Translations under genes and position numbers: made by a program | The notes under the pieces: model-generated | Database searches by the model: none | What the model was told of the DNA's origin: nothing | Seen by the model: the letters and a program-made list of their open reading frames with translations, nothing else | Source: Octopus vulgaris | Lineage: Eukaryota | DNA: 64,000 bases | NCBI GenBank assembly: GCA_951406725.2 | Contig: OX597814.1 | Coordinates: 44,020,001 to 44,084,000 of the forward strand | Direction of reading: 5' to 3' | Shown: piece by piece, positions 1-64,000 of the stretch | Position numbering within the stretch: position 1 is the first letter of the stretch | Layout: each line of letters starts with the position of its first letter

Positions 1-500
1 GCACCAGTTATTTGGTTGATATTTGTTGTTCGTGGATTGCAAAAGCATACCCTTCAAAGTTGGAGGTAGTACTCCGGTTATTTATCTATGATAGGCTACT
101 TTGATGATCAATACTACTTTCATCTCGTAGCTTTCTACTAATATATCCATGCATAGTCTTCTGCTCATACAGGTTCATCTCTTCATCTGATGATACGTTG
201 CGGTGTAATCGTTCGACTTCTTTGGGTATGTATTCTAGGTTACCATACAAGGAATGTAGCTCAAGGTGCTGCTTTCCAAGTCTTATGATGTTATCAGCTT
301 CATGTATGCAAATTTGGTCAAGCGTGCACTTCGGCACTTGGTGGTTAAAAGATGTTGCCGAAGGGATATAATACAACATTCAAAGACATTTTTGTTCAAT
401 GTTAAGCATCTTCTACCTCGTTTTCGTTCTAGGCAGAGGCGTTTATGTGGAAATTATGTGCTTCTTAGTATTTTGGGGGTTTTCACATCATTGGCGCGGA
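1..500 (-). mobile_element. Degraded R4/Dong-type RLE non-LTR retrotransposon fragment (post-RT region)
   Basis: Minus strand reads ...YEQKTMHGYISRK...IDHQSSLS*...SNFEGYAFAIHEQ, matching the WQEKxLHG...ETEGFIIAAQDQ block of other copies here; an RLxLxRKxGxR-like motif lies upstream. Confidence 0.65.
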
Positions 501-635
501 TCTCATCAAGCGTCCAGTCAAGCAGACCCGATGATGGTATGAGTTTGGCACCATAAACACATTGTGTGGCATTGTTTTATTGAATGCAACGAGTTCTGAG
601 GACCAGATTTCCTTTATTCGGCTGTAATATTCTTT

Positions 636-743
636 TTAGCGAATAAAATAATTTGCTAGGCGAAGTCTTCTTCAGCAGGTACACCTTAGATTAAATATAT
701 ATACACGAAGCAATCCAGTATATGCCCCGTGCTTATACATTCT
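636..743. repeat. Dispersed repeat shared with 57836-57946
   Basis: aataaaataatttgctaggcgaagtct...gcaggtac.ccttagattaaatat.tatacacgaagcaatccagtatat...atacattct occurs at both loci. Confidence 0.85.
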
Positions 744-1465
744 AATCTTTCAAATCTACCACGCAAGCGCATCTCCTTATCGGCAGTAAATAAAAAATGC
801 CGGCTTTTCAATTCGAAATATAAATTAAATAATGAGGGTAGAAATTGATATTAATCAATTAAAATCAGTGGCTTAGCCTATTTTAAGATATCCGAAGATT
901 AAAAATTATATTAAAAATTACCACGAAGAATGAGCTAATCAAGAAAAAATTTCACTACAACGCCAAAATGTAAAAATAAGCAAGACAAATGAAAATATGG
1001 TAATGGCGATTTGACGTCTATATTTAGCGTATTAGGAGTCCACTTTAGTTGTCATTCTTCTTAATTTTGTATAAATATATATGCAGGTATGTATTTGTGA
1101 ATGTGTGTGTGTACGCATATATGTATATATCTTTGGGACATTGATAATAGAAATTTACTCATTACATGAAGAACGAAGAAATATTTAACGCTAATTGTAG
1201 ATTTAGAGTTTTTAAATCCTGACATGAAGTGTCATATTCTGAAATACCGAATAATCGTCAGACGAACATAGAGTTGCTCAAAGCGAATAACGTAGCTTTT
1301 GCTATAAATTGATGACAGTCTTCAGAGACATATATCGTAATGTGTTTATAATTTTCTCAGCTAATAGAGAAGATAATTTGAGACAGTTTATAAATACATG
1401 GATTGTTAAAATTGTGCACCTGCACAATTTTAACACCAACATTCTCGAGCGTACAAAATATATTA

Positions 1466-1505
1466 AGGAGGAGGAGGAGGAGGACAAGAACAGAAGAACA
1501 AGAAC

Positions 1506-1563
<58 letters not shown>

Positions 1564-1615
1564 TGCTGCTGTTGTTGTTGTGGTGGTGGTAGTAGTAGTA
1601 GTTGTTGTTGTGGCG

Positions 1616-1655
<40 letters not shown>

Positions 1656-1659
1656 CAGC

Positions 1660-1734
<75 letters not shown>
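1466..1734. repeat. Compound trinucleotide microsatellite (GAG)n/(AGT)n/(TGT)n
   Basis: Direct reading; explains the poly-S, poly-L and poly-V ORFs. Confidence 0.97.
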
Positions 1735-1735
<1 letters not shown>

Positions 1736-2899
1736 TATTTATAATTACATTTATAACACTCTGACGGGAGTCAGTTGTTCTTAATACCTGACCTCGGTCG
1801 ATAAATATCAAACAGTTTGTGAGTGGTAAGACGCTGGTGTGGAAATCTTAGGCCAGACAGATTTCTTAGCCTTGGCAATAACCTATCTGAAAACAGGGTG
1901 TCAGTAAATCCAGTAACAACTGAGTGATCAGATTTATGTCAAGAGCATGAGGACCGTTTTATCTCTGGATAGTAAACCTCATACAGATGTTGTGCCGAAA
2001 AAAATACTGGCGCAGTGTAACCGTAAAATCAATATTCTGATATAGCAAGTTTCAATATCAGCATAATCGGGTGGGAATTCGGGTAGAAGGAGTTTCCATC
2101 TATTTGTGTTCTGCAGCATAGCAAGGCTAGCTGATCGGCATTCAATTATTGTGGTACAAAAAGCTAATTGCAAAAAGGAAATCAATAAATTAAGCAATAG
2201 AATGTTCTCTAAGAATGGTCAAGCGTAGCGGGGATTCAGAAAAAAAGAACAATGTATGCCAGGTGAAATGATGTGTTTGAATTTAAACACAATGAACAAC
2301 AATTAGAATACCAAACACAGTGGATCAGAGATATCGGGAATAAAAAATATTCCTCTGATTTAGAAATTGGAGAAAAGCAGAGACAGATTAAACTATAAGT
2401 AGCAACACGTCAAAACCAGACTGATGCAATAGCTCTTCTAAGAATCAGGAGGGCATGACTGTTATAGTTGGTGAGGAGATAGAATACCTGCATTTTTAAT
2501 GTGGGCAAGTAGTGTACAACAATGAAGAGAATGTAATGAGAATCGTGTTCTTCGAGGACAAATAGAATTTGTTGCAGTACTGGGAGAGTGATTAATGAAA
2601 CAAGAGGGATATGGTATTAGCCATACTCAAGACAGTTCATGGAATCTAAGTTAAGGAGAAACAGCGCAGTTTATAACATTACCTACGAATTAAGATATCA
2701 GCATATTAGCAGGCAAAATGAAAGTTGCTAAACAGTTGAGAAAAATGAATGAACAAAATAAGTGGATACACATGTGGGACATATTGATTGTAATGACCGT
2801 AGCGTGGCTATAAATGAATTTTTGCTATAGAGAAGTCATGAACACGAGGAAAGTAGTTTAAAGAATATTGGATTAACCCATAAATAATCTCGTTTTTCA

Positions 2900-4050
2900 A
2901 TTGCATGAACTAAAAATCGGAGAGGTATGGGATAAACTACTTGCAACAACTTGCTATAAAACCAGGGACAGCATACAAGATCGAATACTGAAGAAAGCAA
3001 GCTGTTTTGAGGCAACAATTCGGTGAGAAATGTCAGTTTAAAGCAAGTGGAAAATCACACAGAAAAGTTTTGAGGTGAGGTATTCTAAAGCAGTTACTGA
3101 TGTGTGGAAAATGGAAAATAACACGACCAGATGATACCTATGGATATTACCGAAAATGATTTACAATCCTCAAGAAAACTTCCAGACACAAGCAAGAAAA
3201 AAGATTGTATCAAAGCAGTAAGTAGCATTTCACCTAACAAAAGGAAGACCACGCCTCGTAACAACAGACAAACTGAAACTAACAATGTTTCAAAATGCCC
3301 GCCAATTATGTGAAAACCTTCAACATGAACAATAGTGAACATGATATATCAACACCTGCCTGACAAACTCCTAATGGATCATGAGCGGAAATGCTCTCCC
3401 AAACGCATGAGACTATCGGAATCCCAACTAAAGCAGAATCGACTGTTATTTTCTGCAAATTCATAGACGACGTAGAGATCACCTCATGTCATGTAGAAAT
3501 GTATATACTTTCTGGCAAATTTACTGACCAGGTACAAGTCCCTGCAAATGAAATAGTGTTCGTTGTTATTTCTAGCAAATATAATTTATGATCCAGTATT
3601 TTGCGAGCCTCTAAGGAAAGATAATTACGCCATCGACAAACACATTTAGCACAATGAGGGAAAAGGCAAATAGAAATATAGGTCAAATAAATCATTCAAG
3701 GGAACAATTGTGTTCTATTTTGTTAATAATCACACTTATTTCTCTTGGTTATACTAAGTAAAGTAAGGAAGAGTGCCCATTTGAATAAGGGAGAGAAGCT
3801 GTTGATCGTATTTTTGTGAATGCTATAGCAAAGACAAGAATCAACCGGATTCTTTAATGCCAAGCATAAGGATATTTATTAACGACGTTGGGATGAGTTT
3901 CGAAATCAGAAATAAATTTAATAACAAACTCGTAAACTACATCTGGTAGTTGAAATATAAAATGCACATCATACGACATCAGCGGAAAGTTCGCCCATAA
4001 TTCCAAAGGGTATCTGGACGAGTATATTTTGTGCTATAGAGAAGAGAATA
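2900..4050 (+). mobile_element. Possible heavily decayed LTR-retroelement/integrase relic
   Basis: Weak motifs in order: zinc-knuckle-like near 2940, FIDDV near 3460, D.G..F and H..TS..HNSKG integrase-like remnants at 3880-4020; many stops. Confidence 0.25.
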
Positions 4051-4294
4051 ATTGTACAGAACTCTCGAGTCCCTAACCTTGAATTATACGGAAATGTCGA
4101 GACAGAAATTTACAGCCAATGCACTAACATTGAGAACTCGTAAGGAGAAAGTGGACGCTTCATCCATGTGTATCATAAAGTATCTGACGTTTACCTCTGG
4201 GGGAAAATCCCTATGAACGTTTCCTCGAAAATATCTCCCACAATAATTTTTTCCCAGTTATCTATTGTTTATGCCCTCTACCTCTGTCTTTGAT

Positions 4295-4327
<33 letters not shown>

Positions 4328-4360
4328 CTCTTTTTCTTTCTCTCTCTCTCTCTCTATCTG

Positions 4361-4392
<32 letters not shown>
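4295..4392. repeat. (CT)n microsatellite
   Basis: Direct reading. Confidence 0.95.
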
Positions 4393-4394
<2 letters not shown>

Positions 4395-6559
4395 CTCACT
4401 CTCATATGCACTTTTTATCACTTTTTATCTTTTGCTTCTGTCTCAATTCTCTGTTTCCCCATCCAACTTGTTCACCTGGTCGTTATCAGTCTATATAGAA
4501 GGAAATCGGTCCTCAGCTGTGCCTACGCCGTATCTTTGCGCAGTTCTGTGTGCTTCCTGAGCGTACGCAACTGTGTGTATGTTTGCGTGCGCTTGTATGA
4601 TTTTTCTTGATTAATTTAATTTTACGAAGGGCAGTGAAATGCCCAATGCCAACGTGTTTGTATAGGGACGTCCATGGCCATGTAGAACATATGTACAAAT
4701 ATGTTGCATAAATAAATACATTTTTTTCTTGTTGGTAGTAGATCAGAGAACATTAGCTTTTGCATCTTATGGCGGATAAATGAACAAAAACAAAACTTCG
4801 TATTAGGTGGCAATATCTGAAAAATATATTTTATTATTGTCCAACAGTTATTTGCAAACACTTTGTGCAATTCATCTCGCATCTAAGTTTAATCAACATT
4901 TACAAAATATATTTTCGCTTTCCTTTATCGCTTTCGCCACCATCTCCACCATCAGAATTTAAATAATTAGACATGAATACTGGAGAGACATTACATAGAA
5001 TATTGCTGTTATTATGCAATTAAATATTTCGAAGCTTAACTATATGAGCTTCAAATGAGAAGTATTTTAATTATATTTTCGATTTTCTTTCATTGTATTT
5101 CATTTTGATAAATATTAAAGGAAGCTGTTAAAATATATTGCTTTAGAGATATAAATGAATTCGCGTTTCGTGTTTCAGCTGGTAAAAATTAACAACTTTA
5201 ATAACATAGATACACATATGCTGTCCCATTTAAAATTATTTTATGAAAACGTTTGTAATTTCTAAAGTGTACATAAATTCAATTTAAATAATTATATTTG
5301 ATCATTAGAAGCAAGCTGGTTTCATAGTAAAATCTAAATTTAGATTCAACTAACTTTACCTTGGATATTCCACTGTTTATATATATGAAATCTTATGCCA
5401 GATACATCAGTTGTTTAAATTCAATACAAAGCAATGAAATTATGAATTTTCTGTGTGTTATGGGGTTTCACTTCATTAAAATTATTCTGATTTCGTACTA
5501 TAATAAATATGTCCGGTTTATTCTATTAATTATATATTAATGTAGATTTTTCACCAATCTACACCCTTTTCCCTAGAGAATAAAAGTTAGAAATTTCGTA
5601 GCAATTGTTTTATGTACACTGCTGATGGAATTTAATATCTATCATACAGCAACACTTCTCACCAAAGTGAAATATAGCAGTTAAACGTATATATAATATG
5701 CATATACTGTGTACAATATCTCTACAGCGAAACAAGCCACACAACCTTCGATAGTTGGTCAGCATCAGTCTAATTGGCAATTTGCGGACTGTTTTTCCGA
5801 AAGTGTGTATGCAAAAAAAGTCACAGCTCGAAATTAATGCTCTTAGAAGAGTGTGATATTTAATTCCATACGACCTTAGTCACAAGTGTCGATTGCATTC
5901 AAATGGGAAATGACGCTCTATTATGCAAGTAGCTGGAACCGGACCACTCCATTATCAAAAGGTTCACACATATTGAACACATTTTAGAATTTATAGGCGT
6001 TGAGAAACGTGATTGAGATACGCTTCTAATTTTCTTTATAAAAAATGTGTTATGCTGTATTTTATGTATAATACTTTTAATTTTCTTAACCCAATTATTT
6101 TCCTCAATTCAAAGATGTAGAGACTATAAAATTCTACTGACTGGTTTCCTCTGAGCTGTTACGGGCAAATTATATTGCAAGTAGAAACGTTATATGATTT
6201 CAAATGCAGATGTACCTTATCCATATGGAAATTAGTAATAAATCATTATTTCATCACAGAATCATGCCCTTTTTTCTCTTTGGAAATATTAATCGTTATA
6301 TATATTTTTAAAACATTTATCTACACTATGTGAACCGTAAATGAGATGTAGATACCAAACGCGTACCGGTGTTTTAAGTTATCTGTTATTTTCTAATTGT
6401 TTTCATTAAGTTATTTTTTGCCAACATCTTTATTAATTTTATCATTATGATTTTATGCATAACTATGTTCATAGCATAATTACAAAGAAAGGGTATGTTA
6501 CATTAGGAAAGTGTACATAAGACGCAGAAGTGGCTGTGTGGTAAGTAGCTTGCTAACCA

Positions 6560-8786
6560 GACATGCGCAGTTAGTCGGTTGCTTCTTGTTGAGCTAGAGC
6601 GGACGTGAGTAACAAGCTCTGTCCAACTAAAGAAAAAAGACCAAAAACGGAAAGTTGTCGAGGTAAGTGATTTTGTTTATTGTGAGTTGGGCATAATTTA
6701 TTGCGTGCCAATTATTATTTCAGTAGGTTGTGTCCAACTCTGAGACAATTTCGCCTGCGCTAGGCGGCTGCCGTTTTTGTGTTCATTGAAAAAAAAAAGA
6801 AAAAACAGTGGAGGGGCGTATACTCAGGATTCAATACAGTTACTGTTAAAATTACCGTTGGCAGTAACCAGTGCTGTGTTTGAGTTTGCTGAATTTATTC
6901 CCTTGTCAGAGTACTTCGCAAGAAAAGTATAAAAATAAGCCACTATTGGATTACCTTTCGGACCCATTTTTGTGGAGGTTGTGTTGCAGTTGCGGCGTTC
7001 AAGGTTCAACCCAGGCCGGGAGTACCGCAGAATATTTTTGCTGTGTTTTTTCTGTTTATTAACTTTCTTTTGAACTTCATTTACCCCCCCCCTTTGTTTT
7101 TTCTTTATTGCGACTTTCCGTTAATTTCTTCCCTTCTGTTGTGCTTTCTCCTTTTTGTTTTTTCAAAAATCTATCAAATTTATTTAGACTTTTGAACTTT
7201 TTTCTTCCTGCTTTTGAGTCTAATTTGAATATATTTTTTAAAAAACATGGCAATGAAAAATAACAAAGTTTTGGAGTGGGAAATCATACCACCCAAAAAG
7301 TGGTTGAAGGACCGTGAAGATAGGACGGTGGTGTTGAGAACCTACTCCAAGGCACTTGACACCATCGCCCTATTCGAAAAGACGGCAATTGAGGAGGAGT
7401 TGGAGGAGTATTTGCCAACAATTAAATTCATTTCCAGGGGTGTCAAATATGGAACGGTGTGGTTGCTGTTTGACACCCCTGAAGAGGCTTGCAAATTTGC
7501 TAGCGAACCCTTGGAGGGTAAGGAAATCTTATTCCTGCCCACTTACAAAAAAAAGAAATTAATGAAAGCTTGGATCTGCGGACTGCCACCCGACATAGAA
7601 CCCGAGTGGATAGAGGAGACTATCCGCCGGGGTCTGGGTGACAGCGAAACTAAGCTCCTCAATGTAAAAGTTCTTCCTGCGGCTGCTTGGGTTGGCTCGA
7701 AAGCAGTTTTGACCCTGTGGACCCAATCAGCCAATCTGGTTTTTCCAGATTTTTTGAAAATGGCCGGGTGCAGGTACCCGGTGATGCTTGAGGGTCGCCC
7801 CCCTAAGTGTTATCGGTGCTTGGAGTCCGGCCACATAAAGAAGAACTGTCCTCGGGAACAAAATAGGATCCCGGAACAGTTAAGTAAAACCCCTCTAGAA
7901 GAGGGAACGATAACGGCCGAGAAAGCAGAGGACTCCTCAAGCAGAGGCCGAAAGAGGAAGGTGAGCAACAATGGGTGCTCACCAAAGGATAATAGGGATG
8001 AGGAGAGGAGGGCGAATCTTCCAGCCACGGAGGAGACGCACCCTCCCTCAGTTGAAAAGGGAAAAAAAGAAAAAGAGGAAGAAAAACGGGACGTTGCCGG
8101 CTGTCAGTGTGGCACCGGAATGTCGCGGAACTACGTCGGTTGGGGTTGTGCCACCGACAAGAGAAGGAATACCGTTGGCGGAAACTGTGCCGCCAACGAA
8201 AGAACTGAATGTATTGGTCCTCTTCTATAGAGGAGGAGAAATTGAAAAAGTGATGGAAGAGCACTACAAGGGAGCACCTTTAGCCTTCACACAGGACCCC
8301 GAATGGCCTCCGCAGGTAGCTGTGGAGGCCGTGGCGTTCGACGTGACGCTAGGGCTAAAGGAGCTCAATGAAGACTATAACTTGGTCCCGGGCGATGCGA
8401 ACTCGGAACTTGACTACGCTCTGAGGGAGGCGTGGTTGATGGTGGAGGGCGCGGGCACAAGCTATTTCGAGGACGATATGTATTATTAGTAATGGACTTA
8501 AGTCCAAAAATTGAAAAATTGTAAGAGGATTAATACCTCGTTTTGTATTAATAATGGACTACTAAGCCCAAAATTGGGAAAAATTGTAAGAGGTTTAATA
8601 CCTCGTTTTGTGTTAATCTTTTTAAAAAGAACAATGTTTTAGAGAAGCAAAAGTCGGCGGGCGCTTTCTGTCTTCTCCCATCCTTATCATCTTTCTTTCA
8701 TTATCATTCACCTCATTAATGTCCTCGTCCAGCCCGCAAAGCTAACTTAATCTGTGTACTGCCTTTATGGCAAATGTTTTGAAATA
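6560..8786 (+). mobile_element. ORF1-only non-autonomous Tx1/L1-like retroelement with 17-bp TSD
   Basis: aagtagcttgctaacca is duplicated at 6543-6559 and 8787-8803; about 690-bp leader, one gag-like ORF, short 3' UTR ending in AATAAA; no endonuclease or RT sequence. Confidence 0.85.
7247..8489 (+). CDS. ORF1p/gag-like nucleic-acid-binding protein with CCHC zinc knuckle; probable +1 frameshift near 8060-8085 joins ORFs 7247-8230 and 7971-8489
   Basis: PVMLEGRPPKCYRCLESGHIKKNC (CX2CX4HX4C), RRM-like AWICGLPPDI segment, basic low-complexity linker; the same context occurs in the ORF1 remnant at 19007-19075. Confidence 0.8.
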
Positions 8787-8935
8787 AAGTAGCTTGCTAA
8801 CCAACCACATGGTTCCGGGTTCAGTCCCACTGCGTGGCATCTTGGGCAAGTGTCTTCTGCTATAGCCCCGGGCCGACCAATGCCTTGTGAGGGGATTTCG
8901 TAGACGGAAACTGAAAGAAGCCTGTCGTATATATG

Positions 8936-8966
<31 letters not shown>

Positions 8967-9311
8967 TTGTATGTCTGTGTTTGTCCCCCTAGCATTGCTT
9001 GACAACCGATGCTGATGTGTTTACGTCCCGTTACTTAGCGGTTCGGCAAAGTAAACCGATATAATGAGTACTGGGCTTACAAAGAATAAGTCCCGGGGTC
9101 GATTTGCTCGACTAAAGGCGGTGCTCCAACATGGCCACAGTCAAATGACTGAAACAAGTGAAAAGAATAAAAAAAAAAAAGAGAAAAGGGAGTATAAAAC
9201 AATTGCTACGTAATTTCTGACTTTTACTCTATAGAGAAACGGATGTAGATTGGTAAGAAATCTACATTAACGTATAATTAATAGAATAAAACGGACATAC
9301 GTCTTACCACA

Positions 9312-9478
9312 TAGGCAATGGCGTGGCTATGCGGTTAGAAGCTTGCTTCCCAACCACATGGTTCTGGGTTCAGTCCCACTGGATATCAACTTGGGCAAGC
9401 GTAATTTTACTATAGCATTGGGCTGCCCAATGCCTTGTGAGTGGTCTTGGTAGACAGACACTATAAGAAGCCTGTCAA
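9312..9478 (+). mobile_element. SINE family A, diverged 5' half
   Basis: tggctatgcggttagaagcttgcttcccaaccacatggttctgggttcagtccc...gccttgtgagtgg. Confidence 0.85.
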
Positions 9479-9494
9479 ACACGTGTGATCATCC

Positions 9495-9657
9495 AGGCGC
9501 AGGAGTGGCTGCGTAGTAAGTAGCTTGCTTACCAACCACATGGTACCGGGTTCAGTCCCACTGCGTGACACCTTGGGCAAGTGACTCCTACTATAGCCTC
9601 GGGCCGACCAAAGCCTTGTGAGTGGATTTGGTAGACGGAAACTGAAAGAAGCCCATC

Positions 9658-9693
<36 letters not shown>

Positions 9694-9705
9694 GTACGTA
9701 CGTAC

Positions 9706-9736
<31 letters not shown>

Positions 9737-9985
9737 TGTATGTATGCATGCATGCATGCATGCATGCATGCATATGTTTGTGTGTCCTCCCAATATCGCT
9801 TGACAACCGATGCTGGTGTGTTTACGTTCCCGTCACTTAGCAGTTCGGCAAGAGGGACCGATACAATAATTACTAGGCTTACAAAGAATAAGGCCTGAGG
9901 TCGATTTACTCGACCAAAGGCGGTGCTCCAGCATGGGCACACTCACTTGACTGAAACAAATAAAAGAATGAAAGAATAAAAGAAT
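9495..9985 (+). mobile_element. SINE family A, full length with internal (TA)n(TATG)n(CATG)n
   Basis: Complete head, core, microsatellite and 3' tail matching the 6521/8787 and 57230 copies. Confidence 0.93.
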
Positions 9986-11330
9986 TAGTGAACCTGTGAT
10001 AGTGAAACGTATGTATCGGAGCAATCATTTGAGATTTAGTTGCGTGACTTTCGTGTTTAAACAAGTAGAATGCGACGAGATATGAGCAATACATGTACTT
10101 TCTGTAGTCGGCATGACTCTACAAGTACAAAATTCCATCACCTTTTGATCATAAAATTGTATAGATCTAGTTGAACTTTAGCTCTAAAATTTCTTACAAA
10201 TTAATTTGGACTTATACAGTGATCGTGATCTTTAATTAATATTGCATATCGTATAAAAATTGGGTTAAAGCTTCGTACATAATTTTATGTGAAAAATATG
10301 TTTGCTCCCTTGTTAGTAACAGGCAATTGAACGTGGTATCAACATCTTTACTCACAAGTATACATTCTTTCATTAAATGACTACTTACACATTTTAAGTT
10401 ATTTATTCATATTTATTATATTGCTAAATTTAATAAACATCTAAGAAAAGAATTAAATGTTTAAGTTATTTCTTTTATAAAAATCTTAGACGCGCTCAAA
10501 AATATTGATTGAATTAAATTTTTCTTTTTGTATTCTTTGCTTTTCTATCTCATTTAAAATTCTGAACCCAATTGAATTTTAACCGGAAATGTTTCGACGT
10601 GCCATAAAATATATTTAAAGCTGCTTTATTCCAATTTTCAATTTACACAAAAAAATGTTAATACATTAAGAATTTTCTTCTAATTTTCTGATCTAAAGAA
10701 CCTCTCTGACAATAAAATTTCAAAATTTCAGGAACTAAATTATTCAAATGTGAAATTTTATATAATTCCTTTTGTTTAAAAATTCAAGAGTTATTCCTCC
10801 GCGTTATTCATCTTTGATTTTCAATTCTTTTATTGTTGAAATGTTGAGTATGTATTTATTTTATATATTAATTTCATGTTATTTTATATCGGTTATTCAT
10901 TTATTTATTGATTTCTTTTTTAATAATTTTCTTTGCGTTTTTGTAAATTTACCAATAAGTTGCGAAATGCCGACACAAAATCTAAATGCTGAGCGATTCA
11001 TCCAATCAGGTTCTTTTTGGTGCAAAACTTAATATTCTCTTTCTCTTGCGGCTTACAACTTATAGTTTTTATTATCAAGTTGCTTGAAACTCTCTAAAAG
11101 AAGTGGACAGTTTTTCTCAACAATGATACATAAATTGTCCCTAGATACGTATAAAAATAGGGTAGGGCGACACTTTCAGAACGCCAAAAGAGCACATTTC
11201 CTATCTAATTAATTACATGTCTTATCCCTGTTTACTTGGCGTCTATCAGTTTTTATGTCGCATTAAATGTATCGTGATTACATGTAATTAACTATGGTTC
11301 GATTTCACTTGATAGATATCAACTAAAGGA

Positions 11331-11521
11331 TATTCTGTTGTGTCTGGGGAGAGTCATTTTATTTTTGTGCCTTTTTACACCGGTAAAATTTCCACTTATT
11401 TTTTATTTTATTTTCCTAAAATTTTCAACAGCCTTCCTAAGATAAGTGAAAATTTTACCGGTGAGTGTGTTACATTATAAGGCACAAAAAGAGAATGCCT
11501 TTCCCCAGACACAAGAGAATA
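11331..11521. mobile_element. MITE-like foldback element (~190 bp, long imperfect inverted arms)
   Basis: tattctgttgtgtctgggga...tttttgtgcctt..caccggtaaaatttccacttat pairs with ataagtgaaaattttaccggtg...aaggcacaaaaa...tccccagacacaagagaata. Confidence 0.75.
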
Positions 11522-11974
11522 AGCTTCAATACACGAACTCATACAAAGAATCTTGCAGACCAAATCCCAAAACGAAACTGAAGTAAGATTCCAGGTAAAA
11601 ACCGATGAAGCAAAAGATCTTTCCAGAAACATATACACTGCTGTACTTGTTTTAACAAGAAATTGAGGTAATCTTTGTGTGAGATTCAATAGGATATAAG
11701 TAATCACTAGTTTTCCAACTGCATACAATAGCTATCAGTCTCACCAGCAGACTGTCAATTACCCAGTAGATGCGTCTTAACAGCTTTAGATATTGTACAT
11801 TGCAGATAGGGGATTTTTTTCATGTATAAATCGTTAAGGTTTATAGTACTTACATAATCATGATTATAATTAGTGTAGTATATACTTTCAGATGTAAAAA
11901 CAAAATCAGAATAGATGATTTTTACGTTGAAAATTTAAAACTATCAAAAAATACAAGCTATAAAATATTAAGTA

Positions 11975-12498
11975 ATACATACATGCATGCATACATACAT
12001 ACATACATACATACATACATACATACATACATACATACATACATACATACATACATACATACATACATACATACATACATACATACATACATACATACAT
12101 ACATACATACATACATACATACATACATACATACATACATACATACATACATACATACATACATACATACATACATACATACATACATACATACATACAT
12201 ACATACATACATACATACATACATACATACATACATACATACATACATACATACATACATACATACATACATACATACATACATACATACATACATACAT
12301 ACATACATACATACATACATACATACATACATACATACATACATACATACATACATACATACATACATACATACATACATACATACATACATACATACAT
12401 ACATACATACATACATACATACATACATACATACATACATACATACATACATACATACATACATACATACATACATACATACATACATACATGCATAC
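11975..12498. repeat. Very long near-perfect (CATA)n tetranucleotide array (~520 bp)
   Basis: Direct reading. Confidence 0.98.
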
Positions 12499-12694
12499 AA
12501 AAGTCTTCGGCCACTTTAAACTATTGTATATTACTACTAATAACCAACTTACAAGTGGATCTTTCACATTGCCTTTTTTACAGATAAAATATTGGCCCTG
12601 TTGGATTCCTTTCTATACTTATTTTTATTTATTTATCTATTTATTTGTAGAATTGGTTCTGAATGAGAGAGGAAGATGCGAGACGACAACCAAA

Positions 12695-13235
12695 TGTGGC
12701 CGTGCAAAAGTTTTCGCCCACTTTACATAATCCAATCAAGATAATGTGTTCTAAAACAGAAAAATATCTATAATGAAAATTTATTACATAATGTACATTT
12801 CAAGAAGTCACTGTACATTGTTAATATTTCGTGTGGCTTCCCTTGGCGTGAATAATGGTTTGAATGCGCTTGGGAAGAGATGCGTTCAAATCCTTCACTA
12901 TCTTCCCAGGTATTTTCTGTGGCTGAGCTCCCACAACTCATAAATTTTTTTGTGAATTTTTCTGACGAACTCTTCTCTTTAGTGCTGTCCACATTTGCTC
13001 AATGACATTTAAGTCAGGGCTCTGAGTGGGTCAATTATTCAGTACGGTAAAACCTTCCTCGGCCAGACTGTGCTGTGTTCACGCGATCTGTTGCACGGAT
13101 CTCCGTCATGCTGAAAAATCTCCCCATCAGGTATCAAATTCAGCAACTGGATGTATTTGGGACTATTCAAGTTACTGTCAATTTTAACTAACTGTAGATT
13201 GAATGCCCCGTGTTTTGATATAAGGAAATCCATAT
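12695..13235 (-). mobile_element. Tc1-like transposon 3' fragment
   Basis: LNSPKYIQLL..IPDGEIFQHDGDPC followed by a decayed SPDLNxIExxW region; possible TIR remnant near 12695-12720. Confidence 0.65.
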
Positions 13236-14169
13236 TTGGCTGATATTATAATCGAGTATACATCTGCTAGAACTTTTGATAAAAAAATACGTGTAGCACG
13301 TTGAGCGCAAGACAATTACATCGCAAGTTTACAAAATATATTTGCTTAGATAGAACTATAATTTATCAACGAAACTTATTTCCATCAAAAATCCCCCAAA
13401 CGGTTTCTCTAAATAGTGGTTGTCCTAAAATACAAATAAGATTTACTTGTATGCCTATTGATAATGGTCATCTACAGTCTTACTACGATACATTTATTTT
13501 AAATGTGAAAGTGACTGATTTACCGTGTGTTCTTCTTTCATATGGACTTCGGCAAATAAAATTCCAAAATATTGCATTAAAAATTGAAATAAGAGCTGCT
13601 TAATTAAGTAAACTTAAATTCCTATAACAGAATATTATGGGACATAGATATATTTCTTAGCAAAGTAATATGTACTCTATCATTAGCATGTGGCATTTTT
13701 AACAATATAGATAAAAATTACTAACAAATTCATAATGTTTAGAAGATATTTAGCATTCAGGGTTAAGTATCATTCTGTCCTTCTTGGTACAAACTCTTCG
13801 TCTCAATTCTCCTAGTTTGCATTTTGTTCAACTATTTTTCTGAATCATACTTTTAAAGCTATAATTTTACTGTTTATATTTTTATAAAATATTAGAAATA
13901 TTTGTTTGACAATAAAATAATTGTTTTGACAATGATATTACTGACCAATAAACTGCCGTTAGTTATATATATATATTAGCAGAATATTATGTAATACTAA
14001 TGTTTTGAGGGAAGAATTATCTAGAAAATGATTGTTTTACGAAAATGTCAAATCTTTCTAGCTTACCTCAGGTAACGTAACATTTCTCAGGTGTGAAATC
14101 TATATGTTTGGTTAAGAAACATATAAAATACACATAGAGATTTTGACTAAGATATATATTTTATTAGTA

Positions 14170-17100
14170 AACCGTGTCGTCCGACGTTCTCTTTTCTTGC
14201 TACAGATACACCTGCTCATACATTAGTATGCCAAAACGTCTCTTAACATTTTACATTCAGAAGAAATGATTTTATGTCTATGTTCCCCATAATGTATCTT
14301 GTTCTAATTGATCCTACGTAACTAGAATCCAACCACAAGCCCTATTTTTTAACCACTGAAATGCCTTCTGATATCGATATAATTCTGTATTTCGAAAACC
14401 CTTTTCTATTCGTATCGTTCCTATCACCGAGAACATCCATTATTTTTCATCGTGCTGGTAACATATCTTTTCCTCTTACTTCTATCAAAGCATAATTTTG
14501 CAGTCAAATATGTACTTCCTTAAACTCTCTACTTCTGCTCCTACACATATTACTGCACTTACAATTGCTTTCGCTTCAACATTCTTTCTTGAAGTACTAT
14601 TTGTTTTCATTGTTAGTAACCTGTAGATGGTCAATAATTTTCTTGTTTTCTAAATACATTTTCCAGGGTTTACTCGTTCCATTTGATTTTTCCGGTGCTC
14701 TTCCATATAATGAATACTGCTTTTGCGTTTATGACAGCCAAAGCACTCCTGCCATTGAGTTTGGACTTTAATAATCTCCCTATTCTTCAGAAATTTTCTT
14801 TTCCGATTTTATCTTTTATTCATTCTTTTAAAACCATCAGTTTCTATGACTCAAATATATTTATAAACGTCATCTTTATCAACACCCTGATTGGCTGGCT
14901 TATTCTGTTAATTCAACTCTATTACCGTCTTCATCAAGTGGCCCCAGAAACAGAAGTCCAAAATTTATTTCGAATGTCTATGTTAAGAGGTCTCACAGTA
15001 TTGTCATGTATCTCCAATTATCTCCCCATTTTGCTGTATAGATTTAAGTTATCCACGAATAACAAACAGTTAAGCATCTCCTTTTTCTCCTCGTCTATAT
15101 GTAGCTCTTACTTTTCTTAACTCTAAAGTGACTGGGATAAGTAAATTGACAAAGAGTAGAGGTGGTAGTCTGTCACCTCGGAAGATAACCTGATCCATGT
15201 GACTTTTCCGAGTGGGTGTGCTTGTAATTACTTTTACCAATTTCCCATGCTTACCACTAAGTGAATGCAATTTCTTTTCAATTTTGGTATTTTGAGTGTC
15301 GGATGTCTTGAAAATCCAAGTATGGAATTCCATGTGATATTTTTACAGTAGTCAATTTAGCCTATTGCTAATAAGTCAATTTTGTCTATTGCAGTGTCTT
15401 ATATACAATTTCTCGATTATAATTCATCTTCTGTACCACTTGATTTCTCCGGCAACTTTCTGTTTCTAGCAGAATTAGGGTGAGTTCCTATAAGTGTGCA
15501 TAGATTTGATTTCCGAACTTAGTTGCTAACAAATTCTATAGTACTGCAAAGCAAGCTATCAGTCTGTAATTAGAGACCTCCACACATCACATTTCTGTTC
15601 TCTATTATATATATATATATAATCATCGTTGACTTATCCCTAATCATTCGATCTCAGGTACCCCACCTCATTTGATGATTCAGTCATTTCTTGTCCGAAG
15701 TTATTAATGTTTTTCAGCCAGAAACCTTGTAGTCTGTGTGACTCGGGTGTTTTCTGATTAGGTATTTTAGTAGCTTGTTTGGCCAGAGTGATTGCCATAC
15801 TAACATTTTTTTTTGCTCTTATTTACTCATCTACTTTTATCTAATCAGCTTCCTTTCTTGCTCTCTTTCTCTCTCTCTCTCTCTCTCTCTGTATTCATAT
15901 ATATATATATATATATATATGTGTGTATGTGGGTGTGTATGTGTGTGAGTGTATGTGTGTGTGTGAGAGAGAGAGTGAGTGTGTTACTCCAAAACTTTCT
16001 ACACTATTATGTCTCTCTACTCAAGCCTTTTTGTATTTTGAGTTTTTAAATAATCTCTTCTGATTATTTTGGAACAACTTGTTCTTTCGAAACTGTCTAT
16101 TATATTCTGATATCGCTGTATTATAGCTGTGACTGTCACTTTTTGCGTCAGTTCTCCTCTTTCGGCATTTATGCTTCTCTTTGTCTTGTATTTTAACAAC
16201 TCGTTCTTTTCTTAGCACACCCACTTTAAGGAGCTGTATTTGACACATCTCATGTTTTAAGCGCTTCAAGGCACATGTCTAAGCTCCTTTTCCAAACAGT
16301 TACGCTGCCTTTACTTGTCTTTCTCTTATATTCGCTAAGTTTAGCTGGTTTCCCAGTATTACTTCGTTCAATTTCACTTAATATTACATCTATTAATTTT
16401 ATTTCGTTATTACTCTGAATATTCACCACATTCTCAATTATATTTCGTCTCTATCCAATTCAGTACATTCTTCGGTATGGTAGTTAACACTTTCTCACTA
16501 TCCGTCATCTTTCATCATATCCTTCATCCCATTGCCCTTATATCCATCGTTGTTCCTCAATGGCTTTTCTATTTATGTATTTTAATTCGGGATTCGATCG
16601 ACGGCCATAATATTTTGAGGCAGATATTTGAACAGTCAGTATTGTTTTTGTTATATCACTGGAAATACGTATATCTTGTTCCCAAATCCTACTTCGCCCA
16701 TTCCCTCACCTATTCTATTCCAGATGAAGTGACATTTCATTACTAGTCTGTTCATTTCTTTCATCCAGATGATTCCAACTGGTTTTTCTTGTTTTTGTAG
16801 CACATTAATATTCTGCGCAGCCGTAGCTCTTTGACATTTTATCCTACCGAAAGAAAAGGCCTTATTTGTAGTTAATTAAATGACGAACGACAGGGATCTG
16901 ATTCGTATCAGATACATGTCACCTTCAAACAACTTTAAGTCAAATAGTACTATAACTGTGATAAACCTGAAACTGGAATCTCTCACTTTCGATATTAACA
17001 TAACTATGAATTAATTTAACACTTCCAATAATGGTTAAGTTAATAGATGTTATTTTCATTGTCACATTTCTATGACAACTCTTTGTCAAGGCCACAGCGA
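14170..17100 (-). mobile_element. Degraded R4/Dong-type non-LTR retrotransposon
   Basis: Minus strand shows LQGFWLK (about 15720), IFRGDRLPPLLFV (15070-15333 ORF) and KSKLNG..INAKAV...RKTRKLLTIY (14620-14780); the upstream limit is uncertain. Confidence 0.7.
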
Positions 17101-18384
17101 GCCCATGTAATAGGCTTAACAGCGGCGGTAGCGCTAGCACTGGTACTTTTATTAACACTATCATCACAATATTGCGATTTCTTCCCTCCTCTTATGAGTT
17201 GAGCTCTTCAAACCCCATATATATTTGAGATATTTCCACTATTCCTGTTGTTATTTCCGTTTTATCTTCATAACTGTCTATCATTTCCGACAATCTTAAT
17301 ATTTGCTGACTTCCTTAAAATCTTCAAGTAGGAGAATATTTTTTCTTTTATTCTTTTCGTATTGTCCAGTATTATTTTCCAGAAGAGAAGTTTCTAGTCC
17401 ACAGTGAATATATACATAAATATTGCAGCAACTTCTGTATCTCGTAATATTTATAGAAATATAACTTATGTCATATTTTAGTTTACTCTAAATGAAGATA
17501 GTATTTATCTGAGGAATTTTTCCACAAGTTGTTAATACCTTTCAGATTGTTCATTGCATTTTCGTCAGTTAAACATGTCTGTAATAAGTCTTCTTAAATT
17601 AAGGTTTCATTTCTGACTTGGTAAACATTTGTAAACCCACTTTTTAAAACTCTAATCTAAGCTATTTTTATCCAACATTTTTTTTTTCTAATCCGTGAAG
17701 GCGATTGACACGATGCAAAGGTAAGATGAAGTTTAAAACCAACAACATGCATAAGTCAGGATTATATTGTGAGCACGAAAACTTAGCATATGGAGTAGTA
17801 CGCCGGGCAGTAACGACGGCGTGAGGTGCCGGCAAACGGAATCATACAGATGTGCCTGGAATCAGTCCGATCCATAACAGCATGTAGATAGAAATATTGA
17901 GGAGGTTTCCACCATTATCGTAAGAGTATTTCTGCATTCCACTCAAGCTTTCCCCCCCAAATAGTCTGTAACTTCATTAGATCTTACTGACTTTTATGAT
18001 GGATGGCGTGTAGTATGGTGATATTAAGAATGTATTCGCCACGTAGTCAGTTCTTTCCAAAGTTGTGAGTGAACTATACGCTGGAAATTCAATCAGGGAC
18101 ACTAGGAAAATGCTGCTTATTTCGCTCCTACCTGTTACTCGTCACTGTTTCCACTTTCACTCATTTCGTACTTCATAGAATGTTATAAAACGTACCTCTT
18201 TATAATTCTCCTCTCTCTTACTCTACACATACATATACGTACGTGGATATATGTATGCATGTGTATGTACATATATGTATCTTTATGTACATATCTCTTT
18301 CTCTGTGTCTCTTCTCTTTCTGTGTCTCCCTTTCCTCTTTCTCTTTCCACTCCTTTCTCTCTTTCTCTCTTCTCTCTTTCTCTG

Positions 18385-18422
<38 letters not shown>

Positions 18423-18599
18423 ATCAAAATCATTGATGACCACAACAACAAAGAAGATGATGTTATAATTGTTTCTATTGTCATTAACGGTTTAAGGAAT
18501 TTTATGTGTGCTTGAGGCATCGATCTTTGACTCTTCTTCATAAAATGTAATTGTTGACTGAATGAAGAGTGACGATGAAGTGCAGAGAAAACATAGTGG

Positions 18600-18800
18600 A
18601 GTAATACGTACAGTTTTCTCTCACGTCCTGAGAAAGAGGTCCCAGCACGAGGCATCCTGTTCGCGTATGGCTTAGCACTCAAAGCCACCGCAGAGGTTCA
18701 GTTGCAGCAGAGCATGAACCGTTTGTCCACTGTCTGGAACAATTTTGCCCTCATCAACAGTACTCAGGTAACAGAAGTTGTGCACCAACCTATGTGGAAT
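18600..18800 (+). mobile_element. RTE-clade RT fragment
   Basis: RGILFAYGLALKATAEVQLQQSMNRLSTVWNNFALINSTQVTEVVHQP resembles the RTE LLFADDCAL...FGLTISTKKTEVMHQP block. Confidence 0.75.
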
Positions 18801-18899
18801 CAACTATCACTATCGAAAGGAAAACTCTGAATGGTGATATACATATACTTGTTCGGTTTTAAGTTGTTGATTTCTATTTCTTTCTCACACTTACATGAA

Positions 18900-21140
18900 A
18901 GAGATCTGCCGGCGAAGCAGGAACTTTATAACACCTGCGAAGCAGTGAGTTTATGACAATGAAAACTAAACTCAATTGGTCAGATGAGTGGTGAAAATAT
19001 GGCATTGTGTTTGTGGAGAGACGAAAACCATGGTGCTTGCAATGCGGCCAGCTGGGGCATATCTGCTTTGAATGCAAAGAAGGAGAGGAAGAGGAGGTGG
19101 AAGAAAGAGAGAAGGAAGAAAGCCAGAAAGAAAACCAGATAGGAAGTAAAAGGTAAATATTCCAGACAATACCAGCTAAAACGGTGCCTGCAGATAAGAG
19201 GCCGAAAAAAACAGCTAAGAGAAAGAATAAAAGAGAGGTTTAGCAGCATTTAATACAGAGGACAAGGAGTTGCTGAGAGAATTAGATTTGAAGAAGACAG
19301 TGGAAAGGGTACGTGAACACTCAGACAAGTGTGAAAATTACAAATCTACGATATATATTTAAAACCTCATAAAATCCTGGAGAATAGATTCAGGTAAACT
19401 GTTGGGACAATGAGAAAAGACTTTCATCCTTCCATTTTTAACGACCTACCGGCTCTGATCCTGTGAGCGAGATAAAAAGAAGAGGTGGAGATACTACAGA
19501 ATAACTAAGGTAGCACATTATGCTATTCGTATCGGTTGTGTAAATATACGTGGATTGATGTCGAGCTGGAAGCAAGGGCGCTTCCTAAATGACATCAGGT
19601 CACGAGATTTAGATGTAATTGTTGCTACAGAAACACGGTTGACTGGACCGAGATATCTGCTCCCTCTGCTGAACGACTACGTGTCGGGTGCAGGTGGGGG
19701 TGGGGTGTTGGTCCTTTGGTAACGGAACCGGGTTTCAGAGAAAAAGTTGACTTTTTTTCTGATCCAGACTTGACATTTAGTGGTGGTAAGTCGATCAGGC
19801 TGGTTGCTATTGATTGTTGCACCCAACATTATCGGTCAACAAAGTGAATATTTTCGTGACCTAGAGTAATTTCTTGTTACGTCGATGGTTTAGTGTTGCT
19901 AGGATAATTTAATACAATCTGCGATGCACGCGTGGATTGTGTTGTCTCGACATCGAATAGAACAAGAAATTTTGTCTTCCGGGATCAGCTAATTCGTTTT
20001 CAATTAGCAGATACATATTGGCTGGAATACACGTCCGCTCCTTTGTGCACATAGTCAAGCAGCGATGTGTCGTCCAGATCGTGTATAGATAGGAAATCTA
20101 ATTAGAAAAATAGAAAAAAAGCATAGTTAAGTATCCACAGTTTTATCCAGTCAGCTACATTGACCACAAGATAGTCAACTTTACGCTGAGTTGGTGCTTT
20201 CGTAGATAAAGACTGAATGACTGGCATACGGAGTGCCGTAAGGGTCGCCTGCTCTTCTGTCGCTCAGTGCTGCCAGCGGTGGGAGTTTCACAGCATTTTT
20301 CTTTAGAGGGTTGGTAGAGGCTGAATGCGACGATGGTCTGGCGAAGTCTCTGGGTCATGGATTTATTCAGCTTGAAAGAATGTTCTTTTCCTACGTTCGG
20401 GCTCAGGACGCTAGATAACTTCCAAAAGTCCTTGACTTGGCAATGTTCCAGAAATGCCTTGCCTGTCTGGGATAAGCTGGCAAGACATGGTCAATGCGAC
20501 TCTCCAACCTGCACAAGATGTAAGGGAGAATGGGAAACCGACCAGCACGCTGTTGTCCAATTTCCGAAGGTGTGGTAGATGTGGGCTTATACAGAACACC
20601 TTGTTGTCTGGTACGGGGGGCATACAGCTATCGACTGAGTCAATCATAAAAATTGACCCGCCCGACTTTTGTCAAATTAAGGTAAGAATTGTTTTCTCAT
20701 CGTAGTAGCAATATAGAAAGAGGTGGCATGGAAGACGAGGATGAAAGGAGTAAAGATAGGCAGCTTCGTCTCTGGCCTTGGCTTACAAAGGTATTTTGAT
20801 TTTCATTTGCAAAATAAAAGTAGGGCTGGAGAGAAGCTGCCTGTCAAAGAAATGGTTTAATGAAAGGTGGAAATATGTAGCACGGAGGTCGCGAGTGGTT
20901 GTAGCCGAATGAATAGGCCATAATGAGTCTTAAAATGTATCAGAGGTGGTTGGGGCTCGCGGGGTCGGAGCTAAACCCAAGTACCTCTCCATTTGTTGTG
21001 TCTTTTGTGTTGTTTACTTTCATTCGATAAATATTATAAATGTCAATTTTTAGACGCATTTTATTGTAAAAGTATTCGTACATCTGACCCCATATTGTAT
21101 TGTCCCTATCTATGTTGGCCCCTAGTGGACAATAAAGAAA
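18900..21140 (+). mobile_element. Tx1/L1-clade element, decayed: ORF1 knuckle, APE endonuclease and C-terminal zinc finger, RT deleted
   Basis: VERRKPWCLQCGQLGHICFEC (19007-19075); IRIGCVNIRGL...DVIVATETRL (19526-19640); IDR and DHK motifs; then DNFQKSLTWQC..CTRCKGEWETDQHAVVQ; 3' AATAAA at about 21131. Confidence 0.82.
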
Positions 21141-21149
21141 TTCACTCGT

Positions 21150-22270
21150 TTCCCGAACGCGGTAAGAATGCCAAGACTGACATAAAATCGGCAGGAGCAA
21201 GCCATCGTACGTCTCCATGCAGGTCAATGTCCACAGGTCATTGCTAATGACTTGAACTGCAGTATTCGAACAACCGAGCGACTGAGGGAAAGAAACAATG
21301 CCACAAACAACACAGATGTTCGTCCACTCACTGGCCGATCGCGGGTTACAACGGCACGTCAATATCGCCACCTGCGTTGACAGCACTTGCAGGACCGATC
21401 CCGGAGGACAACGGAATAAGCGAGGTCGAGTTTAGGGACTCACCGCAGACCTATTTCAGCAGAGACAGTTCGCCGCCGGCTGAAATCACTCAATCTCTTA
21501 TGTCGACGTCTGGCTAACAACCCCATTCTTACAGATCGTCACTGACGGGCACGTCTGCAGGGGGCTCCAAAATGTCAGAACTGGCGATGTCAGTATCTTC
21601 TCTGACAAAAGTCGATATTGCACTTCTGTGGCAGATGACAGAGCTAGGGTTTGGAGAAAGGGTCAGCGTCATGCCGATGGCAGTGTGATGGACAGAGACT
21701 CATGGGGAGGATGGAGCATCATGGTATGGGGTAGGATTGCACTCAAACAGAAACCTGGACCGTTGGTCTTCCAAAACATCAGCCAAGGCCGGGGCGGTGA
21801 AGTAACCGCTGTTCGCTACATAGACCAAACGTTGTGTCATATTTCACCCGTCATAGGAATCACGTTTCCCAACAAGAGAACTCCCGTGCCCATATTGCCA
21901 GGTTGAAAACAGACTTCCTCCAGCAACACAAGATCCAGACAATGACTTGAACCCTATAGGGCACTTGTGGGAGGAAATCCAAAGAAGGGTAAATGACATC
22001 CGTCCAAGTCTGACAACTGCAGCACAATTCACTACAAGTTTTAACAGTGTGGGCTGTTATTCCCATGGCTTTCATCAATCGTTTGATGCATTCATTGTAC
22101 AGAAAATGCCTGGGGGTAATCAACGCTAATGGTGGTCAAATTGGATATTGAGTTCACTTTTTTGGATCCAAGACACTCCGTCATTAAGTGACACCATGTG
22201 ACGTCAAACATGTTTCAGAAAATGAGGTGTTATCATTAGGAAAGAACTATTTCTTAACTAGCTCTTTTCA
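21150..22270 (+). mobile_element. Tc1-like DNA transposon, degenerate transposase
   Basis: ISAETVRRRL, FSDKSRY, RVWRKGQR, GGWSIMVWG and LNPIGHLWEEIQRRV motifs. Confidence 0.85.
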
Positions 22271-22359
22271 GTCAATTCTGTGGCAGTGTATTAATATATA
22301 TAGTATGTGTGCGATGTTTCTTTTGTAGATCAGTTTATATTCACCTATATATGTGTATG

Positions 22360-22958
22360 CCTGCGTGTAACCAAGTCAATGGAAGCATCCGATGACACCA
22401 CGCCCCACAAAAGCGCGTCAAGTGAAATCCAATCTCAAGGCGATGCTGGTTTGTTTCATCGATGCGAAAGAGTTTGCCTCACAGACTTTGGTCCTCTTGG
22501 TCAAACTGCTAACCAGCTGGTTTTATTTGGCTGATCTGAGACGAAAACGCTCCAATCTGTGACAAAGTGGAGAGGGATAGATTCCTTATGACAATGGGCC
22601 TGCGCACACCGCCTTGAATGTCAGACAGTTTCTGACCAAAAATGGAATGACCCCGCTTACCCATCCTACATATTCACCCGATCTTGCTCCCTACTTTTAT
22701 TTGTTCTTCCGAATGACAAAAGGCCTGAAAGGAAAATGCTTTGCAGATTCGGAAGCAATGAAGAAGAAAAAAAAACGATGGAAGGCGTTAAAGATTATGA
22801 TTTTGTAAGACTTCGAGAACTCCTTCGAACATGAGTCTGGACGGATGCATTGATTCCAATGAAGAATTACTTTGAAGGCGGCAAAAATATAAACACGTAA
22901 AAGTAAGGGAATAAAACATTGTTGCAAAGTTCCTGTTTCTTTTGGGTACCCCCTCGTG
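22360..22958 (+). mobile_element. mariner-like transposon 3' fragment
   Basis: DNGPAHTALNVRQFLTKNGMTPLTHPTYSPDLAP; ends in a TIR-like ...tttgggtaccccctcgtg. Confidence 0.85.
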
Positions 22959-23043
22959 TGCATATATATATATATATGTGTGTGTATGTATGTATGTAAT
23001 GTATGTATGTAATGCATGTAGATGCATATATACAGATTTATAC

Positions 23044-23088
<45 letters not shown>

Positions 23089-23662
23089 TACATATATGTA
23101 TGTATGCATGTGTGTGTGGAGAGACAGAGAGAGAGTATGAGGGAGAGGGAGAGAGAGCAATATGAATAATATTAAACTTTTAAAAAATAAAGTATTATTT
23201 GCAGTGTACTGATACTGACTTCAGCTAAGAAAGAGAAGTTCAAGAAATGATATGTTGGAACGGAATAGAGTATCGTAATAGGAAGAATATAAAGAAAAAG
23301 CAACAAATGGAGAAAAAAATCTTAAGTATACTTCCAAGTCAGAGTATGATAATGCAACAGGAAACAATTTCAATTGAACCAGTGGAAACTGAAGAAATGA
23401 AATATAATGAACAAGAGAAAGTAGTAGGTAAGAGAGATAGATGATCAATTGAAAATTAGGTTAGAGAAAATATATTGACACGAAGTGATATTTCAACAGA
23501 AATGCATAGTAATCACGGGAAATTAAATATTCTTCAATGCATTTTCATAATACAAAATTTGCGTGACATAAGCTCATACGTATACATACATATGTATATA
23601 GGTAGACACACACACACTCACACACATATTTATATACTTATGTGCGTAAATACACACACACA

Positions 23663-23739
<77 letters not shown>

Positions 23740-23764
23740 CGTTATGTTTTATTTTATCTATTAT

Positions 23765-24015
23765 CTCTTACCTGTTTCAGTTAGTAAAGCCGCGGCCATG
23801 CTGGGGCAACGCCTTGGGAATTTTCACTATTTTTGCGCCTGAAACCGCTAAGTTACGGGGACGTATAATATATATATATATATATATAAGACATCGACGA
23901 CAAAAGCCACTGGCAAGGCTTCGCCGACGACCGAAACTACAGTACTAGACTCTTGCCAAAAGTATCATGCAGTTGACCTGAACCTGGGACTACGTGATTG
24001 GGAAACAAACTTACT
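23765..24015 (-). mobile_element. SINE family A remnants
   Basis: gtttcag...gcggccatgctggggcaacgcc (3' end) and tgaacctgggactacgtgattgggaaacaaactt (head). Confidence 0.6.
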
Positions 24016-24129
24016 ACACAGGTGCATACATTACGTATATATATATATTAAATACATAAGCATGTATATAAATCACGTCATGTATGGTACGCCTGCAGCG
24101 CATTGACGACACAACAACAAGTGTCTCCT

Positions 24130-24535
24130 TGATTAAGTTAACATTTTCCTGTGGCCTTGCCACTTTTGTCATCCTTCCATGATAATATTTTTCAGACCAC
24201 TGCGTCTTCCAGTGTGGCCACACTTTTATGGCTATATGAGTTTTGATTCGTTTCATAATATTCAGGCGTTGTCGTCTTTCACCTACTTGTTTTAACACTC
24301 ATTCATCTGTCCTCTGGTCCTTGTAAGAGACACGTAACATTCCCGTATTAACTTATGATTTGAACGTGCTGATGATATTCTCTTCAAATTTGTTCAAACT
24401 CTATGTTTCTCAATTATAAGTCTAACTTGTCCAAATAAGCGCTGCAACTAGCATTCTTTTTAACTTGGTTGGGACTCATTTGCTGCTACACATGTTATTA
24501 ACGTGCTTGCCATGGCTGCACGTGCCCTAATTTTT
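24130..24535 (-). mobile_element. RTE-clade LINE 3' fragment
   Basis: MLRVSYKDQRTDE*VLKQVGERRQRLNIMKR, typical RTE C-terminus. Confidence 0.65.
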
Positions 24536-24543
24536 ATTTTAAA

Positions 24544-24906
24544 CTAGCAGTATCGCAGGCGTTGCTCGGGTTTGTAAGGGAAATAACTATATAAGCATTT
24601 TTAGAGAGTTATAGCCAAAAAATAGAAAAAACATGATGGTATTTTGTTTTTAATCGTTGACTTATCGTAGACATTTTTAGAGAGTTACTTCCTTTATATA
24701 ATAGCGGGAAAATGCAATAAAATGGAAAAAAAATGATGTAATTTTTTTTTTAAATCGTAGACTCATCGTAGACACGCGCTAATACCCAGAAGGGCTCAAT
24801 ATGAATCATGACTATAAGATAACCGGTTTTGGTTAAACTGCACCGCAAAATGTGGGAGTAGTTAGGAATCTAAATCGTAGAAGACAGACACACATATATA
24901 TAAAGA
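24544..24906 (-). mobile_element. Non-autonomous Helitron
   Basis: Minus strand reads A|TCtttatatat...cccgagcaacgcctgcg atactgCTAG|T: 5' TC, subterminal GC-rich imperfect hairpin, 3' CTAG, insertion between A and T, no TSD. Confidence 0.75.
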
Positions 24907-24909
24907 TGC

Positions 24910-26000
24910 GGCAACCTGGGCTGCAGCAACAAAGTCTACCTGTCACACCTCTCGGTCCATCGTCACTGCCTCCATTTCGTAGATACATACTAGGCCACTG
25001 TTTATAATGTAGTTGTCGATGTAAGTGTGACGACGTTTTCCTCTTCTTACCTCACCATGAAGTCTGTTTATAAAACTAATTTGGATTTTTCTAGTTCAGA
25101 ATGGCGCACAAAGTAACCAAATATTCGCAACCGCCTTTACCTGATCTTCTCACTAACTTTCGGTATATCTCCATAAAACATTCTTTAGTTATATGTTGCT
25201 GCCATTTCACATTGAGAGCCATTCGAAACATCCTTATGTAGCATCCATTTAGCCCGTTTGTCAGTGCCATATAATAGCACTGTTTCGACAGTTGCAATTA
25301 ACAGCTTGATTTTGATTTGCCTAGGCCGCCTAGAGTTCCAAACTTTCTTTAGTTTGTGACAGCTCGTCAATGCTTTTGCCTTTTTCATCTTGATGTAAGC
25401 TTCCGAACTGCTCACACAAACAACTAAGCACTTGAAATCTTCAGTAACGTTCAAATTGGAGTCTCTCAGAACAAACAGTTCAGTACTACTCGCTTGGTAG
25501 TAAAACATATAGTTCGTTTCCTTGATATTTGTATGCAATCCTAACTTAGCAGCTGATGTTTCTACTCAGCTGAGCAACTACTGTGCTTGGTCTATTTCAT
25601 TAGATATGTGTGCTATGTCATCTTCGAAATCCAGGTTAGGGATGTTTATTGCTGATACTCTGCCTGATCTTTGCGCGTTAATGATTAAACCAAGCTGTTC
25701 GTCACTGTTACCTACAGCCTCCCGCATTGTATAATCCAAAACAATTGCAAACAGATAAGATGCAAGCATATCTCCTAGTAGCACACCAGCTAATATTTGA
25801 AAGAATTTCGTTTCTCCAGCAGATGAAAACATACGAGCTCTCGTCTTCTCGTATGTCTTTGCAATGGCAATAACTAATCTTCTGGAATGCCATATACTGA
25901 CATATGCCATATGTTATACAACCCTGATTAACACTTTTCCTGTTTTTGAAACTTTCTGTAGTTTCATTATTTACTCGAATACAGGACTCATGCTAAATAT
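24910..26000 (-). mobile_element. RTE-clade LINE, RT and 3' region, degenerate
   Basis: AGVLLGDMLASYLFAIVLDY, LDFEDDIA and KLKKVWNS..IKIKLLIATVETVLLYG motifs. Confidence 0.85.
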
Positions 26001-26289
26001 AAAGCCACTTCATGAGCCTGGTGAGATGTTTCGGAATGCTGAGATGAGGCATGATGCGTCACATGTGGTTATAAATTGCACAATCAAAGACCTTTCTGCT
26101 ATCAGTGTAGCAAATGGAAGTTGTGATGTTGTGTGCTTTTATCATCGCTAAAATTCTTTGCAGATTGTGCAGATGATCTTTTGTTCCACACCCGCTTCTA
26201 AAGCCAGCCTGTCCTTTAGCCATTTCATGTTCAAGGAATAGTTACAGGCGTTCTAGAACAACGACCAAAAGTACTTTACTTACATGTGG

Positions 26290-26750
26290 TATCAAAGCGA
26301 TTTGAAAATTCTCATACATAAACAGGTGTCCCAGTTTTTGTATGGGTACATATTCTGCTATGAACCAATCTGAAGGCCACTCTTCCTCTCTCCAAATCTT
26401 ACATCAGACGTTGTTAAGTAGTGTTATAGCTTTCTTTCCTGCACTTTTGATCACTTAATTTGGCACTGTTTCCAGATCTGGTGCTTTCCGCTTTGTTTTT
26501 TGTCTTTTCCAGGGGTATCTCTACCTCACTTCTTTGTAGTTCAGGTTCCTTCTCTAAATCTTTTCACCCATCATACAATTTCTTGGTGTATTCTAGCCAC
26601 TTTTGATTTACCCGTTTTCCTCCAGGTAAGACTATTCCCTCTTGTGATTTGATACTGTTAGCCTTTGCAGTATATTCTCATTGGAGATCCTTCAAATGTT
26701 AGAAAACATCTTTTGAGTTATCGTGTTTTGCTTGTGCTAGATTTTCTCAC
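26290..26750 (-). mobile_element. RTE-like LINE fragment (EN-RT linker)
   Basis: KWLEYTKKLY and KSGKAPD motifs on the minus strand. Confidence 0.55.
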
Positions 26751-26822
26751 GAATTAGTTATATACATTCCTTTTTATCTTTCCAACATTCATGGTTGACT
26801 TTTGGAAATGTCTTTCGGCAGA

Positions 26823-26902
<80 letters not shown>

Positions 26903-27336
26903 TGTATGTATGTATCTATGTATATATGTATGTATGTACGTATGTATGTATCCATGCATTTGTACATGCGTACTTTACAAGATGAAAAAGAATAAAGCAC
27001 TTAAAATATTGTTTTGAGGATATATGTATAGGAATTTGCTATAAGCACCGAATTCAGAAGAATAGCCACTATTTGAAAGAGCAGATTACGTAGAACTCCT
27101 TTATGCATCCCAGTTTACTCATAAGAACCACAATTCCAAATTGCATTCCAAGCCCAATGGTGATTTCCATAACTAAACTAAACAAAGTTCCCAAGCGCAT
27201 TCTTGATGTTATTAATCTAAGAAAGTATTATGCATTTAGACCATTTCAACTACACTTTTGATGTAAGCAAGAGGAGACATGGCATTGAAAACACAGCCTG
27301 TCGCAAATTTACCGATTACGATATTATGACTTCTTT

Positions 27337-27549
27337 GAAGGCGGTGAGCTGGCAGATACGTTAGCACGCCAGACAAAGTACTTAGTGGAATTTTGTCTGT
27401 CTTTACGTTCTGAATTCAAATTCCGCTGAGGTAGACTTTGCCTGTCATCGTTTCGGGGTTGATAAAATAGTACAAGTTGGGAACTGGAGTTGATGTTATC
27501 TACTTAACCCCTGCCTCGAATTTTCTTGCCTTGTGCCAAAATTTGAAAC
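27337..27549 (+). mobile_element. tRNA-derived SINE family B with 18-bp TSD (1 mismatch)
   Basis: ggcggtgagctggcaga...ttcaaattccgc head; flanked by cgatattatgacttcttt (27319-27336) and cgatattatgactgcttt (27550-27567). Confidence 0.88.
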
Positions 27550-29205
27550 CGATATTATGACTGCTTTCTGCTCCAGTTCAACTATGTATGTATTTTTTTC
27601 TGGAGGCGCTACATTTCAACGAACTCTATGCAACGGTCAGCAACACCAATAGAACAATTATGTAAGGCAGCAGAATTATACCACAGACACATTGTTACGC
27701 TATAGCCTTTATGACTAGATAATATTGGGGTAGACTCACTATAAGGTGCTGGAATAAGAAAATACTTTGGAATTGTGGTGAGTGACATTTTATGATTATC
27801 TGTGACACAGGCAGGGAAATAGATCTCCTCTCGCATATTTGGGGTGATGGTGGTTGTATATTCTTACCTCCCATGAATGGATTTTACTATCGATAAAATT
27901 AGAATGAGCTTAAGAAAATCTGTTTAAAATGTAATTATATCCATGAAAAGATATACCTCATAAACTCGAATTTCCTCTCTGGATTCTGTTTGAATCTTCC
28001 CCATCAAGAACATGACTGTTCGTTTATTTCTCCCATCGACCACTGTCCATAGAGCTGCTCCATACTCCAGACGTTTAGATAATCCCCTGGGAGATGGTGC
28101 CTGTCGGAGAAGATGCATATTCATAAACAGCTTATAGTATTTCTAATTTTAAAACATCTAATGTGATCGCTATTGCCGTCACAGACAAGATATTTTGTTT
28201 GATAATTTTAAGATATTTGGCTCGGAAATGATATAAGGAGATTTTAAACGGATAACATCTTTACAACCCAAATTATGACCTCTGCTGAATTGATCCTCTC
28301 TATCATAGAAGTGCTTTCAAAATGTCTGGTAAAACATTCGTTACGTGGCGTAGCTTATAAAGAGAAAAATCTAGCTTACCATTGACCTATAAGTAGCCAT
28401 CCTTGAAGACAAACAATGCCATGACTTATACGGATCGACGACATAATTGAGTAGTGTTTTCTTGTGGGTCATTACTAAAGTACCAATGATTATAAGACAA
28501 TCATTATTTGCCTGCTAATGAAAATGGAACATGTAAGTGCGTAAACACGCATACTCATAAATATACATTATGATGAGTTGTTTATCCATAATAACTATCC
28601 TGATCAAGATAGGTCTAAATTGTAGCATTCTAACATCGGGTAAATCAAATATCGTTGGATCCAGAACTACAAAGCTGGATCCACAAAGTGGAAATAAGGA
28701 AATGTACACACTTAAACAGCTAAGAGCCCGTAGAAAAAAAAGCAGTAAACAAATTAGCCAATGAGATTATTGATACGTGTATAGACTGGGTGTTCCATAG
28801 TCAAAAGGTAAATCAGAGTGACTGATATAAGTGATGAAAATGAACCTGCTGGAAAAGAAAATCTAAATAATGATTGTATTAGTACTTCATTCAGTCATTA
28901 GATAAATAATTATTTAAAGGGCCTGAATTATAGGCAAAACCATAGCTTACATAACGTAGTGGATAATAATAAACGCATTAGGAAGAATATATAAAATTCA
29001 TCGGCATTGTAGAGGATAATTGTCCGTTTAACGGGAACTGATTACATAAAAATATTGTTTATAAATATGAATGTACAATAGTTTTGAATATTACAAACTT
29101 TCTACAAATAATTCTTGTAAAGGACAGGCCTCGCCTTTTAGTTTCTAAATTTCACCATAGTTTTTCTTAGTTCACCTTTAGCTGATATCGGTCTGTTCTG
29201 ATATA

Positions 29206-30202
29206 CGAGGGACGTTCAATAAGTAATGCCCCTAACCCACTTGCAGTTGTTTTATCTAGCTGAAATTGTGCATGTGCAATCATTTATATCTCTATAGAGT
29301 AAGTGACAAATTACAGCTCTGAATTAATTGTGGTTTTTGATTTACAGGTGTTTGAACCGAGTCAAGTGTGAAATGGAGCCTGTTAAGTGTCGAGCAGTGA
29401 TACGGTTTTTGTATTTGAAAGGACGCACACCACGGGAGACTTTTGATGAAATGAAAGTAACTTATGGTGATGATGTCCCATCATATGACCTTGTAAAACG
29501 CTGGCATCGTGAATTGAAACATGGTCGGAACGCTGTGAAAACAGCTCCCAGATCTGGTCGCCCATTCTGCCATTGATGAGACGTCTGTCCGTCAAGTTGA
29601 GGCTGCCATTTTGGAAGATCGACGCATAATTATTCGCCAAATAGCCCATGAGGTCAAGATTAGTACCGGGTCTGTGGAAACAGGATGAATTTGGAGATGT
29701 GCCAAGAATATGAGTCAAAATTTTTCAAAAGACTGATTACACAGGATGAAACCTGGGTCCATCACGATGATCCAGAGACCAAAGCCCAGTCAATGCAGTG
29801 GAAGCACCGTGACTCACCCCCTCCAAAGAAGGCAAGGGTGCAGCCCTCCGCTGGCAAGGTCATGCTCACAGTTTTCTGGGACAAGGACGGAGTTGTGATG
29901 ACAGATTTCTTGGCAAAGGGTACCACAATTGCAGTTGCCTATTATGCTTCACTTTTGACGAAATTAAGAGAAGTTATCAAAATCAAGAGGCGGGGCAAGA
30001 TCAGCAAAGGCATCCTCCTCCTGCAGGACAACGCTCCGGTCCACAACTCACTTGTCGCCAGATCAGAAGCACAGGCGTATGGCTATGAACTCCTCCCCCA
30101 TCCCCCTACTTTCCTGACCTTGCACCTTCTGATTTTCACCTCTTCCCAGTCATGAAGTTGTTTTAGCTGCATCAAGGGGCATTACTTATTGAACGCCCCT
30201 CG
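29206..30202 (+). mobile_element. mariner transposon with both TIRs and TA TSD, internally deleted
   Basis: ta|cgagggacgttcaataagtaatgcccc ... ggggcattacttattgaacgcccctcg|ta; transposase pieces include the HTH, ITQDETWVHH and LLQDNAPVH. Confidence 0.95.
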
Positions 30203-31989
30203 TATAACTTGCGCTGATAGACATGATGAATATATGATGCTGAATTTTCCAATGAGAACTTCCGGAAATGTTCCTTTCTCATTGCTGTTGTTTTGTTTTC
30301 GATTTTCCCTCAACAACATCCAACTACACTCCTATACTAGAGCCGATCTCCATGTTAGCTCATATTAGAACTGAAATCCATAATGAGAGAGGTATTTTGA
30401 ATGAATTCTTAACACATATACACATATGTGTGCGCGCGTGTGTGTGTGTTCGTGCGTGTGTGTGTATGTGTTTGTGTGTGCATATGTTTCTATGCATGTA
30501 TACAGCTAATGCAGTACGTATAGTCTTATGTAGGCACATCAAATTCAGCTTCACATACGGTATCTTCGCGGGTAAAAAATTATTAAGCAGGCAATTTTCT
30601 TTGAATTAGGCATTTGTATTATATAACAAATATATAAAAAGAAATATGACTGAAAATATTCCGTCTGAGCTTTTTTCTTCAGTCTGCAAAGTTTATGGAT
30701 AGAAATCTTTTTATATATTTATTCAAGGAATTTATAGCATTATATATTTATTCAAGTAATGTATAGCAAGGAATGTATAGGAAAAGCGTAAGAAGTAATA
30801 TTATAGAATCATGAGATAAGTATTTCAAACAAAGCTAAATGCGAAAGAAAAGGATGAGTAAATATGTTTCAATAATGAAATTATCTCAACAATAATTTAC
30901 AGTCATATATTTCAGTTGGCGGCTGTTAAAGATTAAAAAATAGAAAAAGCTTTCAAATTTTTTCAAGGTATACAACACATACAGAAGTGGCTGCAATGAC
31001 AGAGATTTATGAGAGGACAGAAGAATTAATATCAGAAATTTTGAAAAAGTATGCGAAATTTCAAATATTCGTTGAGCAGAGTTGGATTCAAAAATTATGA
31101 ATGATTCTTTGTTGCGATGCAAAATCGACGCAATCCCATGGGAAATTACCAAAAGCCTGTAATGAAGCAGGATGTATTAAGTAACAGCAGAATATATGGA
31201 TACTGACTGAAACAATTAAACAAATATTCTATGAATGTCTAGTCAAAGTGCACAGGGAATAGATATTTGTGTTTGCCTATTTGCCAGGCTGTTTCTTAGA
31301 CTTTCCTACACTGGAAATCATCTCAATATTTGAAAATACTAACAGGATAAAGATGATAAATACACTAGAAAAGATCTCAGAGAAAGACATAGCGATTAAA
31401 ATAAAAGAGATCAAAACTATTCGGCCGATATGGTAATGATCAAGTAACATGTAGATACCTATAGAAATATACCAATAAGAATTAGGTTTTTATACTTGCA
31501 TAATATACAGATAACAGGACTGCAGGGAATCACGCACACATTTCGTAGAGAGATTTCAAGACAAACTAACACCACAGTCAAGGAACCCAGGGCTGTGATT
31601 GGTAGTTCAATGAATGCATGCAATAAAAGTATGGCTACCGAATGATTATAACGCACGCATAAGGCCTAAACTTTTGGTAGGACGAACTTATTAACTGACT
31701 GATACTTTAATTTATCTAGCCCAAAACCATGTAAAGCATACTCGACTTCAGCAAGAACTAAACTTCCACATTAAATCTTGATAACATTTGAAAAAATAGC
31801 ACAGAATGAATTTGACTGTCAAATTGTACAACAAATATTATGAACAAATTCATCCAAATCATCCGTAAATAACAGCTAATTGTGCTTTTCCTTACCTTTT
31901 CCCAGATCATACCGCAGATTTGTCTTCTGCAATATTGCACTTAATGGAATTATTTTCAGCACGAAGGTCAGGCAATTGAACCTGAATCC

Positions 31990-33575
31990 AGATATAAAAA
32001 GCCTGAAAATACTTGAGACGGATGGAATTAAGCATGATGATTAGAAATAAATGACAACGTAAAATTATCTGAGATAGATATTGGATTTAAAGTTGAATGC
32101 CGGAAACATAATTCCAGCATTAAATTCGGCATTAAACTCGCACACAGTTGCACCATAAACCACATGTTCTCTGTATTACATGCCGCATGTCCATTTGATT
32201 TACAGATAGTTAAGAAGGAAGGCGAGCCAGTAGACGTGTAGAATCCTTTATATATGAGATGGCACGGCTGTAAAATTATTGTCTGAGCCTTGGGCATGAT
32301 ATCAAAATGTATTGACAGGAAAGTAAAGAGAATGGAATTAGTGTCCACTTTAGCTTTTGAGAAACGTTTGCCTCCTTGGCACGGCCAGATTTATTAGAAA
32401 ACTACTAGATAGTTGAAAGGAACAAATGGTACTGTACCATTGGCCACAGGTAGCACGTCTGCTATCCATGCAAGATTCCAGAACTTCCAGCAAAACCTGC
32501 GTCAGAAGATCCAAGGTGATAGCTTTCTCTATTAATATTCGTATTGGTAATGACACCGCTCAATACGATAGTACGCAAAGTTTAAATTGCTTACGATTTG
32601 GGAAAAGGAAATGGTCAATACGAAAAATGAGAAACAGCTTGAAAATATTGTACATATCCAAATTTTCTCAAATGACGTAAGTATGGAATTTGGGATAGAA
32701 AATGCGCTACATTGAAAATGAAACGTGGAAGATTTGAAGGATCCCAGGGAACTGAAATACCAAATGGGCAGTGACAGCAATTGAGAAAGGACAGTGGTAT
32801 AAGTACTTGGGAAAACTAGAAGCAAACGAAATAAAAAATAGTAAAGAAATTATATAAATGACAAGGCGAGTAAGAACATTACTGCAGTCAAAGCTGAATT
32901 CCAAAAATCGTATTCAAGCAATAAATTCAAAAGGAGATCTCTAAATCATTTATAGATTTGTAATTATAGACTGGATCAAAAGCAATAGAAAGAAACTTGA
33001 CAGAAAAACGACAGAGATGCTGACAATATATGTGACCCACCATCCGAAATCACCTACCTGCTCCTGATAGGAAGTAATAGAGAACTGGTATGAGCATGTA
33101 CCAAGTAAAGTTATGCAGGAGGATGGAAACGTTACGATACTCTGGGACTGCAATTTTCAGACGGATCGTGTAAACGACCACCTTCGGCCGGATATTGTCT
33201 TATTGAATAAGAAATGGAAATACTGTTAGATCATTGATGTTGCCATACCAAATGACATGTATGCTGTAAGTAAAGAGGGTGAAATAAAATCACCAAGAAA
33301 ACAGAATTGAAAGTGGAAATGGAAAGACTATATTGAATGCGAGAGAGCAATGTATAAGTGATACGAGAGGCGATCGAGCGTTAGGCTCAATACAGTTGAA
33401 ATTTCAAACCTTCCTAAGGCAACTGGAAACCCCATGCAAGATTGATGTCTAGCACAAAGCAGCCTTCTTGGGCTCAGCTCACATCTTAAGGAAAGTATTA
33501 TCTGCTTGAGGTCCTTGTTATTATTTAACAAATGACTAAAGTCTCTGGTGCAATTTTAGCTACATTGTGTTACGA
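31990..33575 (+). mobile_element. Degraded R4/Dong-type non-LTR retrotransposon
   Basis: MEFGIEKCA, YKYLG, LQSKLNS and WDCNFQTDRVNDHLRPDIVLL...IIDVAIP (RLE) motifs; followed by (AAC)/(TAA)n. Confidence 0.8.
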
Positions 33576-33577
33576 AG

Positions 33578-33612
33578 GAACAACAACAACAACGACAATA
33601 ATAATGATGATG

Positions 33613-33688
<76 letters not shown>
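33578..33688. repeat. (TAA)n tract
   Basis: Direct reading. Confidence 0.97.
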
Positions 33689-37866
<4,178 letters not shown>

Positions 37867-37867
37867 T

Positions 37868-38200
37868 CCTGCCCCCTGGGAAGGTTAACGAGAGAACACC
37901 GGGGACGTTTAACATGTGAGAGCAAGAAAACTGCTGCGAAATATATCCGAAAATATTGGGAATGAAGGCAACAAATGAAACCTAAAATAACTCACAAATT
38001 GTTGGACTATATACGAGTAAGTAATACTCATTAATATTTATCTCTATTTTCCAAATGAAACGATGTATTTTAAATGTGTGTCACCTCCGTCACTCGCACG
38101 ACATGTGTAAACACCACGTCACACTGACAAAGCGTCGGACTACACCTCAGTAAGTAATACTCATTAAAAGTGTCGAACTATATCAAAGTAAATATTGGAA
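37868..38200 (+). mobile_element. Second copy of the Dong-like 5' UTR
   Basis: aacaccggggacgtttaa.atgtgag and ttggactatat.cgagtaagtaat.ctcatt...atgtatttta are shared with 33689-33980. Confidence 0.85.
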
Positions 38201-38399
38201 AATACCCGATTAAGTACACATCACAAATACGTAAGTAGGTAAACTAATTAATTACGTTTACAACCCAGCTTTACATGGACACATTTTAATATTTCAAAAT
38301 AAAATTAAGTAACGTATAAACAGGCGCATACACACATTTGTTAATCAACAAAAAGCTAACGACAGATACTAGTCATTATTGATCACAAAAGCATTAAAC

Positions 38400-38436
<37 letters not shown>

Positions 38437-38699
38437 GCCTCTACAGAATTAAACAAATATATACACCCCACGAAAAATATATAGGTGGACATTAATTTAT
38501 TGTTTCTTTCTTTGTTTCGTTTCACTACATTTATTGGTTTATAATTATAGAAGCGGTGCTCTATCAAATTGTCTACGCTAATTGATAAAACACGAAGCCT
38601 CGTACTAAAACGAAAGTGTTAATGATAATTAGATAAGACCGATGTCGGATCAGACGAAATATTGACAAATAGTGGGAAAAAATGAAAATATTAATATCA

Positions 38700-39800
38700 G
38701 TGAAGATGATAAAAATAATAATGAAAGAAACATGTTGGAATCTTTCCATGTCCTGATCGATATTATATCTAGTGATGGTGTCATAATAAAAACACTGGTA
38801 ATTGCGCAACCTGATAATCGCTACCTCATATGAGTGACAATGAAAAGACAATATATTGTGAAAAATGGTGGTAATGAAGCTGAAGCCCTTGATGGTGACT
38901 GTATTGCACCTGCCAGTTTCAGAGATACTGGTCCGGCTGCAGCCTGTCGTTGTCCAGCAATGCACTCGCACACACGACATAGATGAAACAAACAGGTCAA
39001 TGCTGTGCACATGGAGTGTTTCTACCTGAACAACCCGGTAGACAAATATGGTGCTCATATTAGGGAATACCGACAATATATGTATGATCCGTAGAGCGAA
39101 AGAGAATTGTTTCAACTCACAGAACAGAGATATTATGTGATCAACTTAAAGCAATGAGAAAAGTAGTTGGTGCATAGTTGTAGAGCTCAAAGCTGTCAAA
39201 AGACGGGTATTGGAAAACAGCAGCAGAGGAAACGATGAAAATACAGTTCTTACTGATAAATGTAATCTCATAGCAGAAAACTGAGGTGAAATCTCTAATA
39301 AACCACAGGAAAGGAACATTGATAGCTTACTTGAGGAGAGACATATAGATGGTCTGGAAGAAGACAACAAAACTAATGGTGACATGACAGATGGGCAAAA
39401 GGCCATCAACGACAGAATAAAGGCAATGCTACAGGAGAATGATAGTGACATTATTTGCAGTCTTAAAAACTTTGATCGGTGGAAATTCTACGAAGAAACG
39501 AAAATGTCAATGAATTTCTGAAATATCTCAGAACAAAAAGCATTACAGAAACAAATAATTTAATCAAGGCAGCAAGTATTATTGTAGCAAAAAATATGAG
39601 TGTTGATGTCGAGAAAAAGAAATATAATGGGAGTGACGAAAGAAAATATCTATGGTGGTAAAGAAGAATACAAGCGCGGTTAGATATGCTCTCGACGGAC
39701 ATTTCTGTGATAGGCCGAAAAGAGAAGAGGGAGCTTAAAAGTGAACAAAAATACAGGGCACAGAACAGAAACTATGATATTGAAAGAAAGGGCCTGAAAT
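38700..39800 (+). mobile_element. R4/Dong-type element N-terminal region (different subfamily), degenerate
   Basis: FQLTEQR..DQLKAMRK, KSITETNNLIKAASIIVA and WW*RRIQ motifs. Confidence 0.7.
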
Positions 39801-39850
39801 GTAATGATGATGATGATGATGATAATAATAATAATAATAATAATAATAAT

Positions 39851-40391
39851 GCAGTACCAGGCAGTGGCTCTCGTAGCTCCTGATCTTGACTGATTGGAAG
39901 TGTTATCATGTACATTGTTTTGTCTTGGTATGAAAGATGGGCTACAGCAAATATTCTGCTCAATACCACAGATTTCCTTGTCAGTTGTTTGACCATAACC
40001 AGTTGAGCATGTCCCGTAGTGGCTGACGATATGTGCATCTCTGATCACGAGCAGAAGCAGTGAGGGAGCCATGTGTTGAGAGGGATTCTTTGGGGTCTGA
40101 ATAATACCCCTCTGGAATCATGGGTGTTTCGTTCAACATCCCTAAACAACCCTTATTCAGGGACCTTTTGAGTGGGGTGGGTTACTCGATCAGAAGAAAA
40201 TTCTAAGTACACCCCACCTGCAAGGACATGTGTGCTGTTAATCTTGATATGAGATCACCATGTCGTGCACATATGGTTGTGATGCATGTGCCTGGTGTAC
40301 CCTTATCAGACGGGTAGTCATGATGGGTATACTGGGCTTCGTGTATTTTTAACCCAGTGTCACTTTGATAGCATGCACTGCTCTCTCACTC
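39851..40391 (+). mobile_element. ~540-bp non-coding insert flanked by (TAA)n on both sides
   Basis: Higher-GC non-coding block bounded by TAA tracts, lying between Dong-like coding remnants; orientation inferred from the tail. Confidence 0.55.
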
Positions 40392-40419
40392 AATAATAAT
40401 AATAATAATAGTAATAACA

Positions 40420-41135
40420 CTATCCAGTTATAAATACCTGGAACTACTTGATGCAGATGGAATCAGAGACAAAAACATGAAAGTAAAAGACAAATAAAGA
40501 GTTCCTTCGGCGAGTGAGGAAAATATTGGCTTCATATCTGAATGCCAGAAACATAATTTCGGCAATAAACTAGCGCGCAGTAACAGTAGTTCAGTAAGGC
40601 GCTGGAAACCTGAAGTCGATTGAGGAGGAGGGAAAAAGAGATAGACAGGAAATGAAGAAATCTCGTAATGATGCATGGAGCCCATCAGAAGACTGCGTGA
40701 CTATCGAACTCGAGAGCTTAATGAGATACCTAGTCCAAAATATGAAAACCTTGCTTGTGACAGTTAGGAACGAGGGAGTATTGAAAGCAGGGAAAATGGA
40801 AGAAGTACCAATAGATCATGAAGAATTACGCAAGAATAGACTACACAATCAATTCCATATAACCACAATAGAAGTTATTGGAATAAGTGGAATTAGCTGA
40901 TAAAAAGGACACTATAAAAAGAGGCCGAGGGCGCTATAGTGGCAGCGCATGACCAAGCTATCGCCATGCACTGGAGGGTCAACCTTAGGAATGAGCAGGT
41001 GTCACCTCTGTGCTGCATCTGCAATAGAGTGGATGAAACCATTGTCCATATCACGAATGCGCTAGACTTGCCCAAAACCGCTACAAGTTTTGGCGACACG
41101 ATCAGGTAGCGAAAGCACTACATTAGGGGTTTTAC
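40420..41135 (+). mobile_element. R4/Dong-type 3' coding fragment, degenerate
   Basis: YKYLELLDADGIRD, LHNQF, EAEGAIVAAHDQAI and CCICNRVDETIVHI motifs. Confidence 0.75.
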
Positions 41136-41139
41136 ATAT

Positions 41140-42600
41140 AATGAATTGATAAAATAATTAAATAAGTAACACAAATGTAATTATACACAGTATATAATGA
41201 AAAGGAAAAGAAATATAAACAGTATATAAAAGTTTAACGAAAAAGGGGGGAGATAGAGATGTAGCCCTCCTGACAGAGGATGACGTCTAGGGATAATCGA
41301 GAAATCCAACCCGGGGTTTCCCCGAACACCAAGAACAAGTGCCCTCTCAAGTTCTTTCTCTCCGACTCACAGGTCTACACTTAGAAAAGTAACATCCATT
41401 CGTGCCATTTTCGCAACTTTCACCCACCTTTCAATAAACTCACTCGAGGACAGTACTTATTTCTCCACCCTCAATTTCCTTTGCAAGTGAAACTTGAAGA
41501 AGTTAAGGAGACCTCTACGAAAGAGGAATATATGTCTTCATGCCTTTCGGCTTTGTTCACCAAACAACTTCATTCGCCACAGCCACGAGCCAACTGAAAA
41601 CTGCCTTGTCTGCCCTATTGAAGAAGGGCAGCGAGGCATCAACACTAAAGACGGATCCGTCTCACAAGTGACAGCAGCTGTTCGACATAACCCCACAAGT
41701 CAGTAATGCCCGGTCACTGAACGAGAGCGTGCAAAACGATTTCGTCACTCTGCATGCAACTCGGACAAGCCCATCTGACAACACATCTGTGCCTGTAGAC
41801 TTTATCTCGAACTGGCGCCCACCCCCAGTAGCACTGCCAGGCCAAGGACATCAAGAAATTATCCATGATAGTTTCCGACCGGAGCAGACTAGCCAGTTCA
41901 TTCTCGTCAGCGCCCAGAGTCTCTCCGAGACCATCACACTTTCCCGCTACTAATCGTCTATGAATTTCTAAAGCAGAACATCCATCGATCCCATTGCCCG
42001 AATGGTAGAGGGCTGTGAGTGCCTGACGCCATTCTAGGTGCCAGGCGCCCAATCTCGGTCTTTTCTTCGCCCAGGACTGCAGCTTTATCAAGGAGATGAG
42101 CTGCGGAAAGACGAGCCTCACAGACGGAGCCTACACGCACTCACCGTCCAGAAACTTTTGGTGGTGACGAAAGGAACCACGGCATACCTAATCCGCCACT
42201 CAGAGGATGCTGGCAACGAACTGACCGAATGATCATTGGAACGCGTCACGTCCATAAGAATTTAAATAAGAGACGCCCCAAACTGGTCAAGGCATGACGG
42301 TCATACGATAAACGATAACGGAGGGGATGTAGACATTTATCACCTCTGCCCAACATTTCAGGAACAACTTCCTCTCAGGCCATTTCTGGGTGAGACTGGT
42401 TACTCTGTACTCCACCTCGCCTCAGTTGTTATCTACATGAAGGTCGGGACCAAACCAGACCTCGAGCAGTTTAACTGGTCCGTCGGTCTAACGTCCGATG
42501 AAGCCATCCGATGGCATCGACCTGCCTCTTCAGGAGCCCAAGCGCAACCCACCGATTTGTCGGCGTTGATTTTGGCCCTGCAACCGGCTCTTATTCCTAC
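41140..42600 (-). mobile_element. Tx1/L1-clade LINE, 5'-truncated (end of RT, zinc finger, 3' UTR)
   Basis: AKINADKSVGLRLGS...VKLLEVWFGPD and MDNFLMSLAWQCY..PVRDKVYRH..CPSC..EIVLHALVQ; same family type as 18900-21140. Confidence 0.85.
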
Positions 42601-42607
42601 TTTAATG

Positions 42608-42679
<72 letters not shown>

Positions 42680-44744
42680 GCCTGGATAGACTATAAAAAG
42701 GTTTTTGATAGCCTACCACATAGCTGGATTAGGAAATGCCTGGAAATGTATAAGATAGCACCTACTCTGCGAAACGTTTTGACTGTAAGTATGAGAGCAT
42801 GGAGAACCACACTAAGTCTGAACAGTGACAATGAATCCCTAGATGCTGGTGATGTAAAAATTTCGTGTGGCATTTTCCAGGGTGACTCACTGTCACCACT
42901 CCTCTTTTGTTTAGCCTTAATACCTCTCTCAAAACTGCTCAATGACGCGCAGTACGGGTATAAAATGTTTGATAAATATATAAACCATCTCATTTACATG
43001 GATGATTTAAAGCTTTTTGCAAAACATTACCAACAATTCAAGGTCTTACTAGCGATAGTCAAACAATTCAGTAACGACATCAGAATGCAATTCGGCCTCG
43101 ATAAATGTGCAAAAGCTACCTTTATAAAATGAAAAATGACAGAAACATCTAACGTTAACCTTGACCAGCAGAATATCATAAAAGAACTAGACCCAGCGGA
43201 GAGCTACAAATACCTAGGGGTAATTGAAGGGAACGGAATAAGGCATTCAGAGATGAAGGAAAGGATCAGGAGAGAATGCTATCAAAGAGTGAGAGCAACA
43301 CTCAAGACAGAGCTGAATGCAAGAAACAGGATCGAAGCGATCAATGCATTAGCCATACCAGTCGTGACTTACAGTTTCAATATCGTTAACTGGTCAGTTA
43401 CTGAAATATGTCAGCTCGATAGAAAAATAAGAAAACTGTTGACAATGCATAGAATGCACCACCCTAAGGCAGATACAGAACGACTTTATCTGCCAAGAAA
43501 AGAGGAAGGACGTGGTCTTTTGCAACTGGCAATAACAATGAAGATTGCTACAATTGGCATAGACACCTACGTGAAAAACTCTGAGGACTGGATGTTAAAA
43601 CTTGTCTCAAAACATGAAAAGAAGAAAGCATCATACTCAGTAACAAAACAGGCAAAGGAATATCTAAGTGAATTCCGAATACAACCAATTTCGGAATTAG
43701 AGATAAACATACAAGAAACAAGCACAGAAAAAGCTAGGCGCATGAAAACCCGTGCCAAAACTGCGGCCTTAGATATTCTGAATAATAAATGGCAAGAAAA
43801 ACTTCTCTATGGCAAATACCCAAAGAGAGCGAATAATGCAGATATTGACAAAGCCCTGACCCATCAATGGCTAATGGCCTCTGGCTTAAAATCTGAAACA
43901 GAAGGGTTTATCATAGCAGCTCAAGATCAATGCCAACCAACAAGAAACTACCAGGCCAACATATTAAAGAACGGCAGTAGCCCAACATGTCGTGTATGCC
44001 CACAACAAAATGAAACCATTGATCATGTTGTCTCCAATGCAGTCTTCTAGCGCCTACAGATTACCTCAGCAGGCATGATAGAGCTGCACAATATATTCAC
44101 TGGGTAATTTGCAAAAACCTGGATTTGTCCCATGAAAAAAGCTGGTGGGAACACAATCCACCTCCAGTGCTTGAAAATGACCACATCTCACTCCTCTGGA
44201 ACTTCACCATCCAAACTGACAGAAAGATAGATGCAAATAGGCCAGAGATCATATTGAAATACTTCAGACAATGAACATGCCTCCTCATTGATATGACTCT
44301 CCCAATCGATATAAACGTATCTGTCAAGACCTACCAAAAACTGAGCAAATATAAAGATCTTGAAATAGAAATCAGCAAAATGTGGAACCTGAAGACTAAA
44401 ACAATACCTGTTGTCATAGGTGCCCTGGAAATGATAGCGAAAGGGGCTGATTGCTACCTAACTCAGATACCAGGAAACCCCAAAATGGCAGAAATTCAAA
44501 AGATAGTACTCATGGGAACTGTTCATATCCTACGCAAAATACTCTCTATGTAATCCCAAGGTTTAAAACAAACTTTTTTTTTTAAATTTATGTATTAGAC
44601 ATTCACTAGTACAACACTAAAAAAAACCAAATATATGGCACACTAGGCATAACAACAACGTGAACTTCCAACCTGTTGTCTCTTGAGGTCTCTGGGTGAG
44701 ACTTGGAGCCAAATTGTACAGACATAAAGCAAAAGTCAAACATA

Positions 44745-44745
<1 letters not shown>
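42680..44745 (+). mobile_element. 5'-truncated R4/Dong-type retrotransposon in (TAA)n, relatively young
   Basis: WIDYKKVFDS, IFQGDSLSPLLF, YMDD, ETEGFIIAAQDQ, CRVC..ETIDHVV and RLE motifs; TAA tracts at both ends. Confidence 0.95.
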
Positions 44746-44841
<96 letters not shown>

Positions 44842-44905
44842 AAGAAGAAGAAGAAGAAGAAGAAGAAGAAGAAGAAGAAGATGAAGAAAAAGAAGAAGAA
44901 GAAGA
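44746..44905. repeat. (TAA)n(GAA)n compound microsatellite
   Basis: Direct reading. Confidence 0.97.
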
Positions 44906-44906
44906 A

Positions 44907-45330
44907 TTTCTATCATAGGCACAACTCCGGAAATTTTGGGGAAAGGACTTAATCGATTACATCAGCCCTAGTGCTTGACTTGTACTTGTTTTATCGACCG
45001 TGAAAGGATGAAAAGGAAAATCGAGTACGGCGGAATTTGAACTCAGAGCGTAAGGACGGACAAAATGCCGCAATGCATTTTGCCCAGCATGCTAATAATA
45101 ATCCTTACTAATATAGACACAAGGCCTGAATTTTGAGAGGAGGAGGACAGTTGATCACATTGACTTCAGTGTTTTAGTGGTACTTAATATATCGACCCCG
45201 AAAGGATGAAAGGATGAAAGTCGACAAAGCGGAATTTTAACTAAAGAACGTAGCTGCAGACGAAATGATGTCAATAAGCATTTCTCCCGGCGTGCTAACG
45301 TTTCTGTCAGTGCACCGCCAGCGGCATGCT
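44907..45330 (-). mobile_element. Two tandem SINE family B copies
   Basis: Reverse-complement matches to 27337-27549 (atcgacc..gaaaggatgaaa...ggcggaatttgaactcag; gcgtgctaacgtttctg). Confidence 0.8.
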
Positions 45331-46275
45331 AATAATTATAGAAGCAACAATGAAAATACTGCAGTAGACGAAGTTGATAAAGGGAACAAAGAAGAAGAAG
45401 AAGAAGAAGAAGAAGAAGAAGAAGAAGAAAGAAGAAGAAAGAAGAAGAAGAAGAAGAAGAAGAAGAAGGTGATGATGATGATGAGGAGGAGGAGGAGGAT
45501 GAGGATGATGATGATGAAAAGACGGAGGGTTGGAGGAGGAGGGGTCACGATGCAATGAAGTATTAGTGTTTTGATGATAAGCTTTAGCTGTGAATATTAT
45601 TAGTCGGATTTCTAAGGTAATCAGATAATATCACACAAAAAGAACGAGAGGAATAAAGATAATCCGTTGCAGATCAATCTATTGCTCGTAATTTAGCTTA
45701 ACGCATCAAAATAGCTATTTAATAAATAATACTCTTCGTAATACCACACAACTGAAGAGGCGTTACATAACACACCCCATAAACATACACATATACATAC
45801 GTACGTATACACATTTAAAGAATATCAGATATTTAAATGTGTGTGTGTGTGTGTGTGACGTGCATCAACAAAGACAGTCATCATGTAAGAAGTAATGAGG
45901 CACATATCTACGTGTTCCAACACATCAGCAATGAAGCCAGGTGTATGCATCCTATATATTCTTGTACTTGTTTCAGTCATTTGACTGAGGCCATGCTGGA
46001 GCACCACCTTATATATATGCATGCTCTAACTCGACCACTTACTTATATATTCTGTTAACAGAAGAACTCTGTTAACTAAAGATAGAAGTCTTGTGACTTA
46101 GTTGGCATCAATTCTATGACGTAGAATTTAAATAAATTTCAAAGAAAATCATTAATAAATACACATTTACACACACATGGATCTAATTTTGTTTCTACTT
46201 TTCTTCAAACTTCATTTCAGAAATAATATCTATTATCTGTCAACAGAAGCGTTAAGTTTTAAAAGTTATATATAA

Positions 46276-46553
46276 CTGGCACTGCGTCTGTAATGACGAC
46301 GAGTTTTTCAGTTGATCCGATCAGCTTAATACACTGCTCATGAAATTAACGTGCAAGTGGTTGAGCACTCCAAAGCGTGACACAGAATGTGAAAATCCGG
46401 TCTTAGATTTACAGAATCAAGTCATTTTTCCCAGCTGAGTGGACTGGAGCAATGTGAAATAAAGTGCCTTGCTTAATGACAGAACGAGCCGCTGGAAATG
46501 GAACTCACGACCTTACGTTCAAGAGACGATTGCCCTAACCACTAAACTACGCG
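46276..46553 (-). mobile_element. tRNA-derived SINE family C
   Basis: Minus strand begins gcgcgtagtttagtggttagggcaatcg...ggtcgtgagttcc (A/B boxes), followed by a non-tRNA body. Confidence 0.7.
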
Positions 46554-47787
46554 CATATACATACTCGAGATTTAAATTCAATCTTTCAAAACACAAAGAT
46601 AATGATAGAATTAAAGCATTTCAAGTAGTTCTTTGTTTTCTTAATTATTTTGAATATTTGGAACAGCAGTGAATTAGATTTGTGTAATTTGAAATATTCG
46701 GAGTATTTTATATTTTTAAGACAAAATTTTGATGTCTTGATGCTTTATGTGTTCGGGCTCTATTGCTATAGCCTGATTTTAACTGTGTGTGTGCAAACGA
46801 TAGATGAAGTTATAGGTGGGATGTTTTAACGAAGAACGTTATATTTGAGCAATACCATAATGGACGTATTACTTCTTAATTCACGTGTACCGCTGTGTTT
46901 CAAACGGAAATAGAGATGATCAATGCATTGTGATCCTTCTTTCCGCTATATCTGTTGCACGAAGATGAGATATTTGCCAATCTTACCTACCAATGTGGGA
47001 ATAAACTAAATATGTCATGTATGCAGATACGTTCAACGATTTTAGTATTTATGCATGCATGCACACGTCCATTTCTCTGGACCAACGAGAAACGTTATAA
47101 TTTATGCATAGAAGAACAAATACGTGCGTATAAATATAAATATGTATGTTCGTATGTATGTATGTAGATAATCTATCTACATACATACATACCCATACAT
47201 ATATAGTTAGATACATACACACACACGCTCGCGATCGCACACACGTGTATATATGTGCGTGTCTCTGTGGGTATGTATGCGTGTTGATGTGTATAGAATG
47301 AAGCTCTTGGGAATTTGCAATGTATTCATAAATATTACATGTATACATTGTAATATATGAACGTGATTGTTCCTTAAATATAAAAAATGCGAAAATTATA
47401 CATATAAAGATGTGCATAAATATATTTACTTAACGACATACACACATATATGTGTGTGTACGTGAGTGTTTACGTATGTGTGTGTGAATAGCTGTGTCAT
47501 TTATGTGTCTGTGTGTATATTTACATGTAATTTTGCTACATGCATTGACGTATAAAGGCTGGAAGCACTAATTTCCGGTAAGTTGAAAATATTTAAAAAA
47601 CGATCCGAATAACATAAATGAAAGTAGCATGACAGACACAGTTGTTCAGAATAAAATATTTATTCCAAGAAAATTGTAGTTTGGATATTCTTTGATTTTC
47701 TCTTCGTTTCCATATTATTTACTTCATTACTTTCTAATTTACTACATTATAATTTAGTTGCTGCATTATGCAAAACAAAGTTGATAA

Positions 47788-47825
<38 letters not shown>

Positions 47826-47884
47826 TACATGGTAAGACGAGTGGCTGTGTGGTAATTAGCTTGCTTACGAACCGCATGGTTCGA

Positions 47885-48371
47885 CATCTATTGAGTTAAA
47901 AAGCATTCTGTACCGTATGAATATGTCCCCCGTTTAAGAAGCAGATTGGATTTATTTACATTTGTGAACAAAGAAAATGATACCCTTCCCCCACCTCTAA
48001 CCCTAAAAGAGATTGAAATGCAATAGATCGATTCTAGGGTCATAATTATGAGTGACAATTTCATATGACACTGCTAGAAAAAAACTGCCGTTCAAACCGA
48101 AAAGATCCCTGTTGTGTCCTAGCATATATGTTGTTTCTTTTGGTTTTCATATTTTCAAGTGGTGTTTTCTGTCTATTATTTTAATTTCATCCCACAGGGG
48201 GAGGTGGCCTCCATTTTTCCATACATGATCAACTATACCCGATTTATCCATATCTCCCCGTGTCACAGCTTTGTAATGTTCCCCTACCCTTATTTTGAGG
48301 GAATGGCATGTTTCGCCTTTGTATAACCAGCAACAGCTGCATGGGATGGAGTACACGCAGTTCTTAGTCAA
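47885..48371 (-). mobile_element. Penelope-like element GIY-YIG endonuclease fragment
   Basis: NCVYSIPCSCCWLYKGETCHSLKIRVGEH...SGIVDHVW. Confidence 0.85.
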
Positions 48372-49599
48372 TTCTGCCGAGATCGACTCAGACTTATTTT
48401 ATTCACCGATAAAAAAGTACAGCTGAACACTGGACTGAATGTAATAGACTTAGACCCTCCACTTTACTGCTGGCCTTGTGCCAAAAGTTGAAACTAATAT
48501 ACATATACGAGACTTTATTTGATCTGGTTTAGCATAATTTAACAATAATTTCGCTGTTGATAGATAAAATACTTTCCGTTGTCTCACATGTATTTCTGTT
48601 GATATTTATAGGTTTAACATTTCGCAACCCCATATCGTATACGTTTAATTTTCGATTTTTTTTTCTTTTCTGTTTTTCACCAGTTGTTTAGTCAACTGAT
48701 CGTCTTTACTTTTTTTCTCGTGTTTCAAATCGGTTTCCGGAAAAGAATAAGTTATTACGCTTTGATTTGGCATGGGTTAATTTATCGAAGCAACTACGTT
48801 ACAAGGATCAACCTTGAAACACGGTTAACCGAAAAGTAACTAAAAGAAATTGATCAGTAAATATAATTTGAATCACTGTACATTATTTCCGGTCTAACAA
48901 TTAGTTGTTTCCCTCATGCATATTCGTTCACAATTATGAGAAGATAAAGCAATTATATTTTCTTAACTTTCTAATTATTAGTTTCTTGAAAGTTTCCTGT
49001 TGAATTGCATTTGTTTTTGTATTAAACTATATGGGTTGGTGTTTAATGGGGGGGGGGGCGGACATTTAGGGCTTATATTGAAAACCATTAATGCTACTGA
49101 GTTTTATGTAGTTTGTTAACGATATTGTTGGATATATAGCAAATGAGGCGAGTATTAGAAATAATTATTCTTTTTCTCCCATTTTGTTATTGTCTTTGTG
49201 TTTTGTTTTTTGTTTTCTTTTGCTAGGGGATTGAAATGGTTTCATCTTGCGAGATTAACAAAATTTGTGTTACGCATATTCAATTTCCTGAGAGAAAACT
49301 TATTGTTTATACGAGAAATATATTATTCTTCTCGTGGATGCATGGTTGATGGTGTTGCGCAGGAATTTCCAGATGATTGCGGATCTTAAGGAGGATGTTT
49401 GAATAAATGTACTGTTTAGAATCACTTTAGTAATGCAAATTACTGAGTATTACAGAGTATAGATCTGTTGTATCAGATAGGTTTGTTAAAAAAAATGTAT
49501 CCACTTTCAGGATATAGAAATAGCTAAAGTCGGAGCATTTGTGAAAGGAAGCAAGACCTACGACACTATACCCACTGTGGAATTTTACGCAAAAGAGGA

Positions 49600-50363
49600 G
49601 AGCATTCTGCATCAGTAATACGCAAAGCTTACAATGTCCTAGATTTTGGTCTCTCTAAGCAAGTATATTACGCAAGGCTGTCGAATCTGAACGAGGAATG
49701 ATAAAAGACCATTAGTTACTTTAGAATAAATTCATTATTATGTGTTGACGGGGGGATATCCATTAGCATTGTTTCTACGAGGCTGACATTCTACCTCACA
49801 AGGAATTCTTACATCGCTATCTCAGTTCAGATAGGAGGAATCCCAATAGTAAATGGAACACTTAGTTGTGGTCACGCAATTGATCAAGGATGTCGAAGAG
49901 AATGGATCAGACATATCTGCGTTGAGGCTGGATTCTGCGGACGCCTAAACCTCGAGTCAACATAGACTCGTTCAAGAGGATCTGAATAGTCACCATGTCC
50001 TATACGGGACTACTACAAAAGCTTTAGCCTAAGAGTCTGTGTTGATTCCAAAATATCAGAGTACATTTGAAAAAGAGATTATCACTAGATTGTACCGTTT
50101 CAGTAATCCCTTCGTGCTTGCAATTAGGAAGTTATGGTTTGTCGGTGGAATGCAGTGTAGAAGGCTAATCAATATGACTGGTGTTCGGCATTAATGCCTT
50201 TATTGAGGATTGGCGCCAATAACTTCAATTATGAGGGGCAGAAGGCCCCTAAAGGTCCATGATGATTTGTTGACTTCTGGTCGCATACATTTCAAGCTAA
50301 TCAAGGCCAGATATTTTGTGCCACATAAAAGCAGAGTTAAAAACACGTTCGACCTCTCGGTTG

Positions 50364-50405
<42 letters not shown>

Positions 50406-51600
50406 ATCACCGAGAAAGTTAATGAAGAAGCTCCGAAAATGCTTTTAATAGCAGCCTGAAAAACATGTCATCCATCCGTAAAACTCACAAAGAATTGCAA
50501 GCCTGGCTATCTACTTTAGACACCTCAGATCTACTTGGCAATTTTAAGGCCTGAATTTACAATATTATATCCTCTCTCAGATTTATTGGCTGCATTATTG
50601 TCATATGAGGTGTTAATATCTGCAGTAAAAGGTTTTGAGAGGAACTTTAGTTAGTTTGTGCGTAAATGGCTAGGATTTTCTAGATGTCAGAGTTGCATCA
50701 CTCTGCATGGAAAGAAATTTGATTTAAAATTCCAAACCAGCAGCGTGAAAGAATTTGTGGTAACACCTGCTAGGAATGTGTTGCAATACCGAGATTCCTG
50801 CGACCCTAAATTCTCTCAGATTGGTATTGAGATCAGAAGATAGAAATAAAGAACACTGGAGGCTATCATGACAAGGTGCAAGGAGAAGACAAGAGGTTAC
50901 TGTTCCGTAGTGGGTGACAGCATTTGTTCAAGAAGGATTAAAATGTCTGTCGGGATTACGCGCCTGAAAACCTAGCTAGAATGTAACCAATAGGTTGCAC
51001 GCTTAGTCACATGGCCTGCGTCTTGGAGTGGGGAAAATGCTTAATTTAGGGTGTTTTTTATCTCTTGCTCAACCTGTTTTAACGATACAACTTATTTTGC
51101 CCATTCAACATGATTTTCTCAAGAAAGATCGAATCATCAAGATGCCTCCTGTGCTTGAAACGAAGGACTCTGAAAGAGGGATGCTAGCACTTAAAGTATA
51201 AGCAAGTCTTAAAGCTCATAAAAAAACACTATTCGAAGTGGGATTAGCCATTGCAAATGCTTTCTCTGAATGAAGTTTATCACCTTTCTCAAGGCTGGCG
51301 TGAAGACGTCAGCTGCCTGGTTCACTTGCAACAGCGATGGAATGGGCGGACAAATGAGAATAAGAGAAAGAAATGCACTAAGATGTAGTTATGTCGACGA
51401 AATGGTCGCCAAGCAAGGTGTGATTCCATCGAAGTCAGCTACAGAGAATTTGCTGACCACACTCTCTTCAAAACGTGCTACATATTGAGCATCGCAGTGG
51501 CTGTAGGCGGAAAAACATCTAATTGGCTGTAAAGGCATTAGAGGTTGCCTCAAGTTGGCTGTGGAACGGGAATGCGAGCGCTGTAACGAGCACTGTTAAC
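49600..51600 (-). mobile_element. Possible decayed Gypsy-type LTR retrotransposon relic
   Basis: Weak minus-strand motifs in gag-protease-integrase order: YWLH...F (about 50990), SDLNTNLR (about 50830), PLERVYVD (about 49965). Confidence 0.3.
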
Positions 51601-54139
51601 AGGGCTAATGCTAACAGATATAATATATGATTTATCAGCCCCAGTGGGATCTCCTGATTTAGGGTGTCCGACTGTTGAAAGCTCCGAAACTACTTATAAC
51701 CCGACCGCTGATGATATGCGCATATGCATCACAGATTATGCATGGGAAAGTGTGTTTAACGTGTGTTGAGTGAATATATGTCCACTGTACGAAAGGTCTT
51801 CTTTAAATCGGCAATTTGTGCGCGCATCTTGTTAATTATGCCACCTACATATAGTATACCTGAATGCAGAAAAACACTTTAGATGAACAGCAATTGATCA
51901 GGGAGAGGAATTACCTTTTTATGAAGAGTGAATTTAGATTTCATCTATGTTTGAGTTCCATAATATCATTAGAAACAGAGAAGCTTTGTATTTATGGTGA
52001 TAAACGAAAGTTCCAAAACAGTTCTGCTATTCAGTTGTGAGTTATTCATGGCTAGGTCGTTTCTTACGTTGTTCTCCAGATGTTTCGTCACTGAAGCGAT
52101 ATATGTCTTTCATAGATATTTCTATTCCCGGGTTGATAACAAGCGCTTCATACAAGAGAAATGCAGGATATTATTAATCATTCATAGACATGACGGATGT
52201 TTACATATGTGCTTGTTTCTGCATGCTTGTATATGTTGTATGTGTGAATATGTGCGTTTGTTTGTGTATACCTGAGTGTGTGTGTGTAGCGGACGCACCA
52301 CTTGGTTCTCCCTAGTGCAGAGGGTGTCATTCTGTAATGTTGTGAGGCAAAACTCTAGTAGATAAAACTGTAACGAATAGGTACTGTTGTCATGGAAAAT
52401 AGAGAGAACGAATATTGATGAATGATATCATTTACAATTGATTTCATCAAACTTCCTATTTTCCAAGGTAACGCAACTATTCTATTGTCGTAAAAGCAAA
52501 AAAAAAAAGCTAACTTCATTCGGAATAAACGAAAACATTTTTAGACTGCGATATATCAATTTATGAAGAAAAAGATAAGCAACAGAGAGCTTGGCACGCA
52601 TAGAAGCAAGCTCTGCAACGTGACGTTTGAGGGAAAACGCTTAGTCAATATCCATACCACTGTTCTTTTTGCAAAGTAAACATCGGCTCTAATTCTGAGT
52701 ACGATATGCATTACAAATCAAGGTGTGTCAGGTAATTGTGTATGCTATATTAAAGGAAAATATTGTCGTAAATATTCGAAACAGACGGTTCACAATAAAG
52801 TAGTTAAAAGCCATATATACAACTGGTAGTTATAAATGATATCTGCGTAATAAAATTGAAAATAACCAAATATTAGAATACCTCTTAAATAATAAAGATT
52901 ATAAAATAAATATAATTAAATACTCAGATGATAAAGAGAATTATAGATAAATTTATAGGAAGAATTATAGAAGTATAAACAGGAGATTAACAAACAGGCA
53001 GATAAAACCTGAAACGAAGTTAAATAATATACGAGGAATAATAATTTTGTTTAGAGATAAAAATATCAATAACATTTACGGCGAAAGTGAAAACACTACG
53101 GAATATATTTTTTAGAAGCTTTCGAGACGGTAGAAAATTGTCTTGAATTTCATAAATAGTTAATTGCATGGTCGTCGTACTTTCTGACTCAACGTTAAAT
53201 CTTAGAAACGGAAAATACTAAAACAAATTGTCTAAGATGCTATAATAATAACAATGTGTCGATATGTTTGGTCTACTATAATTTTTGAAACGAAAAGACA
53301 TACATGATATTTTTCTACCTTTATTCTTGGAGTGTGCAGATATTATAGTACATGTGAATTTGATTATATAGGCGTGTGCATATGTGCGTGTATGTATGTG
53401 TTGTTTGTGTGCGTATGTGTCTATGTTTGTATGCATGTATGTGTGTAAGTTTATGTGTGCCTGTGCGTGTCGTCTAATTTTAATTATTTGAATCTTTCGG
53501 GTAAGGAAAGAAATGGTTTCTAACAAAGTCGCAAAGCTCCATTTTTAGAATGTAGATAACAAATATAACTTCACACTGAGAACATGAGAAAGTGTCTTGC
53601 ATCCCTTTATTGTTCCGCTTACTGATTGCATCTGTAATGTGCGAGTTAGCGGCTTGATTTTTCTTTCTGAAAACCCCAGCTTATACAGGTTATCACTTAA
53701 CATTTCGTCACAAAACCAAGTGCACCAATTGTTATTGATATAAATATAAATTTATATTCTGGATATAGAATCTGGGTTTTTCAAGCAATAGTTCTAAATT
53801 TACACTCTTTTTCTTCAATTTTCGAAGCATGGCAACCGATTGCAATGGTGGTACACATATTTTCTGTTCCAAAGAACACTTGTTTGCACTTGATAGAAAC
53901 TTCGAAGGAAACCTACCAATGTTCTTTGTGGTGTTGTATTGTACGTATTCTTTGTAGTGATTGGTATTGTACGTATTGAGCTGCAAGGTCGACAACAAAA
54001 CGGATATTATTATTATTACTATTATTCTCATTATTATCGTTACTATTGTAATTATCATTATCGTCACCATCATTATCGCCATTGTCATTGCCATTATTGT
54101 TATTATTTTTCATATACACTCAACATAGAAGACTGTTGG

Positions 54140-56790
54140 AAAAGAAAAAAATCCTAACATTGGACTACAACAAGTAACCTTAGATGCCATGAACTCTGCT
54201 AAGTATCCTAGCTGTCCCTAATAAAAGCAGTATCCTAGCTATCATTGGAGCTGTATTAAACTGGGTTTTATGATTATCTCCTCTGTCCATCTGATCACAT
54301 TTTTAGGGACAATTCTCAATACATCTATCACTACTGGGATTTATTTTAACCGCATTTTCCATAGCATCTGTACTTCAATATCTAGGTTCTTTTTTTCTAT
54401 ACGTCTCATATTGATTTTTTCATCATTTGGGAGTGTAATGTCAATTTTCTGGCACTTTCTATTGTCTCTGTCTACAATTACTAAATCAGGCTTTCTAGCT
54501 TCTATTACCCTTTGAGTCTCAGTTTTTAAAGTCCCACAGCATCTTGTATTTCTTACTTTTTAGTACTTTCCTAGGTTTATGTTCATGCCGTTTATTAGTA
54601 TGTTCAAACCCTAGCTTTCAGCAATACTTTCAGTGGATTACTATCCCTAGGTTGTCATGTCTTTTCTTGTATTCTTTTTGTGCCATCATGCTACATTCAA
54701 TTACGATATAAGTAACGCATTCCTCTTTTTATTTGCATTAACTACATTGAAATCTACTTGGTTTTTGTCTATCTTGGCTCTTATCCAATTAGTCCTTTAT
54801 GCATGATCTAATGCTGCTACTAACAAAATTCCTGTTTCCCTTTTCATCATTCCTTTCTGCAAACATAGTCTTATATTAGTCTCACCACTAATATTTGCTG
54901 CAACTATCGTTGCGAATCTACCAGGCAACGCCTTCTCCTGCCAGTCAGATAATTGTGGTTTTTTTCTGGTATTTAACTTCATTTCGGTTTTTGGTTTCCC
55001 TATATCTTACTCTGACTCTAGTGCTTTTAATAAACTTTCTTCACTACTACCTATGTAAGAGTCTATATCTACTGTAGCCAACTACACGCAGTCTTCTCCT
55101 CATATTAACCCCTTTCGCCTTCCTTTCTATGTAAGTATAATCTTGCTACTCCTGCTGCCCTTGTGTGGAATCCTCCATTCATATTGAATTCCTTCCTAAT
55201 CCTTCTGACTAGCTTTGCTAATTCAGTTTTTGTCCAACCTCTAAAAGCTGCTGAGTATTTAAGTAATGTTACTGCCCAAATATTTGCAGCCTTCACTAGA
55301 TTTGACTTCATTAGCTTCCTCACCCTTTTGATGTACTCCTCAAATTCCGTTTTCATTTCTATAGTACTCTGTCAGATTCTAATATTCCTATATACTTATA
55401 ACTCTCTCTTTCTTTCAATGATTTTAATGTCTCGCCATCTGGCAATTGGATGGTTTCGCTGTTGACTACCTGTTCCCCTCTCATGATTAATATTGCACAC
55501 GTACCTATGTCAAATTCCATCCTTATATCTTCACTGAATAGTTGTACAGTCTGTATTAAGGAATCTATCTCTTTTTCATCCTTACTAAAAAGCTTCAGTT
55601 CATCCATTTAGAGTAAATGGTTAATTTTTCCCTTACCCTTTCTGAACTGATACCCTGTCTTTGCCTTACTTAATACTAACTGAGGCAAATATATAGCAAT
55701 TATTAAAGGAGACAACATTTAATAATTCCTGGAAAATTCCTCATTTCATATTAACTTTCCCTCAGTGTATGTCACCTGATTAGAGGTCTACATTCCATTT
55801 CTCCATGCAAAACCTAATTAATTCTTTTAAGTTGTCTGCTATACTGAATATACTCAGGCATTCACTTATCCATGAGTGTGGGATCATGGCATAGGCTCTC
55901 CTATAATCTATCCATGATATTGTTAGATTTTTCTTTCTATCTTTTACTAGAAATAGTTCATGCGTTCCTCTAGCCTTTTTTCTGCATCCTTTTTATTCTC
56001 CTGGCAGTAAATTCTGGTAAACAGTAATGCTTTTCCGAAAGTATTCCTGTTAACAGCTTCCACACTAATGGTAAGCAAGTTATTAGTCTATAGTTGTTAG
56101 CTGTACTACACTTGCTCTTATCTTACATAATGAGTCTTGTTCTCCCTTTCGTCATCCAGTTGGATATTGTTCCTCCATTATGGCAAACCTGAAGTTCTTC
56201 CCGTAGCCTCCAATGTAAACTACTAAATTTCTTTAGACAGTATCCTTGAATTAAATCTGGTCCTGGGTTCTTCCAATTCGGCATTTTTCCTAACTTTATT
56301 AATTCATACACTACTTAATCTTAGATCTGGCTGCTTCCAACTGACTATTTCTTCCCTCACTTTCTTTAACCAAACTGCATCTCCAGTATGATTGACTGGC
56401 TTATCCAAAATATTATTCCAAGCTTCTTCCGCATTAGGTTTCTCATCTTCTGGATTTCGTTCCCACTATTGATTTGGTTATAAAATTCCCTCTGGTCTGT
56501 CTCAAATAATCTATTCTGTTGATACTGATCTATTCATTTCTGATATCGGGAGACCTTACCTGCTACTGATATGATACCCTGTGTCAAGTCTTGTATTACT
56601 CTCCCAAATGCTTTCTCTTTGACTAAGTATGTTTTCTCAAGGGAGCATTTGCAACTTGTGTATCCTAACTTGGTCAGTTTCCAGGTTTTGATTCAACTCA
56701 AACCTGTTCTTAAAGTTTTCACTTTATTTTGTAGTATTATTTTCCACATTTCCTCTCTTTTAATCTTTCTCTGTGAGCTATCTAATCTTC
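54140..56790 (-). mobile_element. Degraded R4/Dong-type retrotransposon
   Basis: MPNWKNPGPDLIQGY, MDELKLFSK, YKYIG, WQEKALPGRF and RLE motifs; degenerate (TTA)n tail at 54005-54110. Confidence 0.88.
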
Positions 56791-56990
56791 TATTACTACA
56801 TGTGGAAATTGAACCGGTGACTATTAGATATTAAGGCAGTATGATTTCCCAGGACACAACATTTGTTTGAACACACGAATTCACACAGTCTTGCAAGCAC
56901 ATACACAAAGGAATTATGTATTCTTTTACTTGTTTCAGTCATTATACTGTGGTCGTGCTGGAGCACCATATATATATATATATATATATA

Positions 56991-57025
<35 letters not shown>

Positions 57026-57229
57026 TATGTATGTACGTATGTCCTCCACTGGTATTGGTTCCATCGACTCGAAAACGATAAAAAGCAAACTCGAGCCCGG
57101 CTAAATTTGAACTAAGAATATATATATATGTATATATGTATATTTATTAGATGGTTTGGAGGTAATACACAGGTATTATATATTACAAAAAATAAAGCAA
57201 ACCTTATTTTTTCTAATATATACATACTC

Positions 57230-57448
57230 TTTTACTCTTTTACTTGTTTCAGTCATTTGACTGTGGCCATGCTGGAGCACCGCCTTTAGTCGAGCAAATC
57301 GACCCCGAGATTTATTCTTTGTAAGCCCAGCACTTATTCTATCGGTCTCTTTTGCCGAAACGCTAAGTAACGGGGACGTAAACACACCAGCATCGGTTGT
57401 CAAGCGATGTTGGGGGGGACAAACACAGACACACAAACATACACACAC

Positions 57449-57481
<33 letters not shown>

Positions 57482-57653
57482 CGACGGGCTTCTTTCAGTT
57501 TCCGTCTACCAAATCCACTCACAAGGCTTTGGTCGGCCCGAGACTATAGTAGAAGACACTTGCCCAAGGTGTCAAGGTGCCAGGCAGTGGGACTGAACCC
57601 GGAACCGTGTGGTTGGTAAGCAAGCTACTTACCACACAGCCACTCCTGTGCCT
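57230..57653 (-). mobile_element. SINE family A, full length
   Basis: Reverse complement of the 9495-9985 structure. Confidence 0.93.
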
Positions 57654-58002
57654 ATATATATATATATAAATTCAGTGTACATTTAAACATGTAACAGACA
57701 TCCATCATAGGACTCCTTGCACGCTTGAGAGGACAGTTAAATTTTCCAAACCACTATTAGGGATAAAATTTCGAAGAGAATGAAAAATATAGAAACATTT
57801 ACCGTCTAACTCCTGGACCAATGGTTTCAGACCTTTTCTAGCAAATAAAATAATTTGCTAGGCGAAGTCTTTTGCAGCAGGTACCCCTTAGATTAAATAT
57901 TTATACACGAAGCAATCCAGTATATATCCCGTGTTTATACATTCTGGATAGGGATGCAAAGGGTAGGTTCGCAGCATTTTCAAATTTATAAATTATCTAA
58001 TT

Positions 58003-58060
58003 ATTGTGCTGAGGACGGGAATGAATTTGTATAATTCTAACCCAGAAACGCGTCCACAAT
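58003..58060 (+). ncRNA. Minimal type I hammerhead ribozyme motif
   Basis: Stem I attgtg/cacaat, core CTGAGGA, extended stem II ggg..gaatt/aattc..ccc, GAAA, short palindromic stem III (cgcg), GTC cleavage triplet. Confidence 0.72.
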
Positions 58061-58239
58061 TAATCGAAGACTGTTTGGTTTCGTTATTTTTCTTCTTTTG
58101 CCTATGTGAGTTACAAGTATTGTTATCTGTGGAATAATATCTGTAGTAAAAAAAGGAATAAGCTGTTTTTGGCTGCTATTTCTAAATCTTCGGTATGTGT
58201 TTATGCAACTTGTTGCTTAACCCTTAATTATATATATAT

Positions 58240-59022
58240 CATTTCAATCCCAGAGCCTAAGTCTGTGAGGGACCTGGGTATCGACATGAGTGTTGATACC
58301 TCTTTCCAAGTGCACATTACCATGATGGCGACAAAGTGCAGACGACTGGCTGGGTGGATCCTAAAAACATTCAGAACCAGAGATAAGGAAACCATGATGG
58401 TCCTCTGGCGGACATTCGTCCTCAGCCGCCTGGATTACTGCTCAAAGCTATGGCCACCCGCCAGTATAAAATTAACAGCGGACCTTGAAGCGATCCAGAG
58501 AAGATTCACAAAGAAGATCGTCTCTTTGCAACAGCAAAGGTTGAAACAGCTAAGACTCTACTCCCTGGAGAGAAGACAGGAGAGGTATGCAGTAATATAT
58601 GTCTGGAAGATCCTGGAAGAAATTGTGCCAAATTTTGGCATTGTAAGCTACACCAATGCTAGAACGGGACGACACTGCATAGTGCCAAAGATCCCAGCAA
58701 TGCCATCACGCTTCAGGACCAGCTTCTGCAACAGCCTGGGTTTCAAGGGCCCACACCTTTTTAATATTTTCCCAAAGAGTCTGAGGAACTTGCACAAAGT
58801 AGATGTAGCGGTTTTTAAATCAAAGCTGGAAATCTCCCTGTCGAGAGTCCCAGATGAACCTACCTCACGGCAAGAGGTGCAAATGAGAGTAGCTATATAA
58901 AACTCCATTCTTCACCAAGTGCCACATATTAGACGAGGTTCTTCGCAATGACAGTGTAGCACAAAACGGCGGTGCATCAGCATGGCCGCAGCTCTGAGCT
59001 GAAACTAGAGAAAAAAAAAAAA
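58240..59022 (+). mobile_element. CR1-clade LINE 3' fragment with 3' UTR and A tail
   Basis: VRDLGI..F..HI...ILKTFRTRD...LSRLDYCS.LW.P...LE.IQRRFTK..LRLYSLERR. Confidence 0.9.
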
Positions 59023-59042
59023 TATATATATATATATTTATT

Positions 59043-59043
<1 letters not shown>

Positions 59044-59117
<74 letters not shown>
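59044..59117. repeat. (GATA)n microsatellite
   Basis: Direct reading. Confidence 0.97.
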
Positions 59118-59129
59118 GTATATTTTAGT

Positions 59130-59270
59130 GGAACAAATCGACCCCAGGACTTATTCTTTGTAAGCCTAGTACTTATTCTATCGTTATTTTTCAGGAACCG
59201 CTGTAAACATAGCAACATCTGTTGTCAAGCGAGGGCTGGGGACAAAGACAGACACACATACATACACACA
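59130..59270 (-). mobile_element. SINE family A internal fragment
   Basis: aaatcgaccccaggacttattctttgtaagcctagtacttattctatcg. Confidence 0.8.
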
Positions 59271-59337
59271 CATATATATATATTTTGTTTTATTCTTTAC
59301 CATTATTCTCTCCCTTTCTCTCTCTCTCTCGCTCGCA

Positions 59338-59368
<31 letters not shown>

Positions 59369-59861
59369 CGTGTATATATATAAATATATATATATTTGTA
59401 TATATATATATACATATGATGACTGCGATCATGTGCTAAATATATTCTATTTGAATGTCTAAAAAAATTCAACTAAAATATATTTATAAGGTTTGACATC
59501 ATATATCGGTTATTACAGGATCTTTTTCATTTCTTCCTATGATGTGAACTTCACATTTTGGGTGGCACTCTGATACCAAAATTTTCAACGAATGCTTCCC
59601 TTTAAATACATCAGTATTTTATCAAAGTATTTTTGAATTATCAAAAATTAACGGAACTATAAAAAAGAAAACAGTAAATAGGAAAGAGAATTTTTGGAAA
59701 GATGGGAAGAATTTTTCATCTTTCAAAGAAATTGTAAGAAATTGAGTTTTGGGTATAGTAACATACACACATATATAAACATATATATATGTGTGTGCAT
59801 ATGTAAACATATATATATATGTGTGTGTATATATATATACATATCTCTGTATGTATGTATG

Positions 59862-59910
<49 letters not shown>

Positions 59911-60351
59911 CAGAGGAGATTTGATTGTTTGTATGCCTGTATGTACATACATATAAGTGCATGAACTTTATAACGTAATCCAATATTAGAAAATGCTAAC
60001 AAAAGCAATGAACAACATGATAACCTGTGTTCTACTGCTACAAAAACTATAGTTTTCGTTTCTACTATAGACTACCTTCTAATGTGAGAGAGGTCATTAG
60101 TCGACATTGCATCTACCCCAGTCTTCGACTGGTATTAGTTTCATCGACTCAAAAACGATAAAAACCAAACTCGAACTCGGCTAAATTTGAACTGAGAAAC
60201 GCCAAGAGAGACGTAATGTCGCTAATCATTTTCTCAGGGCGTGGTAACGACTCTGCGATTTCGTCGGCTTCTTAACGATAATAATAACAATAAGAAAAAG
60301 AAGAAGAGGAAGAAGAAGAATTATAGTAATAATATTATTATAATTATTATT

Positions 60352-60450
<99 letters not shown>

Positions 60451-60486
60451 AAGAAGAAGAAGAAGAAGAAGAAGAAGAAGAAGAAG

Positions 60487-61423
60487 AAAAACCTCTCTAT
60501 GGCAAATACCCAAAGAGAGCGAATAATGCAGATATTGACAAAGCCCTGACCCATCAATGGCTAATGGCCTCTGGCTTAAAATCTGAAACAGAAGGGTTTA
60601 TCATAGCAGCTCAAGATCAATGCCTACAAACATGCCAACATATTAAAGAACGGCAGTAGCCCAACATGTCGTGTATGCCGACAACAAAATGAAGCCATTG
60701 ATCATGTTGTCTCCAAATGCAGTCTTCTAGCGCCTACAGAGTACCTCAACAGGCATGATAGAGCTGCACAATATATTCACTGGGTATTTTGCAAAAACCT
60801 GGATTTGCCCCATGAAAAAAACTGGTGGGAACGAAATCCACCTCCAGTGCTTGAAAATGACCACATCTCACTCCTCTGGAATTTCACCATTCAAACTGAC
60901 AAAGATAGATGCAAATAAGCCAGACATCATATTGAAAGACTTCAGACAAAGAACAATGCCTCCTCATTGATATGACTGTCCCAATCGATATAAACGTATC
61001 TGTCAAGACCTACCAAAAACTGAGCAAATATAAAGATCTTGAAATAGAAATCAGCAAAATGTGGTACCTGAAGACTAAAACAATACCTGTTGTCATAGGT
61101 GCCCTGGGAATGATAGCGAAAGGAGCTGATTGCTACCTAACTCAGATACCAGGAAACCCCAAAATGGCAGAAATTCAAAAGATAGTGCTCATGGGAACTG
61201 CTCATATCCTACGCAAAATACTCTCTATGTAATCCCAAGTTTTAAAACAAACTTTTTTTAAAATTTATGTATTAGACATTCACTAGTACAACACCAAAAA
61301 AAAAAACAAATATATGGCACACTAGGCATAACAACAACGTGAACTTCCAGCCTGTTATCTCTTGAGGTCTCTGGGTGAGACTTGGAGCCAACTTGTACAG
61401 ACATAAAGCAAAAATCAAACATA

Positions 61424-61424
<1 letters not shown>
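60487..61424 (+). mobile_element. Short 5'-truncated R4/Dong copy nearly identical to 43797-44745
   Basis: Long identical runs with the 42680-44745 element, including the 3' UTR; preceded by (TAA)n(GAA)n and followed by (TAA)n. Confidence 0.95.
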
Positions 61425-61482
<58 letters not shown>

Positions 61483-61578
61483 GTAATAATAATAATAATA
61501 ATAATAACAATAATAATAATAATAATAATAATAACAATAATAATAATAATAATAATATTAATGATAATAATAATAATG

Positions 61579-61609
<31 letters not shown>

Positions 61610-61611
61610 TG

Positions 61612-61670
<59 letters not shown>
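61425..61670. repeat. (TAA)n tail
   Basis: Direct reading. Confidence 0.97.
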
Positions 61671-61671
<1 letters not shown>

Positions 61672-62062
61672 GAACTCAATACGGTGATGATAGCATGGTT
61701 TACAGAGATGACCAGTTATTCCAACTTATCAGAAGGCTTCTCAGTCTCTCATGCTCTTTCTATGCATAGGTGTATATAAGATATGAGATAAAGAGTAAGA
61801 AAATGGAATTTATGAGATTTTTATTAATCCCTACGATCGTTTAGAGCCATCATCCATCGATCCCTTGCGAGTGAAAAGGTGTCACGGTACATCATTCGGT
61901 GCTGGCTGGCCTGCCTCGTCATGTGACTTTTCTTTTACGTAAATTAAGATCATAGCCGAATTAAACAACACGGATGGAACGAAAAGCGAAACACAAAAAA
62001 AAAAAAAAAAAAGCAGAATTGGGCATTCAAACTGCTCCTTAGAGACTATTGAATTTTATGAG

Positions 62063-62103
<41 letters not shown>

Positions 62104-62844
62104 CACACCCATATGTACATGCACACATACGTCACATTCACTCATTTTACTTCAATCACACAGATAACCGCTGACGGACCAATGTCTATATTTACAGACT
62201 CTTCAGACTCCAGCCGCTATTCGTTTGTGATTGTTATCACGCCAATCAGGTGTTGATTTATGATTTGATATCAACAGCTTCATACACCCACAAATACCGA
62301 TTCGGACACGTATAGTCGTGTACATATACATCCTCACTTGTTCGCACACACATAGGTGCATGAAAAACGGTACCCACCGACAAATACATAGACACTCCCG
62401 CACAGACAAACCAGTATACAGGTACACATCAATAGACATGTGTACATATTTTGACATACTCACATGCAAGCACATACACATTCATGTATATGTTTGTGTA
62501 TGTGTATTCACGCACATGTGCGTAAGCATGTGCGTGGGGGAATAGAATGCAATCAGATAGAAATAAGCGAAACGGAAATTAAAGGAGGTATACTTTGACA
62601 AGTCAACTCACGAGGCACGTCTGCACCGACCCGAATGATGCAACACGAGTATGTGTACAGCATCTTAACCGTGAGGGACCAATGCACGATGGATCGAAAC
62701 GATCATAGTGATTGTTAAAGAATCTCATGAATTCCCTTTTTTTTCTCCTTATCTGATATATTATAACTTTTGCGGGCACAAAGGAATGATGACACCAGGT
62801 AGCCGAATAAAGTGAAGGGGATTTAAACGTTATACAACAAGGTA

Positions 62845-64000
62845 CGAGGGGCGTTCAATAAGTAATGCCCCTGACCCACTTCCCATAGCAGTAGAGCAAC
62901 GACACTTGGCACAGTTATTAGTCTTTTCCTACATAGGAACTACTCAGAGTTATGCATTTCTCCCATGGTTTGATACAGCTCTGGATACCGTTTTTGTAGA
63001 AGACCCCAGCTTGGTCCTCCAATCACGACGTGACTTCAGAAATCAAGGCTGTATCATCTGGGAAACGCTTTCCTTTCAAAATCAACTTCATGGCTGGGAA
63101 GAGGTGAAAATCAGAGGGTGCAAGGGGAGGAGTTCATAGCTGCACGCCTGTGCTTCTGATCTGGCGACACGAGAGTTGTGGACCGGAGCGTTGTCCTGCA
63201 GGAGGAGGATGCCTTTGCTGATCTTGCCCCGCCTCTTGATTTTGATAGCTTCTTTTAATTTCCTCAAAAGTGGAGCATAATAGGCTTCTGTAATTGTGGT
63301 ACCCTTTGCCAGGAAATCTGTCATCACTACTCCGCCCTGGTCCCAGAAGACTGTGAGCATAACCTTGTCAGCGGAGGGCTGCACCCTTGCCTTCTTTGGA
63401 GGAGGTGAGTCATGGTGCTTTCACTGCATTGACTGGGCTTTGGTCTATGGATCATAGTGATGGACCCAGGTTTTATCCTGTGTTATCACTCTTTTGAAAA
63501 ATTTTGACTCATCTTCTTGGCACACCTCCAAATTCATCCTCGAGCACTCAACGCGTTCTTGCTTCTGGAAAGGTGTGAGCAACCTGGAAATCCATCTGGC
63601 AGACACCTTTTGCATATGCAAATGGTCATGAATGATAGTTTCCACAGACCCGGTACTAATCTTGACCTTATGGGCTATTTGGCGAATAGTTATGCGTTGA
63701 CCTTCCAAAATGGCAGCCTCAACTTGACGGACAGACGTCTCATCAACGGCAGAAGGGGGCGACCAGATCTGGGAGCTGTTTCCACAGAGTTCCGACTATG
63801 TTTGAATTCACAATGCCAGCGTTTTACAAGGTCATATGATGGGGCATAATCACCATAAGTTACTTTCATTTCATCAAAAGTCTCCCGTGGTGTGCGTCCT
63901 TTCAAATACAAAAACCAGATCACTGCTCGACACTCAACAGGCTCCATTTCACACTTGACTCAGTTCAAACATCTGTAAATCAGAAACCACAATTAGTTCA
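62845..64000 (-). mobile_element. mariner transposon, same family as 29206-30202, runs off the window end
   Basis: TIR ta|cgaggggcgttcaataagtaatgcccc; MEPVECRAVI, VSARWI, ITQDKTWVHHYDP and LLQDNAPVH motifs; frameshifted. Confidence 0.95.

Follow-up and report, generated by a model that had tools for sequence, protein, structure and literature searches.

Within the window, the whole 64-kb stretch of Octopus vulgaris DNA analyzed here, a tRNA-like SINE is interrupted between its A and B boxes by an insert of 2,227 bp (Table 1). The two flanking 17-bp duplications are identical at 17/17 nucleotides and cannot be extended on either side, and the left and right SINE parts, placed in register, rejoin to a continuous SINE that is 88.6% identical to the 57230-57648 copy across 420 aligned columns. 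This confirms the initial annotation, which had described a SINE split by an insertion with a perfect target-site duplication. The split element is the sole such case among the 14 exact repeats of at least 17 nt lying within 6 kb in the window, low-complexity repeats being excluded from the count. Both duplication copies read GCTAACCA, whereas GCTTACCA stands in the intact SINEs at 9518(+) and 57630(-); the AA form, whose difference from the intact SINEs had also been pointed out, occurs in 0/5 of the other SINE heads aligned in the window. The motif at 6531-6541 is A-box-like, as judged from its sequence against the consensus. ARAGORN predicted no tRNA in the SINE head at default settings and gave unstable calls (Ser, Thr) at relaxed thresholds, and an Rfam search for the identity of the head returned microsatellite noise only.

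Table 1. Features of the insert and of the interrupted SINE, in window coordinates
Feature	Position	Strand	Basis
5' part of split tRNA-like SINE head, with A-box-like TGGCTGTGTGG at 6531-6541	6520..6559	+	87.5% vs intact head at 9495
Left 17-bp target-site duplication copy	6543..6559	+	Sequence comparison
Element 5' UTR, 687 nt, presumed internal promoter	6560..7246	+	No ATG ORF of at least 50 aa; multicopy depth; promoter putative
ORF1 first frame, 327 aa in this copy	7247..8230	+	ORF list; zf-CCHC in Pfam
RRM1 (aa 14-103), RRM2 (aa 104-183), CCHC knuckle (aa 188-201), then low-complexity linker	Within ORF1 first frame	+	Model, folds, Pfam
+1 frame encoding the ORF1 C-terminal part, with coding beginning around 8060-8190	7971..8489	+	Silent differences; no known family
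A/G-rich tract, likely place of +1 frameshift	8056..8088	+	Both frames open across tract; place deduced
Tandem duplication of ~62-72 nt, 87.5% alike, at start of 3' UTR	8484..8617	+	Self-comparison
3' UTR, 297 nt, ending in AATA, without poly(A)	8490..8786	+	Sequence
Right 17-bp target-site duplication copy	8787..8803	+	Sequence comparison
Remainder of split SINE: B-box-like GGTTCAGTCCC at 8818-8828, body, (TA)n, 3' part	8804..9175	+	End approximate

No endonuclease or reverse transcriptase (RT) was found in the insert, Pfam searches of its two long frames returned only zf-CCHC, and LTRs and terminal inverted repeats (TIRs) are absent, the sole internal repeat being the tandem duplication in the 3' UTR; the initial description agrees with ours in these respects. 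An LTR, TIR, or DNA transposon reading was ruled out, as the insert has neither terminal repeats nor a transposase. Judged from the ORF list, the repeats, and Pfam, ORF2 is missing from the copy in the window. The marks of retrotransposition present are the perfect duplication and an AATAAA at the 3' end; a poly(A) tail is missing. The 3' UTR had been said to end at this signal, which is indeed present, at 8783-8788, but shares its last two letters with the right duplication. A search for a 3' stem-loop gave no stable fold in 8620-8790 (z +0.43).

The AlphaFold model of the first frame has a pLDDT of about 90 across amino acids 11 to 200, structure comparison of this model gave RRM fold matches with Z scores of 7 to 9.6, and ZCCHC3-type RBD1/RBD2 clusters matched ORF1 at 0.91 to 0.93. 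The encoded protein is a type I LINE ORF1 with two RRMs and a CCHC knuckle. Transposase_22, the type II ORF1 domain, had no matches in 36/36 aligned proteins. The named relatives of ORF1 are Octopus proteins, with 64% to 73% protein identity to the relative in O. sinensis, and more than 70 diverse relatives are of repeat type. Together with the many-copy depth described below, these relatives ruled out a processed pseudogene of a ZCCHC3-like host gene. P0001 shares a short N terminus with this ORF1, as well as a long stem branch, whose length of 1.82 compares with a median of 0.62 for end branches. For annotation, the consequence is that ORF1s of the element family are filed as host genes in O. 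sinensis (P0001 and P0002).

The insert had been credited with one CCHC-knuckle ORF. An ORF1 with the knuckle is there, but not as a single clean frame, being split by a +1 frameshift. In the read mapping the A/G-rich tract was skipped, and one gap row was dropped there. A programmed -1 frameshift at the tract was ruled out because the required frame is +1; on the sequence, ORF1 of the window copy is frameshifted, presumably through a postinsertion mutation or an assembly error. Silent differences were counted in 24 coding rows among the 40 listed of 194: 9/13 listed differences were silent in the RRM-knuckle part (0.22 to 0.28 expected; P = 0.0003 to 0.002), 5/7 in the +1 frame at 8190-8486 (P = 0.007 to 0.02), 14/20 in the folded parts together, and 0/4 in the linker. 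Both halves of ORF1 thus show mostly silent differences among copies, and this argues for purifying selection on ORF1, in a test that is blind to whether the carriers lack or bear ORF2. The C-terminal part had no Pfam family, no Atlas match, and no match to the C termini of the relatives, none of 57 candidates was a longer homologue covering it, and its single-sequence fold reached a pLDDT of 38; these negatives carry no weight either way.

Contigs from public sequencing runs, of which X1, X9, and X12 are DNA and X2 is only guessed to be RNA, indicate that the element is repeated. Single-locus flank contigs have depths of 47 to 53, whereas 24/24 bins inside the insert have 43 to 6,016 times the single-locus flank depth across the three DNA runs, bin depths being summed contigs and not copy numbers; single contigs within the insert reach depths of 1,400 to 3,900. 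A many-copy family is thus nearly certain. By the same noisy measure, the peak depths over ORF1 and the 3' UTR are 5,336 and 6,016, 1,051 and 1,123, and 2,293 and 2,855 in the three DNA runs, and this similarity is unlike a long LINE with mostly 5'-truncated copies. Some family members carry a single tandem unit in the 3' UTR (joint 8522->8579, depth of 1822, among the joints listed for X12). The contig rows listed, 32/392,462 pieces, 24/1,874 loose ends, and 15/514 joints, are dominated by SINE contigs, and in them an ORF2 junction or non-SINE flanks would escape notice. Public contig collections (metagenomes, viral, and prokaryote genomes) yielded no further loci.

A second sequence, X2 record 17 (2,083 nt), aligns without a break to 6550-8614, continuing past the stop of ORF1 into the 3' UTR; relative to the window it has 12 mismatches and 20 gap letters. 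Its divergence from the window, 0.6%, is below that of the flank alleles (2 to 3 in 294), and it may therefore be an allele of the window locus. Of the proposal of a nonautonomous family that keeps its ORF1, the many copies and the ORF1-type protein stand, along with at least one more ORF2-less, possibly allelic sequence; an intact frame does not. That the ORF1-only structure is the unit of the family is probable. A different and unlikely reading is an ordinary two-ORF L1/Tx1 family in which the window copy (with X2 record 17) is a one-off or a small sublineage that lost ORF2. The bin at 8475-8563, directly behind the ORF1 stop, is the lowest of 24 in X1 and lies below both neighbors in X9 and X12, a dip that fits either indel variation or a point where some copies continue into ORF2. 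Such a loss would also agree with the remnant at 18900, which spans endonuclease start to C-terminal zinc finger in about 1 kb and shows that internal deletions occur, with the single, possibly allelic listed piece that crosses the ORF1/3' UTR junction, and with the average of about 5.4 kb per copy for the 13 active L1-Tx1 families of O. vulgaris (computed from Table 1 of PMC13282606). However, contigs with depths of 1,407 to 2,383 span position 8498, 9 nt behind the stop, in 3/3 DNA runs, comparable dips occur elsewhere (X9, 6962-7050), and the similar depths of ORF1 and the 3' UTR also speak against it, as does, weakly, the absence of a fused ORF1-ORF2 protein among 6,915 candidates of 1,508 to 4,305 amino acids.

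The families left at 18900 and 41140 had been suggested as the source of ORF2. This suggestion is without support, since the UTR matches are 9- to 29-nt chance matches only, only the knuckle of the 18900 remnant fits the ORF1 profile (E = 3e-5), and neither remnant lies within or next to a SINE head; a donor at either position was rejected on these grounds. The knuckle lies ahead of an endonuclease-like frame with a weak L1-endonuclease match (E = 1.5). The model and folds give the element a type I ORF1 (RRM and CCHC) as in animal Tx1/L1, and type I ORF1s are not unique to Tx1. The RRM-CCHC ORF1s of nonmammalian animals are consistent with Tx1 (PMC5203782). Our best explanation places this element, which has no RT, in the L1/Tx1 group.

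Three contig-level hints bear on the insertion site. X1 record 8 (160 nt, depth of 65) aligns over its whole length, ungapped and with 24 mismatches, to 8732-8891, a stretch that comprises 55 nt of the element, the 17-bp duplication, and 88 SINE nucleotides; in this 15% diverged, single-locus contig the 3' end of the element joins the SINE at the same nucleotide. Intact SINEs give 39 to 46 mismatches across those 55 nt, and 0/127,889 other window positions have 24 or fewer mismatches. At the 5' end, X2 record 17 agrees fully with the left duplication over its last 10 nt, and the alignment of an X12 contig that carries the majority letter of the family at 6586 begins at 6553 or earlier (its start being taken from the listed distance to the aligned piece's end, a reading checked on five other rows), so that the two reach 7 to 10 nt into the target. 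These hints make a preference for the SINE head site fairly probable, in support of the proposed targeting between the A and B boxes, strictness aside.

A family without target preference, in which the SINE is merely abundant and the other junction hints reflect chance or alleles, is improbable. There are six SINE heads in the window, SINEs make up 11.6% of O. vulgaris (PMC13282606), X2 record 17 is possibly allelic, and the chance of another copy at the same nucleotide, 0.001 to 0.03 for 20 to 600 copies, rises to 0.25 for about 6,000 (in the extreme, 6,200). However, X1 record 8, at 15% divergence no allele, lies in exact register, a further copy is represented by the X12 row, and the chance of two such matches is 0.0004 if there are 600 copies and 0.035 if there are 6,200. 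Equally doubtful, or slightly more so, is a composite of SINE head, insert, and SINE body that arose in one old insertion and spread by read-through retrotransposition or segmental duplication. All three hints are compatible with descent, the window and X2 record 17 have the rare AA form in common, and transcripts may continue into the SINE tail from an insert end without poly(A). Against this, the duplication is perfect although X1 record 8 is 15% diverged, and X2 record 17 fails to align to the window's SINE head over its first 22 letters. In addition, the locus flank with SINE head occurs in X9 and X12, where the window sublineage letters at 6863, 6867, 7309, and 7941 have no depth, a weak hint, since contigs drop rare variants, that the SINE was present before the insert.

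We therefore favor, with a probability of roughly 0.55, the view that the insert is a young and apparently complete member of a many-copy, nonautonomous L1/Tx1-group LINE family of ~2.2 kb that prefers the SINE head site. Its unit would consist of a 5' UTR, one ORF1, and a 3' UTR, in this order and in about 2.2 kb. Transcription would start from the element's own 5' UTR, and by analogy with HAL1 and HeT-A its own ORF1p, with two RRMs and a zinc knuckle, could coat the RNA. The ORF2p of an autonomous L1/Tx1 family would then nick the target, with staggered nicks 17 nt apart as the duplication suggests, and reverse transcribe the element RNA there. The endonuclease may favor the anticodon-arm region of the tRNA-like SINE head; as this target exists in very many copies, insertions there would rarely harm a gene. 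As there is no poly(A), priming could involve the AA overlap at the terminus or transcripts that read through into target sequence.

More tentatively, and with slightly less than even odds, the element could belong to a long-lived Tx1-derived, ORF1-only octopus lineage that has an autonomous partner and is specific to one nucleotide of the SINE's tRNA head. If so, parasites would be stacked in three tiers: a borrowed endonuclease would have switched from tRNA-like targets to a SINE with some hundred thousand copies, and every insertion, by parting the A and B boxes, should silence the SINE that receives it. A Tx1-type ORF1-only element in a mollusc would mean that this strategy arises wherever LINEs have ORF1; a SINE head as target would extend the range of Tx1-type endonucleases by a new class and provide a "safe harbour" that far exceeds rRNA/snRNA arrays in size, and one would predict an autonomous partner, so far undescribed, whose endonuclease is sequence specific. 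The understanding of retrotransposition itself would be unchanged.

Enzyme-less LINEs of the HAL1, HeT-A, and Ag-Sponge kind are known, and the octopus lineage and its SINE target appear to be undescribed. Neither an ORF1-only family derived from Tx1 nor a Tx1 element that targets SINEs turned up in our literature searches; Repbase, Dfam, and the Zenodo library (PMC13282606) may contain the family. Mammalian HAL1 (half-L1) is, in the available portions of two studies (PMC5753468, PMC3627910), likewise nonautonomous, encoding ORF1p only, with ORF1 under selection and ORF2p supplied in trans. HAL1 proper derives from mammalian L1 and has a type II Transposase_22 ORF1, whereas the octopus ORF1 is of the type I RRM-RRM-CCHC form (types according to PMC5203782) in an element without poly(A) and apparently site biased; the octopus element is therefore not HAL1 proper. 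The accessible text of PMC5786205 lists ORF1-present nonautonomous LINEs from three clades, Jockey, L1, and CR1, and none from Tx1; HeT-A (Jockey) and Ag-Sponge (CR1) are of the same kind but from other clades and hosts, and HeT-A is restricted to telomeres (PMC5537684, in part). Target-specific Tx1 families, defined by more than 20% of flanks being of one sequence type (PMC4494074), likewise insert into other repeats or multicopy RNA genes. In the sections at hand (PMC4494074, PMC3706591), these are Tx1 of Xenopus (Tx1D), Tx1-Mar (Mariner-N4_AMi), Tx1-9_AMi (Harbinger), Tx1-8_Crp/Tx1-4_AMi (LTR elements), Keno (U2), Kibi/Koshi (microsatellites), Mutsu (5S), and Dewa (tRNA-Leu spacer), all of which differ in being autonomous, and a SINE head is not named there among their targets. 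Crocodilian SINEU-3 is, according to excerpts of the same sources, also a nonautonomous passenger that shares the transposon target of a Tx1 family (PMC4494074), with a 16-nt duplication in Mariner-N4 (PMC4494074, PMC3706591), but it is noncoding, snRNA derived, and short, and its target is a DNA transposon. Dada DNA transposons, as partly covered in PMC3706591, likewise target tRNA genes, some at the A box, but they are DDE transposons with 6-bp duplications and an unrelated mechanism.

The insertion is real, and its structure and duplication are directly supported. The 17-mers bounding the element are identical, cannot be extended in either direction, and enclose 2,227 bp, and the SINE flanks joined in register give a continuous SINE that, in a 420-column alignment, shares 88.6% identity with the intact copy at 57230 to 57648. 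Both duplication copies carry GCTAACCA, which occurs in none of the five other SINE heads aligned within the window, and the duplication was therefore made from this very site. The perfect 17-bp target site duplication splitting a SINE, with a distinctive head form in both of its copies, thus stands as initially annotated. The break falls between A-box-like and B-box-like words of the SINE head, called by the consensus of the two boxes. The 3' end of the insert, AATA, abuts the right duplication, and poly(A) is absent. Ohshima and Okada (1994), cited in PMC4824008, have three tRNA-derived SINE families from octopus, and the split SINE may belong to one of these. A sister SINE family at 9320 to 9480 and 23864 to 24021 has the head form GCTTCCCA and is the commonest loose-end consensus among the run contigs listed.

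Features of the split SINE and its insert (window coordinates)
Feature	Position	Length	Remark
A-box-like word	6531-6541		left of insert; read from sequence
Left duplication copy	6543-6559	17 bp	
Insert	6560-8786 (+)		
Leader		687 nt	5' end of insert
ORF1, first frame	7247-8230	327 aa	
+1 frame	7971-8489		overlaps first ORF1 frame
3' UTR		297 nt	tandem duplication at start
Right duplication copy	8787-8803	17 bp	
B-box-like word	8818-8828		right of insert; read from sequence

Immediately 5' of the ORF1 start, long pyrimidine tracts and an AG at 7150 to 7246 resemble a splice acceptor, and the contig of public sequencing run X2 is unspliced there. The tandem units opening the 3' UTR (8484 to 8552 and 8546 to 8617) overlap the ORF1 stop and contain TAATG and then a short frame, one reading of which, KIVRGL, faintly resembles a LINE endonuclease start. 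The tandem unit may be the scar of an ORF2 deletion, chance being the likelier explanation.

The insert, whole or partial, was found in 20 of the 24 runs listed (nine studies, three organism codes), and contigs of four runs were aligned to 6250 to 8900. Single-locus flank contigs have depths of 47 to 53. In three deep runs, all 24 bins inside the insert reach 43 to 6,016 times single-locus depth, a summed contig depth rather than a copy number, and single contigs over the insert reach depths of 1,400 to 3,900, equal to some 30 to 80 near-identical copies. The many copies are thus observed directly, and we estimate their number at tens to several hundred. The window copy and a single X2 contig (record 17) share minority letters at positions 6867, 7309, 7357, 7405, 7452, 7543, and 7941; these are deep in run X1 (600 to 7,800) and scarce in runs X9 and X12 (0 to 306), which places both in a young sub-lineage. 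Record 17 (2,083 nt; 12 mismatched and 20 gap letters) is unbroken over 6550 to 8614 and crosses the ORF1 stop without an ORF2, and ORF1 and 3' UTR peak depths are similar within each run; both observations favor an ORF1-only unit. Against it stands a dip in depth in the bin directly behind the stop. Record 17 may also be an allele of the window locus (0.6% apart, with flank alleles differing at 2 to 3 in 294), and of the 514 joints and 1,874 loose ends, the 15 and 24 listed, respectively, are nearly all SINE, so that ORF2-bearing members would stay hidden.

The zinc knuckle is the sole Pfam match in the insert frames. Two close relatives were found, both gene models of Octopus sinensis: P0001 (64%) and P0002, a chimera in which 69 ORF1 residues are fused to an integrase-like piece. 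The family's ORF1 is filed there as host genes. Widening the search brought 73 proteins at E ≤ 0.001, and 7 of the 10 clusters examined among relatives are named Octopus proteins, the other three having no name. Residues 11 to 200 of the AlphaFold model (36-sequence alignment) are confident, and the predicted fold matches RNA-recognition motifs (RRMs) twice, at ~14 to 103 and ~104 to 183 (Z up to 9.6; tandem-RRM proteins were also matched). Atlas matches were to CCHC proteins and ZCCHC3-type RBD1/RBD2 clusters (0.91 to 0.93). The protein is a type I LINE ORF1 in the sense of PMC5203782. The profile of relatives also matches the knuckle at ~19000 (E 3e-5), which precedes an endonuclease-like frame (weak L1 endonuclease match, E 1.5) and a C-terminal zinc finger, tying this ORF1 type to L1/Tx1-group LINEs. 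In the ORF1 tree (24 of 36 rows; 12 short rows excluded), the window protein and P0001 pair on a long stem (1.82 versus a median end branch of 0.62). The first RRM strand is preceded by 12 residues in each of these two and by 43 to 294 in 19 of the 22 others. A second long-branch ORF1 lineage (P0004 and P0074 to P0076; stem 1.68), with all four members on Logan contigs of 1,849 to 1,930 nt, is possibly another ORF1-only family of ~1.9 kb.

The copy differences used (40 of 194, among those listed) include 24 in coding sequence and reveal a direct silent-site bias: silent differences make up 9 of 13 in the RRM-knuckle part, against an expected share of 0.22 to 0.28 (P = 0.0003 to 0.002), none of four in the linker, and 5 of 7 at 8190 to 8486 read in the +1 frame (expected 0.22 to 0.28; P = 0.007 to 0.02). 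Because the last are mostly silent, the +1 frame is the true C-terminal part of a ~410-aa protein, frameshifted in this copy, probably at the A/G tract at 8056 to 8088, which was skipped in the read-contig alignment (one gap row dropped there). The frameshift may stem from either mutation or assembly error. P0001 likewise ends straight after the A/G tract. The single CCHC-knuckle ORF of the initial annotation therefore keeps its knuckle and loses its single clean frame. For the C-terminal domain, none of 57 candidates was a longer homologue, neither relatives' C termini nor the Atlas gave a match, and the single-sequence fold is of low confidence (pLDDT 38).

The contigs directly show one further copy, a diverged one, at this insertion site. 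An X1 contig (record 8; 160 nt, depth 65), the only piece crossing the 3' junction among the 32 of 392,462 pieces listed, aligns whole and gapless to 8732 to 8891 with 24 other letters. It takes in the last 55 nt of the element, the duplication, and then 88 nt of SINE. Intact SINEs in register show 39 to 46 mismatches over those 55 nt, and none of 127,889 other window positions reaches ≤24 mismatches. Its 15% divergence rules the contig out as an allele of the window locus. At the 5' junction, record 17 is exact over 6550 to 6559, all 12 differences lying elsewhere and its first 22 letters outside the alignment; an X12 contig carrying the majority letter at position 6586 aligns from 6553 or earlier if "from_end" measures how far a position lies from the end of the aligned piece, a reading that five checkable rows bear out. 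Given six SINE heads per 64 kb, a second copy would share the nucleotide and strand by chance with a probability of 0.001 to 0.03 for 20 to 600 copies and 0.25 for 6,200; that for two further copies is 0.0004 (600) and 0.035 (6,200). The recurrence of junction contigs at one nucleotide, set against these chances, supports a putative preference for this SINE site, of whatever strength. A composite unit of SINE head, insert, and SINE body, spread by descent with its junctions shared, accounts for the same rows, although less well, as the perfect duplication sits beside a 15% diverged relative. Targeting between the A and B boxes, as first proposed, is thus upheld as a preference to which composite descent is a rival.

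The initial annotation had ORF2 borrowed from the Tx1 family with remnants at 18900 and 41140. This was not borne out: neither remnant has UTR sequence in common with the insert or adjoins a SINE head in the window, and they show that such LINEs live in the genome, not that such LINEs mobilize the element. The first, L1/Tx1-like (18600 to 21140, plus strand), has an ORF1 knuckle, an endonuclease start, a C-terminal zinc finger, and a 3' UTR end near AATAAA at ~21132; as only ~1 kb separates endonuclease start and zinc finger, its RT domain is deleted. The adjacent frame 21484 to 21903, which has no Pfam match, is presumably Tc1-like. The second (41140 to 42200, minus strand; zf-RVT E 0.015) is the 3' part of another L1/Tx1-like LINE, nested among plus-strand LINE pieces (zf-RVT, 40903 to 41130; long frames, 42266 to 44047). 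LINE 3' parts at 44036 to 44576 and 60716 to 61255, each followed by a trinucleotide run, are 95 to 98% alike, and their family is recently active. Mariner-like copies at 29320 to 30152 and 63115 to 64000 are in opposite orientation and 92 to 94% alike (Transposase_1 E 1e-22). Candidate donors exist: 80 L1-Tx1 families are counted in O. vulgaris, including 13 with recent activity (PMC13282606).

Our best reading (probability roughly 0.55) is a young copy of a many-copy, ORF1-only L1/Tx1-group family that is mobilized by a partner and favors the SINE head; an ORF1-only Tx1 lineage with strict SINE targeting falls slightly short of even odds. By analogy with HAL1 and target-specific Tx1 families (PMC5753468, PMC3627910, PMC5786205, PMC4494074, and PMC3706591), the element's own ORF1p would pack its RNA in cis, and the partner's ORF2p would nick the target and copy the RNA in trans, the partner's endonuclease setting the insertion site. 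The assignment to Tx1 is putative: it rests on the type of ORF1, the length of the duplication, and the lack of a tail rather than on an RT tree. No Tx1-derived ORF1-only family and no SINE-targeting Tx1 were found in the literature covered, which takes in few subscription papers and none of the repeat collections in Repbase, Dfam, and the O. vulgaris library. Repbase includes mollusc Tx1 families in tRNA genes. The Jockey, L1, and CR1 clades all include ORF1-only nonautonomous LINEs (PMC5786205). The element works like HAL1 in being ORF1-only, yet it is no HAL1, since its ORF1 is of type I.
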